Virus record (IMG/VR): IMGVR_UViG_3300037882_001770
Span: 253,494 to 317,493 of that record
Strand: one strand, 5' to 3'
Length of the DNA stretch: 64,000 nucleotides
Positions 1 to 64,000 of this stretch are shown in pieces. Position numbers and translations under genes: made by a program. Under the pieces are notes generated by a model that saw nothing but the letters and a program-made list of their open reading frames with translations, searched no databases and was not told where the DNA came from. How positions within the stretch are numbered: the first letter of the stretch is position 1; each line of letters opens with the position of its first letter.

Positions 1-607
1 GCAAATACAATGGCTCCTGCAACTGATACCTGATGGCATATTTGTTTGGTTGACTTATCTGCTGTTTGCGGTAGGTGTAATACTATATGTGGCCAGCAAA
101 TTGGTCAGCTGGATCCCACTCATGGGCCAATATCGTTTTCCTGCAGAATTAGCAGGTGTCGTGGCGCTTGTCATTGCCGCTTATTTCTACGGTGGCGCCA
201 GTTACAGAGAACAGATAGCTGAAATAAAACAACAAGTTAAAATCGCAGAAGAAAAATCACAGCAAGTCAACACTGTGATTGAAACCAAAATAATTGAAAA
301 AGTAAAGGTGGTCAAAGAAAATGTATACATTACAAGAGAAATTGTTAAAGAAGTGGCGGGGCGGCAATTGGATGCTCAGTGCAGTCTGCCTCAGTCTACT
401 ATCAGCCTGCACGACAGTGCCAGTCGTAATGAAGTTCCCCAGCGTGCCGCCGCAACTGATGGAACCCCCAGCGGCGTTGAAGCCAGTCGGCTCCTCGACC
501 GAGTCATTGAAAACTACGGTGCCTGTCACGAAAACACAGAAAAACTAAAGGCCTGGCAAGAATGGTATAACAGCCAACGCGAGATCTACGAAGGTATTGG
601 AAAATGA
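1..607 (+). CDS. Inner-membrane spanin (Rz-like), 5' end outside window
   Basis: Frame is open back to the window edge; N-terminal TM segments then coiled-coil, D-x-x-C and NYxxCH region typical of Rz-like proteins; contains an embedded lipoprotein ORF; holin nearby. Confidence 0.7.
   Translation, partial: QIQWLLQLIPDGIFVWLTYLLFAVGVILYVASKLVSWIPLMGQYRFPAELAGVVALVIAAYFYGGASYREQIAEIKQQVKIAEEKSQQVNTVIETKIIEKVKVVKENVYITREIVKEVAGRQLDAQCSLPQSTISLHDSASRNEVPQRAAATDGTPSGVEASRLLDRVIENYGACHENTEKLKAWQEWYNSQREIYEGIGK
372..548 (+). CDS. Embedded outer-membrane spanin (Rz1-like lipoprotein)
   Basis: Different frame inside the spanin gene; MLSAVCLSLLSA-C lipobox followed by a Pro-rich mature part; an upstream start at 321 is possible. 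Confidence 0.65.
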   Translation: MLSAVCLSLLSACTTVPVVMKFPSVPPQLMEPPAALKPVGSSTESLKTTVPVTKTQKN

Positions 608-1005
608 AACGAATACTTGTAGCCTTTTTTGCACTTTCTCTGACCAGTTGTGCTCTTTGGGACGCCTACATGATGGCTCCCTATGATGCCAATGAATACC
701 TGCAGATCACTGAGATCCGGGCCACAGCTGGACAGTACAGGCGACAATGTGATAACCCTATCTTGGCCGTTGCTAACGCACAGGCCATGGCCAACCGCAC
801 AGATCTGTTTGAAAAATATGAGGAACTGATTCCTAGAAATGACAATGGCTTCCGTGCATCACAGGCACTCAACGAAATAGCCCAGGGACTCAACACTGCC
901 TACGCAAAAGGCCCTGTGAGTCCAATGTTTTGCAAATTAAAATACAACAACATCGAGCACAATGCCGAGCTTATACAAAGGGTAACAGCGGGCAGACCGC
1001 GTTAA
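604..1005 (+). CDS. Lipoprotein, unknown function
   Basis: MKRILVAFFALSLTS-C lipobox; ATGA overlap with upstream gene. Confidence 0.65.
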   Translation: MKRILVAFFALSLTSCALWDAYMMAPYDANEYLQITEIRATAGQYRRQCDNPILAVANAQAMANRTDLFEKYEELIPRNDNGFRASQALNEIAQGLNTAYAKGPVSPMFCKLKYNNIEHNAELIQRVTAGRPR

Positions 1006-1021
1006 TAACAAGGAGAAAATA

Positions 1022-1282
1022 ATGAGTTGGTCGCAATGGGAAACCGAAGTATTACACATCTTAGACAATTCTGATGACGAAAACACTAGAATGGTGGCCA
1101 CCGCTACCAACGCTTATGGCGAAGAACTGCGTGCCGGCAATATCAGTCAATCCGAATACGCAGAACTGTTGCGAGATCTACAACGTCAGATCACCATCAC
1201 CGAAAACATGTCACAATTTGAAACCAAACAAAGGTTAAATACAGCTATAACTGCCCTGATCAATGTGGCCTCAGCAGTATAA
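1022..1282 (+). CDS. Hypothetical protein
   Basis: AGGAG RBS, 86-aa ORF. Confidence 0.6.
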   Translation: MSWSQWETEVLHILDNSDDENTRMVATATNAYGEELRAGNISQSEYAELLRDLQRQITITENMSQFETKQRLNTAITALINVASAV

Positions 1283-1321
1283 TAGTAGCACATTATAATA
1301 ATAAAAATAAAAGGAGCCGAT

Positions 1322-1777
1322 ATGCCAGCCGAAGAAGTCAAAAGCGAAAGTGCAAAGAAAAACGAAGATTGGATGAATTCAAAATGGCGTCCAGCCATGG
1401 GTTGGATGTACATGTTGGTGTGTATATCTGATTTTGTATTGTTTCCAGTATTATGGAGCTTGATCCAAGTGGTCGGTGACGGTAAAGTAGAAACACAGTG
1501 GAGTCCGATTACACTCCAGGGTGCAGGACTATTCCATATGGCTATGGGTGCTATATTAGGTATTGCGGCGTATGGTCGTACACAAGAAAAACTAGGCGAC
1601 AAAGCAGGTGCAACCATGTCAGCGCCAACGTTGAGTGCTCCAGCACCGGCATTTGGCAATGTTCCACTGGGCGGTAATGCCATGAGTACTGCTCCTGCAT
1701 TTGGATCTAAACCAGCAACAAACACACCAACACCAACATTTGGTGCGCCAGTACAACCGGCACACCCAGAAATTTAA
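1322..1777 (+). CDS. Holin (3-TM family)
   Basis: WRPAMGW motif, hydrophobic segments, LGIAAYGRT-x-EK motif; lysis context; AGGAG RBS. Confidence 0.7.
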   Translation: MPAEEVKSESAKKNEDWMNSKWRPAMGWMYMLVCISDFVLFPVLWSLIQVVGDGKVETQWSPITLQGAGLFHMAMGAILGIAAYGRTQEKLGDKAGATMSAPTLSAPAPAFGNVPLGGNAMSTAPAFGSKPATNTPTPTFGAPVQPAHPEI

Positions 1778-1789
1778 AGGAGACTTATT

Positions 1790-1909
1790 ATGTTAGATAC
1801 ATTATTTTGGATAGCGATAGGAGCATTTGTAGGTTGGAATTTTCCACAACCGTTTTGGGCTAGAATGATTCAGGAAAAAATCAAAGCAATGGTTAGTAAG
1901 GAAAAATAA
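1790..1909 (+). CDS. Small membrane protein (39 aa, not in ORF track)
   Basis: AGGAG RBS; MLDTLFWIAIGAFVGWNFPQPFWARMIQEKIKAMVSKEK; fills the intergenic gap. Confidence 0.6.
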   Translation: MLDTLFWIAIGAFVGWNFPQPFWARMIQEKIKAMVSKEK

Positions 1910-1910
1910 A

Positions 1911-2162
1911 ATGAAACTACTTAATATTACAGCCTGTACAATTATTGCGGCATTGGTAGCTTTTACAGCAACGCCAGTCTGGGCAGCCGACGCACCAAAA
2001 TCTGAAAAAGTTTGCAAAACAGATCCTAACACTAAAAAAGAAACATGTACCAAAAAGGTTTGCAAAGTTGACCCTAAAACCAAAAAAGAAACATGCAAAA
2101 CAATTAAGATACACGAAAAGTTAGAAGGCACCAAGGTTCCAGAAAAACCAACCAAAAAGTAA
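1911..2162 (+). CDS. Small exported Lys/Cys-rich protein with 16-aa tandem repeat
   Basis: Signal peptide ending VWA; KVCKTDPNTKKETC / KVCKVDPKTKKETC. Confidence 0.65.
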   Translation: MKLLNITACTIIAALVAFTATPVWAADAPKSEKVCKTDPNTKKETCTKKVCKVDPKTKKETCKTIKIHEKLEGTKVPEKPTKK

Positions 2163-2191
2163 TTGCCAGCACCTCGAGCAGACAGTATAAT
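2163..2191 (+). promoter_or_regulatory. Sigma70-like promoter for dnaJ
   Basis: TTGCCA-N17-TATAAT. Confidence 0.55.
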
Positions 2192-2211
2192 TAATATGCT
2201 GTCTGCTTTTT
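2177..2211 (+). terminator. Intrinsic terminator after lysis cluster
   Basis: AGCAGACAGTATA / TATGCTGTCTGCT stem followed by T-tract. Confidence 0.6.
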
Positions 2212-2218
2212 CTTTTAT

Positions 2219-3007
2219 ATGACCAATCATTATCAAACTCTAGGCGTTGACCGCAGCGCTTCCCCAGATGAAATTAAACGAGCTTATCGAAAGTTGGCCA
2301 GCCAGCATCACCCCGACAAAGGTGGTGACACTAAAAAATTTCAAGAAATACAAACAGCATATGATGTACTAAGTGACCCGCAGAAAAAGTCTGCCTATGA
2401 TAATCCTGCAGCCCAGACTTTTTCTGGGTTCGGTAATCAACCATTTGATTTTGATACTATTTTTGACATATTCGGTGCTAGATTTAATCATCCACATCAA
2501 CAACCACGTGGGCGCACACAGGCACGCATGAGTCTATGGATTACTCTATTAGACGCGGTGCAGGGCGGGAGACGTACTATCAGTATCGGCACTCAGCAAG
2601 GAACCCAGGCAGTAGAAATAGAAATTCCAATTGGGATCAATGACAGTGACTCTGTACAATATTCTGGTATTGCGCCAGGTGGTGGCGACTTGATAATAAC
2701 GTATCGCATACATAACAATCCTAAATGGCAACGCCAGGGATCTAATCTCATAACCGAACAAATGATCACTATCTGGGATTGCATACTAGGTGGTCAGACC
2801 ATGTTGCGAGATATCGAAGGCAATCAATTAAACTTAACAGTTCCAGCAAGAACTCAGCCCGGCACAATGCTACGACTTCGTGGTCGCGGAATTCCACAGA
2901 GGCAAGGACCAACTGGAGATCTTTTGGTTAAAATTGTTGCACACATACCTGACCAAATTGACCCTGAATTGCTGACTATGATTGAGCAAACTGGCAATAA
3001 AAACTAA
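2219..3007 (+). CDS. dnaJ: DnaJ/CbpA-type co-chaperone (no zinc finger)
   Basis: J-domain with HPD (HHPDKGG), G/F linker, C-terminal LRLRGRG...GDL domain. Confidence 0.9.
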   Translation: MTNHYQTLGVDRSASPDEIKRAYRKLASQHHPDKGGDTKKFQEIQTAYDVLSDPQKKSAYDNPAAQTFSGFGNQPFDFDTIFDIFGARFNHPHQQPRGRTQARMSLWITLLDAVQGGRRTISIGTQQGTQAVEIEIPIGINDSDSVQYSGIAPGGGDLIITYRIHNNPKWQRQGSNLITEQMITIWDCILGGQTMLRDIEGNQLNLTVPARTQPGTMLRLRGRGIPQRQGPTGDLLVKIVAHIPDQIDPELLTMIEQTGNKN

Positions 3008-3016
3008 CTATATTAC

Positions 3017-3045
3017 TTGCACTTAAAAGTGATATAATATATAAT
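3017..3045 (+). promoter_or_regulatory. Sigma70-like promoter for clpA
   Basis: TTGCAC-N17-TATAAT. Confidence 0.55.
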
Positions 3046-3075
3046 GTAACGTAGCAATCACCATTCAAGGAACTC

Positions 3076-5355
3076 ATGCAAAATAATCCCGAAATTGAAC
3101 AAATTATCGAATCTGCGGTCCGCATTGCAAAAGATAAACAGCACGAATACGTACTGACTGAACATGTGTTGCTGGCCATGTTGAAGTATGCGCCGTTTCG
3201 CAAAGTCTTGGCCAAGTATGGAACCACTGTGGATTTGTTTGAACAGGAATTAGAAAGTTATCTTGACAGCCTAGTTAATCTTGTCAAGGCAAATGCCAAC
3301 TTACAACCTAAAAAAACAAATGCACTCGAGCGTTGTTTCAACCGAGCTCTTACTCAGGTACTGTTCACTGGACGTAGAACAATTACCACAGCAGATTTAT
3401 ATCTGGCCATGATGAGTGAAACAAACAGTCATGCACACTATTTCTTGTTGAAGTATGGCGTAAAGAAAAACGAGTTTGTTGAGTTTTGGCAAAAACACTA
3501 CAATCACAATGATATTAAAATTACCGACCAACAGGCTGATGAAATTTTAACTGAGCACTGTACTGATTTAACCAAGATGGCGCATGAAAATCAACTTGAG
3601 CCAATGATTGGTCGCAGTAGTGAACTAGATGAAATGATCACAGTGCTGGCTCGCAAGTTCAAAGCCAACGTGCTTATGGTTGGAGATCCCGGAGTAGGCA
3701 AGACAGCTATTGTAGAAGGCCTAGCCCAGGAAATCAATGCAGGACGTGTTCCTGAGTTTCTTAAAGGCTACGAAGTGTGGGGGCTCGAAATTGGCAGCTT
3801 GCTTGCTGGTTCAAAATATCGCGGCGAGTTTGAAGAAAAATTCAAACAAGTTATTAGTGCGTTAGAAGCCAAGAAAAATTGCATCTTGTTTATTGATGAG
3901 GCGCACACTATGAAAGGTGCTGGCAGTTCTAGCAACAGCACACTTGATTTTGCAAACATGTTAAAACCGGCCATCACCAAGGGCAATTTAAAGGTGGTAG
4001 CCAGTACTACCTGGGAAGAATTTTACGAATCGTTTGAAAAAGATCGTGCATTGATGCGCCGTTTCCATCGCGTAAGCATCGACGAACCCAACGACGAAAC
4101 TACAGAACAGATTCTAATTGGACTTAGTCCACGTTTGGAATCATATCATAATGTGTTGATTGACACAGATGCTATGACAGCCGCTGTGGAATTAAGTCGA
4201 CGTTATATTCATGATCGTCAAAATCCAGACAAGAGTATCGACTTGTTAGACGGTGCCTGTGCTAAGGAACGTGTTAAAGATATGGGCACAGTGACTATTA
4301 CCAAGGACATGATCATGGCTCAGCTCAGTAGGATCACAAATGTTCCGTTGGATCGTTTACAAAACGAACGTTCGACTAAAATTGTTGATTTAGAAAGCAA
4401 CATCAAACAGAAATTATACGGACAAGATGCCGCAGTCGACGCAGTATTGGATCGTGTGTACATCAACTTCTCTGGTATCGGTAACCAAACACGCCCAATT
4501 GCTAGTTTCTTGTTTTTAGGACCAACAGGTACAGGTAAAACAGAGCTTGCCAAATTGTTAGCCGAAAACTTAGACATGCAGTTGTTGAAATACGATATGA
4601 GTGAATATCAAGAACGGCATACAGTATCAAGTTTGATTGGTGCACCCCCGGGCTATGTAGGATTTGATGATGGCAATCTAGGTGGCGGCAAACTAATCGC
4701 CGACATTAGTAAAAACCCATTTAGTATTGTGTTGTTTGATGAAATTGAAAAGGCGCATCCGGATGTGATCAATATCATGTTGCAGATGCTGGACGAAGCC
4801 AGACTTACCAGTAGTAATGGCAAAACTGTGAATCTCAAGAACTGCATTATCATTATGACCAGTAATTTAGGCGCCAAAGACAACGAAAGTAACAATATTG
4901 GATTTGCTCAAAGTTTAGAAAAATCAGGCGAAGAAAATCGTGCAATGAAAGAATTCTTCAAACCTGAGCTACGTAATCGTATTGATCAAATTTGCAAGTT
5001 TGTTAAATTGGACACATTGGCCATCAAGAAGATTGTGGTCAAGTTTACAGACCAGTTGCAATCCAGTCTTGCTGACAAGAACATCCGTCTCACTCTAAGC
5101 GAACCAGTGATTGATCTGTTGGCTGACAAAGGCTACGATAATAAAATGGGTGCAAGACCACTTAATCGCAAAATTGACGAATTGATACGAGTACCGTTGT
5201 CTAAGAAAATTTTGTTTGATCAATTGACCAACTGCAATATCCATGCAGTGATCAATGGTGATGCAATTGATTTTCAAATTACACCCATGGACGCTCAGCC
5301 CATAGTTGACAGTGAAGGATACATAGTTCTTGATCAATTCAAGCCCACAATCTAA
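3076..5355 (+). CDS. clpA: ClpA-like AAA+ unfoldase
   Basis: Clp N-domain (EHVLLA), two Walker A (GDPGVGKT, GPTGTGKT), Walker B (FIDEAH, FDEIEKAH), GAPPGYVG, IGF ClpP-docking loop; no ClpB middle domain. Confidence 0.9.
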   Translation: MQNNPEIEQIIESAVRIAKDKQHEYVLTEHVLLAMLKYAPFRKVLAKYGTTVDLFEQELESYLDSLVNLVKANANLQPKKTNALERCFNRALTQVLFTGRRTITTADLYLAMMSETNSHAHYFLLKYGVKKNEFVEFWQKHYNHNDIKITDQQADEILTEHCTDLTKMAHENQLEPMIGRSSELDEMITVLARKFKANVLMVGDPGVGKTAIVEGLAQEINAGRVPEFLKGYEVWGLEIGSLLAGSKYRGEFEEKFKQVISALEAKKNCILFIDEAHTMKGAGSSSNSTLDFANMLKPAITKGNLKVVASTTWEEFYESFEKDRALMRRFHRVSIDEPNDETTEQILIGLSPRLESYHNVLIDTDAMTAAVELSRRYIHDRQNPDKSIDLLDGACAKERVKDMGTVTITKDMIMAQLSRITNVPLDRLQNERSTKIVDLESNIKQKLYGQDAAVDAVLDRVYINFSGIGNQTRPIASFLFLGPTGTGKTELAKLLAENLDMQLLKYDMSEYQERHTVSSLIGAPPGYVGFDDGNLGGGKLIADISKNPFSIVLFDEIEKAHPDVINIMLQMLDEARLTSSNGKTVNLKNCIIIMTSNLGAKDNESNNIGFAQSLEKSGEENRAMKEFFKPELRNRIDQICKFVKLDTLAIKKIVVKFTDQLQSSLADKNIRLTLSEPVIDLLADKGYDNKMGARPLNRKIDELIRVPLSKKILFDQLTNCNIHAVINGDAIDFQITPMDAQPIVDSEGYIVLDQFKPTI

Positions 5356-6025
5356 AAAAGTTATCAAGGATCGATTATTTTATAATCGATTTGTGCATTG
5401 TATAAGTTTTAGCTTGCCCGAGATCAGTTGTCTCAAAGAGCTGGATCATCAACATATTGACCGCATGGTGGCCAAACGCAAAAGTTGGAGAGAAATAAGT
5501 CAGCAACACAACAGATTTCTCTCCAACTTGACGCGGACCTGGCGAGAAATAACTGATGACGATCTAGCAAATCTTCACAATTTGTGCGATGTGTTGTTGC
5601 AGGAGGCCATATCAGAATTTAAACTAGTGACCAGTATGAATCGAGGCTGGGTATATACCAACAATACAGATTTTTTAAACAAGATTGCTGAATTTCCTGC
5701 AATTCAAATTTTAGGAATGTCGGAAGCAGTTATCACTAGACCCAAAAATACCATCAGTTTAAAAACGTCAAAGTATCAATATAGAAGTTATTTTAAACTG
5801 ATTAAAGTCAGCCAACAACAAAAAAATCAACTGTTGAATTTTTTAGTCAATCAACAAGATCACATACGTATTAGCCCGGCGTTGCAACTATGGATCAATC
5901 AACCGTTTAATCGAATTCAGGATTACTTTTTTATTGATCACGATTCAGAATCCTGGTTAACCATGCTGAGTTTAGTACACCCAGGATTAATAAGAAAAAC
6001 AATGGAAATAATCCCGGCTAAATAA
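5330..6025 (+). CDS. Hypothetical protein
   Basis: 231-aa ORF, start uncertain. Confidence 0.55.
   Translation: MINSSPQSKKVIKDRLFYNRFVHCISFSLPEISCLKELDHQHIDRMVAKRKSWREISQQHNRFLSNLTRTWREITDDDLANLHNLCDVLLQEAISEFKLVTSMNRGWVYTNNTDFLNKIAEFPAIQILGMSEAVITRPKNTISLKTSKYQYRSYFKLIKVSQQQKNQLLNFLVNQQDHIRISPALQLWINQPFNRIQDYFFIDHDSESWLTMLSLVHPGLIRKTMEIIPAK
6020..6025 (+). promoter_or_regulatory. T4-like late promoter core TAAATA
   Basis: Recurrent TAAATA directly before start codons (also 7021, 8711, 16917, 51206, 60493). Confidence 0.55.
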
Positions 6026-6031
6026 TACACT

Positions 6032-6199
6032 ATGGCAAAATTAATTGAACAAACCCTTATTATTACCGTCAGCAGGATGGTTCCAAATTCCAATGAGAAT
6101 CCTGTATTACCATTGAGTCCAGATAACCTGTCAGAAATTGCCAGCGTTGTAGAAGCATTGGCTGGTGACAACACCTTGGTAGAAATTACTCAGGCATGA
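6032..6199 (+). CDS. Small hypothetical protein (55 aa, not in ORF track)
   Basis: ATG 6 nt after TAAATA; ATGA overlap with next gene. Confidence 0.6.
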   Translation: MAKLIEQTLIITVSRMVPNSNENPVLPLSPDNLSEIASVVEALAGDNTLVEITQA

Positions 6200-6561
6200 G
6201 TTTGACCACGCTTACTTTGCTGGATACCACAGTTTATGGAACTGCTTCAGGAAACTATGATGGCAGCAGTGAAGGCTTTTTTGGAAATTCTGTTGTTGCA
6301 GCCAATTACTATGCCGGTCAAGGCAGTATACAAACCATGACTATTCGAGTCACTGGATTCAATGGTCTGATAACTGCTCAAGCCACTCTCAACGATGATC
6401 CGGCTTCGGCTGAATGGTTTGACGTTTATACGTACGGTGGCGACAGTGTACCACGTACAGATACTCATCCGGCCACCATCACTGGAAATTTTAGCTATAT
6501 GCGAGTTGAAATTTCAGAATTCTCAGACGGCACTATCAATTCTATTACATTGGCTTACTAA
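6196..6561 (+). CDS. Hypothetical beta-rich protein (possible virion protein)
   Basis: T/G/S-rich 121-aa ORF in late operon. Confidence 0.55.
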   Translation: MSLTTLTLLDTTVYGTASGNYDGSSEGFFGNSVVAANYYAGQGSIQTMTIRVTGFNGLITAQATLNDDPASAEWFDVYTYGGDSVPRTDTHPATITGNFSYMRVEISEFSDGTINSITLAY

Positions 6562-6575
6562 GTTTTAAAACACAA

Positions 6576-7019
6576 ATGAATAACAATTTGATTATTACCT
6601 GTAGCATCGGCACCACCAATAAAACAGTGCCATTGGGCATTGAAGTTTGGTTGGATAATCGGCTTTTACTCAACATGGACCATGTGACCAATGTGAATGA
6701 TTGTGCATGGGAAATCGGCGACGCCGAATGTGATCACGAGCTTAAATTTGTGATGAAGAACAAAAGTCCCGAGCATACAAAAATTAATGAGCAAGGACAA
6801 ATTGTTCAAGATGCCACGTTAACTATAGGCAATCTGACATTTCAAGAAATTGAGATGGAAAAGATATTCTTGGAAAAAGCAGTTTACACACATAATTTCA
6901 ATGGCACACAAAATACCATCGACACCAAGTTCTACGGCGAAATGGGCTGCAATGGTACATTGATTTTTAAATTTGCTACCCCTGTATACAGTTGGTTGCT
7001 TGAGAATATGAATCCCTAA
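6576..7019 (+). CDS. Hypothetical protein
   Basis: 147-aa ORF. Confidence 0.55.
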   Translation: MNNNLIITCSIGTTNKTVPLGIEVWLDNRLLLNMDHVTNVNDCAWEIGDAECDHELKFVMKNKSPEHTKINEQGQIVQDATLTIGNLTFQEIEMEKIFLEKAVYTHNFNGTQNTIDTKFYGEMGCNGTLIFKFATPVYSWLLENMNP

Positions 7020-7031
7020 CTAAATATTACA

Positions 7032-7781
7032 ATGCGCACTATTGTAATATATCCAGGAAGATTTCACCCATTTCACCGAGGCCACAAGGCCAGCTACGAT
7101 TATCTTGTTCAGCAATTTGGTGCGGGCAATGTGTTTATTGCAACTAGCGATGTGCAGGCTCCTGTTACCAGTCCGTTCAGCTACAGCGACAAGGTAACTA
7201 TGATGTCTAAGTTAGGCGTACCCTCGGGCAGAATAGCGCGAGTCAAAAGCCCGTACCAGGCCACAGAAATTACCGGGCAAATTGATGACAAAGAGCACAC
7301 TGCCTTAATATTTGCTGTCAGTGAAAAGGACATGCAAGGCGACACAGCTAGATTTAAATTTGGCACAAAAAAGAATGGCGAGCCCAGTTACATGCAACCC
7401 ATGCCAGTGGCTGGTAAATTGCAACCAATGTCAAAACATGCGTATGTGATGATCACACCCACAGTCAATTTCAAAGTCAAAGGTGCCGACGCCAACAGTG
7501 CCAGTCAAATAAGAAAATTATATCTAGACGGAAACGACGCGGACCGCGATCAAATCATTGCAGATTTGTACGGAGAAGTTGAGCCACACATTCGAGATAT
7601 ATTTGATCAGCGGTTGGCAGTGACACAAAATACACAAAATTTAGTTGCAGAAGCAAGAATTAAAAATCCTGGTCGTGCTGTAGCATTGTTAGAAGCCATA
7701 TCAAGGTTGGAAAAAACAGCCAATTATATCGAATTTGAAGACCTTAGTTTAGACTACATCAACGAAAAACTCAGCCGCTAA
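7032..7781 (+). CDS. HIGH-motif cytidyltransferase-like protein
   Basis: YPGRFHPFHRGH (HxGH) and SASQIR motifs. Confidence 0.7.
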   Translation: MRTIVIYPGRFHPFHRGHKASYDYLVQQFGAGNVFIATSDVQAPVTSPFSYSDKVTMMSKLGVPSGRIARVKSPYQATEITGQIDDKEHTALIFAVSEKDMQGDTARFKFGTKKNGEPSYMQPMPVAGKLQPMSKHAYVMITPTVNFKVKGADANSASQIRKLYLDGNDADRDQIIADLYGEVEPHIRDIFDQRLAVTQNTQNLVAEARIKNPGRAVALLEAISRLEKTANYIEFEDLSLDYINEKLSR

Positions 7782-7783
7782 GG

Positions 7784-7822
7784 TTGCAAAAAATAACCAT
7801 CACTGCTATACTCTATTAAATA
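7784..7822 (+). promoter_or_regulatory. Sigma70-like promoter followed by TAAATA
   Basis: TTGCAA-N17-TATACT with TG extension, then TAAATA. Confidence 0.45.
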
Positions 7823-7846
7823 TCAGACACTTTAATAGAGGAACCA

Positions 7847-8707
7847 ATGTCAGACCAAACAACTCCACAAACAGCACCAGCTGGACAACAACAAATTCAA
7901 GTAAATATTGACTTTTTGCGCACCACTCGCGTACATATTTGTATGCCATGTTATGGTGGCATGCTGACAGAATCAACATTTATGAGTTATATCAAGTGGT
8001 CAAACACTGCCCGCCAATTGGGCATTGATTGGACCATGGAAACCATGACCAATGAGTCATTGATTAGCCGCGCTAGAAATACTCTTACATCCAAGTTCCT
8101 GCACAATAAAGAATCAACACACTTGATGTTTATCGATGCTGACATTGGCTGGGAGCCATGGCACCTGTTGGTCATGTTGAATCGTGACGTGGACGTTATC
8201 GGCGGTTTATATCCAATGAAGAGCCTGCCAGTTAAGTGGTGTGTTAATGGATTTGACGGCGCCGAAGAAGGTCCAGACGGACTACAAGAAGTCAGCAAAA
8301 CTGGCACAGGATTTATGTTGATCAAGCGTCATGTGTTTGAAAAATTAGACCAACATCCGGCCACAAAGCCTTTCATTAACGACATTGGTTTGCCAGCAGA
8401 ATTAAACCCTTACATGAAAACCTACTTTGATACCGCAGTTCGCGAAAATCGTTACTACAGCGAAGACTGGACATTCTGTGAAAACTTCCGCGATTTGGGT
8501 GGTAAGATTTGGGTGGACAAGCGTGTGTTGCTCAAGCATACAGGTACCTATGTGTTTGACTTTGCTACCCAAGACCAACTGTACAAGGACCTACATAGCC
8601 TGGCATTGACTAACAACGTAGCACTGCCCAGCACTGCTGAACCTGCACCTGCATCACCAGCCAAAGTGTTGGCACAGAGTAACAAGAAGAAAGCCAAAAG
8701 CAAGTAA
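7847..8707 (+). CDS. GT-A fold glycosyltransferase-like protein
   Basis: PCYGG, SLISRARN, FIDADI (DxD), GTGFMLIKR, SEDWTFC motifs. Confidence 0.7.
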   Translation: MSDQTTPQTAPAGQQQIQVNIDFLRTTRVHICMPCYGGMLTESTFMSYIKWSNTARQLGIDWTMETMTNESLISRARNTLTSKFLHNKESTHLMFIDADIGWEPWHLLVMLNRDVDVIGGLYPMKSLPVKWCVNGFDGAEEGPDGLQEVSKTGTGFMLIKRHVFEKLDQHPATKPFINDIGLPAELNPYMKTYFDTAVRENRYYSEDWTFCENFRDLGGKIWVDKRVLLKHTGTYVFDFATQDQLYKDLHSLALTNNVALPSTAEPAPASPAKVLAQSNKKKAKSK

Positions 8708-8724
8708 CGGTAAATACAGTTCAT

Positions 8725-11700
8725 ATGAATATTAATGAACTGGATTCTTTTCGTCTTTCTGATGCTGTAAAGTTTAATGATACATTAAACCCACGTCTGT
8801 GGGACAAGCAAGAAAAATTAAAGCCCGAAATCCGAAATCGTCTGTTGGAAATAGCCGACGATTTTCGTGAGTTTTTAGGCGTTACTAATTTACAACTCAA
8901 AGACATTACAATATCAGGCTCTAATGCAGCCTATACCTACACCCCACACAGCGACATTGACCTGCACTTAGTGGTGGACCTGCCCGAAGCAGATCAAAAC
9001 GAAGTGTACCGTGAATTGTTTGACGCTAAAAAATATCAATACAATGATATGCACAATATCAAACTTGGTGGGCACGATGTAGAATTGTATGTTGAAAATG
9101 CCAACAAAAAACCAGTTAGTCAAGGCATATACAGTGTCTTGAACAACGAGTGGGTTGATATTCCGCAACGTAAAAAAGCCAATGTTGACGACATTAGCAC
9201 TCGCAACAAATACAATGATTTGAGTCAGCGCATTGATTCTGCTATTCGCAGTGGCGATCAAGAACAGATAGAAACACTCAGCAGCAAAATCAAAGAAATG
9301 CGTCAGACTGGACTAGATCAGCACGGTGAATTTGGTCCAGAGAATTTGGCATTTAAAATGTTGCGTACTCAAGGCAAAATCAAAGAGCTATACGATGCTC
9401 GCAATGCGGCCAAAGACGAATTGTTGAGCTTGGATGAACGCAAAAAGAAACGCAAAAAGAAAGTTCGTTACGGATACGGCGGTTACTGGTATCCAGGCAC
9501 AGCCTATGCCGGTCAAGATCATTCAGCCGGAACCGAAGGTGGTGGTGGAGACGGTGGTGGTGGTGGTGAAAGCATCAGAGAATCTGCGGAAACCACCGAC
9601 GAAGAAATTCTTAAAGACTTTGTTGACTTTTGTGTCAAAGAATTAAAAATAGAAAATTTACCAATTATTAAATTACGACGTGATCCGCAATGGCCGGTGG
9701 TGCACAAAACCTTTGGGCGTTATAACGATGACAAAGAAATGCTGGAAGTGGCATTCGGTCAACGACACATTATGGATGTGCTTCGCACAGTGGCGCATGA
9801 GCTTACCCATCGGCATCAACACGAGCGTGAAGACGTTCCGGGTGATGCCGGTGAAACCGGCAGTCCTTACGAAAACGAAGCCAATGCCAGGGCCGGAGTA
9901 CTCATGCGTGACTATGCCGGACTGCACCCAGAATATTTCAAAGTAGGACAAGCAGAAGAATCACACTGTGACGAAGTTGATGAAGGGCTCAAAGGTAAAT
10001 TAGGTGCCATGGCTGCTGCGGCGTGTATCGCTGGCACCCCTGGATGTTCAACTACTGCTGGTGCTCTTAAAACTGCACAAGATGTTGGGCGCACTGCTCA
10101 GACTGTTAAGAACATGAGCCGTGCTGGTGTTCAAGATGAGCTTGGCCAAGAACTGCGTAATTTTCTTCGGGCCCAGGGCGGCGAACCTGGCAGTCAAAAT
10201 CAAAGTAGATTGTACCAATTACAAAAGCGAGCCACACAAAAAGAATCAGCTAGTGGCTATATTCCCACAAAGAAACAAGCCAAAGATCCACGTTTCAGCA
10301 TGGCACTTACACAGGATATCAAGCCTGGCCAACTGGGTAAAGAGGCAAACAAATTAAAATTAAAGACCGATCGTCAAGGCCATCCGCAAGTAGCTAGCCC
10401 CAATGGCTTGTTTGAAAAATTAAGTTTAGAATTAAACAAATTTAAAAAAGGTGAAACAGACGAAGACTATAGTCCAGACAATCCGCCCGGACCCGAGTTT
10501 AAGCCCACTATGCCAGCAGGAACTCTGCGTGTAGATGTAAGCGATGTATATGATTGGTACAAATTAGGCCAACATATCAGCAACATGCAAGGCCTAGGCA
10601 AACATGATTTTGGTCAAGGTCCTCCTGGTGCTATTGTTAGTTTTGGTGACGAAGATACCGAACATAAATTTATCCAAGATCTTGAAGCCACTGGGTTGGA
10701 TATCACAGACATTGATCCTGCAGATCCAAAACAACCTGCTGGGATGCGCACCATCAAAACAGATCCTACATACAAGGTAGATGAAGTAATACAAGCTCCT
10801 GTAAACAAATATAAAGATGATAAACAGTATTATAATTTCATTATGGCCAAACATAAACTAGGCCGCCCATTAACACGTCAAGAACAAGAATATGTAAGAA
10901 GCTACAAAATGTTTAATCAACAAGTTGCAGAATCTGTTGACCAACTAGACGAAGTGGCCATGAGCCCCAGTGCCTTGGCCAAGTGGGCTCAAAGTCCAGA
11001 AGCCGAAGGCATACGTGCTGGTTTTGAAGCCGAACTGATCTTTCGCGATACTACCAATGACGACGATGATGATACCGAAATGGAGCCCGACTATGATTAT
11101 GACGAACGGCCTCGCAGTATATCGGATGTCATAGACTTTTTTAATGGTGGCGACTACGGTGGCCTGAGTGATAGACAAGAAGGTCGATTACAAGACGGTC
11201 TAGATCAACAGTACATGGAGTGGCAAGACGAACGCATGTATGACGCCTGGCGTGACGAACGTGAAGACTTGATCCGTGAAGCCTGGTTGCGTGAAAAGCC
11301 CATGGTTGAACGTGTTCACGACTATCTAGTAGAAGGCATGGACATGGACGATCGAGAAGCTGATCGCATTCAAGCAGCCGGCGACGCGGCCCCACGCTTT
11401 ACCAAATTGAGTGACCAAGAGGCTTACAAACAAGCCAACCCAGATTACGCAACTTATTTGGAAGCCGATGAAGGCGCCGAAGAAATCCTACAAGAAGAAG
11501 TTGAGCAGACCATTGAGAAAGAAGATGGCTTCTACGACGAAGTCCTGGATGAATTCCGCGAGAATTTTTATACTGACGATGACTCTAGCTTCTTTCAGGA
11601 TGTTGGGCTGGGTTACATGAGTGACATAGCGTCAGAATACAGCTTAGACTGGCCTTATCTGACTGGATCCGGCGGTGGCAACAACGGTGGACGTCGTGAG

Positions 11701-13362
11701 TGGGATGATGTTGGCAACAGTTTACAAGATGCTATAGACATGCCGGTTCGAGTCAGCCAGGGCTATCACAGCATGCCACGCAAGGAAGGTCAATGGATTG
11801 TGGAACCTGACTCCAGTTTGAGTCCGGACGACAGAGAAGACTTTGGCTTGGAAATAGTAAGCCCACCCTTGCCCCTATTGACTGCACTGGAAAAACTGCA
11901 AGAAGTCACCGACTGGGCCAACAATCCCTCAGAAGGCAATGCCTATACCAACAGCAGTACAGGCCTACACATGGGTGTCAGCGTGCCTTATAAAGGTGGC
12001 GATGTGGACTACTTAAAACTGATCCTGTTCCTAGGTGACGAATATGTGTTGCAGAGTTTTGGACGTGAAGCTAATACATATACCAAATCAGCTATGAAAG
12101 CCTTCCGTGAAAACATTAGGTCAGGACGTGCTGATCCTGCAGGTGCCATGGCCCTGATGCGGAGCAACCTAATAGAGTTTGCCTATAGGGAAATACAAAA
12201 AGGTGTGGGTGGCGGCAAGTACACCAGTGCGCACATACAGGACGGCTATATTGAATTCCGTAGTGCTGGTGGTGACTGGTTGGCCGAGGAGTCAGCAGAT
12301 CCCCAAAAGTTATCCAGTACCATGTTGCGCTATGCTAGAGCCATGCAGATAGCGGCCGACCCTAGTGCCGAACGTAGAGAGTTTGCCAAAAAGTTATACA
12401 AGATGGTGTCTCCCGAAGGTGATAGTCAACTAGCCCTGTTCAGTCAGTTTTCTGCAGGTGAGCTCACAGCAGAACAACTCAAGAAAAAGTGGGCTGAAAA
12501 GACCATTGGCACAGAAAAGAAAGCAAATCAACGCTGGAAGCTGTATCAAATGGCCGACGGCGGATGGCAACCGGTGTCAGGTGCTGAATGGAACGGCTAC
12601 ACTGAAGAGCAGGTCAAGAATGCTGTATGGAGCAAGTACGGGCGTGAAGCACTAGATTCCGGTGAATACAAGTTGGTCAACATGGGCGAGCAGGAGTGGG
12701 AAGTATACCGTGTTGACACAGGTGAAACTCTCGAAGTGGTCAAAGGCAAGAGTCGAGGCGAAGTGGCTGATTCAGTGTATGACAAGTACGCAACCCAAAA
12801 GATTGGATTCAATGTGCGTCCATATCAAGATCCTGCCACCATGACTCCAAGAGCCAAGTTGGCCAAGCGTATTGCAACCAAGAAACCAGAACCAAAACAA
12901 GTAGCCAACCAAGCAACCAACGAGCGTGGCGTTCCTTATTGGGAAGTATATGACATTAGCAACGACCAGATTGTGATCCATACATTCCTAAGTGATACCG
13001 CAGCCGACGCCAAAGTAGATGGAGCAAATTGGCTGAAAAGTTTTGGTGCTACACACCCCGAGTTGTTTGCAGTAAGACCCAAGATAAAAACCGCACAGGT
13101 CAAAGATGTAGAACCTAATGTGGCACAGAACTTTGACAGTGCTCGAGACAGTGCCACCCTGCAGACCAACTTGCAAGGCAGGTCATCGCCGGATGCAACT
13201 GAAGTCCCTCGCAACTGGGAATTCGTAAATCGTATAAACGGTCAAGTTATTCATAATATGACAAATGCCAGCTATAACCAGGCCAATGTAGTGCAAGATA
13301 ATCTTGAACTTAGATATCCAGATGCAGACATATATTTGCGTAGTGTAGAGAGATCAAATTAA
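8725..13362 (+). CDS. Large multidomain (polyvalent) protein: nucleotidyltransferase + zincin metallopeptidase + amidoligase-like domain
   Basis: GSNA...SDIDLH (Pol-beta NTase), AHELTH (HExxH), GFEAE...EIVSPPL...STGLH...IEFRSAGG (COOH-NH2 ligase type); TAAATA at 8711. Confidence 0.75.
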   Translation: MNINELDSFRLSDAVKFNDTLNPRLWDKQEKLKPEIRNRLLEIADDFREFLGVTNLQLKDITISGSNAAYTYTPHSDIDLHLVVDLPEADQNEVYRELFDAKKYQYNDMHNIKLGGHDVELYVENANKKPVSQGIYSVLNNEWVDIPQRKKANVDDISTRNKYNDLSQRIDSAIRSGDQEQIETLSSKIKEMRQTGLDQHGEFGPENLAFKMLRTQGKIKELYDARNAAKDELLSLDERKKKRKKKVRYGYGGYWYPGTAYAGQDHSAGTEGGGGDGGGGGESIRESAETTDEEILKDFVDFCVKELKIENLPIIKLRRDPQWPVVHKTFGRYNDDKEMLEVAFGQRHIMDVLRTVAHELTHRHQHEREDVPGDAGETGSPYENEANARAGVLMRDYAGLHPEYFKVGQAEESHCDEVDEGLKGKLGAMAAAACIAGTPGCSTTAGALKTAQDVGRTAQTVKNMSRAGVQDELGQELRNFLRAQGGEPGSQNQSRLYQLQKRATQKESASGYIPTKKQAKDPRFSMALTQDIKPGQLGKEANKLKLKTDRQGHPQVASPNGLFEKLSLELNKFKKGETDEDYSPDNPPGPEFKPTMPAGTLRVDVSDVYDWYKLGQHISNMQGLGKHDFGQGPPGAIVSFGDEDTEHKFIQDLEATGLDITDIDPADPKQPAGMRTIKTDPTYKVDEVIQAPVNKYKDDKQYYNFIMAKHKLGRPLTRQEQEYVRSYKMFNQQVAESVDQLDEVAMSPSALAKWAQSPEAEGIRAGFEAELIFRDTTNDDDDDTEMEPDYDYDERPRSISDVIDFFNGGDYGGLSDRQEGRLQDGLDQQYMEWQDERMYDAWRDEREDLIREAWLREKPMVERVHDYLVEGMDMDDREADRIQAAGDAAPRFTKLSDQEAYKQANPDYATYLEADEGAEEILQEEVEQTIEKEDGFYDEVLDEFRENFYTDDDSSFFQDVGLGYMSDIASEYSLDWPYLTGSGGGNNGGRREWDDVGNSLQDAIDMPVRVSQGYHSMPRKEGQWIVEPDSSLSPDDREDFGLEIVSPPLPLLTALEKLQEVTDWANNPSEGNAYTNSSTGLHMGVSVPYKGGDVDYLKLILFLGDEYVLQSFGREANTYTKSAMKAFRENIRSGRADPAGAMALMRSNLIEFAYREIQKGVGGGKYTSAHIQDGYIEFRSAGGDWLAEESADPQKLSSTMLRYARAMQIAADPSAERREFAKKLYKMVSPEGDSQLALFSQFSAGELTAEQLKKKWAEKTIGTEKKANQRWKLYQMADGGWQPVSGAEWNGYTEEQVKNAVWSKYGREALDSGEYKLVNMGEQEWEVYRVDTGETLEVVKGKSRGEVADSVYDKYATQKIGFNVRPYQDPATMTPRAKLAKRIATKKPEPKQVANQATNERGVPYWEVYDISNDQIVIHTFLSDTAADAKVDGANWLKSFGATHPELFAVRPKIKTAQVKDVEPNVAQNFDSARDSATLQTNLQGRSSPDATEVPRNWEFVNRINGQVIHNMTNASYNQANVVQDNLELRYPDADIYLRSVERSN

Positions 13363-13943
13363 TGAGAGCACAAGAATTCCTTGCTGAAAACAAGCAAGCC
13401 ACTGCAAAACAAGTGTTGGCCTATATCAACCAAACACACCACGAGCCCATGACCGCAAAGTTGACCACGGCTGTGCGGGCACACCCACAGTGGGAACTGC
13501 GTCAGGTTTCATTACAGAATCTCAACATACCTGATCAGGACTACGAAGATCCAGAACAAGAGCCCGAGAGTGACCCTTACGGTCGTGTTATGGCAGTTGA
13601 TCCAGATCATGCCAACGAATACAGCACTCGGGTAGTAGATCGACACCCTATAGTGATTGATGATCAAGGCTATATTATAGATGGTAATCACCGAGCTTGG
13701 GCCGCCGCAGAACTGTTAAATCGTGATTCTATATCAGCATGGGTGCCGGTTAAACAAGATATGACGGAAAACTTTGCTGATGGCAAGGTCAAAGGCAAAA
13801 GTCGTCCAGGGCGTGTAAAACGTAGTGGAGCTAGTTGCAACGGAAGCGTAACAGATCTACGAGCTCGTGCTAAACGTGCAAGTGGCGAAAAGGCCAAAAT
13901 GTATCATTGGTGTGCCAACATGAAATCAGGAAAGAAAAAATGA
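13362..13943 (+). CDS. ParB/Srx-like domain plus basic C-terminal module
   Basis: PIVID...IIDGNHR; starts MRAQEF. Confidence 0.65.
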   Translation: MRAQEFLAENKQATAKQVLAYINQTHHEPMTAKLTTAVRAHPQWELRQVSLQNLNIPDQDYEDPEQEPESDPYGRVMAVDPDHANEYSTRVVDRHPIVIDDQGYIIDGNHRAWAAAELLNRDSISAWVPVKQDMTENFADGKVKGKSRPGRVKRSGASCNGSVTDLRARAKRASGEKAKMYHWCANMKSGKKK

Positions 13944-15370
13944 GATCAGATGAATTTATTTCAGAAAATTTAAAGAAGTGGTTCAAAGAAAAATGGGTGC
14001 GATTTGGCCCCGACGGCAAGATCCGTGGTGACTGTGCTAGAGGAAGCAGCGGCGAAGGAAAACCTAAATGTTTGCCACAATCAAAAGCACAGGCCTTGGG
14101 TAAAAAGGGTCGTGCTTCGGCCGCGGCCAAGAAGCGTAGGGAAGATCCTAACCCAGAGCGTCGTGGGCCAGCCAAGAATGTGGCCACCAAGGTTCGTGAG
14201 GATGCAGACCAATGGGAATTACGCATTGTGGATCAGTGGGAAGACGACGATCCTGAAAGCTATGGCAAAATGGATGAGTATGAATTTGATGTGTTACACA
14301 ATGGTCAAAGCGTAGGACGTGCTCGTGCTAACAATTATTTCGCCAATTTGTATGTGGACCTAGACAACGGCAAACACATTGAACTTACTCATCAAAAACA
14401 TGAAAATCATCCATTGATGAAGGAATACGAGCGTCTTGTCTGGGGCCTAGACGAAGGGCAAGACCTGGATGAAGCCTGCTGGAAAGGTTATCACAAAGAA
14501 GGTATGAAAACCATGTTTGGCAAACGCTACCCTAACTGTGTTAAAAACAAAAATGAAAGTTTAGAAGTGTACGTCAATCGTGGAGAATGCCCAGGTTGTG
14601 GCGGAAGCATGGTTGCCGAAGATCAAATTACAGAAAAACAAGATGCTTGTTATCACAAAGTAAAATCAAGATACAAAGTATGGCCCAGTGCTTATGCATC
14701 TGGTGCACTGGTTCAATGTCGTAAAAAAGGTGCTAGTAACTGGGGCAACAGTAGCAAAAACGAAAGTGATGAACAAGAGCTAGATGAAAAATGGAGTCAA
14801 AAATACAAGAGTAGCATTAACTGTGCTGACCCCAAAGGTTTCAGCCAGAAAGCTCATTGTGCAGGTAAAAACGAAAGTGTGGAGAATATGATGGATGAAC
14901 TAGATAGAATTTTAGAATTAAGTACAGGAATAAGTGCCGGCGAACGAGCCGAATTAAATGAAGAGTTTGATTTGATTGAATCAATTATTGACACCCTGGC
15001 CGATCGCAATGGTGTAGATGCAGAAGCAATTTGGGAAGACCTAGAAAGTCTTGATGATGATGAACTGTATGTATTTGCAGTTACCCAGGACCCTATCATG
15101 GAAGATTGGCAAAAAGCCAACAAGAAAGACAAGACAGCCGGAATGAGTCGTAAAGCGGTCAAGGCTTATCGTCGTGAAAATCCAGGTAGCAAACTACAAA
15201 CCGCTGTTACCACTAAACCTAGCAAGTTAAAAAAGGGCAGTAAGGCCAGCAAGCGTCGCAAAAGCTACTGTTCTCGATCAAAAGGTCAAATGAACATGCA
15301 CAATATCAGCTGTGCCAAGACTCCAGACAAAGCTATCTGCAAGGCGCGCCGTCGCTGGAACTGTGAATGA
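13940..15370 (+). CDS. Modular protein of short basic Cys/Trp-rich domains
   Basis: Start re-assigned to MRSDEF (ATGA overlap); basic modules (LKKWFKEKW, CWKGY, WPSAYASG, KWSQKYK) separated by acidic linkers. Confidence 0.65.
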   Translation: MRSDEFISENLKKWFKEKWVRFGPDGKIRGDCARGSSGEGKPKCLPQSKAQALGKKGRASAAAKKRREDPNPERRGPAKNVATKVREDADQWELRIVDQWEDDDPESYGKMDEYEFDVLHNGQSVGRARANNYFANLYVDLDNGKHIELTHQKHENHPLMKEYERLVWGLDEGQDLDEACWKGYHKEGMKTMFGKRYPNCVKNKNESLEVYVNRGECPGCGGSMVAEDQITEKQDACYHKVKSRYKVWPSAYASGALVQCRKKGASNWGNSSKNESDEQELDEKWSQKYKSSINCADPKGFSQKAHCAGKNESVENMMDELDRILELSTGISAGERAELNEEFDLIESIIDTLADRNGVDAEAIWEDLESLDDDELYVFAVTQDPIMEDWQKANKKDKTAGMSRKAVKAYRRENPGSKLQTAVTTKPSKLKKGSKASKRRKSYCSRSKGQMNMHNISCAKTPDKAICKARRRWNCE

Positions 15371-15714
15371 GATTTAGCGAATTTGTTGCTGAACAATATC
15401 AGTCTCGTCCGGCTACATTTGCGGACGGAACACTGAGAATGAGCAAACACTTACAAGATCGTAGTGTGCAACGAGATATTCCTATGGCAAGTATAATGAA
15501 AGTTTTGCAGAAACTTGAAGCAGTACGTGGCAAAGATCTAGCAGCATTGCCGCCAACATCATTTATTGTTAAAACTCCTGAAAATTTTGAATTAGCTATT
15601 ATCAAAACTCAAAGCCTAACTACTAACAAAGTAGAATATATAGTAGCTACAGTTCGTCAACAACTAAGACCCGGAGCCGGACAACGAATTATATACCTGG
15701 AACAGCAACAATGA
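15367..15714 (+). CDS. Hypothetical protein (possible RelE/BrnT-like RNase fold)
   Basis: Starts MRFSEF; SKHLQDRSVQR resembles the S-x-H-x-x-x-R motif; fold call is weak. Confidence 0.45.
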   Translation: MRFSEFVAEQYQSRPATFADGTLRMSKHLQDRSVQRDIPMASIMKVLQKLEAVRGKDLAALPPTSFIVKTPENFELAIIKTQSLTTNKVEYIVATVRQQLRPGAGQRIIYLEQQQ

Positions 15715-16655
15715 GAGCTCAAGAATTTTTATTAGAATATAGAGAGCCTAAAAGTAAACGTGCTCATCGTGGTGGAATAGATCTAGAAGCCTGGCAGGAT
15801 GGCCTGCACTTTCAAATCAATGCCACCAGCCACGGTCGTGAGCTGGGTCGTGTGGCGTTTGATGTTCAATTCCAAGGCAAAGATACAATTCTAGTAGCAC
15901 AAGATTTAATGATACACCCAGAATATCGTGGACAAGGTATTGCCGCCGTCATGTATGATTATGCCAAAGAACTGGGCCATGTGGTTGAACGTAGTCCTGA
16001 GCAAACGGATGCCGGCAAACAATTCTGGGACAAGAATCGCGGCGAGGAAGGTCGTGTATGGGAGTCTGAGTTAGATGAAATAGCCCGCATACCGCAAGGT
16101 GACTTTGGCACACCTGGCACCATAGTTCCTCCTGGACCCGAAGTTGAGCGTAAGGAATTGCCCGGCGGGTCTGGACTAACCTACGGCGTAAACAAAGAAA
16201 ACGATCTAATAGAAATTATGGTGTTTGATGGTGAGGATCTTGCAGGCGAACTTGACATAGTGTACACTCGCGGTCCAATGAAGACCTGGGCGGTGGATTC
16301 GGTTGCTGTGGAACCCAAGTATCGCGGTCGTGGTATTGCCAAGGCCCTGTACGGCATTGCACTCAGCATACTTAAACTACCGATCGAAGCTGGTCAAATA
16401 CAAACTAGCTACGGTCAAAAAATGTGGCTCATGTTAAATAGTATACCCGGAGTTGAAATAGTAGGCGTAGCACAAGATCCAACCAAAGACTATCAACCCA
16501 GACCAGGAGATAACATTGTGCGGCAAAATGCAACATATACAACCTATACATTTCCAGTATCAGCCGGTCAATCCAGCATGCGCAGCCGTAGACCTGGTAC
16601 AGGCATGTATACCAGACCCGATACCACAATGGTAGCAAGGTGGACAGGATCATGA
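15711..16655 (+). CDS. Tandem GNAT acetyltransferase domains
   Basis: Two acetyl-CoA motifs: HPEYRGQGIA and EPKYRGRGIA; starts MRAQEF. Confidence 0.8.
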   Translation: MRAQEFLLEYREPKSKRAHRGGIDLEAWQDGLHFQINATSHGRELGRVAFDVQFQGKDTILVAQDLMIHPEYRGQGIAAVMYDYAKELGHVVERSPEQTDAGKQFWDKNRGEEGRVWESELDEIARIPQGDFGTPGTIVPPGPEVERKELPGGSGLTYGVNKENDLIEIMVFDGEDLAGELDIVYTRGPMKTWAVDSVAVEPKYRGRGIAKALYGIALSILKLPIEAGQIQTSYGQKMWLMLNSIPGVEIVGVAQDPTKDYQPRPGDNIVRQNATYTTYTFPVSAGQSSMRSRRPGTGMYTRPDTTMVARWTGS

Positions 16656-16861
16656 AAGCAAAAGAAATCTACGCAACATCAAAAAAACAAGCTACACAGT
16701 ACAAACTTTGGGGAGCCAGTGTGTCTATCAAGCAGCCCAATTATGTTGGACGAATTGATGTTACAGTAACAGCCCCCAATGCTCAACAGGCTCGAGTACT
16801 AATGAAAGCTCAGTACGGTGTACAGGACTGGCAAGTAGGCAGTGTTCGAGAGATAAAATAA
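16652..16861 (+). CDS. Small hypothetical protein
   Basis: ATGA overlap; starts MKAKEI. Confidence 0.55.
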   Translation: MKAKEIYATSKKQATQYKLWGASVSIKQPNYVGRIDVTVTAPNAQQARVLMKAQYGVQDWQVGSVREIK

Positions 16862-16926
16862 GGGCTAGTGAGTTAACCGCAACTCCTACCTACATTCCCA
16901 TGAAATAATACACAGCTAAATACAGC

Positions 16927-17223
16927 ATGAATCGTAAATTTGTGCGTGTGTTAGCAGATGTATATTGTGACTGGGAAGGCCTGGCGCCCAACTATCGCGT
17001 TTACGTCAACGATGAATTATTTGCTGAACGCACATGGGTATGGACCAACGAATATTTAGAGGAAATGTTGCAGATTGAAGCACCAGTCGGTGAGTACAAT
17101 ATACGTTACGAACTAGTTCCTCCACATTTGGCACATATCGAGGTAAAAAAGATATTTGTTGATTTTGGTCCTGGAACCATGATTGATAACCATACATTAA
17201 AGGTACATGATGAGAGCCAGTGA
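16927..17223 (+). CDS. Hypothetical protein
   Basis: ATG 4 nt after TAAATA. Confidence 0.6.
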   Translation: MNRKFVRVLADVYCDWEGLAPNYRVYVNDELFAERTWVWTNEYLEEMLQIEAPVGEYNIRYELVPPHLAHIEVKKIFVDFGPGTMIDNHTLKVHDESQ

Positions 17224-17413
17224 GTTTATAGCAGAAAATGCCAGCGCAGGCGGCACTAGTAGTGGTAGTATAGCCACAGTGGCTGCACCACTAGGCGGCA
17301 CCATTAGTAGAAATGGCGGGAGTTTCTTTACAGGCGCTAAATACTCTAACGACGCCTGTCCTAATACCCCGGACTGGATGAAGAAACAAAAAGGAAAACG
17401 ACGTGTTAAGTGA
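17207..17413 (+). CDS. Small hypothetical protein
   Basis: MRASEFIAE N-terminus, ASAGGTSSGSIA low-complexity segment, basic tail. Confidence 0.6.
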   Translation: MMRASEFIAENASAGGTSSGSIATVAAPLGGTISRNGGSFFTGAKYSNDACPNTPDWMKKQKGKRRVK

Positions 17414-17843
17414 TTTACTAAAAACTTATTTGGCAAGCACATTTGCCTATTACTTAAAAGCCCATATGTTTCACTGGAACGTTGAAGGCCCAGATTTTGG
17501 CGAATTACACAAGTTTTTATCTAAAATTTATGAAGATGCATTTGATGCCATTGATCCCATTGCTGAATATATCCGTACCACAGAAGAATACGCACCTGGA
17601 AGTTTTGAACGTTTCCAAGAACTAAGCCAAATATCAGGACAAACTAAAGTTCCCCGGGCCCGACTAATGCTAGAAGAATTACTCGCAGATACACAAACCA
17701 TGATTGACATGAGTCGACAAGTGTTTGAGGCCAGCGCAGCAGAAGGTCGCGAGGACATTGCAAATTTTGCAGCAGAACGACAAAGTCAGCATGGCAAATA
17801 CATGTGGCAGATGAAGAGTTATTTGAAAGATGCTAGGGCATAA
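17403..17843 (+). CDS. dps: Dps/ferritin-like DNA protection protein
   Basis: KAHMFHWNVEGPDF...LH...D-x-IAE ferroxidase signature. Confidence 0.85.
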   Translation: MLSDLLKTYLASTFAYYLKAHMFHWNVEGPDFGELHKFLSKIYEDAFDAIDPIAEYIRTTEEYAPGSFERFQELSQISGQTKVPRARLMLEELLADTQTMIDMSRQVFEASAAEGREDIANFAAERQSQHGKYMWQMKSYLKDARA

Positions 17844-17846
17844 GGT

Positions 17847-18539
17847 ATGAGCAATCACAACGATATCTACAGCATAGTTGAACGTCTTAGAATTCTTGAA
17901 GAAGGCCTTGATGCTGATCAAAAAAGTGTAAATCAGTTGAGCGCAACATTCAAACCCAAAACAGTAGCAGTGCTTACAGCCAAGACTGATCCTAAAAATC
18001 CACTTGGTGGTAAATTGGTTGGGTCAGAAGGGGTAGAAGATCACGAAGAAGTGGTCGAAGCTGTTGCCACCGAAGACATTTTAGACAAGGTAAAAAACAG
18101 TTTTCATGACTATTTAAAAAGTATCGAAAATGAAATCAAAAGCGATCCAGATCTCAAAGACAAGATAACCGCAGACTCAGATCTCAAAGACAAAGAAAAA
18201 AACAACCGAGATCTAGTTGCCAAGAAATCTAAAAAAGAAATTGACGAAGATCCCACCGAAGAAGAGCCAGTTACTGCTGAGCCACCAGTGGTTACCTCTC
18301 AAGAACCTGTAAAGAATCCAACCTATGCTGAATCAGCGTGTGTTAAGAGTATTACCATGGAAGATGGCCGTATTTGCGAAATTCACGGAAACGAAAGTAC
18401 AGGATTTGAGATCCGTCACGGCAATCGTATTATGCCAAGTCGGTTTAAACATATCGATGATGCTACTATGGCTTTAGAAATGTTTAAAAACCGTCGTCGT
18501 ACACAGGACGAATCACAAGATTACATAGACGAAGCTTAA
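17847..18539 (+). CDS. Acidic hypothetical protein
   Basis: 230-aa ORF in late block. Confidence 0.55.
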   Translation: MSNHNDIYSIVERLRILEEGLDADQKSVNQLSATFKPKTVAVLTAKTDPKNPLGGKLVGSEGVEDHEEVVEAVATEDILDKVKNSFHDYLKSIENEIKSDPDLKDKITADSDLKDKEKNNRDLVAKKSKKEIDEDPTEEEPVTAEPPVVTSQEPVKNPTYAESACVKSITMEDGRICEIHGNESTGFEIRHGNRIMPSRFKHIDDATMALEMFKNRRRTQDESQDYIDEA

Positions 18540-18554
18540 AGAGAGAAAATAAAA

Positions 18555-20942
18555 ATGTTTGCCTTAGACTTATTTAACACGGACCACGAACGTCGCTTAA
18601 CTGAAGGTGCAGTAGATACTTTAGAACAACGTAGAATCGACGACCTAGCTATGAAAATGGACGACCTTGTAGCTCGTGCAAAAGAACCAGCATACAAAAA
18701 AAATCCTGCTGCATTGGCCGCATTAATGAAAGAATTTCAAAAGTGCAAAGATGAGCGTGACAGCTATTACAAGATACGCGAAGCCGTTTGCAGTGAATGT
18801 GGTATGAGCGAAGGACAATGTGGGCACACCAACGAAGCCGGAATTCCGGGCAATATTCCAGTAGAAAAGATTCCAGGCAAGGAAGATCTACTCAAAGGCA
18901 AAGGCCGTAGTTATTACGAAGGCGCCGAAGACTATGCTGAGATCTACAGTCCAGAAGCTATTGCACTAGGAAAAAAATTCTGCGAACACTACAATATCAC
19001 CGACGATACTGATGTGCAATTGGCAGTAGAAATAATTGACAGCTATATTGACGAATTTAAAGCAACCAACACACCAATTGATTTAAAGAAGATACGCAGC
19101 GGAGTAGCTGATGCATTTCGTCAGGTATATCGTGGTATGGGGCCAGGCCCATCATTTCGTAAAAAGTTCCAAGAAGCTCAAAAAAAAAGTCCCGAAACTA
19201 ACCCGTTAGACCAGAAACTACAACGACTCAAGACACAAGCACGTAGACAGTTTCCACGTGCTCACAGTGACGAAGAAGCATTGCTACTCAAACTTCTGGA
19301 CAAAGAGACACAAAACGATCTAGCTAATCGTCGTACAGATGCACGTCAGGATACTGACCTCAAACAAAACTTTGCGTTTGATCAAGAACAAGAAGATGAA
19401 ATTCAGGATCTCCAGGCACAGACCGGTATCAAAGAACACGGTGGCGGCATTGGTCCACGACAGCACTGGCAAGACCTCATGCAAGAGCGTAAATTGTCAC
19501 CAGGCGATCCTGTTGTAGTTACCGGTCCCAACAAGTTTGAAGGCAAGACTGGTGAAATTAGTGAATTCAGTCCAAGTGGTAAGTTTGTAGTAGTTAACTT
19601 GTACAATCACGGTGAACACAGCATGCACCTAAGCGATGTTACTTATAATGAATATGCTGACCAAGATGAAGATGATTGGTACGACGAAGATCAAGTTGAA
19701 GAAGATCAGGGTGCAGGACAAGTGGCTGTAAAGGCCGCAGATGATGCTGTAGTCAATACCATGGGCGAAGGCTGGAGTGATGCTATGCTTGCTCGAAGAA
19801 CAGGCCAACCGCGTACACCTTATTCAGTTTATATCAAGGGCAAGAAGTGGAAAGACTTTGCTAACGATGATCATGCTCGAGCAGTCATGGATAAACTAAA
19901 AGCCAAATTCAAAGCTGAAGGACGTGATCCAAGTGTCATTACTATTGCTCCTACCGATATGTCAGAAGAAGAACAAAAACCAGAATTTGGCCAGTTCCCT
20001 CCAAAGCAGGAAATTACAATTGTTCCTCCAAAGAAATTAAAGTCTGGTGAAACATATCAGGATCGAAACAAATATTGGCAGTCACAGGGTCAAGCACCTA
20101 TCTACAAAACAAACGAAGACACCGATCAAGCTAAACGAGTATTCAAAGACAAAGCCGGACGACCTGTAGGTGAGATTGGTATCGACCCAGAATCAAGCCC
20201 GGGCAATGGCGAGTGGTATGTACATCACTATGCCACAGGTTATAGCGTTGTCGGATTTGACTCGGCCGCTGAAGCCAAACGCGAACTAATGTATGTTCAC
20301 AAGCATCCAGACTCAGTCGAAGGACATCCATCGACAACAGAGCAAGGTGTGGCGGAAGCTGGCACAGATTATTCTAAGCGTCGGCAACGTGAACGTGATG
20401 TTGATTCAGGCAAGCCTGTAGCTCGTCAGCGCCAACCTCGAATGACTGACTATCAACGGCGTCGTGCTCAAGACAAGAAGGACATGGAGTTAGGCGAGGC
20501 ATCTGGCGGAAACTATGAACAAATGAATTATAGAAACAGCCCGACAGATCCTTATGTTGTTTACGACCGAACCATGAAGGCTGTTATCTTAACAACTGAT
20601 TCACTAGAGCAGGCTAAACAAGAAGCTATCGAGTGGGCCGAATATGACGACATTGATGTGTCGGTGATCAGCCGTGCTACTAAAAAATCTATTTTCCGTG
20701 TAAACGGGTATGCCGGTGCAGAAAAATATCTCAACGAAGAGCAAGACACTTCGGGTGTAGAACGTGCTATTTTAAATCGTATCATGGTAGCGCACACAGA
20801 CTTGTTGATGAAGTTTGGTCCTGAAAAAGTCATGCAGGCCGCTGAAGAAGTTGCTTACAACGTAGGCGATGTTGACGAAATTGGCACTAGCGATGTCAGT
20901 GCTTATGTCAATCAAGTCAAACAAATTCTAGGAGTAGTGTAA
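18555..20942 (+). CDS. Large modular protein (includes KOW/SH3-like module)
   Basis: PGDPVVVTGPNKFEGKTGEI KOW motif; CSECG motif; many short modules with Glu-ending linkers. Confidence 0.6.
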   Translation: MFALDLFNTDHERRLTEGAVDTLEQRRIDDLAMKMDDLVARAKEPAYKKNPAALAALMKEFQKCKDERDSYYKIREAVCSECGMSEGQCGHTNEAGIPGNIPVEKIPGKEDLLKGKGRSYYEGAEDYAEIYSPEAIALGKKFCEHYNITDDTDVQLAVEIIDSYIDEFKATNTPIDLKKIRSGVADAFRQVYRGMGPGPSFRKKFQEAQKKSPETNPLDQKLQRLKTQARRQFPRAHSDEEALLLKLLDKETQNDLANRRTDARQDTDLKQNFAFDQEQEDEIQDLQAQTGIKEHGGGIGPRQHWQDLMQERKLSPGDPVVVTGPNKFEGKTGEISEFSPSGKFVVVNLYNHGEHSMHLSDVTYNEYADQDEDDWYDEDQVEEDQGAGQVAVKAADDAVVNTMGEGWSDAMLARRTGQPRTPYSVYIKGKKWKDFANDDHARAVMDKLKAKFKAEGRDPSVITIAPTDMSEEEQKPEFGQFPPKQEITIVPPKKLKSGETYQDRNKYWQSQGQAPIYKTNEDTDQAKRVFKDKAGRPVGEIGIDPESSPGNGEWYVHHYATGYSVVGFDSAAEAKRELMYVHKHPDSVEGHPSTTEQGVAEAGTDYSKRRQRERDVDSGKPVARQRQPRMTDYQRRRAQDKKDMELGEASGGNYEQMNYRNSPTDPYVVYDRTMKAVILTTDSLEQAKQEAIEWAEYDDIDVSVISRATKKSIFRVNGYAGAEKYLNEEQDTSGVERAILNRIMVAHTDLLMKFGPEKVMQAAEEVAYNVGDVDEIGTSDVSAYVNQVKQILGVV

Positions 20943-20943
20943 C

Positions 20944-21048
20944 ATGCCATTATATCGATTCAAACATCCTTCTGATAAGACCTGGATTGAAATTGTAGCC
21001 GAAACTTTTGCCGAGGCATTAACAAAGTTAAAAGAATTGGCTAGATGA
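20944..21048 (+). CDS. Small hypothetical protein (34 aa, not in ORF track)
   Basis: Fills gap exactly; ATGA overlap with next gene. Confidence 0.45.
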   Translation: MPLYRFKHPSDKTWIEIVAETFAEALTKLKELAR

Positions 21049-21680
21049 AGATTAGTGATTTTCAAATTACTGACCACAACAAGTTAGACACCATTCTGGT
21101 ACGTCTTTGCGAAATGGTTGTAGAAGGACAATACAAAAAGAAACTAAATCTTGGTGTGGTAGCAGCTGCGGTTTTGGATCCCAACAACAACTGTGTGGTG
21201 GGCATCAACTATCCCACACAGGACGGACGTCGTGTGCATGGCGAACGTGCGGCTATTGACAGTTATGTAGCTCGGTTTGGAGAGATACCGCCAGGCAGCA
21301 TTATCATCACAACCTGTAGCCCTTGCACCCAATCCATGGACGAACGGTTTGGCATCAATTGTAGTGATCTAGTAGATCAAGTGGGTGTGCATAAAGTGTA
21401 TGCCGGCTACAAAGATCCCACACAGGATTTTGATAATAAACGATATCACATTGAAATTACCCGTAATAAAAAGATACAGGCCTTATGTAAGGCATTTGCC
21501 GACACCTTTTTGGAAGAATCATTAAATGAATTGAGTTTTTTAGGCAGTCCTTGCACTAAAGACTGCTCAGGACATCGTGCTGGTTATGCTTGGAGCCAAA
21601 GCAAAGGCGGTGTAGCAGGAAACAGTCCATTTAGTCCCAGCTTCAATAATGGTGCCAACCTGTTTGTAGCTGGTAAGTAG
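21045..21680 (+). CDS. Zn-dependent cytidine/nucleotide deaminase-like protein with small C-terminal Cys module
   Basis: VHGERAAI (HxE) and SPC...C motifs; C-terminal PCTKDCSGHRAGY module after LNE. Confidence 0.7.
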   Translation: MKISDFQITDHNKLDTILVRLCEMVVEGQYKKKLNLGVVAAAVLDPNNNCVVGINYPTQDGRRVHGERAAIDSYVARFGEIPPGSIIITTCSPCTQSMDERFGINCSDLVDQVGVHKVYAGYKDPTQDFDNKRYHIEITRNKKIQALCKAFADTFLEESLNELSFLGSPCTKDCSGHRAGYAWSQSKGGVAGNSPFSPSFNNGANLFVAGK

Positions 21681-21684
21681 TTGC

Positions 21685-22329
21685 ATGAGTTTCCTGATAG
21701 CCAATATACCACCTGTAAAATGTTTTGTTCGCAGAGAGTTTCTATACAATCACGAACGTGGACACGGTGAGCTTGAGCCCTGCTACTGGGTCACAGCTAA
21801 GGCCATCAAGGGCCAGGCTTTTAGAATAGAGTGCATGCTGACCGAATACGGTGCCTTGTACGATAAATTGCCTATCAGTGCCTATGTATGGAAACCAGTC
21901 GAGCCCGACGCTGTACTGGATCTAGACCACTTGCAGATTTGGGACTGTCTAGGTTATGACATTGCTGTGTTGGAAAAATCAAATCTACGCGGACTCAAGG
22001 TCAAATACTTTGGCAAGGATAAACTGTTTCATTTTGGACAGTATCTGTTTACTATAGATTTTGCTGCACCCGACCATAACAGACTAGACGTTTCATTTAG
22101 TGAAGGCGTACAAGAACACAAGAGTTATAATTTTATTCGCCTGGATAATGGACAATTTGCCTGCCAGCCCAATAATCGTTGCTTGTGGTATGATGTGAGC
22201 CTAGTTCCGGCTGTGTTAAAGACACCCGACTTTAAGATACCCACAGACGTGTACTGCGTGGAGAATCAAGCCAAATGGTCTGCTGGTGGCGACGACTCTT
22301 GGTTTTACCGTGGAACCGAAACATCATGA
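21685..22329 (+). CDS. Hypothetical phage protein
   Basis: 214-aa ORF. Confidence 0.6.
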   Translation: MSFLIANIPPVKCFVRREFLYNHERGHGELEPCYWVTAKAIKGQAFRIECMLTEYGALYDKLPISAYVWKPVEPDAVLDLDHLQIWDCLGYDIAVLEKSNLRGLKVKYFGKDKLFHFGQYLFTIDFAAPDHNRLDVSFSEGVQEHKSYNFIRLDNGQFACQPNNRCLWYDVSLVPAVLKTPDFKIPTDVYCVENQAKWSAGGDDSWFYRGTETS

Positions 22330-22400
22330 ACCAATACCCTGTGTACCCGGAACAACAAGGTGAGGAGGATCGCCCAATCCTTCCATACTCACCTGTTTAA
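22326..22400 (+). CDS. Possible 24-aa peptide
   Basis: ATGA overlap; MNQYPVYPEQQGEEDRPILPYSPV. Confidence 0.3.
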   Translation: MNQYPVYPEQQGEEDRPILPYSPV

Positions 22401-22405
22401 AGAAT

Positions 22406-22492
22406 CACCTTAGGACCGGTACTAGTTACCGTAGGTGTGCCGGCTGCTGGCATGGTCAAAACGATTCGCTACCGTTTAGCCAAAAGTGAGCA
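22406..22492 (+). ncRNA. Candidate structured RNA (three stems plus pseudoknot)
   Basis: CACCT/AGGTG enclosing CGGTA/TACCG; TGCCG/TGGCA; TGGT..AAACG/CGTTT..GCCA; loop TTCGCT can pair with 3' AGTGAG. Confidence 0.5.
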
Positions 22493-22499
22493 ATTTTGT

Positions 22500-22527
22500 T
22501 TGACTTTCTTATTTTATACTGTATAAT
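22500..22527 (+). promoter_or_regulatory. Sigma70-like promoter
   Basis: TTGACT-N16-TATAAT. Confidence 0.55.
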
Positions 22528-22552
22528 AGTAACACTTACTCAGGAGAAATAG

Positions 22553-22816
22553 ATGTCTAACAATCGCGTATTTTCAGCAGATCAAACAACCAAACTTACT
22601 CAAATCATCAATGAAGGCATGCAGGTCATGCATGAAATCGAAACTCTCACTGGCGGACTTAACGACACTATCAAAGCCATTGCAGAAGAAATGGAAATCA
22701 AACCCAATATTCTTAAAAAAGCAATCAAACTTGCACACAAAGCAGAATTTGGACGTGAGCAACAAGACCACGAATTGCTGGAACAAATTTTAGTCACGGT
22801 AGGCAAAACATTATAA
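22553..22816 (+). CDS. Small helical DNA-binding protein (T4 DsbA/GapR-like)
   Basis: 87 aa; IKAIAEEMEIKPNILKKAIKL pattern; AGGAG RBS; directly upstream of polymerase. Confidence 0.5.
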   Translation: MSNNRVFSADQTTKLTQIINEGMQVMHEIETLTGGLNDTIKAIAEEMEIKPNILKKAIKLAHKAEFGREQQDHELLEQILVTVGKTL

Positions 22817-22894
22817 GTACTGTTTTACAACAGTCGAGTCGTTCCCGTAAGGAACATGAATCAAGGTTAGTGGACCATAAGCCACAGGAGAACG

Positions 22895-25552
22895 ATGAGT
22901 TATATTGACGCACTTTTTGATCGTGAACACGATCGCATACATGTAGTTGAACGGCGAGATGGCAAGAGATGCTATCAGGAATATCCGGCCAACTACATTT
23001 TTTATTACGAAGATCCCCGTGGCAAATTTCAAAGCATTTTTGGAACATCAGTCAGCAGATTCAGCACACGCAACAACAAAGAGTTTCGTAAAGAAATTCG
23101 CATACAGTCGGGCAAGAAATTATTTGAATCCGACATTAATCCTGTATTCCGCTGTCTTGAGGACAACTACAAAGGACAAGACGGTCCCAAGTTAAATGTA
23201 GCGTTCTTTGACATTGAGGTCGACTTTGACCCCGAACGTGGCTTTAGTCCAACAACAGATCCATTCAATGCTATCACTGCTATTTCAGTTTATCTGCAGT
23301 GGCTAGAGCAGATGGTCACTCTTGTTGTACCTCCAAAGCATATGAGTCGAGCTACTGCGGATGAAATTGCTCGAGAGTTTGAAAACTGCATTGTGTTTGA
23401 GCGAGAAGAAGAAATGTTAAAAACTTTCTTGGATCTTATCGAAGACGCCGATGCACTTTCAGGCTGGAATAGTGAAGGGTATGATATACCCTACACAATT
23501 AATCGTGTTACCCGTGTTCTGAGCAAAGATGACACCCGTAGATTTTGTTTATGGAACCAATATCCTAAAAAACGCATGTTTGAACGCTTTGGCGCAGAGA
23601 ATGAAACCTATGACTTAATTGGCCGCGTGCATATGGACTATATGCAACTGTATCGCAAATACACCTACGAAGAGCGTCATAGTTATAGTTTGGATGCTAT
23701 TGCTGAATACGAACTCCAAGAAACCAAGACTGTGTTTGAAGGCACCCTGGATCAACTGTACAACCAAAACTTCAAAAAGTTTATTGAATACAACAGGCAA
23801 GATACAATGATTCTGGCCAAGCTAGATAAGAAATTAAAATTCTTAGACCTAGCGAACACACTGGCGCATGAAAACACTGTATTGCTACAAACTACCATGG
23901 GTGCTGTGGCTGTAACTGAGCAGGCCATTATCAATGAGGCACACGAACGTGGTATGGTTGTGCCCAATCGCAAGGAACGCTACAGTGATGAGGACACCCA
24001 GGCCGCCGGAGCTTATGTTGCCTTTCCAAAGAAAGGCATCCACGAATATGTAGGCTCGATAGACATCAATTCATTGTATCCCAGTGCCATTCGTGCGCTT
24101 AACATGGGACCCGAGACTATTGTGGGACAACTAAGACCCATAATGACCGAACGTTACATCAGCGACAAGATGCGTGGTGGGGCCAGCTTTGCAGCGGCGT
24201 GGGAAGGCTTGTTTGGCAGTTTAGAATATGAAGCGGTCATGGCCGCCGAGCCCGGTACAGAGATCACCATAGACTGGCAAGATGGTGAGGAGTCGGTCCA
24301 TAGTGCGGCCGAAGTATGGAAGATAATTTTTGATAGTAACCACCCCTGGATGATCACTGCCAATGGCACTATCTTTACCTATGAAAAAGAAGCAGTTATT
24401 CCTGGCTTGCTAAAACGTTGGTATGCCGAACGTAAAGAGATGCAGGCCAAACTTAAAGAGTGTAAAAATGCGGAAGATGAAGAATATTGGGACAAGCGTC
24501 AACTTGTTAAAAAGATTAACCTCAACAGTCTCTATGGTGCTATTCTTAATCCTGGTTGCCGTTTCTTTGATAAGCGTATTGGTCAGTCCACAACTCTTAC
24601 TGGTCGTGCCATTGCCCGGCACATGGATGCTTATGTAAACGAGTGTATCACAGGCAAATATGATCATGTAGGTGAGTCAATCATCTATGGTGACACTGAT
24701 TCCTGCTATTTTACAGCCTATCCGATTTTACAAAAAGAGATAGAAGCCGGTAACATGACATGGAATCGAGAAATTGCCGTACAACTGTATAATAGCATTT
24801 CTGATCAAGTTAACGATAGCTTTCCGGGCTTTATGGAGCAGGCATTCCATGTTCCACGCGAGATGGGCAATGTGATCAAAGGCGGTCGAGAGATTGTGGC
24901 CAGCAAAGGCTTGTTCATTACCAAAAAACGTTACGCTGTCATGTATTATGACAAAGAAAACAAGCGTGTGGACACACACGGTAGCCCGGGCAAGGTCAAA
25001 GCCATGGGTCTTGATCTCAAACGCAGTGATACTCCTAAGGTCATTCAAGAATTTCTAAGCGAAATCTTAAACGAGGTACTAGTGGGTGCCACACGTGAAA
25101 GTATTATTGAAAAGATTCGCGAGTTCAAATACAAGTTCAAAGAGCGTCCAGGTTGGGAAAAAGGCAGCCCCAAGCGTGTAAATAATTTAACCAAGTATGG
25201 CAAGGAAGAAGAACGTCTAGGCAAAGCCAACATGCCGGGCCATGTCCGTGCAGCACTCAACTGGAACAATCTACGTAGAATGAATAGCGACAAGTACAGC
25301 ATGCAGATTGTCGACGGCATGAAAACTATTGTGTGTAAGTTAAAAGCTAATCCACTAGGTTGGACCAGCATAGGTTACCCCACTGATGAACAACATTTAC
25401 CTCAATGGTTCAAAGAACTGCCGTTTGATGACAGTGAAATGGAAGCCACAGTAGTGGATCAAAAGATCAATAATCTGTTGGGAGTGCTGGAGTGGGATCT
25501 AGCAAGTGCCACCAACACAGAAAACACATTCCAAACCTTGTTTGAGTGGTAA
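22895..25552 (+). CDS. Family B DNA polymerase (T4 gp43-like)
   Basis: Exo motifs FDIEV, GWNSEGYD, YNRQD; polymerase motifs DINSLYPS, KINLNSLYG, YGDTDS. Confidence 0.95.
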   Translation: MSYIDALFDREHDRIHVVERRDGKRCYQEYPANYIFYYEDPRGKFQSIFGTSVSRFSTRNNKEFRKEIRIQSGKKLFESDINPVFRCLEDNYKGQDGPKLNVAFFDIEVDFDPERGFSPTTDPFNAITAISVYLQWLEQMVTLVVPPKHMSRATADEIAREFENCIVFEREEEMLKTFLDLIEDADALSGWNSEGYDIPYTINRVTRVLSKDDTRRFCLWNQYPKKRMFERFGAENETYDLIGRVHMDYMQLYRKYTYEERHSYSLDAIAEYELQETKTVFEGTLDQLYNQNFKKFIEYNRQDTMILAKLDKKLKFLDLANTLAHENTVLLQTTMGAVAVTEQAIINEAHERGMVVPNRKERYSDEDTQAAGAYVAFPKKGIHEYVGSIDINSLYPSAIRALNMGPETIVGQLRPIMTERYISDKMRGGASFAAAWEGLFGSLEYEAVMAAEPGTEITIDWQDGEESVHSAAEVWKIIFDSNHPWMITANGTIFTYEKEAVIPGLLKRWYAERKEMQAKLKECKNAEDEEYWDKRQLVKKINLNSLYGAILNPGCRFFDKRIGQSTTLTGRAIARHMDAYVNECITGKYDHVGESIIYGDTDSCYFTAYPILQKEIEAGNMTWNREIAVQLYNSISDQVNDSFPGFMEQAFHVPREMGNVIKGGREIVASKGLFITKKRYAVMYYDKENKRVDTHGSPGKVKAMGLDLKRSDTPKVIQEFLSEILNEVLVGATRESIIEKIREFKYKFKERPGWEKGSPKRVNNLTKYGKEEERLGKANMPGHVRAALNWNNLRRMNSDKYSMQIVDGMKTIVCKLKANPLGWTSIGYPTDEQHLPQWFKELPFDDSEMEATVVDQKINNLLGVLEWDLASATNTENTFQTLFEW

Positions 25553-25553
25553 C

Positions 25554-26618
25554 ATGAAGCTTAGTGAACTTGTTGCTCTTAAAACTTCGTTAGACCAAAT
25601 GTCGAGTCTTGCCTCTAAAACCGAGGCCGGCCTGGAACTTGGAAAAATTTTACACCTGGTGGAAAATCAAACATTTAGAGTCAGCACATCACTGGAGGAT
25701 CTGCAACGCAAACAAAGTCAGGTCATGCAGTCATTTGATCAGTTTGAACAATCGCTAAATCTACTAACAGTACAGGTTAAACAGCTGATTGAAATTGAGG
25801 AGAAAGAATGGTTTCAAGAAAGTTATCGCTTGTATGAGGAGGAAATGCGCAACGAGCACCATGATTATATTCTTAACCGTCGGCCACAAATTAAACCTGA
25901 GACCACACTTAGAACTAGATTAACAAACTATGCCGATTGGCGCTACCCAGCAATGGTAATCCGACCAGGTCTTGAGGACTTTATCACTGGAATGGTCGGA
26001 TACGATCCATTGTACATTGTTGATTTAAATAGGCACTTGCTAGGCAAAGTTCCTTTTCGATTTCCGCCCGAGTTTCAAAATAGATTACGGCCATATGTAA
26101 TTGACGAAAGTCTCGACCACGAGATTCTCAAACAGGTTCCCGACAATCAGTTTGGCATGTGCCTTGCTTATAACTTTTTTAACTTTAGACCATTGGAATA
26201 CATTAAAAAGTATCTAACAGAGATATATGTTAAGCTACGACCCGGTGGCGTGTTGATCATGACCTATAACGATTGCGATCGTGTGCCAGGAGTTATCTTG
26301 GCCGAACAACGATATGCTTGCTATACTCCTGGGACATTGGTTGCTCAATTGGCTGAAAACATTGGATACGATCGTGCGTTTACCTGGAACGACAGCGGAC
26401 CAATGACTTTTTTAGAGATACGCAAACCCGGTGAACTGTCATCAATGCGCGGAGGTCAAACTTTGGCCAAACCGTTGACACGACCGCCTATGACACCAGC
26501 CGAAGAGTTGGCTAATCTACGAAAACGAGCAATCGAGTTACAACTGGACACTCCAGACAAGATTAGGTATGGATATTCGTTGGAAAAATTAAGAGCATTA
26601 ATCAAACATAAAAAATAA
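25554..26618 (+). CDS. Coiled-coil plus class I SAM methyltransferase-like domain
   Basis: EIYVKLRPGGVLIM motif; SAM-binding motif I degenerate; start re-assigned to MKLSEL. Confidence 0.5.
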   Translation: MKLSELVALKTSLDQMSSLASKTEAGLELGKILHLVENQTFRVSTSLEDLQRKQSQVMQSFDQFEQSLNLLTVQVKQLIEIEEKEWFQESYRLYEEEMRNEHHDYILNRRPQIKPETTLRTRLTNYADWRYPAMVIRPGLEDFITGMVGYDPLYIVDLNRHLLGKVPFRFPPEFQNRLRPYVIDESLDHEILKQVPDNQFGMCLAYNFFNFRPLEYIKKYLTEIYVKLRPGGVLIMTYNDCDRVPGVILAEQRYACYTPGTLVAQLAENIGYDRAFTWNDSGPMTFLEIRKPGELSSMRGGQTLAKPLTRPPMTPAEELANLRKRAIELQLDTPDKIRYGYSLEKLRALIKHKK

Positions 26619-26627
26619 CCAAAACAG

Positions 26628-26656
26628 TTGCAAAATCTAAATAAACCCAGTATAAT
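26628..26656 (+). promoter_or_regulatory. Sigma70-like promoter with TAAATA in spacer
   Basis: TTGCAA-N17-TATAAT. Confidence 0.55.
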
Positions 26657-26675
26657 CAAACACAAGGAGAATTAC

Positions 26676-27398
26676 ATGAGAGATCATCTTTTAGACTTAG
26701 TAGAACACACGTTAAAATTAGGCTGTATTGACCTGGTTAAAATTACAGGCGACGACAAGTCAACTGTTATTAGCGGACTTGCTGAAGACCGCAGCGTAGT
26801 AGTAGAAGGTCAATACGCTGGACCGGTAGCAGAGTTTATTGGCACGTTTGGTATGCCAAACTTGACCAAACTTAATATTTTATTAAACTTGCAAGAGTAC
26901 AAGGATAATGCCAAACTCACAGTTACACGCAAAGACACTGGTGCTCCGGACGGTATCAATTTTGAAAACGCATCCGGCGACTTCAAAAACAACTATCGTT
27001 TTATGGCGGCCGAAATTGTCAACGAAAAACTTAAAACAGTCAAGTTTAAAGGTGTAAACTGGAATATCGAATTTGAACCTAGTGTTGCAAGTATTCAGCG
27101 TTTAAAAATGCAAGCACAAGCAAACATCGAAGAACTCAACTTTCAAGCCAAAACAGAAAATGGTGACTTGAAGTTTGTGTTTGGTGACCACAGTACCCAC
27201 TCGGGTAATTTTGTATTCCAGACCGGTGTACAAGGACAACTCAAACGTGCATGGTCATGGCCTATCAAGACTGTAATCAGTATTCTTGATTTAACTGGCG
27301 ACAAAACATTTAAAATCAGTGATGACGGTGCCGCAATGATTACTGTTAACTCAGGTCTAGCAACTTATAACTATATTCTCCCAGCACAGTCTAAATAA
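26676..27398 (+). CDS. Sliding clamp (gp45/PCNA-like)
   Basis: ~240 aa two-domain pattern, FKISDDGAAMITV...YNYILPA C-terminus; near polymerase; AAGGAG RBS. Confidence 0.65.
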   Translation: MRDHLLDLVEHTLKLGCIDLVKITGDDKSTVISGLAEDRSVVVEGQYAGPVAEFIGTFGMPNLTKLNILLNLQEYKDNAKLTVTRKDTGAPDGINFENASGDFKNNYRFMAAEIVNEKLKTVKFKGVNWNIEFEPSVASIQRLKMQAQANIEELNFQAKTENGDLKFVFGDHSTHSGNFVFQTGVQGQLKRAWSWPIKTVISILDLTGDKTFKISDDGAAMITVNSGLATYNYILPAQSK

Positions 27399-27402
27399 GT
27401 TA

Positions 27403-29028
27403 ATGACACAAGACAATTTAACAGCCAAACAACTTGATTACGCTGTATTCTTGCCGGCCATCAGTGGTTTTTATGCTACCTTTGTAGGCAAACAACGTGA
27501 TCCTGTAAACGGCCCATACGTGGATCCGGCTCGCTTACCAGCCGGCATTCCAGACATGGAAATGATGAACTGGCTCAATGATCAAAAGGGTATGTTTCCA
27601 TACAAGTGGAGTCTGTATTCGGGTGGGCATGCCAACTTAGATCTCAACAAGCAAGACTGGTCCGAGGACATGGTCCGTAACAGAGATCCAAACACCTTGT
27701 TGCTAGGCGATTCGGGTGGATTCCAGATTGCCAAAGGCCTATGGGAAGGCGACTGGAAAGCCAACTCGGGTTGTCCCAAAGCACAGAAGAAGCGTGAAGC
27801 TGTGCTCAAATGGTTAGACAACATCAGCGACTACTGCATGACCTTAGATATACCGACCTGGGTCATTCACGATAAAAAAGCGTCTGCGGCCTGCCAAATT
27901 ACTAATTTACAACAGGCAGTAGACGCCACCAAGTACAACAATGAATACTTTATGAAACACCGACGGGGCAAGGCCAATGGCGGTACTAAGATACTAAATG
28001 TACTGCAAGGCGCCGGACACGATGATGCTGATCGTTGGTATGATTTAATGAAAGACTACTGTGATCCTATCAAATATCCCGACACACACTTTGATGGGTG
28101 GGCCATGGGTGGTCAAAACATGTGTGATGTACATCTAGTACTAAAACGTTTGGTAGCGCTGCGTCATGACAATCTGTTACAAGAAGGCATACACGATTGG
28201 ATGCACTTCTTGGGCACAAGCAAATTAGAGTGGGCGGTGTTGTTAACTGACATTCAACGTGCCATTCGCAAGTATGTTAATCCAAGTTTCACCATTAGCT
28301 TTGACTGTGCCAGCCCGTTTTTGGCTACAGCCAATGGGCAGGTGTATCATCACATTGACCTTCCACACAACGATAAATGGTGCTACAGGATGAGTCCCAT
28401 TGCTGATGATAAAAAATATAGTACCGACACTCGTCCATACGGCCAGGCAGTTGTAGCAGATGGATTGGTCGATCACTTTGATGAAAGCCCAATCAGTCAA
28501 CAGTTACAAATGAAGGACATTTGTATCTATAAGCCCGGGGTTAGAAAAACTGAGGCCGAACTCAACGGCGAAACATTTGATCCCAACAACATGAGTCACT
28601 TTCATATTGCACCGGACTTGAACAAGATTGGCAAGAATGGTAAAACAAGTTGGGACAGTTTCAGTTATGCCCTACTTATGGGTCATAATGTTTGGACACA
28701 TATCGAGGCTGTGCAACGTGCCAATCGTGCGTATGATTCGGGTACATGGCCAGCTATGATGTGGAATCAAAACGGCGATCATGCCCGATTCAAGGATATT
28801 GTGGATGCCATATTTGCCACACCCGATCGGGCAGAGGCCGAAGCCATAATCGAACACTATGACCGTTATTGGATGGACATTGTGGGCACACGTGGATTCA
28901 AAGGCAAGAAAGCCAAAAATGCCCGTGCTCAATTCAATGTGTTGTTTGAAGTAGAAGAAACCAACGATGGTGTTGACGGAGACGAAATCGAGTTTGATGA
29001 ATCTAAATTGGAGAATTTAAGTGTATGA
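27403..29028 (+). CDS. tRNA-guanine-transglycosylase-fold protein (candidate DNA 7-deazaguanine transglycosylase, DpdA-like)
   Basis: GDSGGFQ, TLDIP, VLQG, GWAMGG, HFLG, SFDCAS motifs in TGT order; no CxCxxC zinc site. Confidence 0.75.
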   Translation: MTQDNLTAKQLDYAVFLPAISGFYATFVGKQRDPVNGPYVDPARLPAGIPDMEMMNWLNDQKGMFPYKWSLYSGGHANLDLNKQDWSEDMVRNRDPNTLLLGDSGGFQIAKGLWEGDWKANSGCPKAQKKREAVLKWLDNISDYCMTLDIPTWVIHDKKASAACQITNLQQAVDATKYNNEYFMKHRRGKANGGTKILNVLQGAGHDDADRWYDLMKDYCDPIKYPDTHFDGWAMGGQNMCDVHLVLKRLVALRHDNLLQEGIHDWMHFLGTSKLEWAVLLTDIQRAIRKYVNPSFTISFDCASPFLATANGQVYHHIDLPHNDKWCYRMSPIADDKKYSTDTRPYGQAVVADGLVDHFDESPISQQLQMKDICIYKPGVRKTEAELNGETFDPNNMSHFHIAPDLNKIGKNGKTSWDSFSYALLMGHNVWTHIEAVQRANRAYDSGTWPAMMWNQNGDHARFKDIVDAIFATPDRAEAEAIIEHYDRYWMDIVGTRGFKGKKAKNARAQFNVLFEVEETNDGVDGDEIEFDESKLENLSV

Positions 29029-29383
29029 TCTAATTTTTATCATGTTAGGTCTGTTGTTTATCAAGCACTGGTATGTTGATTTTGTTAATCAAAGCCAAGA
29101 GGAAATCAATAGCAAGAGCAAGTATGGTAGTCTTGATGGCATATCACACAGTGCCAAACACGGACTAGGAACCATATTTGTATTCTTGTTAGTAGGATTA
29201 GATCCTGCCTTGTCGGTGGCACTCGGTACTATCGATATGATTGTTCATTACCATATTGACTGGATAAAAATGAAATTTGGCACCAATGACATCACTACTA
29301 AAGAATTTTGGAGTCAATTGGGATTCGATCAACTTGTACACGCATTTACTTACATTGGACTGGTTTGGATATTATATGTTTGA
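29021..29383 (+). CDS. DUF3307-like membrane protein
   Basis: KHWYVDF..Q, H..KH, HYHIDWIK, GFDQLVH motifs. Confidence 0.7.
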   Translation: MYDLIFIMLGLLFIKHWYVDFVNQSQEEINSKSKYGSLDGISHSAKHGLGTIFVFLLVGLDPALSVALGTIDMIVHYHIDWIKMKFGTNDITTKEFWSQLGFDQLVHAFTYIGLVWILYV

Positions 29384-29552
29384 AAATCGTTTGACACATT
29401 TAGAAGAATTACACCAGCAACTTAACAAACGGATTGACGGTATGGAAAGCACTGGAGTGTTCGAGGATGCAACCTTAGAGGTTTTGAAGAAACAAAGGTT
29501 GCATTTAAAGGACGAAATTGCTAAAATCAAACATCAACATAATTTAAAATAA
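29376..29552 (+). CDS. YdcH/DUF465-like coiled-coil protein
   Basis: LEELHQQL...LKKQRLHLKDEI. Confidence 0.65.
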   Translation: MFENRLTHLEELHQQLNKRIDGMESTGVFEDATLEVLKKQRLHLKDEIAKIKHQHNLK

Positions 29553-29560
29553 GGCAGCAC

Positions 29561-30100
29561 ATGGACCGAATTGGACATGAGGAAGTAAATTTCTTTGTAG
29601 GAACTGAAGTAGAGCACACTCCGGCATTTGAACAACTCACACTGTTTGTGGTAGGACTGCAATCTATGACGGATGTCAATCGTCAACTAGAGAATTTAAC
29701 TTCTTACGCTGATCAGAGTCGCAATATCACTCATGTGTATTTTGGTGCCAATCAAAGTTTTCCTAATCCAGCATTTGACGATGCCGCAACATGGAATGCT
29801 TGGGAAGCCATGATTAACAATGTGTTGGCTCAGGGATTCTTTGCCACACTAGATTTAGATGTTACAGCAGTAGAAGGATTACTCGAAAGCAGTTTGGTCG
29901 AGCAAATGAAATTTATACCAATGATTAGTGTTAAATTACCTTATATCAAACAACTAGGATACAATGCTACTCTTAAAATTGACGACAAAGATTTTAACGC
30001 AACAAACCCAGGGGTCTGGTGCCACTCGTTACACGACTTACAAAAGCGTGAGGTGTTTACTGACTGGTCTAAATACACAAAGGACGAAGTTATCAAATGA
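29561..30100 (+). CDS. Hypothetical protein in deazaguanine cluster
   Basis: 179-aa ORF. Confidence 0.6.
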   Translation: MDRIGHEEVNFFVGTEVEHTPAFEQLTLFVVGLQSMTDVNRQLENLTSYADQSRNITHVYFGANQSFPNPAFDDAATWNAWEAMINNVLAQGFFATLDLDVTAVEGLLESSLVEQMKFIPMISVKLPYIKQLGYNATLKIDDKDFNATNPGVWCHSLHDLQKREVFTDWSKYTKDEVIK

Positions 30101-30423
30101 AAAATTGGCTAAGACAACGATTAATTAACATATTAGTTGATACTGATGATGGCGTTAAACAACCAAGACCTAGCAGAATCAGTCGTGGAAATATTAGTGT
30201 TACATTAGATGACGGATTGTGTGATGATAGCCCTAGCGGCATTGATCTTCCGGACCCTATTACCTTTAAAGTGCAAGCAGTATCAGGTGGAACAGTAGTT
30301 GAATCTCGTTGGTATGACTATAAGAAAGATGAGCATCGTGTCAAACTGCACATTATCACCCAGGATGAAAACTTATCTGAATCTATTGGCAAAATTGTAA
30401 CCATGGAACTACTACAAAAATGA
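30097..30423 (+). CDS. Hypothetical protein
   Basis: ATGA overlaps both sides. Confidence 0.55.
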   Translation: MKNWLRQRLINILVDTDDGVKQPRPSRISRGNISVTLDDGLCDDSPSGIDLPDPITFKVQAVSGGTVVESRWYDYKKDEHRVKLHIITQDENLSESIGKIVTMELLQK

Positions 30424-30884
30424 TACAACAAGAACGCGAACAAATTGAACGAATTAAATCAAAGGCAGAACGTAAAATCTGGGTTACATTCCGTCGAGAA
30501 GGAATCCACTGTTATCCAGCAGCAGCCACTGATCCGCAATTAAATACCAACGATGAATACAATGTTGCGTTTCTCGCTAGCCCTCATCGTCATATGTTTC
30601 ACTTCCGGGTGTGGATCGATGTCTTCCACAATGACCGAGATATCGAATTCATCCAGTTCAAACGCTGGCTCGAAAATCTTTACAGTGGAACCGGTCCCTA
30701 TAATGAAGGTCGAGTTTTAGAATTGAACCATAAATCTTGTGAGATGATCGCAGATGACCTATATATACAGATAGCAGGTCGATATCCAGACCGTGCTGTG
30801 TGGATTGAAGTAGCCGAAGATGGTGAGAACGGTTGCCTCATTAAGTATGAACTTACTCACCCTAACCTCAGTATTAAAATTTAA
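30420..30884 (+). CDS. QueD-like T-fold protein (second paralog)
   Basis: F..EGIH, HRH-x-F-H, DIEF, SCE-x-IA, IEVAED match the T-fold metal-binding layout. Confidence 0.55.
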   Translation: MIQQEREQIERIKSKAERKIWVTFRREGIHCYPAAATDPQLNTNDEYNVAFLASPHRHMFHFRVWIDVFHNDRDIEFIQFKRWLENLYSGTGPYNEGRVLELNHKSCEMIADDLYIQIAGRYPDRAVWIEVAEDGENGCLIKYELTHPNLSIKI

Positions 30885-30895
30885 AAGGAAACATC

Positions 30896-31126
30896 ATGGG
30901 CAAGCCTGTACATCGCCTTAATCCCCGAGCAGTTGCTATTATGGACGATTTGGATAGCTTTTTAGCATTCTGTGTCGACTATGGCTACAGATATAACGAA
31001 AGTGATCTGTACAACTTTAAGAGCTATGCTTGGCAACAATACAACAAATTTAATCAAGGTAAAAATGCCAAGAACATGTGGGATGAAGATACTCGCAGAT
31101 TCTCAGGATATCGTCGCCATGCGTAA
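30896..31126 (+). CDS. Hypothetical protein
   Basis: AAGGA RBS, 76 aa. Confidence 0.55.
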   Translation: MGKPVHRLNPRAVAIMDDLDSFLAFCVDYGYRYNESDLYNFKSYAWQQYNKFNQGKNAKNMWDEDTRRFSGYRRHA

Positions 31127-32321
31127 ACTATTCTACATGGGCTTAGAGTCGTACGAGGCTCGGTATACACTACAACTGACTGAATGGAATCGCCGTGTGT
31201 TTGAACGGCGCGGCCTGGATGTGGTTTATGTTCCTGGCACTACTATCGATGACTCCCAAGCTATCTGCGTGGGTCAAGTGCTGGATGCACATGGTCGCAG
31301 TTACTTTGGCATGAGTCAGATGATGAACCTGGTTCAACTAATGCGAAATGGAGAAGTCACTAGTGAAGATGTTATCTACTTTGAAGACATGTTTCAACCC
31401 GGTATCGAGAGCTTGCCTTATATTATGGATCAAGTGCCTGTTACTCACCGTCCTCGTGTTTATGTACGTTGCCTTGCTCAGGCCATTGATCCAGATGACT
31501 TTGTTCATGTATGGGGTATGGCTAAATGGATGGACCTGTACGAAAAAATGGTTAACGAATTTGTCACAGGTGTATTAGCAACTAATGAAGAGATGGTGGC
31601 TCACATGCGTATTGCAGGGTGGACTGCTCCTATCTACAATATTTCAGGATTGGCGTTTGGCAAAGCAGAAGTTCTAGAGCGTATAGGTGGCTCGCAAAAT
31701 ATCAAACCCTTTGCAGAACGTAAACGTCGTGTCGGTTTTGCGGCACGTTGGGATCAAGAGAAGCAACCGGGTTTCTTCATGGACTTGATTGACATGTACG
31801 GTGAGTTAACTACGGAGCCGTGCGAGTTTGCTATATTCCAAGGCGGACCATTACGCAGTAACAATCCTGAATATGTAGAACGTGCCCGACGCATGGAGCG
31901 TGAAGGTAAACTTAAAATTTACGATAACTTAACTAAGAACGAATACTATGCTCTTGTCAACGACACTCGCGTATTGTTTAATTGTGCTTTACAGGACTGG
32001 GTGTCAAACACAGTCTCAGAAGCAGATACACTTGGAGCAAATGTTTTATATCCTGCTTATCGTAGCTTCCCTGAAACTTTTGCAGATGACCCAAACCGGC
32101 TTTATGTTCCTTGGTCAATAGATGATGCCTATCACAAAATGCAAAACTTGTTACGTGAACCACATCATAACATGGGCTTGATCAGTGATTGGACTGATGG
32201 AACTGTTGATCGCATTGTAGACATTTTAGAAGGCAAGGGCGAGCAATGGAATCGTGCAGGCAATCGCTATCGAGATCATGTAAGCCAGGCCAAATACCAT
32301 GTAAGGAAGATCGAATCATGA
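31119..32321 (+). CDS. GT-B glycosyltransferase
   Basis: FAARWDQEKQP and EA...GA...YP...SFPE C-terminal domain; start re-assigned to MRKLFY. Confidence 0.7.
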   Translation: MRKLFYMGLESYEARYTLQLTEWNRRVFERRGLDVVYVPGTTIDDSQAICVGQVLDAHGRSYFGMSQMMNLVQLMRNGEVTSEDVIYFEDMFQPGIESLPYIMDQVPVTHRPRVYVRCLAQAIDPDDFVHVWGMAKWMDLYEKMVNEFVTGVLATNEEMVAHMRIAGWTAPIYNISGLAFGKAEVLERIGGSQNIKPFAERKRRVGFAARWDQEKQPGFFMDLIDMYGELTTEPCEFAIFQGGPLRSNNPEYVERARRMEREGKLKIYDNLTKNEYYALVNDTRVLFNCALQDWVSNTVSEADTLGANVLYPAYRSFPETFADDPNRLYVPWSIDDAYHKMQNLLREPHHNMGLISDWTDGTVDRIVDILEGKGEQWNRAGNRYRDHVSQAKYHVRKIES

Positions 32322-33268
32322 AAGTTGTAGTTACTGGTGCGGCCGGGTACATTGGCGGAGAAACACTAATCAAGTTAGTCGATGCCGGACATGATGTACT
32401 GGCTATAGATCGTGTGATGCCACCAGGTAGTTTAATTTCGGTTCCTTGCCAATGGCACACTGGTGATTTTGCCAGTGAACTAGGAATAGACGCTATCAAG
32501 TTGTTTTGCCCTGATGCTATTATTCATTGTGCCGGTACTAGTTTGGTCGGACCAAGCCTAGAGCATCCAGAAGAATACTACAATAATAACTTTATTAAAA
32601 CTAAAATTCTATTAGACTATTTGGTCAAGAATCATGACAAACAAGTTAGATTTATTTTTAGTTCAAGTGCCGCAACCTACGGTAATCCCATCATGACTCC
32701 GGTTCAAGAAATTGATCCAACTGAGCCAATTAGTCCATACGGCCAAAGTAAGTTAATGATTGACTGGATGTTACAAAGTTATCAGCAAGCCTACGGATTA
32801 GACTTTGTGTCATTTCGTTACTTTAATGCTTGCGGTGCTGATAGTCAAGCCCGACACGGTCAGCCACCAGGAGCTACTCATATCATTGCTCGTGTGTTAG
32901 AATCAGTTAAAAATAACACTGACTTTACTTTGTATGGCACCGATTATCCCACTGATGATGGTACTTGTATTCGCGACTATATCCACGTGGAAGATCTAGC
33001 AGAAGCACACATTATTGCTATAGACCAAACCATCCCCAGCGGTGTTTATAATCTCGGTACTAATGCCGGTAACAGTAATCTTGCAGTTGTACAATTAGCT
33101 TCGCAGATAGTCAGCCGAGATATTCCGGTACTACACGGACCTCAACGAAAAGGTGATCCTGCTATCCTTACTGCTGATGCTAGCAAGTTTATGAGCGTGA
33201 GCTCTTGGGCTCCAAGATTTACGTTACATGATATTATTACCCACGCATGGGCCTGGTATAATAAATGA
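32318..33268 (+). CDS. galE: UDP-glucose 4-epimerase
   Basis: TGAAGYIG, FSSSAATYG, YGQSK, RYFNACG, DGTCIRDYIHVEDLA. Confidence 0.88.
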   Translation: MKVVVTGAAGYIGGETLIKLVDAGHDVLAIDRVMPPGSLISVPCQWHTGDFASELGIDAIKLFCPDAIIHCAGTSLVGPSLEHPEEYYNNNFIKTKILLDYLVKNHDKQVRFIFSSSAATYGNPIMTPVQEIDPTEPISPYGQSKLMIDWMLQSYQQAYGLDFVSFRYFNACGADSQARHGQPPGATHIIARVLESVKNNTDFTLYGTDYPTDDGTCIRDYIHVEDLAEAHIIAIDQTIPSGVYNLGTNAGNSNLAVVQLASQIVSRDIPVLHGPQRKGDPAILTADASKFMSVSSWAPRFTLHDIITHAWAWYNK

Positions 33269-33855
33269 GTTTCCAAGCATTATTTGATTTTGAATCTGCG
33301 CTAGCTGAATATACCGGCGCACCTTACGTAGTACTAACTGACGGTTGTACTCATGCTCTAGAACTTTGTTTTCGTTACGACAAAATCAAAGAAACTGCAT
33401 TTACACCATATACCTACTTGAGTGTCCCTATGCTTATGCATCACTTGGGGATCAAGTATGAATATCATAACCAAGAGCATAGACAAAAGTGGACAGGTGA
33501 ATACAAGTTCGAATGTACACGTATCTGGGACTCGGCTCGTAGACTAGAACGCAACATGTACCACCCAGGACAAATGCAGTGCCTGAGTTTTGGATGGACC
33601 AAACCTCTACAACTGGGCAAGGTAGGCGCCATCCTTCTTGACGACGCAGAAGCACATCGCGTCATGAGTCGGCAACGGTCAGATGGTAGAGATCTACATG
33701 TGCCATGGGAAACCGAAACCGAATTGATCTTGGGTTATCACTATTGCCCCACTTTGGAACTATGCGTAAAGGGATTAGAATTATTACCCGTTATAGAACC
33801 CCGGTCACAACCTGGCATTTATCCAGACTGTAGAAATATTTTGTTTACTACTTGA
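33265..33855 (+). CDS. Short DegT/DnrJ-family PLP aminotransferase-like protein
   Basis: FESALAEYTG, CTHALEL, DSA, LSFGWTKPL (PLP Lys); about half normal length. Confidence 0.65.
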   Translation: MSFQALFDFESALAEYTGAPYVVLTDGCTHALELCFRYDKIKETAFTPYTYLSVPMLMHHLGIKYEYHNQEHRQKWTGEYKFECTRIWDSARRLERNMYHPGQMQCLSFGWTKPLQLGKVGAILLDDAEAHRVMSRQRSDGRDLHVPWETETELILGYHYCPTLELCVKGLELLPVIEPRSQPGIYPDCRNILFTT

Positions 33856-33880
33856 TAAAGATCTAAATAACTGTTATAAT
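33852..33880 (+). promoter_or_regulatory. Sigma70-like promoter with TAAATA in spacer
   Basis: TTGATA-N17-TATAAT. Confidence 0.55.
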
Positions 33881-33932
33881 AGCAACAAGACTGGTCATCC
33901 TCGACCACAACAAATAACTCGGAGAAAATGCA

Positions 33933-34763
33933 ATGCCTAAATATGTTTCACCTGAAGAACAAAAGATAGAAGATTTAAAATCACGAAAATATGCAGACGA
34001 AGCGCCGTATCATCCTGGCTACGAAGATGCGGCCTTGGGACCAATCGCATTCGACGAAGACAAAGACTACAAGGAAGCTAATCTAGCCGATGCCATTAGA
34101 TTTAACATGCGGCGCGATAAGAAACGTTTTTGGGCCGGTGATAACATTAGTGATTATCTGCACGAAGGCGATAAAGAACGCCTTATCAATGAAGCTACGG
34201 TGGCTTTTGAAAAAGTGTTAGATACCTTGTTGATTGATCGTGAAACAGACCCTAACAGCCGAGGCACAGCACGTAGACTGGCCAAGATGTATTTTAACGA
34301 AATTATGGAGGGTAGATATGCGCCAGCCCCAGATGCAACAGCTTTTCCGAATGATTCAGAAGACCGCTATGAAGGTATGTTGGTTGTTCGTAGTGAGTTA
34401 CGAAGTATATGCAGTCATCACCATCAGCCTGTCAGTGGTGTTGCTTATATTGGCATCATCGCCGCCAACAAACTTATCGGTCTTTCTAAGTATACTCGGA
34501 TCGCTCAGTGGTGCGCTCGCCGTGGTACTCTACAAGAAGAATTATGTAACGACATTGCAAGAGAAATAATGCGAGCCACAGACTCAGAAAACGTGGGTGT
34601 GTATGTACAGGCCACGCATGGGTGTTGTGAAAATCGTGGTATTATGGCACATTCCAGTCTAACACAGACTACCGTGCTTCGAGGTTCGTTCCAAACAGAT
34701 CCCGGCACTAAAAAAGAGTTCATGGACAATATCAAACTACAACAGGACTTTGCGCCAAGATGA
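33933..34763 (+). CDS. folE: GTP cyclohydrolase I
   Basis: SICSHHHQP, GLSK, LQEEL, HGCCENRG motifs. Confidence 0.92.
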   Translation: MPKYVSPEEQKIEDLKSRKYADEAPYHPGYEDAALGPIAFDEDKDYKEANLADAIRFNMRRDKKRFWAGDNISDYLHEGDKERLINEATVAFEKVLDTLLIDRETDPNSRGTARRLAKMYFNEIMEGRYAPAPDATAFPNDSEDRYEGMLVVRSELRSICSHHHQPVSGVAYIGIIAANKLIGLSKYTRIAQWCARRGTLQEELCNDIAREIMRATDSENVGVYVQATHGCCENRGIMAHSSLTQTTVLRGSFQTDPGTKKEFMDNIKLQQDFAPR

Positions 34764-34984
34764 ATACAGCAAAACAACTAGCAGACCAACTTATCACACG
34801 TGCCAAAAACATGCAGGAGTTTACGGTACTACGTGACTTTGACGACATTGTGTTTGATGGTGGGGTGATTCCATTTACCATCAATCACTGCATGGGTGAA
34901 CAGGCTCGTATTATTGTGCCGGCGGTTACCCAAAAAGAAGCCGAGCAACAGGTCGATCGTTGGTTACGAGAACAACGTGCATGA
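34760..34984 (+). CDS. Hypothetical protein
   Basis: ATGA overlaps both sides. Confidence 0.5.
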   Translation: MNTAKQLADQLITRAKNMQEFTVLRDFDDIVFDGGVIPFTINHCMGEQARIIVPAVTQKEAEQQVDRWLREQRA

Positions 34985-35337
34985 CTATCAACGCTTCATC
35001 ACCGTTTTTGTTTGTAGGCCCTAGTAATAATTCATATGTTGGCACTAATGGTCCTGGGGCCGGAATGGTTAGATACAATACCAACACACAGTCGTTAGAA
35101 GCGTTTGACGGCAGTGTATGGATTCGAATTGCCAATGATCAAAGCGTTGGGTTGGTTAGTGATGCGGTAGATGCTATTCATTGGGCCAGAGACAAAATCA
35201 TCAAAGAACAACAGCTAAAAGAATTGGCTAAACAACATCCTGGCGTTTCCGACGCCATGCAACAGCTTCAACGAGCAAGTGAACAGCTAGAAATAATGGT
35301 TCATCTGGTCAACCAAGACAAAAACTCTGTTGTATAA
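34981..35337 (+). CDS. Hypothetical protein
   Basis: GMVRYN...EAFDGSVW motif then helical tail. Confidence 0.55.
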   Translation: MTINASSPFLFVGPSNNSYVGTNGPGAGMVRYNTNTQSLEAFDGSVWIRIANDQSVGLVSDAVDAIHWARDKIIKEQQLKELAKQHPGVSDAMQQLQRASEQLEIMVHLVNQDKNSVV

Positions 35338-35354
35338 AGGCAACATCTAGCAGT

Positions 35355-35383
35355 TTGACTTAAAATTCCGTTTCTCTTATAAT
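35355..35383 (+). promoter_or_regulatory. Sigma70-like promoter
   Basis: TTGACT-N17-TATAAT. Confidence 0.65.
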
Positions 35384-35414
35384 ACTAGTATCGTAATAAA
35401 TTCTAGGGTATAGG

Positions 35415-37925
35415 ATGAAGCGGAAATTGCTTTATACACTAATGTTCGGCTCAGTTATTGTGCTCACTGCCTGTGGGGGTGGAGGAGGGGGTGGAAGAGA
35501 GAGTGGAGGAGGAGGTGCTCCTGGTTCTCCACCGATCTATAATACTCCTAATCCATATCTCAGAGCCGAAGTCCCGTATTCTACCCCAGTGTTACAAGCA
35601 GTAGTAGATCCATTGGTCAACGTGGCAGGTAATGGCTATAAATGGGCAGTAGCCGACACATTCTCGGCAGACATTGTCGGCACCGGTGGTCAAGATTTAA
35701 TTGTTGCTGGTCGTATGACCCAACCGACTCCTATCGCAGAATGGGGCGACAATCGCATCAGCATGCTGAGCTGGCAAAACAATCAGCTGGTAGATAAAAC
35801 AACGCAATGGTTTCCAAATGATACCAATATTATATTAGGTACTGAGCCTAGTGTTAAATTTGCTGACTTTTTTAAAACAGGTCGCAATGACATGTTTGTA
35901 TCAACCGGTACTGATATGCAACACTACGGTCCAACATATTTTTATCGCAATACCGGCACACAGTTCGAACGTCAACTATTAACCACAGCAAATATTTGGT
36001 CGCATGATTCTGCAATCGGCGACCTTGACGGGGACGGGTACAAAGATATTGCTATTATTGACTACGGCACTAATACTACACTGGCCTTTAACAACCGAGT
36101 AAATGGATTTAATGTATATACTCAAGCTCAAAACATAGTTAACGGTTACACCAACGTAGCCATCCATACCGGCAGTAGTATTGCTATTGGTAATTTTTTA
36201 GGCAACAGCCAAGGACAACTGATAGTAACTGATACTCCCGGTGCCAACAACAGTAGTCCTACAAAAATGTATTCTTGGGCGATCAATGCTCAAAATCAAC
36301 TTAACTTTACAGAATTATCTACACTACCAACTCCTAGATTTGAACTGCCTAAATGGGCCGGGTATGGGTTTGCACCCGGAAGCCATAACGTTAGAGCAGT
36401 AACGTACGATTTCAATGATGACGCCAAGCCCGATGTATTGATTTTCAGTCGACCTGGGCTTGGTACTGTAGATAACAAATGGAGCGAAATACAGTTCTTA
36501 AAAAATAGCGGAACTGGTGCATTTACTGATGTAACCGATGATACTCTAGTAGGTTATAATCATAGAACCTACACTACATATAATCCTAAATTTCTTGACT
36601 TAAACGGTGACGGGCGCGAAGACATCTTAGTATCCGGTGCAGATTTTACAGGGACTAACAATAGCACACAATTTTTATTAAAAAGTTCAGACGGCAAGTA
36701 TGTGGCAGCATATCAAAACATTCTAACTGACTTTGCGACTCAGGCCAATTCAGTGCAAGGTGCCGACAACATGGGCAATACTGTAAATGTACTCAAAGCG
36801 CCCAATGGCAAACTATTTTTAGTTTCGGCAGTTAGTTTTATGAACAACGGCGATCGCCAACTTGCGGTGTACATGAGCGAACTTGGTAGTCAAAGTACTA
36901 CAACTGCTCAAACAGCAATTAACTTAATTTTACAAAAATGGCCGTACATGACTGTGCCGGAGGCCAACGAAGTGTTGGCGCGAACTAGTGCTACATATTT
37001 TGGCGGACGTGTAATTGATATAGATACTATGATGAATCCTGTTGGGTCATTAAGTATTCCTAACGCTAGAGGTTTGGCACCGATCAACGGATTTATTGCA
37101 GGAGTTAATTTAGATTCTGGACAAGCGGTTGTACTTGATGAGCTTAAACGATCATACAGTATGAATATTCAGCCCATGAACATCATGCGTTTAAATGCGT
37201 TTCAAATGAATATGGGACATAACGATCAACATAATCTTACTAGTCATGCTGAGTATCTGGTAAACGGACCTGTAATGACTTATGGTAACATTAGAGTCGG
37301 TAGCGAAAATCGAAACAACTTCACACACGGCGGTGCAAGCGACGGTCCAATGCTGGTTAATCAACAACTTACAAATTACACTCTTGGCCTTCCAAACATC
37401 TGGAGCAAAGGTAATTTTTCAGTTGGTACACAATATACTGTTCTTAATCAAAATCCGTGGCTTGCAATAGGCGGTGCTTGGGGCCAAATTACCAATTCAA
37501 ACGTGCTTGATAATGTAGTAACCTATCGTAATAAAGGATTTAGTACGCAGGCTAGTTTGATGCACGTGACCACAAATATCACTCCCGGACTAGTAACCAA
37601 TGTGAGCAACATGACTGGGGGATGGGCCGAAACCGGATATAGATATACTGACTGGAAAGGGCTTGGCGACATTGGCGTATATGCTGGTGTCAAACCGGTT
37701 GTGTTTTCGGGCAATGTTACAGCAAGAATTCCAACCAGTATTGACAACGCAGGCAACATAGTGTACACTAATAAAAACATGGCCATACAAAATCAAACCA
37801 CTACATATATCCGTGCTATGTACAGCAACATGCTAGACAAAAATACACAGTATCGAGTTAGTGGCATGGTGTTGTCAAGTGGTCAATATCGACTCATGTA
37901 TGAACTTAGATGGTGGTTAGACTAA
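35415..37925 (+). CDS. FG-GAP/VCBS-repeat lipoprotein with C-terminal beta-strand-rich domain
   Basis: LTA-C-GGGG lipobox; GDLDGDGYKD, DFNDDAKPD, DLNGDGRED repeats; aromatic amphipathic C-terminus. Confidence 0.75.
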   Translation: MKRKLLYTLMFGSVIVLTACGGGGGGGRESGGGGAPGSPPIYNTPNPYLRAEVPYSTPVLQAVVDPLVNVAGNGYKWAVADTFSADIVGTGGQDLIVAGRMTQPTPIAEWGDNRISMLSWQNNQLVDKTTQWFPNDTNIILGTEPSVKFADFFKTGRNDMFVSTGTDMQHYGPTYFYRNTGTQFERQLLTTANIWSHDSAIGDLDGDGYKDIAIIDYGTNTTLAFNNRVNGFNVYTQAQNIVNGYTNVAIHTGSSIAIGNFLGNSQGQLIVTDTPGANNSSPTKMYSWAINAQNQLNFTELSTLPTPRFELPKWAGYGFAPGSHNVRAVTYDFNDDAKPDVLIFSRPGLGTVDNKWSEIQFLKNSGTGAFTDVTDDTLVGYNHRTYTTYNPKFLDLNGDGREDILVSGADFTGTNNSTQFLLKSSDGKYVAAYQNILTDFATQANSVQGADNMGNTVNVLKAPNGKLFLVSAVSFMNNGDRQLAVYMSELGSQSTTTAQTAINLILQKWPYMTVPEANEVLARTSATYFGGRVIDIDTMMNPVGSLSIPNARGLAPINGFIAGVNLDSGQAVVLDELKRSYSMNIQPMNIMRLNAFQMNMGHNDQHNLTSHAEYLVNGPVMTYGNIRVGSENRNNFTHGGASDGPMLVNQQLTNYTLGLPNIWSKGNFSVGTQYTVLNQNPWLAIGGAWGQITNSNVLDNVVTYRNKGFSTQASLMHVTTNITPGLVTNVSNMTGGWAETGYRYTDWKGLGDIGVYAGVKPVVFSGNVTARIPTSIDNAGNIVYTNKNMAIQNQTTTYIRAMYSNMLDKNTQYRVSGMVLSSGQYRLMYELRWWLD

Positions 37926-38296
37926 TGGACTTAGAAGAAGCTCAACGATACGGAATAGCACCTTGGGACAACATACTCAAAGAAGACTTTCACGTGGTAG
38001 TGTATCTAGATCGATATCCTTGTACTGAAGGACATAGACTATATGTTCCTAGATACGACTCGGATATGTTGATGAATCAGTGCCTCACTGACGCTCTAAG
38101 AGATGGCCAGGCTATGGTTGCCGCAGGTGAGTGTGACGGATTCAACATTGGTATGAATTGGGGTACAGCCGCGGGGCAAACTGTGATGTGGCCACACATT
38201 CATCTTATACCAAGAAGAAATGGTGATGTTGAAGATCCAGTGGGCGGAGTTAGAAATACCATACCCGGTAAAGGTAATTATAAAAAATGGAAGTAG
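37925..38296 (+). CDS. HIT family hydrolase
   Basis: AGQTVMWPHIHLIPR histidine-triad region (first His replaced by Trp). Confidence 0.8.
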   Translation: MDLEEAQRYGIAPWDNILKEDFHVVVYLDRYPCTEGHRLYVPRYDSDMLMNQCLTDALRDGQAMVAAGECDGFNIGMNWGTAAGQTVMWPHIHLIPRRNGDVEDPVGGVRNTIPGKGNYKKWK

Positions 38297-38490
38297 CACT
38301 TACCGCGTTAATGGTAGGATTGTTGGGATACCAAGTAACCATGCCGTCAAATGAAAATGCCAAATACATGTTTAGTGTGCATCAGGATACCATTATAAAA
38401 ATGAACACCCAAGACGGCAGTATGGTAAAATGCAAATCAGATTTGACTTGTGAAGAATTTAAAACTGTATCCACTGAAACAAATAAATAG
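38287..38490 (+). CDS. Small membrane-anchored hypothetical protein
   Basis: 67-aa ORF with hydrophobic N-terminus. Confidence 0.45.
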   Translation: MEVALTALMVGLLGYQVTMPSNENAKYMFSVHQDTIIKMNTQDGSMVKCKSDLTCEEFKTVSTETNK

Positions 38491-38496
38491 ATTTAC

Positions 38497-38562
38497 AGCG
38501 GCCTTTTGGTGTCACCCCGCTTTACAAATTCTGCCACCTATGCTATAATCTAACATAGGAGA
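38497..38562 (+). promoter_or_regulatory. Candidate cis-regulatory RNA in queD leader
   Basis: AGCGG/CCGCT stem, loop TGGTG pairing with TGCCA, then CCTATG/CATAGG stem covering the SD. Confidence 0.5.
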
Positions 38563-38568
38563 AATACA

Positions 38569-39093
38569 ATGGCAAAATATCTTTCAACAAAAACTTATGG
38601 TAACGATCGCGGCTTGTCCTGCTGTTTCAGACAATGGCGCAGTACACACAGCCATTGCAGTTTGCTACATGGTTACTCAATTGGTATTAAACTGATCTTT
38701 GAAAGTGAAACTCTAGATGATCGTAACTGGGTCATGGACTTTGGCGGACTCAAAGCGTTCAAAGAATGGGCTGATTGGCAATTTGATCATACCATGTGTG
38801 TGGGGTCTGATGATCCCCATTTAGAAAAATTCAAAGCCCTAGCCGCACTAGGCAAACAGGCCGAAGGCGGCATAGTAGATCTGCGTATTGTAGAAGCGGT
38901 GGGCTGTGAAAAATTTGCAGAACTTGCTTATCGCACAATGCAACAAATATTAGCGGCATATCAAGAAGGTAGCAAGTGGCATCATCCTGACGGACGTGTA
39001 TTTGAAGCACGTTACCCAGTTGAGATCGGTGTTAGACTGCGCTCAGCAGAAGTATTCGAACATGCCGGTAATAGTGCTATCTATGAAGGCTAA
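38569..39093 (+). CDS. queD: 6-carboxytetrahydropterin synthase
   Basis: HCSLLHGYS, WVMDFGGLK, FDH, GCEKFAE, VFEH motifs. Confidence 0.85.
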   Translation: MAKYLSTKTYGNDRGLSCCFRQWRSTHSHCSLLHGYSIGIKLIFESETLDDRNWVMDFGGLKAFKEWADWQFDHTMCVGSDDPHLEKFKALAALGKQAEGGIVDLRIVEAVGCEKFAELAYRTMQQILAAYQEGSKWHHPDGRVFEARYPVEIGVRLRSAEVFEHAGNSAIYEG

Positions 39094-39122
39094 AAATTAA
39101 GATTTATTTGCTTAAGGACTAA

Positions 39123-40016
39123 ATGACAAGACCGTTTAAAATTGCAGTATTGTTACCCACTCGTGGAAGGACTGATGCCTTGGCTCGTAGTATCATTAGC
39201 CTGTTTAATCGAGCTGTGGACAAAAGCAGCATTCAGTTGATGATGATTTTTGATCACGACGACGATATAGGGTATGGATACTTTGAAAGAAAAATTCGGC
39301 CTTGGCTGGACGATCACGAAATCGACTATACTGCACTCGGAGTCGACAGCATGGGGTATGAGGGTCTTAATCGTTATTACAACACTATGGCAGAATCATG
39401 TGATGCTGATTGGTTTTTTATCTGGAACGATGATGCTATCATGGAAACTACTGGCTGGGATCAAATAATTACCAAAAACACAGGCGAATTTAAGCTGTTG
39501 GCTGTACGCACACACAACGATCATCCTTACAGTATTTTTCCTATTATTCCTCGTGAGTGGTACGATCTATTTGGCTTGTTGAGCCGTCATCAGATGATCG
39601 ACGCAGAGTTTAGTCAGCTTGCATACATGCTCAATATATTTGAACGAGTAGATATTTTTGTTACCCACGACCGTGCAGACCTCACCGGCAACAATGCCGA
39701 CGAAACTGACAAAAAACGTGTGAGATTCGAGGGCAATCCAGAAAATCCGCATGACTTTCATCACACTCTCTACTCTAAGCAACGTCTTGTTGACGCAGAA
39801 ACCATAGCACAATATATGAAGTCAATTGGCATGGACGTAGAATTTTGGACCAATGTCAAGGCTGGCAAACAGTATCCATGGGAACAACTGATCAAAAATG
39901 ACACTAACAAACAGATGAGACAATTTGGCGTAACAGTAGATCCTGTCACAAACAAAGTGGTTGCTATCAAACCAGACGATCATGCAAACATAGTAAGGCA
40001 ACAAAATGAATCTTGA
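39123..40016 (+). CDS. GT-A glycosyltransferase
   Basis: LLPTRGR, DHDD, WNDDA motifs. Confidence 0.7.
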   Translation: MTRPFKIAVLLPTRGRTDALARSIISLFNRAVDKSSIQLMMIFDHDDDIGYGYFERKIRPWLDDHEIDYTALGVDSMGYEGLNRYYNTMAESCDADWFFIWNDDAIMETTGWDQIITKNTGEFKLLAVRTHNDHPYSIFPIIPREWYDLFGLLSRHQMIDAEFSQLAYMLNIFERVDIFVTHDRADLTGNNADETDKKRVRFEGNPENPHDFHHTLYSKQRLVDAETIAQYMKSIGMDVEFWTNVKAGKQYPWEQLIKNDTNKQMRQFGVTVDPVTNKVVAIKPDDHANIVRQQNES

Positions 40017-41241
40017 TATCATTACCAGTAAAAAAATTGATCAGTGCTTGATTACCAGTTTGCCAGTTACTAAAGTTTTAGATTTTGGTCAGCATTCTTA
40101 TGCTGATACTTTTATTAGCCAAGATCAATATCATCTCAGCGAGCCAGTGTTTCCTTTACAGGTCATGCTGTGTCCAGATTCAGGCATGATACAGTTAGGA
40201 TATGTCAGCAACGCCGAAGCAAGATATAATTTATACAGCTACAGTTACACTTCCAGTAATAGCAAAACTGCAAGAGATCATTGGGATCGTTATGCCGCCA
40301 CTATTAAAAATACCTACGGGGTCAACGGACTAGTTGTTGAGATTGGCAGCAATGACGGATATCTAATTGGACAGTTTAATGGCGAAGCTACCACAGCACT
40401 TGGAGTTGACAGTAGCAAAGAAATGTGTCGTCTTGCCAAGAACAAAGGAGTCGAAACAGTACACGGATTATTTGATTTCGGTACTGCCCAGTCTCTAAAA
40501 AACACACATGGCACAGCAAAAATTATTATGGCCAATAATGTGTTTAATCATGCCAACGACCCGCTGGCATTTGCCAAAGCAGTTGGCGAATTGTTAGACC
40601 CAGAGTCAGGTGTATTTGTATTCGAAGTGCCATACTGGCTCAGTATGGTCCAAAGTGGCCGCTTTACAGATATGGTCTATCACGAACATCCTAGCTATTT
40701 TACAGTAAAGAGTCTTTGGAATTTGCTTAAAATTGCAGGGCTAGAAATTACAGATTATCAAATAGTAGACTACCATGGCGGAAGTCTGAGAGTACATGCT
40801 CGTTGTGATACTGGTGCAGACATGCCAGACTTGATTACCCATGCAATACTTCAAGAACACGTAGCTGGAATATTCCTGCCAGAGTTTTATCAAAATCTTC
40901 AAAGAAAATTTGAATTGCAACGAGCTGAATGGTTGTATAATTTTAATCAGATTTACATGACCGATCCCGATGCTGTGTTTATTGGCATTGGTGCAGCCGC
41001 AAAAGCAAACACCTGGCTAACCTGGCACGGCCTCAATGCTACCCACTTGCATTGTATTACCGACGCTAGCGAATACAAGCAAGGCAAATACACCCCGCTG
41101 AGTAGAATTCCTATTTTAGGCGACAACGAGTTTGCCAATCATCCGGCTCCGTATGCGTTGATTTTAAGTTGGAATATTAGCGAAGGCCTCAAGAAATCCA
41201 TACTAAATATCAACCCCAACACAAGGTTTATTTCACAATGA
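40006..41241 (+). CDS. NDP-sugar C-methyltransferase
   Basis: EIGSNDG, NVFNH, YHEH, HGGSLR, GAAAKANT, KQGKYTP motifs. Confidence 0.85.
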   Translation: MNLDIITSKKIDQCLITSLPVTKVLDFGQHSYADTFISQDQYHLSEPVFPLQVMLCPDSGMIQLGYVSNAEARYNLYSYSYTSSNSKTARDHWDRYAATIKNTYGVNGLVVEIGSNDGYLIGQFNGEATTALGVDSSKEMCRLAKNKGVETVHGLFDFGTAQSLKNTHGTAKIIMANNVFNHANDPLAFAKAVGELLDPESGVFVFEVPYWLSMVQSGRFTDMVYHEHPSYFTVKSLWNLLKIAGLEITDYQIVDYHGGSLRVHARCDTGADMPDLITHAILQEHVAGIFLPEFYQNLQRKFELQRAEWLYNFNQIYMTDPDAVFIGIGAAAKANTWLTWHGLNATHLHCITDASEYKQGKYTPLSRIPILGDNEFANHPAPYALILSWNISEGLKKSILNINPNTRFISQ

Positions 41242-41645
41242 AACACTACAATATTCACAGCAACCAAGAGCCTGGTCTAGGTGTACATCAAGACGATCGC
41301 GGTACCATTGCAGATATTTTTTATAAATTAAATGTAAATCACGGTTGTTTAATCAGCAATGCTCCCGGAGCAGTGCGTGGCAATCATTATCACAAATTAA
41401 CAACACAGTACACCTTTATTGTAGCCGGCAGTTTGGAATACTATAGCAAATCTGTCGACAGTGACAAGCCAGCTCAAGTGCTATCAGCAAAGGGCGGGGA
41501 TTTTATTATTAGCGAACCAAACGAGATCCATGCACTCCGCGCTGGCGCACAAGGGTGTGTGTTTATAGCATTTGCTGAAGGCCCTCGTGGTGGTGAAGAC
41601 TACGAAAATGACACATTTCGAGTAGACTCAATTATTCCACAATGA
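41238..41645 (+). CDS. Cupin (NDP-sugar isomerase/epimerase-like)
   Basis: DDRG, VRGNHYH, PNEIH. Confidence 0.7.
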   Translation: MKHYNIHSNQEPGLGVHQDDRGTIADIFYKLNVNHGCLISNAPGAVRGNHYHKLTTQYTFIVAGSLEYYSKSVDSDKPAQVLSAKGGDFIISEPNEIHALRAGAQGCVFIAFAEGPRGGEDYENDTFRVDSIIPQ

Positions 41646-42235
41646 AAAAAACTGTAGCGATTTTTGGAGCAAGTGGCGGCATTGGACGAGCTGTTAGGCA
41701 AGCCTTCCTGGATGCCGAATACACAGTTATTCCGGTCAGTCGTACCTTGATTGATTTTGCCGGTACTGATGCTGAACGTCAAATACAAGAATTTTTAAGT
41801 TTATCCACACCGGATGTAGTGGTCAACTGCGTTGGAAAGTTTAGCAACAATGACGAGCCAGCCGGCCCACTCATGAACATAAACTTCAACAGCAATTGGG
41901 CAATAGTTCAACACTATTTAAAAAATCCACAGCCGGTTAGGGTTATTATTGTTGGGTCAAGTGCATACAAATCTGGCAGAAAAGATTACATGGTGTACAG
42001 CGCCAGCAAGGCTGCCCTATACAACCTATGGCAAGGTGCAAGAGATACGTTTGCTGAAACCGAAGTACGAGTCGACTTAGTTAATCCTGTAAGAACTCGT
42101 ACCAAAATGGTTGAACCATTTAACACAGAACTAGATTATCTGGAGCCACAAGAAGTTGCAAAATGTATTTTACAATTGGATCAATGGAACGATCCCAGCA
42201 GATGCGTAGACATAACTTTTAAGGATGCAAAATGA
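41642..42235 (+). CDS. SDR oxidoreductase
   Basis: GASGGIG and YSASK. Confidence 0.8.
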   Translation: MKKTVAIFGASGGIGRAVRQAFLDAEYTVIPVSRTLIDFAGTDAERQIQEFLSLSTPDVVVNCVGKFSNNDEPAGPLMNINFNSNWAIVQHYLKNPQPVRVIIVGSSAYKSGRKDYMVYSASKAALYNLWQGARDTFAETEVRVDLVNPVRTRTKMVEPFNTELDYLEPQEVAKCILQLDQWNDPSRCVDITFKDAK

Positions 42236-43005
42236 AAATAGGATTATTAGGACGCGGTACTGTAGGCAAAGCTGTCTATGAAGGGCTGGAATATCTAGGC
42301 CACGAAATGAGTTTCTTTGACCCAGCCTACGAAGGCTCACACATTGAGGACGTGCTGTCAACTGACTGTGTGTTTATTTGTGTACCGACTGATCAGGCAG
42401 CCAACGGCGACTGTGATACCAGTATTGTAGACCGTGTGGTCAAAGATCTTGCTGAACGCAATTATACTGGATTGGTATCTATTAAAAGCACAGTAGTTCC
42501 TGGGACCACCGAGCGTCTACAAAAAACCTACCCTGAGTTAAGATTAAGCATGGTTCCAGAATTTTTACGTGCTAAAAGTGCATTGGCTGATTTTGTATAC
42601 AATCATGACCTATTAGTTGTGGGCTGTAACAACAAAGAGGATGCGGAACTTCTAGTAGAAATCCACGGAAGTTTTCCTGAAAACATTGCTCGTGTAAGTC
42701 CTACTGAAGCCGAAGTGATCAAATATTTTAACAACGTACATCATGCTATGAGTGTGACCTTTGCCAACATCACATATGATGTATGCGACAAGCTAGGCGC
42801 CAACTATATGAATGTGTACAAGGCCATTACCAAACGTGAATGCATCAATCCTCATTACCTAATGGCCAATCCGAACATGCGAGGATACGGCGGGCATTGT
42901 TTGCCAAAAGATACCAGCGCATGGAACAACTTGATTCAAAATTTAGGATTAGACTTTGGATTAATTCAAGCAGTAATCAACGACAACGAGAAATTTAACA
43001 AATGA
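42232..43005 (+). CDS. UDP-glucose/GDP-mannose dehydrogenase family (short form)
   Basis: GRGTVG, CVPT, IKSTVVPGT, PEFL, GYGGHCLPKD; lacks C-terminal domain. Confidence 0.85.
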   Translation: MKIGLLGRGTVGKAVYEGLEYLGHEMSFFDPAYEGSHIEDVLSTDCVFICVPTDQAANGDCDTSIVDRVVKDLAERNYTGLVSIKSTVVPGTTERLQKTYPELRLSMVPEFLRAKSALADFVYNHDLLVVGCNNKEDAELLVEIHGSFPENIARVSPTEAEVIKYFNNVHHAMSVTFANITYDVCDKLGANYMNVYKAITKRECINPHYLMANPNMRGYGGHCLPKDTSAWNNLIQNLGLDFGLIQAVINDNEKFNK

Positions 43006-43913
43006 AAATACTAGTAACCGGTGCCAGCGGCTTGTTGGGCACAGAAATCTGCCGCCAACTCAAACAAAACAAAAAAAATGTAGTATGGGCCATGGACAAT
43101 CATTCCAGAAGCGAAAGCATTCCGCCCTGTGATAAGTTTATCGAAGTAGACCTAACCGCTGGCGATGTCGCGTATGCAGAGTTACCTATAGACTTTGATT
43201 ATATCTATCACTATGGTGCAATCAACGGTACTAAAAACTTTTACGAACGCCCAAATCAAGTATTATGGAACAACATGATTGGCGACTTCAATGTTTTTGA
43301 GTTTGCAGGCATGAATAAAAAACTAAAGAAACTAGTGTATGCTTCTAGTAGTGAAGTAGTCAGCGATGATCCAAAAAGCCCTGTACCAGAAAATACAAAT
43401 ATCACAATCAACAATATTCACAACGCTAGATGGAGTTATAGACTGCCAAAGATATGTGCCGAGAATTACCTGGCCAACAGCAATTTGCCATATGTCATGA
43501 TTCGATATTTTAATGTGTACGGTGACAACAGCAAAGCAGGGCATTTTTTAGCAGACCAAATTGAGAAAATTCAAAACGGTGTATTCGAAATTATCGGGCC
43601 CAAAGAAACTCGTAGTTTTTGTCACGTGGAAGACGCAGTAAGGGCTACAATTTTCTGCGCAGAGAACGCAAATCGCGAACTGTTTAACATTGGCAATGAT
43701 CGAGAAATCACTATCAAAGATGCTGCCCAAATTATTGCAGCTGAACTTGGACATGCTTCGCCTAAATGGAAAACCACTCCAGGTAAAGCCGGTAGTACAC
43801 CAAACCGCAGACCAAACATCAACAAGCTCAAAAAGCTCATGAAGGATTACAAGCCCATGACATTTGAACAAGGCATCAAACAAATCATTGCCAATCGCGT
43901 TGACAAAAAGTAA
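43002..43913 (+). CDS. NAD-dependent sugar epimerase/dehydratase
   Basis: TGASGLLG, ASSSEV, YRLPK, RYFNVYG, TRSFCHVED. Confidence 0.85.
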   Translation: MKILVTGASGLLGTEICRQLKQNKKNVVWAMDNHSRSESIPPCDKFIEVDLTAGDVAYAELPIDFDYIYHYGAINGTKNFYERPNQVLWNNMIGDFNVFEFAGMNKKLKKLVYASSSEVVSDDPKSPVPENTNITINNIHNARWSYRLPKICAENYLANSNLPYVMIRYFNVYGDNSKAGHFLADQIEKIQNGVFEIIGPKETRSFCHVEDAVRATIFCAENANRELFNIGNDREITIKDAAQIIAAELGHASPKWKTTPGKAGSTPNRRPNINKLKKLMKDYKPMTFEQGIKQIIANRVDKK

Positions 43914-43929
43914 GTGCGTAGTGTATAAT
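43900..43929 (+). promoter_or_regulatory. Sigma70-like promoter (near-leaderless mRNA)
   Basis: TTGACA-N18-TATAAT, ATG 5 nt later. Confidence 0.55.
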
Positions 43930-43934
43930 AGTAT

Positions 43935-44468
43935 ATGAAAAAAATATATTATACCTGGCAAGATGTTGAGAAACAAACCCAAGAAATTCTACGCCAACTT
44001 CAGCGCGATGCATGGATGCCCGACTATGTAGTAGGACTCACTCGTGGTGGACTAGTACCAGCTAATTTGATTAGTCAATACCTCGAGGTTCCAATGGAAA
44101 CACTTAAGGTTAGTTTGCGTGATGATAACTCGCAACCAGAAAGTAATTTATGGATGGCCGAAGATGCTTACGGGTATACCATCCATGATCCTATGTGTAA
44201 CGGTGATGGCCGTAAGAATATTCTTATTGTAGACGATATCAATGATTCGGGTGCTACACTTAACTGGATCAAACAAGACTGGATGAGCAGTTGCATGCCA
44301 GTTGACAGCCGTTGGGATCATGTATGGAGCAATAATGTTCGTGTAGCTGTGCTAGTGGATAACGAAGCAAGCACCAGTGAATTAAATGTTAGTTATTCAG
44401 CTGTCGACCTAAATAAGGCTGAAGAAGATTCGTGGATTGTTTTTCCTTGGGAAGATTGGTGGAAATAA
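43935..44468 (+). CDS. Purine phosphoribosyltransferase (Gpt-like)
   Basis: GLTRGGLVPA, LIVDDINDSGATL PRPP motif, WIVFPWE. Confidence 0.85.
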   Translation: MKKIYYTWQDVEKQTQEILRQLQRDAWMPDYVVGLTRGGLVPANLISQYLEVPMETLKVSLRDDNSQPESNLWMAEDAYGYTIHDPMCNGDGRKNILIVDDINDSGATLNWIKQDWMSSCMPVDSRWDHVWSNNVRVAVLVDNEASTSELNVSYSAVDLNKAEEDSWIVFPWEDWWK

Positions 44469-44472
44469 ATTT

Positions 44473-45057
44473 ATGTTTTGCATGACCAAAGGTCCGCTGG
44501 CCTGGATCAAGATAGCTAAAAATGCTTGTAGCAGTTGGCAGTATGCCTTGACTCAAGACGGGTGGTCACTTGAAAATCTATCTGACTATCAAGGGCGATG
44601 GCATGAAAAAACATGGTTCGCATTTTTACGGGAGCCATATGCTAGACATACCATGGGACTGGCAGAATTTTTAGACAGGAACAATTTGTTTTCTATTCTA
44701 GATCATCCAGCGTATTCCAAGGTGGTCTGTTCTGTACTGTGTGACGAGCATACCTACAGTGTGCACCATATGGTTCCACATGAACTAATACAACAAACCA
44801 ACTGGTTTGTAATTGATCATGCGCATTTTGATTACGAAGAGTTAACTCGTCGTTTTTGTAAGTCTTATAATATTCAGATTCCGCCAATCCCCACCCTTAA
44901 TCAATCCAGAGACGAGATTAAACAAATACGTAGTAGAATTGATCTTATTAAACAACAAAACCCTTCTGTGTTTGGATCGGTTGCAAAAAATTATCTTGAA
45001 AGAGATGTTTTTCTGTATGCAAAAGCCGACGGCAGTCAGTCAAAATTTGACGTGTAG
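44473..45057 (+). CDS. Sulfotransferase-like protein
   Basis: IAKNACSS (PAPS-loop-like), FLREPYAR, Y..D..LY tail. Confidence 0.5.
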   Translation: MFCMTKGPLAWIKIAKNACSSWQYALTQDGWSLENLSDYQGRWHEKTWFAFLREPYARHTMGLAEFLDRNNLFSILDHPAYSKVVCSVLCDEHTYSVHHMVPHELIQQTNWFVIDHAHFDYEELTRRFCKSYNIQIPPIPTLNQSRDEIKQIRSRIDLIKQQNPSVFGSVAKNYLERDVFLYAKADGSQSKFDV

Positions 45058-45076
45058 TACACAGTTATGTTATACT
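45047..45076 (+). promoter_or_regulatory. Sigma70-like promoter for queE
   Basis: TTGACG-N18-TATACT with TG extension. Confidence 0.45.
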
Positions 45077-45104
45077 GTTATATCAACTTATACCTATTAA
45101 TATT

Positions 45105-45962
45105 ATGAAAATTAAAGTCAGCGAAATATTTTACAGTCTACAAGGCGAAGGTCGTTTTGTAGGAGTGCCCAGCGTATTCTTACGCACTTATGGTTGTAAC
45201 TTTACCTGTTCAGGGTTTGGTTGCAAACCAGGAGAAAAGAGTGCAGGTGCAGACGAAGTTGCTAAAACAGTAGAGCTGTACAAAACATTTAACGACTTGC
45301 CTTTGGTAGAAACAGGGTGTGACAGCTATGCATCATGGCATCCTGCCTACAAGCACCTAAGTCCTACACAGACCACAGAAGAATTGGTAGAACGCATGCT
45401 GGCCCTAACCCCTAACAATGCATGGCAACAAAACAACGGCAATGACGTACACTTGGTCATCACCGGCGGCGAACCCTTGTTAGGGTGGCAACGTGCTTAC
45501 AAAGAGTTGTTAGAGCATCCACGCATGGCAGACTTAAAAAACATCACGTTTGAAACCAACGGAACTCAGGAACTACATGAAGATTTTAAATTGTACTTGG
45601 ATTACTGGGCCTGCGACGGTGGAAGAGAAGTTACGTTCAGTGTAAGTGCCAAGCTGAGTGCCAGTGGCGAGAAGTGGGAGGAAGCTATTCGTCCAGAAAT
45701 TGTCAACAGTTATGAAGCTTACGGACATACATATCTTAAGTTTGTAGTAGAAACCGATGATCATATTCGTGATGCTATTCGTGCCACTGATGAATTTCGT
45801 GCCGGTGGATTTCAAGGAGTAATTTACTTGATGCCGCAGGGCGGCGTGGTCGAACCATACGATCGGAACAAGTTGCGCATTGCCAATATCTGCTGTGAAC
45901 AAGGGTGGAACTACAGCCCTAGATTACACGTGGATCTCTGGGGCAACGGCTGGGGAAAGTAA
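45105..45962 (+). CDS. queE: 7-carboxy-7-deazaguanine synthase (radical SAM)
   Basis: EIFYSLQGEG, GCNFTC...CDS (insert between 2nd and 3rd Cys), ITGGEP, ETNG, SPRLH. Confidence 0.88.
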   Translation: MKIKVSEIFYSLQGEGRFVGVPSVFLRTYGCNFTCSGFGCKPGEKSAGADEVAKTVELYKTFNDLPLVETGCDSYASWHPAYKHLSPTQTTEELVERMLALTPNNAWQQNNGNDVHLVITGGEPLLGWQRAYKELLEHPRMADLKNITFETNGTQELHEDFKLYLDYWACDGGREVTFSVSAKLSASGEKWEEAIRPEIVNSYEAYGHTYLKFVVETDDHIRDAIRATDEFRAGGFQGVIYLMPQGGVVEPYDRNKLRIANICCEQGWNYSPRLHVDLWGNGWGK

Positions 45963-46219
45963 TGTGGCCAGGATGGATAATGCCAATACCAGATCTTAGT
46001 ATGCCAGATCATTATAGCGACGAAAGATTTCTTGGTCGGGCAAACGTCGGACTTGAATGGTCATTGTGGCCACGACGATGTCATGTTAGCGGTAAGTGGT
46101 TGTGGCTTACACAAGCATATTGTGCCACGTATGTTGTTACTGGCCCCGGGGATCCTTGTTTTTGGTTCCGCTGGTACAGCCGTAAAGAAATGTTAGTATT
46201 AAAATTAAAAGGATATTGA
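45962..46219 (+). CDS. Trp-rich hypothetical protein
   Basis: WPRRCHVSGKWLWL. Confidence 0.5.
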   Translation: MWPGWIMPIPDLSMPDHYSDERFLGRANVGLEWSLWPRRCHVSGKWLWLTQAYCATYVVTGPGDPCFWFRWYSRKEMLVLKLKGY

Positions 46220-46220
46220 A

Positions 46221-46601
46221 ATGAAATTTTTAGACAAACTTTTTAAAAAAAAATCAGAACCAAAATCAGAACCAAAATCAAAAAAGAAGTCTGAGAAAGA
46301 GCTTGCTACAGAACGTGGTGAAGCATATTTTGAAGTTGTTAACATGGAGATCGATCCAAAGAACATCAATGCTGGTGCATTTGAATTTGATTGGAACGAC
46401 AAGATGATTGCCGATCTTGTCAGACACGGCTATCAGATGAATCCCAAAGACACCGATGCCGATATTGTGGATCGCTGGTTTACCGCAGTGTGTAGGAATG
46501 TGGTGCTAGAAACCTACGAGCAAGAGCAAGCTATGAATCCCGAACGTGATCGCGTGGTTAAAACACGCAACATCGGCGACGGGCGTAGCGAAGTTTCATG
46601 A
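46221..46601 (+). CDS. Hypothetical phage protein
   Basis: AAGGA RBS; FEFDWND motif. Confidence 0.6.
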   Translation: MKFLDKLFKKKSEPKSEPKSKKKSEKELATERGEAYFEVVNMEIDPKNINAGAFEFDWNDKMIADLVRHGYQMNPKDTDADIVDRWFTAVCRNVVLETYEQEQAMNPERDRVVKTRNIGDGRSEVS

Positions 46602-47233
46602 TTTTTTCAGAAGACAGCATGATATTTGTGGGGTGTAGTTATACCAGCGGAGTGGGGCTGGAGAATCGTCGAGACTGCTATAGCACTGTCATGTGCGATC
46701 GATTAAACAAAAAAGAATTTAATTTTGCATATGGTGGTGCCAACAACTACAGTAGTTTTGACAAAATTTCAAAATTAAACTTGGCGGAAAACACCTCATT
46801 GGTTTTACAAATAACACAGTTGGGTAGAATAAAATATTATGATTACGATCATCAAGCTATAAAAGATAGAGTTTTTTCTAGCCAGCCAGATCGCACATTG
46901 ATGAGTGTATACCCTGACGAGTTTTTGATTTATGAATTAAATCGTTACCTTGAACTGGTCACACGATACACAAGAGCTGCCAAAATAAAGTTAATTATTT
47001 GGAGCATAGCTGATTCATTTGACAACCGGATACATCATATGGTTTCTGACTGTGTGTCTCAATTTCAAGAATACGTCTATTTAGAAAGCAAGTTAGATTC
47101 ACCTGGTTGTTATCGGGTTGACAACGGTACTGACGGCGTTGGAAAATCAATTGGATCAGGGCATCCTGGTCCCAAATCACATCAGTTAATCGCAGACAAG
47201 TTGATCTCTCATTATAAGGATTTATATTCATGA
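46598..47233 (+). CDS. SGNH-hydrolase-like protein
   Basis: GCSYTSG block I, N-x-A-x-GG, C-terminal HPG. Confidence 0.6.
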   Translation: MIFSEDSMIFVGCSYTSGVGLENRRDCYSTVMCDRLNKKEFNFAYGGANNYSSFDKISKLNLAENTSLVLQITQLGRIKYYDYDHQAIKDRVFSSQPDRTLMSVYPDEFLIYELNRYLELVTRYTRAAKIKLIIWSIADSFDNRIHHMVSDCVSQFQEYVYLESKLDSPGCYRVDNGTDGVGKSIGSGHPGPKSHQLIADKLISHYKDLYS

Positions 47234-47706
47234 TATTCAATCACATTAAAAAACTCAAACATGACGGTAAAAAAATTGGTATTACTTTCAGCACCTTTGA
47301 CATGTTGCATGCCGGTCATATTGCCATGCTGAGCGAAGCAAAGAATCATTGCGATTACTTGATTTGTGGATTACAAACAGATCCAACACTAGATCGGCCT
47401 GATACCAAAAATCAGCCCGTGCAAAGCATTGTAGAACGACAGATACAACTGGCCGCATGTAGGTATGTGGACGAAGTAGTTGTTTATCAAACAGAACGAG
47501 ATCTGCGTGACCTACTGCTGATCCTGCCCGTGGATGTGCGTATCTTAGGTGTGGAGTATGAAGACAAGGATTATAGCGGAAGACAAGAATGCTACTCACG
47601 CGATATAGAAATTATATTCAATAGTAGAGATCATTCATTCAGCTCCAGCAGTTTGCGGAAACGTGTTGCCGAATTAGAAACGATCAAGGCGCTTAAACAG
47701 CAATGA
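47230..47706 (+). CDS. Glycerol-3-phosphate cytidylyltransferase-like (TagD family)
   Basis: TFDMLHAGH, GLQTD, RYVDEV, SSSSLR. Confidence 0.8.
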   Translation: MIFNHIKKLKHDGKKIGITFSTFDMLHAGHIAMLSEAKNHCDYLICGLQTDPTLDRPDTKNQPVQSIVERQIQLAACRYVDEVVVYQTERDLRDLLLILPVDVRILGVEYEDKDYSGRQECYSRDIEIIFNSRDHSFSSSSLRKRVAELETIKALKQQ

Positions 47707-48332
47707 ACCTGTATGTAAACGGCGATAGCCACAGCTATGGAATCAATCTTGAACACACAGACAAGTTTGCCACTCTAGTGGCCAAGCAGTTTGATTTATC
47801 CGTTGAAAATCATGCACACATAGGCGCCAGCAACACTAGAATAATAAGAACAACCAGAGAATATCTGGCACAAGGCAATACTCCGTCTCTAATCATAATT
47901 GGCTGGACCACGTGGGAACGCGAGGAGTGGTTGCATAACGGCACCTACTATAATGTAAACAGTTCTGGGCATGACGCTTTACCCGATGCCCTAGCTGACC
48001 AATACAAAGAATGGGTAGTCGAACAAACACAAACTGTGCTGGAAACAAAAAGTCAGCATTGGCACAACGAAATTTATCAATTGCACAGCGAGCTGGTGCA
48101 ACAACATATTCCGCATGTGTTTTTTAATTGTATGTACAACTTTTTTAACTGTGACTCACGCAAAGAGTGGAACAATAACTATGTTGGACCCTATGACAAC
48201 GAGTTGAGTTTTTATTGGTATTTGCATCGCCAAGGGTTCAAGACCGATGCTTGGTATCACTATTCTGCAGATGGCAATCGCGCCTGGGCCGAGTTCTTGA
48301 TTAATTTTATTAGAAAAAATCAACTATTATGA
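47703..48332 (+). CDS. SGNH-hydrolase-like protein
   Basis: NGDSHSYG, GASN, C-terminal His. Confidence 0.6.
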   Translation: MNLYVNGDSHSYGINLEHTDKFATLVAKQFDLSVENHAHIGASNTRIIRTTREYLAQGNTPSLIIIGWTTWEREEWLHNGTYYNVNSSGHDALPDALADQYKEWVVEQTQTVLETKSQHWHNEIYQLHSELVQQHIPHVFFNCMYNFFNCDSRKEWNNNYVGPYDNELSFYWYLHRQGFKTDAWYHYSADGNRAWAEFLINFIRKNQLL

Positions 48333-49030
48333 TATTATATGTTAACGGCGATAGTCACACAGCTGCGGCAGAAGCAGTTAACCAACATGCATTTGCCGAA
48401 GATGACGGACAGTTGTTTTATCTAGGCCGTGCTCCTCATCCTGCTAATATCGAAGTCAGTTGGGGCAAGTTATTGTCGTTAACTCTCAAAGCCAGTTTTC
48501 ATTGTGCTGCCGAAAGTGCTAGTAGTAATGCTAGAATACTAAGAACCACTAGAGATTTTGTCAACAGTTCAAACGGGTATGATGACCTACTGATAATTAT
48601 TCAGTGGAGCACTTGGGAACGTGAAGAGTGGCTGCACAATGGTACCTACTACCAAGTAGGATCCAGTGGTATAGATGATATTCCACAAGAACTACAAGAA
48701 AAATATCGAAACTTTGTAATTGGCACTGATTGGGAATTTAAAACCAAACAAGCACACAAGGATATTTGGGAGTTCCATAACGAGCTGGAGAGAAAAGGTA
48801 TCCGTCATATTTTCTTTAATGGCAATAACCATTTTGGTGCTATTGCTGATCGTAAGGATTGGGGGAACAGCTACATTGGCCCGTATGACGCTGATAAAAC
48901 CTATAATGCTATAATCCGAGCAAAAGGTATCGACACAGTAGCACCCAATTCATGGCATTTTGGTAAGGATGGCCATAGCTTTTTTCACCGTTTTATGTTA
49001 CAATACATTAACAACAACAAGTTTATCTAA
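48329..49030 (+). CDS. SGNH-hydrolase-like protein (tandem paralog)
   Basis: NGDSHTA, ASSN, shares TWEREEWLHNGTYY with upstream gene. Confidence 0.6.
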   Translation: MILYVNGDSHTAAAEAVNQHAFAEDDGQLFYLGRAPHPANIEVSWGKLLSLTLKASFHCAAESASSNARILRTTRDFVNSSNGYDDLLIIIQWSTWEREEWLHNGTYYQVGSSGIDDIPQELQEKYRNFVIGTDWEFKTKQAHKDIWEFHNELERKGIRHIFFNGNNHFGAIADRKDWGNSYIGPYDADKTYNAIIRAKGIDTVAPNSWHFGKDGHSFFHRFMLQYINNNKFI

Positions 49031-49039
49031 GGCGGTTCT

Positions 49040-50065
49040 ATGAAGTATGTTTTGATTGACACAGCAAATCTGTTCTTCCGTGCTAGACACGGAGCATTCC
49101 GTGCTAGCGATTCTTGGGAAAAGGTAGGATTTGCCCTGCATGTTACCTTAATGGCTGCCAACAAAATGGCCCGTAGATTTGAAGCAGATCATGTGGTATT
49201 TGCCTTAGAAGGACGTAGCTGGCGCAAAGATCATTACAAGCCCTACAAAGCCAATCGTGCTGTGGCCCGAGCTGCTCTGACAGAAGCCGAACAAGAAGAA
49301 GATAAAATGTTCTGGGAATCATATGATAGTTTGACTAAATACTTGAGTGAGAGGACCAACTGTAGTGTTATACGTTGTCCAACCGCTGAAGGCGACGATA
49401 TCATAGCTCGCTGGATTGCTTTACACCCCCAAGACGAACATGTAGTAATTTCAAGCGACACAGACTTTGTACAACTGCTTGCTGAAAATGTCAAACAATA
49501 CAACGGCATTACCGACGAATTGCACACCATAGAAGGAATCTTTGATGCTAAAGGAAAAGCAGTCATTGATAAGAAAACAAAAGAACCCAAACGTATTCCA
49601 GATCCAAAGTGGTTACTTTTTGAAAAGTGCATGCGCGGCGATAGTAGTGATAATGTATTTTCTGCGTTTCCTGGTGTCAGAACCAAGGGCACTAAGAATA
49701 AAGTTGGACTCCAAGAAGCGTTTGAGGACAGAGAAAAACAAGGCTACAACTGGAACAATATGATGTTGCAACGCTGGACTGATCCAGACGGTGCTGAGCA
49801 TCGTGTACTAGATGATTACGAACGCAATCGCACTCTAATCGATTTAACAGCACAGCCAGAAGAAATTAAACAGATAGTTGATTCTTGTATTCGTGAGCAA
49901 GTCAGTCACAAAGACATTGGACAGGTGGGTGTGAGATTTATGCAGTTCTGTGGCAAATATGAATTGAATAAATGTAGTGAAAGCGCAGATAGTTTTGGAC
50001 GCTGGCTGAATGAAACATACAAGGGAGTATTAAATGACACTAGTAGCACTACCAGTAGTAGATAA
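49040..50065 (+). CDS. T4 RNase H-like 5'-3' exonuclease / flap endonuclease
   Basis: LIDTAN, YKANR, EGDDII, SSDTDF, GDSSDN acidic motifs. Confidence 0.88.
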   Translation: MKYVLIDTANLFFRARHGAFRASDSWEKVGFALHVTLMAANKMARRFEADHVVFALEGRSWRKDHYKPYKANRAVARAALTEAEQEEDKMFWESYDSLTKYLSERTNCSVIRCPTAEGDDIIARWIALHPQDEHVVISSDTDFVQLLAENVKQYNGITDELHTIEGIFDAKGKAVIDKKTKEPKRIPDPKWLLFEKCMRGDSSDNVFSAFPGVRTKGTKNKVGLQEAFEDREKQGYNWNNMMLQRWTDPDGAEHRVLDDYERNRTLIDLTAQPEEIKQIVDSCIREQVSHKDIGQVGVRFMQFCGKYELNKCSESADSFGRWLNETYKGVLNDTSSTTSSR

Positions 50066-50483
50066 GCAGTATTGGATTTTAAAAGAAAACGATCGCAAGG
50101 TCGGAAACGTGGAGGCCTGCGATGGCGGGTATCAAGTCAGGATCAACAATCAAGTAGCGCAATTCAAAACTATACGCATGGCAGCTCAGCGTGTAAACAT
50201 TGAATTTGCTCCTGTGGTTAAAACAACCAAGACTCGACAAACCACAAACCTGGTGCATGGCTATCCTGCAGCAGGACGTGTGTACAATCCCATTTGGGAC
50301 GTGCAACAAAAATTACCATTGTTTACCAAGACCAACAAATCCAAATCTTGGTATGCAGCCGGTTGGTATCAGGTCAAGAAAGGTCGCAACTGGGCCACAG
50401 TTCAAGATCCCAAATTGATTGTACTACAACGATATCCATACCACGGCCCATTTCACTCACAAGAAGAATTCACCAACACATGA
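50034..50483 (+). CDS. Hypothetical phage protein
   Basis: 149 aa; KSKSWYAAGWY, RYPYHGPF. Confidence 0.6.
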   Translation: MTLVALPVVDKQYWILKENDRKVGNVEACDGGYQVRINNQVAQFKTIRMAAQRVNIEFAPVVKTTKTRQTTNLVHGYPAAGRVYNPIWDVQQKLPLFTKTNKSKSWYAAGWYQVKKGRNWATVQDPKLIVLQRYPYHGPFHSQEEFTNT

Positions 50484-50848
50484 GCAATCCATTTTTAGAT
50501 CAAGCTCGATTTATGCAGGCCTGCGACCAGTCAGTAGGTACTCAGGATTTGTCACAGTACCAACTGTATTGCAACCTAATCAAAGAAGAATTTGACGAAC
50601 TGTGTGCCAGCGATAACATTGTTGATGATCTTGACGCATTGATTGACATTCTGGTTGTCACCATTGGTGCCATACACAGTCTTGGTGCCAATGCCGAAGG
50701 TGCTTGGAACGAAGTCATGCGCACTAACTTTGCCAAAATTGACCCGGTGACCGGGCGTGTACGCAAGCGTGAAGATGGCAAGGTACTCAAACCCGACGGA
50801 TGGACTCCACCGGATCTGGCCCCATTTACTAAAATGCCCAATGTATAA
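50480..50848 (+). CDS. MazG-like / PRA-PH-like NTP pyrophosphohydrolase
   Basis: LIKEEFDEL, DALIDIL, EV..TN..K, REDGKVLKP; start re-assigned. Confidence 0.8.
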   Translation: MSNPFLDQARFMQACDQSVGTQDLSQYQLYCNLIKEEFDELCASDNIVDDLDALIDILVVTIGAIHSLGANAEGAWNEVMRTNFAKIDPVTGRVRKREDGKVLKPDGWTPPDLAPFTKMPNV

Positions 50849-50975
50849 AGTATATTACTACCTGAGTGCCGGAACACACTCTGTCAAAACATTTGGAACA
50901 TTCAGCGAAGCCAGTCGTTTTACCTGTTTGCTGCCTACAGGCAGCGTAAGCGATTTCTTCTTGGTCATGTCATGA
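50841..50975 (+). CDS. Small hypothetical protein
   Basis: Overlaps both neighbours; 44 aa. Confidence 0.35.
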   Translation: MYKVYYYLSAGTHSVKTFGTFSEASRFTCLLPTGSVSDFFLVMS

Positions 50976-51187
50976 GCATACACCTACAACGATTTGTTGA
51001 TCGAGTACGAGGATTTGAAGCCAGAGGCGCCAAAGACTTTACCATGAGCCTCAACGACGCCAAGGATCTGCATGCCGATATCACCAGACTGTTGATTGAT
51101 TTACAAGCACTTAGAGAAAAAACCGCAGAAAAAGCCGCAGAACCGCAGGTGGTCGAGGTGCGTATGAATGGTGGCACATTCAAATAA
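50972..51187 (+). CDS. Hypothetical phage protein
   Basis: 71 aa; ATGA overlap. Confidence 0.55.
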   Translation: MSIHLQRFVDRVRGFEARGAKDFTMSLNDAKDLHADITRLLIDLQALREKTAEKAAEPQVVEVRMNGGTFK

Positions 51188-51216
51188 TATAGGTATATTT
51201 TGGCATAAATAATTGC

Positions 51217-51504
51217 ATGTCGAGACCCAAGCCAAACGTATTGGTTGAACTTACAAACAAGAGCACTTACAAAACTGAGCAGGTACTAGCGTCAGAAGGT
51301 GTATGGGCAGTGTTTTATGAGTCAAAACCAATCAACCTCAAAACATCCAATTTCCTGGTACAGTATCCTGGCCCGAAGTACAAAAAGGTCAGTTTCAGTA
51401 ATCCTGGGCATGCTATCAATCTGGCTCGGAAACTCAACACACAGTTCAAGACTGACCGGTTCACTGTGGTGTTGTTAAAGTCCGGCGACCAGATATACCC
51501 TTGA
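51217..51504 (+). CDS. Hypothetical phage protein
   Basis: ATG just after TAAATA; PGPKYKKVSFSNPGHA. Confidence 0.6.
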   Translation: MSRPKPNVLVELTNKSTYKTEQVLASEGVWAVFYESKPINLKTSNFLVQYPGPKYKKVSFSNPGHAINLARKLNTQFKTDRFTVVLLKSGDQIYP

Positions 51505-51505
51505 T

Positions 51506-51874
51506 GTGCGAGACAAAAAGAAATTAACTGCTGCTCTAGTTGAACAACTGGATCCGGAGTTGGGTCTTAACTGTGAGCATGCTTACAACACTTGGTGGCA
51601 CAATCTTCGTAACAACGGCGGCATGCGCTTGACCGCTGCAGGATATCGGGCATTTCAAGATCTGTTAAAAATTGAATACTATGTGTTTAATTTAAAACCA
51701 TTTGATATCAATTCAAAATTGATAGTGTCTATGGATCGTAAATTACAACAACCCTACTACATTGTCACTAAAAAAATGATACCCGTACAGTTGATGTTTT
51801 TTGGCAGTCGCGAAGCAATGATGGTAAATTTATATGGCGATTTAAAAAAGTTCATTGACAATTACACTCCATAG
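51506..51874 (+). CDS. Hypothetical phage protein
   Basis: GTG start; GGMRLT motif. Confidence 0.55.
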   Translation: MRDKKKLTAALVEQLDPELGLNCEHAYNTWWHNLRNNGGMRLTAAGYRAFQDLLKIEYYVFNLKPFDINSKLIVSMDRKLQQPYYIVTKKMIPVQLMFFGSREAMMVNLYGDLKKFIDNYTP

Positions 51875-51883
51875 TGTTACACT
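51855..51883 (+). promoter_or_regulatory. Sigma70-like promoter for transporter island
   Basis: TTGACA-N17-TACACT with TG extension. Confidence 0.5.
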
Positions 51884-51931
51884 ATCAACTGCGGTATTGT
51901 TATCATGCGCCGCCACCATTTTAGGAAAAAT

Positions 51932-53116
51932 ATGTACACCGTCGAACAAAATGACAAGCTGGGTTTTTATCAATTTGGAGATAAGAAATTCCACAACAAA
52001 GTAACTGCGTTAATTGAAGGAACCAAAGCCAACCAATTTCCAGAATGGAATTTCAACAAACAAGTATTTGATCAAACCAATTGGACTGTAGAACCCCCAG
52101 CAGGACTGCAAGAGTTGTATAGACTGCGGGCACTACAGTTGCGCGAACAGTACGACTATATTAGACTAGAGTGCAGTGGTGGCGGGGATTCGGCCACTGT
52201 GGCCTACAGTTTTATCAACAACGGAATACACCTGGACGAAGTGATCTTTAGATATCCCAAAACTGGTGAAAAGAATGCCACTGATGATCCGTTCAATACC
52301 AAACCCGAAAATACCCTCAGTGAATTTCGCTTTGCAGCCAAGCCCCTGTTGCAGTGGATTGCAGACCATAGTCCTGCTACCAAAATTGTCATACACGACT
52401 ACAGTGAGGACATGCTCAAAAGCCAACACGATGAATCCTGGGTGTTTAAAACTAGAGATTATTTTCAGCCCGGGCACCCATTCAAACACACAGTAGATGC
52501 CTTGGATGATCACAAGCGTACCTTGGATCAAGGGCGCAGGGTCTGCATGCTGTGGGGTGTTGACAAGCCCAAGATCTGCATCAAAGACAAAAAATGGTAT
52601 GTGTATTTTATGGACGTGCAGGCCAATGCAGCCAATCCCGACACGGCGGGCTACAGCAACATCACCAATGAATATTTCTTCTGGACTCCGGATCTGCCCG
52701 AGCTGTTGGTCAAACAAGCACACATGATCAAGAACTGGTTTGACCTCGAAAGCAACAAGCATCTACAACACTTGGTACGCTGGCCCAACTACAGCTTTAC
52801 ACAACGCACAGCCTTTGAACACATTATCAAACCGTTGATTTATCCTGACTATGATCAGACCACATTTCAAACTGCCAAACCCACCAACAGCTTTTACAAC
52901 GAAATGGATCATTGGTTTTATACCAATTTTCAAGAAACACATGCGTACCGCACATGGAAAGCTGGACTCAATTTCTTGACCAGCAATATAGATCCCAAGT
53001 ATTTCAACAATGAAATGGGACGTCCTGTGGGCTTTGTGGGCTTTATCAGTCCGTTTTATTATCTGGGTGATGCACATTTTGAAGATCCCGGTACCAATTT
53101 ACACTTTAAATTTTAA
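51932..53116 (+). CDS. PP-loop (adenine nucleotide alpha hydrolase-like) protein
   Basis: SGGGDS motif; paralog of 59358-60476; AGGA RBS. Confidence 0.65.
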   Translation: MYTVEQNDKLGFYQFGDKKFHNKVTALIEGTKANQFPEWNFNKQVFDQTNWTVEPPAGLQELYRLRALQLREQYDYIRLECSGGGDSATVAYSFINNGIHLDEVIFRYPKTGEKNATDDPFNTKPENTLSEFRFAAKPLLQWIADHSPATKIVIHDYSEDMLKSQHDESWVFKTRDYFQPGHPFKHTVDALDDHKRTLDQGRRVCMLWGVDKPKICIKDKKWYVYFMDVQANAANPDTAGYSNITNEYFFWTPDLPELLVKQAHMIKNWFDLESNKHLQHLVRWPNYSFTQRTAFEHIIKPLIYPDYDQTTFQTAKPTNSFYNEMDHWFYTNFQETHAYRTWKAGLNFLTSNIDPKYFNNEMGRPVGFVGFISPFYYLGDAHFEDPGTNLHFKF

Positions 53117-53118
53117 CA

Positions 53119-54417
53119 ATGGAGTTGTTGATCTTATTAACAGCTGGGTTAGTGACCGGCATACTGATTGGTTTGTTCCCGGTATTTCCTGTGTACGCTG
53201 GTGCATTTATTCTTTACTTGACCAGCGGCCTGTGGACTCCAGAACAGATGCTGTTGTTTTGGATTGTGGCCAGCATCGGCAGCCAATTTTTTGCCAGTGT
53301 TAGTGCTATTACACTGGGCATACCAGGCGATGCCAGCAGTTTGGTCTATATAAAAGATGTTAAAAAATTATCACTGTTGGAACGCAATCAACTGCTGTGG
53401 TTGACCAGTCGTGGTAGTTTAATCAGCGGCATAATAAGTTTGGTCTTGGTCTGGGTGTTGTACTATGTGTACACCGCAACCGGTCAAACATTTTTGTTTT
53501 CCATTGAAGCCAAATTGCTATTACTGTATTCAGTTATATTTTTCTTTATTGTCACTAGCCAGCAAAAAATACTCACACTACTGTTAAGTATATTTGGTGT
53601 GTTGATTTCTCCGCAAAACAATTACAGTTTGCCCAGCGAATGGTTTCATTTTTCAACCTTGTTTCAAAATACCACATTCTTTATGCTGATATTGGCATTA
53701 ATGATGATTCCCGACATGCTGAATTATCGCACACTACAAATAGATAATAAAAATCAATATTCTACAATTCCGTCGCAGATGCCCTGGTGGTTGATATTAA
53801 AAAATTCCATACTGGGCTGTTTGGTAGGCTTGATCCCAGGCCCGGCTGCAGAGGTGGCTGCATCAGCTGCTTATTCGTCTACTAGAACAAAAAATACCAG
53901 TTTAAAAATTGTAGCTGCCGAAACTGCCAATAATCCCGGGGTGGTCATGATGATCTTGCCGTTGTTGTTGTTGGGTCTGCCTTTTACTTCCAGCAGTTTG
54001 ATAGTGAGCAATATCATGGACAGCAAAATGGTCGCGTTGCCCGAGCTGGCCAGATCAGCCAGCACAATTGTCACAGGATTTACTGTGTTTGATGTCATGA
54101 TCATTATGGCTGTCATGACCACAGTCATTTATTATGCACTGAGTATACAGTTTATTAATGTTTATACCCGACTGGTCAGTTCTGCATATGACAAATTTAA
54201 ATGGGCAATGATTGTGCTGGTGTTGGGTATGGTCGGCGCCGACATATACATACAAGAAATATCCTGGCTGGCCTATGCAACTCTGCTAATTTTTTATATT
54301 GCTGTAGGTCAGGTACTAAGGCACTTTCGCGTCAGCCCAGTGCCCATGATATTTGTGTATTTGTTAGGAGATCAGTTGATCTGGGCCACCGGCCAATTTT
54401 TAGCCATACACTTTTGA
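53119..54417 (+). CDS. Tripartite tricarboxylate transporter TctA-like permease
   Basis: ~12 TMs; repeated G..P, LGIPG, GLIPGP, AAETANN motifs. Confidence 0.75.
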   Translation: MELLILLTAGLVTGILIGLFPVFPVYAGAFILYLTSGLWTPEQMLLFWIVASIGSQFFASVSAITLGIPGDASSLVYIKDVKKLSLLERNQLLWLTSRGSLISGIISLVLVWVLYYVYTATGQTFLFSIEAKLLLLYSVIFFFIVTSQQKILTLLLSIFGVLISPQNNYSLPSEWFHFSTLFQNTTFFMLILALMMIPDMLNYRTLQIDNKNQYSTIPSQMPWWLILKNSILGCLVGLIPGPAAEVAASAAYSSTRTKNTSLKIVAAETANNPGVVMMILPLLLLGLPFTSSSLIVSNIMDSKMVALPELARSASTIVTGFTVFDVMIIMAVMTTVIYYALSIQFINVYTRLVSSAYDKFKWAMIVLVLGMVGADIYIQEISWLAYATLLIFYIAVGQVLRHFRVSPVPMIFVYLLGDQLIWATGQFLAIHF

Positions 54418-54433
54418 CCGTATAAATATTCCT

Positions 54434-54545
54434 GCAACGCCGGGTTCTTCCGACGTGGGATTTCAACAAGACGCTTGACATACGGATGTCTTTACTGTAT
54501 TATTAATACAGAACGCCTGCCCTGAGTAGAGCTCTTCTACTAGCA
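54434..54545 (+). ncRNA. Structured leader motif, copy 1 (candidate riboswitch)
   Basis: After TATAAATA; conserved linkers and four hairpins shared with 55427-55532. Confidence 0.65.
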
Positions 54546-54574
54546 TTAAAATTCATTAACTTAAAGGAAATTAA

Positions 54575-55405
54575 ATGAAACTTCGATTCATCGTGGCCTC
54601 TATATTGGCCGTAGCTGTATCCACCGCATCCGCTGATGTGATTGTCAACAACAGCAACAAAGCCAGTCCTGGCACAGTGGTAGCAAAAACATTTGAAACA
54701 GCAGTGGGCACCAACAAGATTGACTTCTTTCAAGCCAATACGTGTGAAGAGGCACAAGCAAAATTTCAGTCTAGTAAAAATGCAGTAATGATTTACAATG
54801 CCGACGTTGGAATTGCAGCCCTGGGCAAAGGATTAAAATGCCCACTGACAGCCAAACCAGAACAAACTGTGTTCATTGGAAAAAGCTATTTAAAAGTGTG
54901 TACCAGTGCCAAAGCGCCCAAAACACTAGAACAGGCCAAAACCATTGGCGCTGCCAGCGTTATTCTGAGCAAAGGACTTGTTGAGGACTACAACAGCAAT
55001 GGATTAAATCTCAAAGGTGTTCCCTACGGTGGCAGCGTAGGTGTATTGGGCGGACTGATCGCCGGTGACATCGATGTGGGCTTTGTGGCCAGCAGCATTG
55101 CCGATCCTGCAATCGAATCCGGACAAATCACTTGTGCATTGAGTACCGATCCGCGTCGTGCAGATTATGTGGCCAACAAGTACAAGTTAAAAGTACCGTC
55201 CATGCCCATTGTCAAGGTATTCTACACCAACACCGACAATCCTGCATTTATTTCTGAGTTGCAAGCTGCCGTAAAGAAAGAAGAGTTTCAGGCATTTTTA
55301 GCAAAAGCCAAATACGATGATGTCAAAACTGGTAAAATTACACAAAAAGACCTTGATGCAGTGCAAAACTACATTACAGATTCGTATAACTACTACTGGA
55401 AATGA
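54575..55405 (+). CDS. Periplasmic solute-binding protein (TctC/Bug-like)
   Basis: Signal peptide ending ASA; VPYGGS...LIAGDID motif; follows TctA. Confidence 0.65.
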   Translation: MKLRFIVASILAVAVSTASADVIVNNSNKASPGTVVAKTFETAVGTNKIDFFQANTCEEAQAKFQSSKNAVMIYNADVGIAALGKGLKCPLTAKPEQTVFIGKSYLKVCTSAKAPKTLEQAKTIGAASVILSKGLVEDYNSNGLNLKGVPYGGSVGVLGGLIAGDIDVGFVASSIADPAIESGQITCALSTDPRRADYVANKYKLKVPSMPIVKVFYTNTDNPAFISELQAAVKKEEFQAFLAKAKYDDVKTGKITQKDLDAVQNYITDSYNYYWK

Positions 55406-55426
55406 TCTAGGAGATAAATAAAACTA

Positions 55427-55532
55427 GCAACGCCGGGTCCCGACGTCGGAATTAACTGACGCTTACAGTAGATACTGTTTTACTAGTGTGATACACTAGA
55501 ACGCCAGCCGTAGCAGAATTGTTCTGCAAGCA
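55427..55532 (+). ncRNA. Structured leader motif, copy 2 (candidate riboswitch)
   Basis: After ATAAATA; same linkers as copy 1 with different but still pairing stems. Confidence 0.65.
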
Positions 55533-55561
55533 ACAAATTAAATTAAACAGGAGTTCATTAA

Positions 55562-56518
55562 ATGAGCAAAACTACTAAAATCCGTTGGGTAATCGCACAC
55601 GAGCCATTGAGCCTTTTTGTACGTGCGGCGCATGATTTTGAAAAAGAAATCAACGCTCAACAAACAGCAGAAAAAATTGAAATTGAAGTAATGACACTGA
55701 GCGAATACAGTGCCAAATATAACAACGGTGTTATGGTCACCAAACACGATTTGTTAGATTTGATGGAACAGGGCAAAATTGAAATGAGCCAAATGTACAC
55801 CACTTGGTTGGCTGAACATTATGAAAATGATTTCTTGGCTTTTGAAATGCCTTACATTTTCAGCGATCACGAGCATGCTAGCCGTGTGTTGGAAGGCGAA
55901 GTTGGTGAAACACTATTGGCCAAACTCACAGACAACAGCAATGTACGTGGACTTGCTTACACATACTCAGGCGGTTTCCGTTGTTTGGGTGTAAACAAGC
56001 CAGTGAGCACCCTAGCTGATTTAACTGGTGAAAAACTACGTTCAAACCGTAACCCGGTGGGCCGTGCAGTGATCCGCACTATGAGTGGTGTTGAGCCATT
56101 TATTTGCGAAACTGAAGAAGCACGGGAACACGTTGCTCGTGGTGATTGCAACGGCAATGACACAGTTTACAGCCGTATCTATCCATTGAGCCAAAATGAC
56201 GTAATTCAGTCAGTGGTAGACAGCAAGCACAGCTTGTTCCTGACCACAATGATCATTGGTGATCGCTTCTGGGACAGCCTCAGCTCAGAAGTACGTGCTG
56301 TGATCAAGACGGCTGCTATCCAAGCTGGTCGCAACGAAAGAACCACTACCATTGAAGATGGTCAGCAAGCTCGCGCTCGTTTATTAAGCGAAGGCAAGAC
56401 AGTGTATGAGCCTACCGCAGAAGAAACAGCGGCAATGAAAGCTCGCATGCAGGTAGTATATGATGAATTTGAAAATTCATTTAGCGACAATCTAATCAAT
56501 CGTATTAAAACAGCCTAA
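55562..56518 (+). CDS. TRAP transporter solute-binding protein DctP-like (no signal peptide)
   Basis: FEMPYIF, GFR, DLTGEKLR, FWDSLS motifs; AGGAG RBS. Confidence 0.8.
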   Translation: MSKTTKIRWVIAHEPLSLFVRAAHDFEKEINAQQTAEKIEIEVMTLSEYSAKYNNGVMVTKHDLLDLMEQGKIEMSQMYTTWLAEHYENDFLAFEMPYIFSDHEHASRVLEGEVGETLLAKLTDNSNVRGLAYTYSGGFRCLGVNKPVSTLADLTGEKLRSNRNPVGRAVIRTMSGVEPFICETEEAREHVARGDCNGNDTVYSRIYPLSQNDVIQSVVDSKHSLFLTTMIIGDRFWDSLSSEVRAVIKTAAIQAGRNERTTTIEDGQQARARLLSEGKTVYEPTAEETAAMKARMQVVYDEFENSFSDNLINRIKTA

Positions 56519-56536
56519 TTGGCATGAAGTATCAAT

Positions 56537-56569
56537 AAAACAAGCACTGCTGGTCAGTGCTTGTTTTTT
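56537..56569 (+). terminator. Intrinsic terminator
   Basis: AAAACAAGCACTG / CAGTGCTTGTTTT stem with T-tract. Confidence 0.8.
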
Positions 56570-56635
56570 GTCATAAATTATGGCACTGCTGGTTGCGCCA
56601 TTAAATAGTAATATCATCTTTATTCTTTTTCCATT

Positions 56636-57919
56636 ATGAATTCATCTAAATCTTCTACTACACGTACAGTAGCGGCCAGCACCGTCGGCACCATTTTTGA
56701 ATGGTACGACTTTGTTATTTTTGGCTTGGCCACTGTGTTGGTTTTTAATAAACTATTTTTTCCCAATATAGATCCAGCATTGGCCTTGGTAGTTTCAATG
56801 TTGGCCTATGCTGTGGGCATTGTGGCCAGACCCTTGGGTGGCCTAATTTACGGTGCCATCGGCGATCGCTACGGGCGCCGACGCATGTTGGTGGCCACCA
56901 TGCTGATCATGGGTGCCAGTACCTTTGCTATAGGTCTGTTGCCTACCTATAGCACCATTGGCGTATGGGCTCCTATCATGCTAATTGTGCTGCGTATTGT
57001 ACAGGGCATTGGCATCGGCGGTGAATGGGGCGGAGCCAGTGTGATGATTCAAGAATCTGCACCAGATCATCAGCGTGGCTTTTATGCCAGTTTTATACAG
57101 ACCGGACTACCTGCGGGCATGCTGATGGCATCGGGTGTGTTTGCTGCGTTGACCACTGTGTTGACCGAAGCTGAATTCCTAAGCTGGGGATGGCGTATTC
57201 CATTCTTATTGAGTGCAGTGTTGGTGCTGATAGGCACAGCAATTCGTTATCAAATTCCAGAAACTCCGGTCTTTTTAGCCATGAAAAATGTTTCTAAGTC
57301 GCCCATACGCGATCTTTTTGTCAAGCATCCCAAGACCTTGTTAAAAGGCATCGGTCTTAAAATAACAGAAAGTGTGTGGTTCTTTATAGTCACAGGATTT
57401 ATAGTAGGCTATGCTGTTACCAATTTTGCTATACCTCGTGGAGATCTTTTAAAGATAATCATGGTCAGCAATGCCATCAGTATAGTGTGGGCCCTGGCCA
57501 TGGGCTATCTGTCAGACCAGATAGGTCGCAGAGCCATTTTCTTTTTTGGTGCGGCATTTACTGTCGTAATGCCATTTCCTATCTTTTACTTGGTCAGCAC
57601 CGGAGATTTTTATCTAATTGCAGTGGCCATGATTGCGGGGCAATGCATTGGCAGTACCACTATGTTTGCTGTGTTGAGCTCGTATCTACCTGAAATATTC
57701 CCAGCTGAAGTTCGTAGCACAGGAGCCAGCTTGAGTTTTCAAATAGGAGCAGCCATAACCGGAGGCCTGGTACCGGTATTAGCGGCCTGGGCGGTGGGTG
57801 TTTGGGGCACCAATTATGCAGTGTCCTTATTGATGATGCTGTTTGGCTTGATCACATTTGTCACTGTGCTCAATACCAAAGAAACTTATCAAACATCAAT
57901 GACGCAATTAAATGATTAA
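56636..57919 (+). CDS. MFS transporter, metabolite:H+ symporter (MHS) family
   Basis: EWYDF, RPLGG, GDRYGRR, GGEWGG, WGWRIPF, PETP motifs. Confidence 0.9.
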   Translation: MNSSKSSTTRTVAASTVGTIFEWYDFVIFGLATVLVFNKLFFPNIDPALALVVSMLAYAVGIVARPLGGLIYGAIGDRYGRRRMLVATMLIMGASTFAIGLLPTYSTIGVWAPIMLIVLRIVQGIGIGGEWGGASVMIQESAPDHQRGFYASFIQTGLPAGMLMASGVFAALTTVLTEAEFLSWGWRIPFLLSAVLVLIGTAIRYQIPETPVFLAMKNVSKSPIRDLFVKHPKTLLKGIGLKITESVWFFIVTGFIVGYAVTNFAIPRGDLLKIIMVSNAISIVWALAMGYLSDQIGRRAIFFFGAAFTVVMPFPIFYLVSTGDFYLIAVAMIAGQCIGSTTMFAVLSSYLPEIFPAEVRSTGASLSFQIGAAITGGLVPVLAAWAVGVWGTNYAVSLLMMLFGLITFVTVLNTKETYQTSMTQLND

Positions 57920-58742
57920 TACCTTTGCAGATAAACCTGAATTCATTGGTACAGATCCTAGACAGCGTAGACCTGCCCATTGGCAATACACTGTGACCGC
58001 TGAATTAATGACTCAGCGTCATGATGTGTTTTTTAAAAAGGCCCAGTTGGCAGGCGCCAGAGTATTGGACCTGGGATCGTGTTGTGCAGCCACTGGCGCA
58101 TGGGTGTTAGATCGTGGTGCAGATCACTATACCGGAGTTGAATTACAAGAAAAATTCGTTGCCAGTGCTAGAAACAATTTACAACAGTATTATCCAGCCG
58201 ATCGCTGGAGCATAGTACAAAGTGATCTAGAACAGTACATAGACCGTTGTGAACAGGAGTTTGACGTAGTGTTACTGGCCGGTGTGTTACACTGTTTGTT
58301 TGATTATCATAAAATACTGCGCAAATTGACCAGTATTTCACAACAGATCATCATTGAATGTTTCCACCCGTATAATGGTCTTCGAGATCTTTATCCAGAA
58401 CTTGACAATGATCAGCGTTATGCATTGTGTCAGCAGTTGAGTCTGGCCCAGATAGCGGCTGAAACCGGCACCGCAGGTGAAAATGGTGGCAGTTGGGTAT
58501 TTGACGGAGTCAGACTCAGCATGGCTGCCACGCAAAATGTGTTTGGATATTTGGGTTGGCAAACCGATTTAGAATTGAATGATTATGCCATAGCTCAATT
58601 GCCCGAAGTATACAGCATGGCCACTCCCAGCTACTGCCCTAGATATGTGGTACAGGCGGTCCCGGGCCAACGCACTGTGTTTGAATTTGCCGACGGCTAT
58701 GCCGATCCTAAACAAAGCAATTATGAATACAAAAACTGGTAG
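57912..58742 (+). CDS. Class I SAM-dependent methyltransferase
   Basis: VLDLGS, GVE, FDVV..AGVLH. Confidence 0.75.
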   Translation: MINTFADKPEFIGTDPRQRRPAHWQYTVTAELMTQRHDVFFKKAQLAGARVLDLGSCCAATGAWVLDRGADHYTGVELQEKFVASARNNLQQYYPADRWSIVQSDLEQYIDRCEQEFDVVLLAGVLHCLFDYHKILRKLTSISQQIIIECFHPYNGLRDLYPELDNDQRYALCQQLSLAQIAAETGTAGENGGSWVFDGVRLSMAATQNVFGYLGWQTDLELNDYAIAQLPEVYSMATPSYCPRYVVQAVPGQRTVFEFADGYADPKQSNYEYKNW

Positions 58743-59361
58743 TTGGCAATTTGACGCAGGGGTGGCCAGCACGTTTGTTGCACATGCTCGCCAACACATA
58801 CCCAACTATGATCTGGTCATCAACAAATGTGTGGACTTGGTCAACAATAAGTTAGGACAGTTTGATCGCATAATTGATGTGGGATGTGCCACTGGTGAAA
58901 CCATTCGTAGATTGCATACAGCTGGCTTTTTGAATTTGACCGGTGTAGAAGCCAGTGCAGCCATGCTGAGTCACTGTGATCGTAACATTGCTAGACTTAT
59001 CCACAGCGATCGTTTTCCGCAGGAAACCTTTGATGCTGTGCTTTGCAATTGGACCTTGCATTTTGTTCCGGACAAAATGAAATATCTTGCGGATATCTAT
59101 GCCAATTTGTCCAAATCGGGCTTTATGGTTCTAAGCGACAAAACCAGTTTGGATCCTGTCTGCATCGATCATTATCATAAATGGAAACACAGTCAAGGTG
59201 TTGCTTGGCCCGACATCTTGGCCAAAGAAGCCGCAGTAAAAGGAATTATGTATATAGACTCGCCTGAGTGGTATATAAATGCACTGACACAAGTGGGATT
59301 CAGCAACGTTCGAATAATTGATGCCAGCTGGTGTTTTACAACCTTTTTATGCACAAAATGA
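58723..59361 (+). CDS. CmoA-like SAM-dependent methyltransferase
   Basis: WQFD..VA..F..H..QHIPNY, DVGCATG, NWTLHF, LSDK. Confidence 0.7.
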   Translation: MNTKTGSWQFDAGVASTFVAHARQHIPNYDLVINKCVDLVNNKLGQFDRIIDVGCATGETIRRLHTAGFLNLTGVEASAAMLSHCDRNIARLIHSDRFPQETFDAVLCNWTLHFVPDKMKYLADIYANLSKSGFMVLSDKTSLDPVCIDHYHKWKHSQGVAWPDILAKEAAVKGIMYIDSPEWYINALTQVGFSNVRIIDASWCFTTFLCTK

Positions 59362-60476
59362 TCAAACCCTTTTATGCCTACGGTTATTATCAAGTGGGCC
59401 ATAATGATTATGTCAAAAAGACCGACGCACTAGTTGCGGCTACAAAAAGTCGGTTGCCAGTACACTGGAACTTTCACGACGATGTTTATTCAGCAGCTGA
59501 TTGGACTCGGCGGCCAGCAGGCACTCTTAAAGACCTGTACCGCATCAGAGCACAACAACTGCGTGATCGTTACGACTATATTGTGATTCATTTCAGCGGT
59601 GGCGCAGACTCCTGGACTGTGCTCAACAGTTTTTTAAGCAACAACATACCGGTAGACGAAGTGTACACACGCTGGGCCAGAGCTGAACGCAAATACACAA
59701 AGGCCAATGCAGCAGATCGTAGAGAATGCAATTTAAGCAGTGAATACGAGTATGCCACCGAGCCAGTATTAAAAGAAATACAAAAGAAATTCCCCAATAC
59801 TCGCATACATGTGGATGATTATTCAGATGCTTACACAAAAGAAGTAAATGAAAAGACCTTAGAGACCAGCAGTCATTATATCACCATGGGCACCTTTCAT
59901 AGATTTACTAGAAAATCACCAGGTGAATTGGCTGCAGTGGCTGCCGGCAAACGTGTGGGAGTGATCTACGGTTTTGACAAGATACAGTGTAATCTAACAC
60001 AGGGCCGATTCAGTGCGTATTTTGTAGATCGTTTTGGCAGTACCGACATTGATCCTGAGCGCACACAGGAAGGATTTTATTGGACACCAGACCTGTCAGA
60101 AATTCCCATCATGCAGGCACATGATTTACGCTTGTATTATCAGACCATTGTGGATCGCGTACAGAGTCGACAACTGAACCCACGCGAATGCTTTATACGT
60201 ACCTGCTATGCCGATTACAATTTAAACACATTTCAAGTGGAAAAACCTCTGGGCAGCAAGGTCTGGGCCAGTGAACAGTGGATTCAAAAGTACAATCCAC
60301 GCTATGCAGAATCCTGGGAATGGGCCCTGGGTCAATATACCCACAACATTGACAATGCATATTATGAGTTTTTTGGCAACAAGATCAAACTGGGCTACAA
60401 GACCATGCGTAGTCCGCTGTACTATGTGGGGCCCATTGCAGGTGCAGAACAGTTGAATTTTGAGTTTTCACACTGA
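59358..60476 (+). CDS. PP-loop (adenine nucleotide alpha hydrolase-like) protein
   Basis: FSGGADS; LY..RA.QLR..YDYI shared with 51932-53116. Confidence 0.65.
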   Translation: MIKPFYAYGYYQVGHNDYVKKTDALVAATKSRLPVHWNFHDDVYSAADWTRRPAGTLKDLYRIRAQQLRDRYDYIVIHFSGGADSWTVLNSFLSNNIPVDEVYTRWARAERKYTKANAADRRECNLSSEYEYATEPVLKEIQKKFPNTRIHVDDYSDAYTKEVNEKTLETSSHYITMGTFHRFTRKSPGELAAVAAGKRVGVIYGFDKIQCNLTQGRFSAYFVDRFGSTDIDPERTQEGFYWTPDLSEIPIMQAHDLRLYYQTIVDRVQSRQLNPRECFIRTCYADYNLNTFQVEKPLGSKVWASEQWIQKYNPRYAESWEWALGQYTHNIDNAYYEFFGNKIKLGYKTMRSPLYYVGPIAGAEQLNFEFSH

Positions 60477-60502
60477 GTTTTTGTTATTGTATTAAATACA
60501 GT

Positions 60503-60673
60503 ATGGAACAGAACAAAAAACCCGTAGACAAGTTTTTTTACTCTGCCAAAGAGTGGGACCGTTTGGGCTGTGGCCCGTTGCCGACAGAACGTGATCGCGG
60601 TCAAATACATCAAGACGCTCATGCAAAAGGTAATCCTAAGATTGACGGCAAAGCTGTAAAAGGGTATAATTAA
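60503..60673 (+). CDS. Small hypothetical protein (56 aa, not in ORF track)
   Basis: ATG 4 nt after TAAATA; MEQNKKPVDKFFYSAKEWDRLGCGPLP... Confidence 0.5.
   Translation: MEQNKKPVDKFFYSAKEWDRLGCGPLPTERDRGQIHQDAHAKGNPKIDGKAVKGYN
60642..60670 (+). promoter_or_regulatory. Sigma70-like promoter for tmRNA
   Basis: TTGACG-N17-TATAAT. Confidence 0.65.
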
Positions 60674-60748
60674 CTTAGTTTTGCATTTTGATCAAAATGC
60701 ATGGTGGGTCGGACTGTTAGAATGTAGTAGTAAAGAATTGTTGTAATT

Positions 60749-61095
60749 CCTTCGTAGTGAAGGCGTTGTGGACCCGGGTTCGATTCCCGGCAGGTCCACC
60801 ATAAGGAGATTGACATGGATCAAGAAGCTGTATTAGTAGTCGCATTTCTACTGATAGGACTATTGTTTGTCTTTTTATGATGGGCCTGACATGGTCTCGA
60901 CATGGCGAGATAGCGAAAGAGGCAACACAGTAGGCGATGACTGTAAATCAAGCAAATTATGTAAATGCAAAAACATCTACAGGCGAAACTACTGTATCAG
61001 GTAAGAACATCAAGTTCTCTGCTCGTACAGCACAACGCCAATCATTAGCAGTTTAATCACTGCTTAGGGTAATTATACCTCGTAACAGAAAATAG
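60749..61095 (+). ncRNA. ssrA: Permuted (two-piece) tmRNA; outer ends approximate
   Basis: T-arm CCGGG-TTCGATT-CCCGG and CAGGTCC-A-CCA (ends 60801) precede 5' strand GGGCCTG (60882); 7-bp acceptor stem with G3:U70; CATGGCG/CGTTGTG helix; tag frame 60967-61056 starts GCA and ends LAV-stop. Confidence 0.88.
60815..60880 (+). CDS. 21-aa hydrophobic peptide ORF in tmRNA intervening segment
   Basis: TAAGGAG SD; MDQEAVLVVAFLLIGLLFVFL. Confidence 0.45.
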   Translation: MDQEAVLVVAFLLIGLLFVFL

Positions 61096-61096
61096 T

Positions 61097-61123
61097 AGAA
61101 CCCGCTTCGGCGGGTTTCTTTTT
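61097..61123 (+). terminator. Intrinsic terminator after tmRNA
   Basis: AACCCGC-TTCG-GCGGGTT plus T-tract. Confidence 0.85.
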
Positions 61124-61154
61124 GGCAAATTAAAATATCATGGTAAGTAAACGC

Positions 61155-61961
61155 ATGATCGATATTATTACTGTTGTGTTTCGAGAAGAATTGGATGTAT
61201 TACGATTGCAGGCCCGCAGCATCGAACTGTATTGTCACAGTGCCGATTTGGGTCGTATATATGTTGTGGTCAATGATGCCACCGTAGACACCAGTGAAAT
61301 TGATTTGGCCTGGTGGGGCACTTTACGTGATCGGGTCACAGTGGTGCATAGGGCTGCTTGGCCCGTGGCGTATGCAGAAAATGGCTGGCTAACACAACAG
61401 CTATTAAAGTTAATGGCCACTGAATTATGCACCAGTACTTGGAGCATGGTATTGGATGCCAAAACTATATTTGTTAAACCTGTTGCACCTGTAGCCGATT
61501 GCCCCGTGGTGGGCATATTGGATATCTATCCGGTGTTTGATGTAAGTCGCCAACGTGTAAATGAGTTGTTTGGCGTAGAATTAACTCAGCAATTAGGACC
61601 CGGCGGTGTGCCTTTTATTTTGAATAATGCGTTGACTCTCGAATTAATGAGTGAAGTTGCTGTGAGAACCAACCAATCATTTGATCAATGGTTTCAAGCG
61701 CAAGGAATGGTGACAGAATTTATTCTTTATTCTGGATATGTGCTTTACAAGTTTGGGTCATTTGATGTCATTTACAACACCGACGATATTGCTGTTAAAC
61801 CTTGTAATCTGTGTCACAGCGAAGTGGCCAGTTTTGGACGCAAGTTTGCAGAGATGCAGCACAGTACCACAGTCAGTGTACATCGACGTGCTTGGGAACA
61901 ACTGACGTCACAACAACAACACACCTATACACAATTTCTCGCGGCCAGAGGCATCGAATGA
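61155..61961 (+). CDS. Glycosyltransferase-like protein (DUF6492-like)
   Basis: GWLTQQLLKL, VLDAK, TEFILY motifs. Confidence 0.55.
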   Translation: MIDIITVVFREELDVLRLQARSIELYCHSADLGRIYVVVNDATVDTSEIDLAWWGTLRDRVTVVHRAAWPVAYAENGWLTQQLLKLMATELCTSTWSMVLDAKTIFVKPVAPVADCPVVGILDIYPVFDVSRQRVNELFGVELTQQLGPGGVPFILNNALTLELMSEVAVRTNQSFDQWFQAQGMVTEFILYSGYVLYKFGSFDVIYNTDDIAVKPCNLCHSEVASFGRKFAEMQHSTTVSVHRRAWEQLTSQQQHTYTQFLAARGIE

Positions 61962-62464
61962 AAGCAATGGCCATGGTAGCACATCCAGACGATTGTGTGA
62001 TCTTTGCCTACAGCTACATACACAATCATCCTGAATATTCCTGGACTGTGTGCTACTTGACCTACACAGCTGAATCTGATCGCGGCAAAGAATTTGTTGA
62101 ATTCTGGCAGAAAAGAAATGTAGCTACCAAATTTTTAGGCTATGCTGATCAATGGAATCATGAACAGAATTGTCCGGGCACAATTGATGACGTTTCGGCC
62201 ACACGACACATACAGCAGGCCATTCTAGATCAAGATCTAGTGCTGACTCACAATGCACAAGGCGAGTACGGACATCCGCATCATGTCATGATCAACCGTG
62301 CCACAGCACAGCATCCACACCGAATTACCTTTGCTAACTTTGGGCAGGGCAATGCTCGATATTCTGTAGAATCTGGAGCATATGATTTAAATGAATTTCC
62401 ACTGCATCGAGACATAGTCGAGCAGTTTCATAAACACACACATGTTAACGAGTACACAGTATGA
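61958..62464 (+). CDS. PIG-L/LmbE-family deacetylase-like protein
   Basis: AHPDD and THNAQGEYGHPHH. Confidence 0.75.
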   Translation: MKAMAMVAHPDDCVIFAYSYIHNHPEYSWTVCYLTYTAESDRGKEFVEFWQKRNVATKFLGYADQWNHEQNCPGTIDDVSATRHIQQAILDQDLVLTHNAQGEYGHPHHVMINRATAQHPHRITFANFGQGNARYSVESGAYDLNEFPLHRDIVEQFHKHTHVNEYTV

Positions 62465-63276
62465 AGAAAAAATTAATGGTAGCTGGTTGCAGTTATTCAG
62501 CAAAGAGCTTGACACATCCGGGTACCAGTTGGAGCGAACAGCTGGCCGAACGTCTAGGGTGGGATTTGATTAATTTGGCGCGGCAGGGTTGCAGCAACGG
62601 TGGCGTTAGAATACAAATGGAAGAAATACGACGCCAACGCCCCGACTTTGCGATCATTGTTCCCACCAGTTGGGATCGCATAGAGATACCTGCCACTGCC
62701 GCACCATTTGATTGGGCCCAACCAGCAGGGCACTGGGCACCACCATTGGAAACACATCTGCGTAACAAGGACATAAAAAATGGCTATGATCGGGCAGACG
62801 GCATAGACAATGTCAACTACGGCAACAACAACTACAACATGATCTGTGAAACCATTTTTAGCCTGGCACACAACTACCCAAATCGCTGGCGCAGCGGACG
62901 CATCAGTCGGGATACACAGACCGCAGTCAAACACTGGATTGACAGCATGTATGACGCCAACTGGAAGCAACAACAGGATGAATGGATCATAATGGAAGGC
63001 GTTGTACAGATGTTTTCAGATGACCTAAACTTTTTGATCACAGCCGGCATGTTGTGGTTACCTGCCAACTCAGTGCGCTGGCGCGAGCTGTTTCCTAAAA
63101 TGATACCAGATGAATATATCTGGTTGGATCGCATGCGCAGTCATCAAACAGCCTGTGCCGCACATCCTATTGTGGGTGATGACGATCCTGGATATCACGG
63201 TAGTCCGGCCAGCCAAACACTGATAGCTGACTGGTACTACGAGCATATTATAAAGGTGTTAGGCCAGGAGGGCTAG
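62461..63276 (+). CDS. SGNH-hydrolase-like protein
   Basis: AGCSYS, NLARQGCSN, DPGYH. Confidence 0.6.
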   Translation: MKKKLMVAGCSYSAKSLTHPGTSWSEQLAERLGWDLINLARQGCSNGGVRIQMEEIRRQRPDFAIIVPTSWDRIEIPATAAPFDWAQPAGHWAPPLETHLRNKDIKNGYDRADGIDNVNYGNNNYNMICETIFSLAHNYPNRWRSGRISRDTQTAVKHWIDSMYDANWKQQQDEWIIMEGVVQMFSDDLNFLITAGMLWLPANSVRWRELFPKMIPDEYIWLDRMRSHQTACAAHPIVGDDDPGYHGSPASQTLIADWYYEHIIKVLGQEG

Positions 63277-64000
63277 GGCGACTGGCACAGCTATTCACGC
63301 AGGCGTACAATCTGCCGTCGCGTATGCTGTCCCGTTTCCAAGTAGCTTCTACTGCATCGAACCATTCAATACAGTGTTCCAAACTGTATTCTAACGCATT
63401 GTTTTCCCGAACTAGCGGCAACAGTTGTTCGTTGCCCGGATGTTTCATTTGTCCCGGGTAAAAACCCAAAAAGCAACAAGGATACACTGTACCGTCGGCT
63501 GCTAGATATATTTCCTGTAGTCGCTTGTGCTGACACATCATGTTCAACACTGGGGTGTCTTTTTCTGACTGTACCGTGCGATGATCAAACCATGTCACAT
63601 GGCTTTCCAACAAGGGCTTGATATCAGGACGTTCCGACGTGCTGGACCAAGGCTGTCCTAACCAGTGACTAAAGTCTCCAGTGCGTGAGTATACCGGACC
63701 TTGATTGCGCCCTTCGTCTATGTTTTCAAACGCAGCAAAGCCTATCTGTTTGGCCAACTCTGTACAGGCCAAAATCTGATGCCGATTGTGGTCAAACGGA
63801 ATAAACCGCCAAATGGCACGGCCACCTGCTTGAATGTATGCTCGGGCATTGTCAATGATCTTGTGCCAGTCAGTGTCTTGTCGATATAGACTGTGTGTAT
63901 CGGCTAGCCCATCCAGAGCAAAGCCAATTGTAACTCCGGGTCTGGCCAAGCCTGCCCACCAGTCTGGAGTACGCATACTGCCGTTGCTGTTGATGTAGAC
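63248..64000 (-). CDS. Radical SAM/SPASM-domain protein, 5' part outside window
   Basis: ALDGLADTHSLYR, C..IYLAADGTVYPCC, CVNSC. Confidence 0.75.
   Translation of the reverse strand, partial: VYINSNGSMRTPDWWAGLARPGVTIGFALDGLADTHSLYRQDTDWHKIIDNARAYIQAGGRAIWRFIPFDHNRHQILACTELAKQIGFAAFENIDEGRNQGPVYSRTGDFSHWLGQPWSSTSERPDIKPLLESHVTWFDHRTVQSEKDTPVLNMMCQHKRLQEIYLAADGTVYPCCFLGFYPGQMKHPGNEQLLPLVRENNALEYSLEHCIEWFDAVEATWKRDSIRDGRLYACVNSCASRPSPPGLTPL

Follow-up and report, generated by a model that had tools for sequence, protein, structure and literature searches.

A freshwater jumbo phage of 317,493 bp carries its own circularly permuted, beta-type ribosome-rescue RNA (tmRNA) gene with a conserved 29-codon tag, alongside genes for a ClpA-like unfoldase, ClpS and ClpP, and the intervening segment of the gene, which is expected to be removed when the RNA matures, is filled by a conserved hydrophobic mini-ORF. 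Phage-encoded two-piece tmRNAs have already been published (PMC9004378); what appears to be new here is the long tag family, the co-occurrence with Clp genes and the mini-ORF. Processing, alanine charging, tagging and the fate of tagged proteins are inferred from sequence and by analogy with bacteria.

Results

A permuted tmRNA gene with a 29-codon tag

The window analysed was a 64,000-nucleotide stretch (positions 253,494 to 317,493 of IMG/VR record IMGVR_UViG_3300037882_001770), and all coordinates below are those of the window. A preliminary description made from the sequence alone had proposed a circularly permuted two-piece tmRNA at 60749-61123, with a tRNA-like 3' half preceding its 5' half by 80 nt, a G3:U70 pair, a pk1-like stem, a resume codon, an unusually long tag and a terminator, and had named ARAGORN and the Rfam permuted-tmRNA models as a means of checking it. 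That observation held, with every element present where it had been placed (Table 1). ARAGORN and two Rfam models called a permuted, beta-type tmRNA at 60709-61147, with ARAGORN reporting the gene as permuted (3' domain at gene positions 55-93, 5' domain at 174-200, 80-nt spacer) and giving the tag as AKTSTGETTVSGKNIKFSARTAQRQSLAV. Rfam RF04321 scored 118.4 bits against a gathering cut-off of 47 and RF01850 scored 111.9 against 84, both over the full model length and far beyond chance. The functional unit was somewhat wider than first described, as a promoter-like site lies upstream and conserved helix strands of the acceptor piece start at about 60739.

Table 1. Coordinates of the tmRNA locus and of associated genes in the window
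Position	Strand	Feature	Supporting observations
60503..60673	+	56-aa ORF directly upstream of the tmRNA gene	Conserved neighbour by tblastn; no Pfam match; only uncharacterised clusters matched in the ESM Atlas
60642..60670	+	Sigma-70-type promoter-like site, TTGACG-17-TATAAT; probable tmRNA precursor promoter	11 of 12 consensus positions; consensus match only, about 2 such sites in shuffles of the region, role inferred
60739..60801	+	Acceptor piece: helix-2 3' strands (including 60764-60770); T-arm CCGGG/TTCGATT/CCCGG 60774-60790; acceptor 3' strand CAGGTCC 60791-60797; discriminator A73 60798; encoded CCA 60799-60801	Rfam alignment; ARAGORN 3' domain; covariation of T-arm and helix 2a in 93 relatives
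60802..60881	+	Intervening segment (IVS), exactly 80 nt, expected to be removed on maturation; ends pair and extend the acceptor stem	ARAGORN geometry; predicted folds of the precursor and of the IVS alone (-17.9 kcal/mol) pair UAAGGAGAU with the last codons of the mini-ORF
60815..60880	+	Mini-ORF MDQEAVLVVAFLLIGLLFVFL (21 codons plus TGA), preceded by AAGGAG at 60803-60808; stop codon ends 1 nt before tmRNA G1	Family of 42 loci
60882..61124	+	Coding piece: acceptor 5' strand GGGCCTG 60882-60888 (G3 at 60884); D-loop-like 60889-60900; helix 2a strand 60901-60907; PK1-like hairpin 60927-60944 (ACAGT 60927-60931, ACTGT 60940-60944); tag ORF; stop-codon hairpin; terminator	Rfam; ARAGORN; covariation
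60967..61056	+	Tag reading frame AKTSTGETTVSGKNIKFSARTAQRQSLAV (29 codons, 60967-61053; resume codon GCA at 60967) plus TAA 61054-61056; stop in the loop of hairpin 61046-61050/61059-61063	ARAGORN; family of 87 genes
61098..61124	+	Intrinsic terminator: 8-bp GC-rich stem with loop TTCG (61098-61117), T run to 61124	RNA-library contigs that hold close relatives end here
3076..5355	+	ClpA-type AAA+ unfoldase, 759 aa; candidate partner for degrading tagged proteins	TIGR02639; alignment to E. coli ClpA 1KSF
2219..3007	+	DnaJ-type co-chaperone directly upstream of the ClpA-like gene	Pfam DnaJ plus DnaJ_C; TIGR02349 172 bits, under its cut-off

To test whether the predicted helices are maintained, we compared viral relatives of the gene. 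The 7-bp acceptor stem, in which GGGCCUG pairs with CAGGUCC followed by ACCA, covaried at pairs 4-6 across 102 unique genes, while G3:U70 was kept in 101 and ACCA was encoded in 94. In the inter-piece helix 2a (60764-60770 with 60901-60907), 83-93 of 93 sequences were paired with 3-5 pair types per position, the T-arm was paired in 92-93 of 93, and the PK1-like hairpin pair was GC in 62 and AU in 30 sequences. The resume context UGUAAAU/GCA matched the Rfam consensus, and GUAAAU/GCA was homologous to that of short-tag relatives and at the same distance from the hairpin. The position next to the stop-codon hairpin stem (AGCAG/CUGCU) was paired as A-U, U-A or C-G in the window and in the relatives L098 and L102, as read by eye (L numbers denote relatives of the locus).

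The 56-aa ORF was found directly upstream of the tmRNA gene in L102 (75% identity), L039/L151 (64%), L082 (60%) and L035, and the L002 spacer has a frame resembling it (..YTQREWDREVG..). RNAcofold predicted a 15-bp pairing between the acceptor piece (60755-60770) and the 3' part of the tag ORF (61031-61047), which L102 seemed to match; however, across 24 unique strand/tag combinations native duplexes were no better than cross-pairings (-7.5 against -7.0 kcal/mol, p = 0.20), and the pairing was rejected as coincidence.

The long tag belongs to a viral family

The tag departs from the typical, though not obligatory, tmRNA tag of about 10 residues ending in LAA or VAA, as it has 29 residues ending LAV; tags of 2 to 27+ aa are on record (PMC11915505, PMC8403727). 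It proved to belong to a family of 87 viral genes encoding 44 unique peptides of 28-31 aa, all ending [LF]AV, rather than being a singular oddity. Within this family length variants were of whole codons only, the third codon position was the most variable and the other frames were closed, such that the frame evolves as a coding sequence. In a less biased sample of this viral tmRNA clade, tag lengths were bimodal, with 9-14 aa in 65 genes and 23-31 aa in 22. The tag was absent from the supplements examined of the tmRNA census, and the C-terminal half of the tag resembles cyanobacterial tags (ANNIVxFxR...), which is no more than a lead.

The 50,697 GenBank phage records held no homologue beyond the T-arm, and the exact 5'-half motif was found in only 6 loci of about 185,000 species genomes, none of which is a permuted tmRNA. 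A 151-genome class sample, in which only 10 candidates per genome were scored, gave no RF01850 match over the cut-off and was uninformative for placing the gene among cellular beta-type tmRNAs. Freshwater and lake runs held conserved parts of the gene, which is the only clue to the host. Close relatives of the long-tag coding piece occurred in three lake metatranscriptomes, with coverage ending at the terminator; these data are assembled contigs of relatives that say nothing on RNA ends, and some of them span spacers, so they could be precursor RNA or contaminating DNA.

A mini-ORF fills the intervening segment

The mini-ORF, which had not been remarked upon in the preliminary description, belongs to a family of 42 viral genes (28 unique peptides of 21-32 aa, Kyte-Doolittle hydropathy 1.2-2.2) in which every stop codon lies 1 nt before tmRNA G1. 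The family showed a clear coding signature, with codon-position entropy of 0.75/0.38/1.06 and 774 hydrophobic-to-hydrophobic replacements against 64 other, and 12 of 97 spacers held an SD+ATG ORF, against 1.8 +/- 1.3 in shuffles. The closest same-tag relatives (L039, L098, L102 and L134) lack it, so it is an optional module, and its SD is paired with the last codons in the predicted folds. In being a short (under 60 aa) hydrophobic ORF with an SD that is sequestered in the predicted folds, it resembles small hydrophobic peptides such as type I toxins, whose SD is sequestered by 5'-3' pairing; this is a resemblance only. The mini-peptides matched no Pfam family, and neither the tag, the mini-peptide nor the 56-aa ORF has paralogues in the phage genome.

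The phage encodes Clp components but not SmpB

The genome is that of a T4-related phage, with a Gp23 capsid protein (328 bits), a T4-type DNA polymerase and no integrase. The ClpA-type protein scored 797.6 bits end to end with TIGR02639, under the equivalog cut-off of 993, and is called ClpA-like here. Pfam identified Clp_N, AAA, AAA_lid_9, AAA_2 and ClpB_D2-small domains, with no ClpB-type middle domain, and the protein aligned to E. coli ClpA 1KSF over residues 4-719, with IGF where ClpA has its ClpP-docking IGL. The gene is conserved at 47-77% identity in four related jumbo records that also carry a permuted tmRNA, but it occurs in related phages with short canonical tags too, so ClpA is not specifically linked to the [LF]AV tag. 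The phage itself also has ClpS and ClpP. The 435-aa ORF next to ClpP, tested as a candidate ClpX, is a twitch radical SAM protein, and no Lon or FtsH is encoded. SmpB was absent here and in five relatives, including a 100%-complete record, so host factors would be needed for trans-translation.

Discussion

We consider it likely that this is a functional ssrA gene of a T4-related freshwater jumbo phage in the two-piece, beta-type form. The analysis itself establishes the sequence and structure hallmarks of a permuted tmRNA with covariation across about 100 viral relatives, the near-invariant G3:U70, the conserved resume site and the coding evolution of the tag frame, whereas what follows is inferred from how two-piece tmRNAs work in bacteria. 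One precursor would be transcribed from the promoter-like site to the terminator, RNase P would cut 5' of G60882, and 3' trimming would expose the encoded CCA at 60801. The acceptor piece of roughly 65-70 nt and the coding piece of roughly 243 nt would stay base-paired through the acceptor stem and helix 2. Host AlaRS would charge the RNA, and host SmpB and EF-Tu would deliver it to ribosomes stalled on broken mRNAs, which should be plentiful during infection, with translation resuming at GCA 60967 and appending Ala plus the 29-residue tag. More weakly, we infer that the long basic tag ending LAV is a degron variant read by the phage's own ClpA-ClpP, modulated by ClpS, and/or by host proteases, which would give the phage its own rescue-and-recycle route; a terminal Val instead of Ala may, however, weaken classical ClpX/ClpA recognition rather than redirect it. 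The excised segment would itself be a minimal mRNA, with an SD, a 21-codon hydrophobic ORF and a stop codon 1 nt from the RNase P site, probably yielding a small membrane peptide.

The interpretation in the preliminary description is partly supported. Its identification of a phage-encoded permuted tmRNA with a 29-codon tag was right, as were its background statements that permuted ssrA occurs in alphaproteobacteria and some cyanobacteria and betaproteobacteria and that typical tags are of about 10 aa ending LAA, although it left out the published phage two-piece tmRNAs. Its inference that the phage reroutes ribosome rescue and gives stalled products a different degradation signal fits the conserved tag family, the ClpA/ClpS/ClpP genes and the lack of SmpB, but remains a plausible inference and, the host being unknown, the tag cannot be said to differ from that of the host.

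The best surviving alternative, although unlikely, is that the tmRNA only supplies extra ribosome-rescue capacity, with a long tag that is neutral or that deliberately weakens degradation through its terminal Val, so that rescue is uncoupled from proteolysis. The tag ends in AV whereas 79 of 87 sampled relatives end in AA, ClpA is present whatever the tag type, and no adaptor gene has been identified. Conservation of the whole 28-31-residue peptide, including the invariant [LF]AV end, across 44 unique sequences argues instead for a specific recognition function, and the phage invests in ClpA, ClpS and ClpP.

It is very unlikely that the true resume codon lies further downstream, for example GCT at 61021, which would give a tag of ordinary length (ARTAQRQSLAV) and leave the upstream 18 codons as untranslated RNA. 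For the relative L106, ARAGORN chose a downstream resume codon (AANADSYELVA) although a 35-codon frame is open from the homologous upstream site, and many long tags look like an extension followed by a canonical tag. However, the upstream resume context and its distance from the hairpin match those of short-tag relatives, the first 18 codons stay open in all 87 genes, indels there are whole codons (for example SGK versus SAGK or KANK), and substitutions are mostly conservative or synonymous.

Slightly less likely still is that the RNA acts mainly as a decoy that titrates host SmpB or blocks host trans-translation, as proposed for the tRNA-like-domain-only gene of mycobacteriophage DS6A (cited in PMC4131195). 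Without an SmpB of its own the phage RNA must compete for that of the host, but a decoy would not need a complete mRNA-like domain with a tag frame, resume context and stop-codon hairpin conserved under coding constraint. A functionless passenger, whether a host ssrA copy or an attachment-site remnant, can be all but dismissed: although ssrA is a common integration site of which phages often carry fragments (PMC9004378), the gene is complete with promoter-like and terminator sites, the genome has no integrase, hundreds of IMG/VR contigs carry conserved relatives with compensatory changes, and the 5'-half motif was not found in a permuted tmRNA of the species genomes searched.

The gene shares with the betaproteobacterial two-piece tmRNA (RF01850 beta_tmRNA; merged model RF04321; lineage described by Sharkady & Williams 2004, cited in PMC9004378) the permuted order of 3' tRNA half, IVS, 5' half, PK1-like hairpin, tag and terminator, the same helices, G3:U70 and the ACCA end. 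It differs in being encoded by a jumbo phage at 43% G+C, in its acceptor stem of GGGCCUG rather than the consensus GGGGGUG, in its 80-nt IVS where the Rfam consensus alignment shows roughly 30 nt, in its tag and in its mini-ORF. The two-piece ssrA genes of marine phages, such as the OM43 myophage Melnitz and pelagimyophages (PMC9004378), are likewise permuted genes in T4-like aquatic myophages with no integrase, for which similar roles have been proposed, namely maintaining the hijacked translation machinery or selectively tagging proteins. The Melnitz gene is alpha-type and sits behind a glutamine riboswitch, whereas here the gene is beta-type, no riboswitch was detected with Rfam, the tag belongs to the long [LF]AV family, ClpA/ClpS/ClpP are co-encoded and the IVS holds a mini-ORF.

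In Mycoplasma an extended ssrA tag of 27 aa, also about three times the usual length, goes with a change of protease and is recognised by Lon (PMC8403727 and works cited there), although the sequences are unrelated and the phage encodes ClpA/ClpS/ClpP rather than Lon. The tmRNAs of mycobacteriophages (Bxz1 group) and Bacillus phage G (PMC4131195) are also phage-encoded in large phages that rely on host SmpB, but have the standard one-piece gene form and different host phyla. A tRNA-Ala gene within a permuted-tmRNA intervening sequence, reported as 'a unique feature' (PMC11915505), is a further case in which the segment removed on maturation carries a second gene, whereas the cargo here is a protein-coding mini-ORF.

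A more speculative reading, which we regard as doubtful, is that the locus is a three-in-one precursor, from which RNase P and 3' trimming would release the two tmRNA pieces and also a minimal mRNA for a 21-residue membrane peptide. As the stop codon of that mRNA would sit 1 nt from its new 3' end, ribosomes finishing it would be near-non-stop substrates of the very tmRNA made from the same transcript, while the long [LF]AV tag would form an orthogonal degron read by the phage's own ClpA-ClpP/ClpS rather than by host ClpXP. The result would be a self-contained viral tagging-and-degradation circuit with a built-in substrate or regulator.

As far as the searched literature shows, the mini-ORF that exactly fills the excised segment is the first protein-coding cargo seen in a tmRNA intervening sequence, and it shows how tightly phages can overlay RNA-processing and coding signals. 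The bimodal tag lengths in this viral clade, with nothing between 15 and 22 aa, suggest a discrete added module rather than drift. As tmRNA tags are the classic bacterial degron, a virus that brings its own tmRNA with a conserved, three-fold longer and chemically different tag, together with its own ClpA/ClpS/ClpP, would be a natural test case for orthogonal protein-degradation signals, and would also bear on how phages manage the flood of broken mRNAs and stalled ribosomes they cause.

A permuted tmRNA gene on a jumbo phage contig

The preliminary description placed a circularly permuted tmRNA gene here, and its anatomy proved correct to the base, with the 3' half of a tRNA-like domain followed after exactly 80 nt by the 5' half to give a 7-bp acceptor stem with G3:U70. 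ARAGORN reported a permuted tmRNA with the tag AKTSTGETTVSGKNIKFSARTAQRQSLAV, and both the merged permuted model of Rfam (118.4 bits; cut-off 47) and the beta-type model (111.9 bits; cut-off 84) matched over their full length. The features of the locus, and of the other loci and records discussed here, are collected in the table.

Positions of features at the tmRNA locus, elsewhere on the phage contig (G000, whole-contig numbering) and on other viral loci retrieved from IMG/VR (L numbers)
Feature	Record	Position	Sequence or remark
DnaJ gene and ClpA-like unfoldase gene, adjacent	window	2219-5355	DnaJ directly upstream
ClpA-like unfoldase gene	window	3076-5355	759 aa
Four ORFs absent from L082	window	56636-60476	
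56-aa ORF of unknown function	window	60503-60673	directly upstream of the tmRNA gene
Sigma-70 promoter-like site, near consensus	window	60642-60670	TTGACG-17-TATAAT; overlaps the last codons of the 56-aa ORF
Complementary stretches, acceptor piece and 3' part of tag ORF	window	60755-60770 and 61031-61047	15 bp
Strand pairing with helix 2a	window	60764-60770	
T-arm	window	60774-60790	
Acceptor 3' strand	window	60791-60797	CAGGTCC
A73	window	60798	
Encoded CCA	window	60799-60801	
Intervening segment	window	60802-60881	80 nt
SD of mini-ORF	window	60803-60808	AAGGAG
Mini-ORF	window	60815-60880	ATG at 60815; TGA at 60878-60880; 21 codons
5' half of tRNA-like domain	window	60882-60888	GGGCCTG
D-loop-like stretch	window		after the 5' half
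Helix 2a	window	60901-60907	
Hairpin (PK1-like)	window	60927-60944	ACAGT/ACTGT
Resume codon	window	60967	GCA; opens a 29-codon frame
Stop codon of tag frame	window	61054-61056	TAA, in a hairpin loop
Hairpin around the stop codon	window	61046-61050/61059-61063	
Intrinsic terminator	window	61098-61124	
DUF6492 protein and PIG-L-family deacetylase genes	window	61140-62464	just downstream of the tmRNA
ClpS, canonical-scoring ClpP and second, divergent ClpP-like gene	G000	178339-178575; 198835-199359 and 201040-201585	
Permuted tmRNA with T-arm-like stretch in spacer	L004	1619-2072	GGTTCGATTCCGC
Permuted tmRNA with T-arm-like stretch in spacer	L020	7378-7769	GGTTCGAATCCTCC
Open frame in spacer of permuted tmRNA	L002	3860-3945 (minus strand)	..YTQREWDREVGIGSVPAD..
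One-piece tmRNA	L022	2334-2659	24-aa tag AKTSNKVVSIFAKRPAQPALALAA

The gene lies in the last 64 kb of a single 317,493-bp contig at 42.7% G+C, an IMG/VR virus record rated 89% complete by CheckV. The contig encodes a T4-type major capsid protein (Gp23, 328 bits) and a T4-type DNA polymerase whose best cultured relatives are Sinorhizobium phage Phosso (49.6%), Agrobacterium phage Atu_ph07 (46%) and the Rak2/121Q-like jumbo phages (about 42%). Its genes are almost all co-directional and no tyrosine integrase was found. From these features together we conclude that it is a jumbo phage and that the ssrA is not an attachment-site remnant. The tmRNA was the only tRNA-like gene that ARAGORN found on the contig, although related jumbo records (L128 and L134) have tRNA clusters near their tmRNA; as the contig is about 89% complete, the tRNAs may lie in the missing part. 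Sequencing runs holding conserved parts of the gene are freshwater and lake metagenomes and metatranscriptomes.

The 56-aa ORF directly upstream of the tmRNA gene is conserved in that place in several relatives (56-75% identity), with no Pfam match and matches only to uncharacterised clusters in the ESM Atlas. An open frame in the spacer of the permuted tmRNA of L002 resembles this ORF (..YSAKEWDRLGCGPLPTE.. in the window), which hints at rearrangement between the neighbour gene and the intervening segment. The two genes just downstream of the tmRNA, encoding a DUF6492 protein and a PIG-L-family deacetylase, are syntenic in the relative L082 (40% and 73% identity), which lacks the four ORFs found upstream in the window.

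Conservation of the RNA among viral relatives

To investigate whether the gene is maintained as an RNA, we scanned IMG/VR with three motifs of the gene and fetched more than 150 viral loci. Among 102 unique permuted genes, acceptor pairs 1, 2 and 7 are invariant G-C, whereas pairs 4-6 switch between G-C, C-G, A-U and U-A with full complementarity, giving 19 distinct stems; G3:U70 is kept in 101 of 102 genes and ACCA is encoded in 94. In 93 unique sequences of the closer clade, helix 2a, the T-arm and the PK1-like hairpin all show compensatory changes. In some relatives with the same tag (L039/L151 and L134) the CCA is not fully encoded at the 3' end of the acceptor piece (..CATCTCCAAAA and ..GGTCCACCT), and these, unlike the gene studied here, would need a CCA-adding enzyme. 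A 15-bp complementarity between the acceptor piece and the 3' part of the tag ORF, including an exact 9-mer (GGCGUUGUG with CACAACGCC), does not covary in relatives (p = 0.20) and is probably coincidental.

The exact 5'-half motif occurs in 22 IMG/VR contigs, but in only 6 loci among about 185,000 species-representative cellular genomes, of which only one is a tmRNA, and that one is one-piece. The sequence type with GGGCCUG is thus essentially viral in the data searched, while GenBank phage records gave no homologue beyond the T-arm. One-piece (standard-form) tmRNA genes on viral contigs (L022, L001, L003, L011 and L013) share the same 5' half or the identical 32-nt 3' half with the permuted genes, and the tag of L022 begins like that of the window, suggesting exchange of modules between permuted and standard phage tmRNAs.

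A conserved family of long tags

Phage-encoded two-piece tmRNAs are already known. Buchholz et al. describe one in the OM43 myophage Melnitz and counted 53 two-piece forms among 133 unique phage tmRNAs, nearly all aquatic (PMC9004378), and the tmRNA census lists 79 unique phage sequences and gives 10 aa as the commonest tag length (PMC11915505). What stands out here is the tag, and it is not a singleton, as a scan for two conserved tag segments returned 86 viral contigs, which together with the window give 87 genes and 44 unique peptides (29 aa in 62 genes, 31 in 17, 28 in 7 and 30 in 1). Every one ends in [LF]AV, and the consensus is A[NK][AT][SN][TK]GEVTVSGK[NG][VI][KR]FSAR[TS][AV][QK][RA][QE][ST][LF]AV. 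Length changes are of whole codons, the third codon position is the most variable and the second the least (entropy 0.51 against 0.26), the other two frames are closed in 40 of 40 and 32 of 40 sequences, and replacements are mostly conservative (T/V, I/V, T/S, L/F, K/R).

The resume context GUAAAU|GCA, and its distance from the hairpin, match those of short-tag relatives such as L007 (ANSSEYALAA) and L015 (ANDEQFALAA). We therefore take the extra 19 codons to be an insertion inside the tag frame and not a mis-called start. In a less biased sample, selected on a pre-tag motif only, tag lengths among 87 unique genes are bimodal, with 65 genes having 9-14 aa, 22 having 23-31 aa and none falling between; 79 end in AA, 4 in AV and 2 in VA. 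Several other long-tag families exist, for example ANDNAFDFTAMSFTGNTVANDSKFALAA and ANVSTFKFWQSPVSIAANDEAFALAA, and many of them read as an added module followed by a canonical tag.

Candidate partner proteins encoded by the phage

No SmpB was found in the phage, nor in five related records, including one that is 100% complete with terminal repeats, and searches of the phage for an ArfB-type RF-1 domain, Lon and FtsH were also negative. The phage does encode a ClpA-like unfoldase with Clp_N, two AAA+ modules and a D2-small domain, which aligns end to end with E. coli ClpA (1KSF, 571 bits) and has IGF at the ClpP-docking IGL loop of ClpA, but scores under the NCBI equivalog cut-off. Elsewhere on the contig are ClpS (77 bits), a canonical-scoring ClpP (NF001368, 315.9 bits, above its cut-off) and a second, divergent ClpP-like gene; the ORF after ClpP is a twitch-domain radical SAM protein and not ClpX. 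With the DnaJ gene directly upstream of the ClpA-like gene, these make up a proteostasis gene set in a jumbo phage. The ClpA-like gene is conserved at 47-77% identity in four related large records of 156-332 kb, each of which also carries a beta-type permuted tmRNA. Those relatives have different tags (L134, the [LF]AV type; L149, ANDEVYALAA; L128, ANDSVFDIKLAA; L106, a 35-codon frame), and ClpA therefore goes with the phage clade and not specifically with this tag.

A hydrophobic reading frame in the intervening segment

Two nucleotides after the CCA lies an SD, and six nucleotides further on an ATG opens the frame MDQEAVLVVAFLLIGLLFVFL, whose stop ends 1 nt before G1. In the first sample, 12 of 97 unique spacers held an SD+ATG ORF of at least 15 codons, against 1.8 +/- 1.3 (maximum 6) in shuffles. 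A scan for the start context returned 41 viral contigs, and all 42 genes, counting the window, have an intact ORF, giving 28 unique peptides of 21, 23, 24, 26, 29 or 32 residues. The pattern is M[DN][DE] and an acidic head followed by a hydrophobic helix (mean hydropathy 1.2-2.2), and in every case the stop (TGA or TAA) lies exactly 1 nt before G1. In the 24-codon class (20 unique DNA sequences), codon-position entropy is 0.75/0.38/1.06, 21 of 22 third positions vary against 8 of 21 second positions, replacements in the helix are hydrophobic-to-hydrophobic 774 times against 64 other, and the +1 frame is closed in all. This is a protein-coding signature that cannot be explained only by the need for the ends of the segment to pair, although the last codons (GUC YUU UUA) do pair with the SD region in the predicted folds of the precursor and of the intervening segment.

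The mini-ORF occurs with many acceptor stems and many tags, and the closest same-tag relatives lack it, so that it is a mobile, optional module; the window is the only sampled gene that combines it with the [LF]AV tag. No Pfam family matched. The 2025 tmRNA census mentions a tRNA gene inside an intervening sequence as a unique feature (PMC11915505) but no coding cargo, and our literature searches found nothing comparable. The T-arm-like stretches in the spacers of the viral permuted tmRNA genes of L004 and L020 recall that tRNA gene.

Relatives in metatranscriptome assemblies

Three lake metatranscriptome assemblies contain contigs 93-95% identical to 60893/60927-61124, which carry the same T-to-V and I-to-V variants as L039 and L134, and coverage stops at the terminator. 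As these are assembled contigs, some of which span spacers, and DNA carry-over cannot be excluded, they show that close relatives of the long-tag coding piece are present in RNA libraries but carry no information on processing.

Interpretation

The observation in the preliminary description is real and its identification of the gene is correct. Its interpretation, that the phage reroutes ribosome rescue and gives stalled products a different degradation signal, is partly supported. Whereas phage-encoded two-piece tmRNAs were known, the conserved long [LF]AV tag family, the bimodal tag lengths in a large freshwater viral clade, the co-encoded ClpA-like protein, ClpS and ClpP and the mini-ORF of the intervening segment set this gene apart and make it worth experimental follow-up.

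Four other readings were weighed. The first is that the tmRNA provides rescue without dedicated degradation. The coding constraint on the first 18 codons speaks against a downstream resume codon, and also against an SmpB decoy. A passenger gene is opposed by the covariation and the absence of an integrase.

Our analysis shows that the gene has every sequence and structure hallmark of a permuted tmRNA and is under purifying selection as an RNA, that both the tag frame and the frame in the intervening segment evolve as coding sequences, and that the phage encodes the ClpA-like protein, ClpS and ClpP but not SmpB. The steps that would follow are inferred from established knowledge of two-piece tmRNAs: RNase P would cleave at G60882 and 3' trimming would reach the CCA, the two pieces would stay paired, host AlaRS would charge the RNA, host SmpB and EF-Tu would deliver it, and translation would resume at the GCA and add Ala plus 29 residues. 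A weaker inference is that the tag is a degron read by phage ClpA-ClpP or by host proteases. The 27-aa tag of Mycoplasma that shifted to Lon is a precedent for a long tag tracking a protease change (PMC8403727). In E. coli, ssrA variants ending in AAV or ASV are reported to be still degraded, only more slowly (Andersen et al. 1998), and a terminal Val is therefore compatible with a tuned degron.
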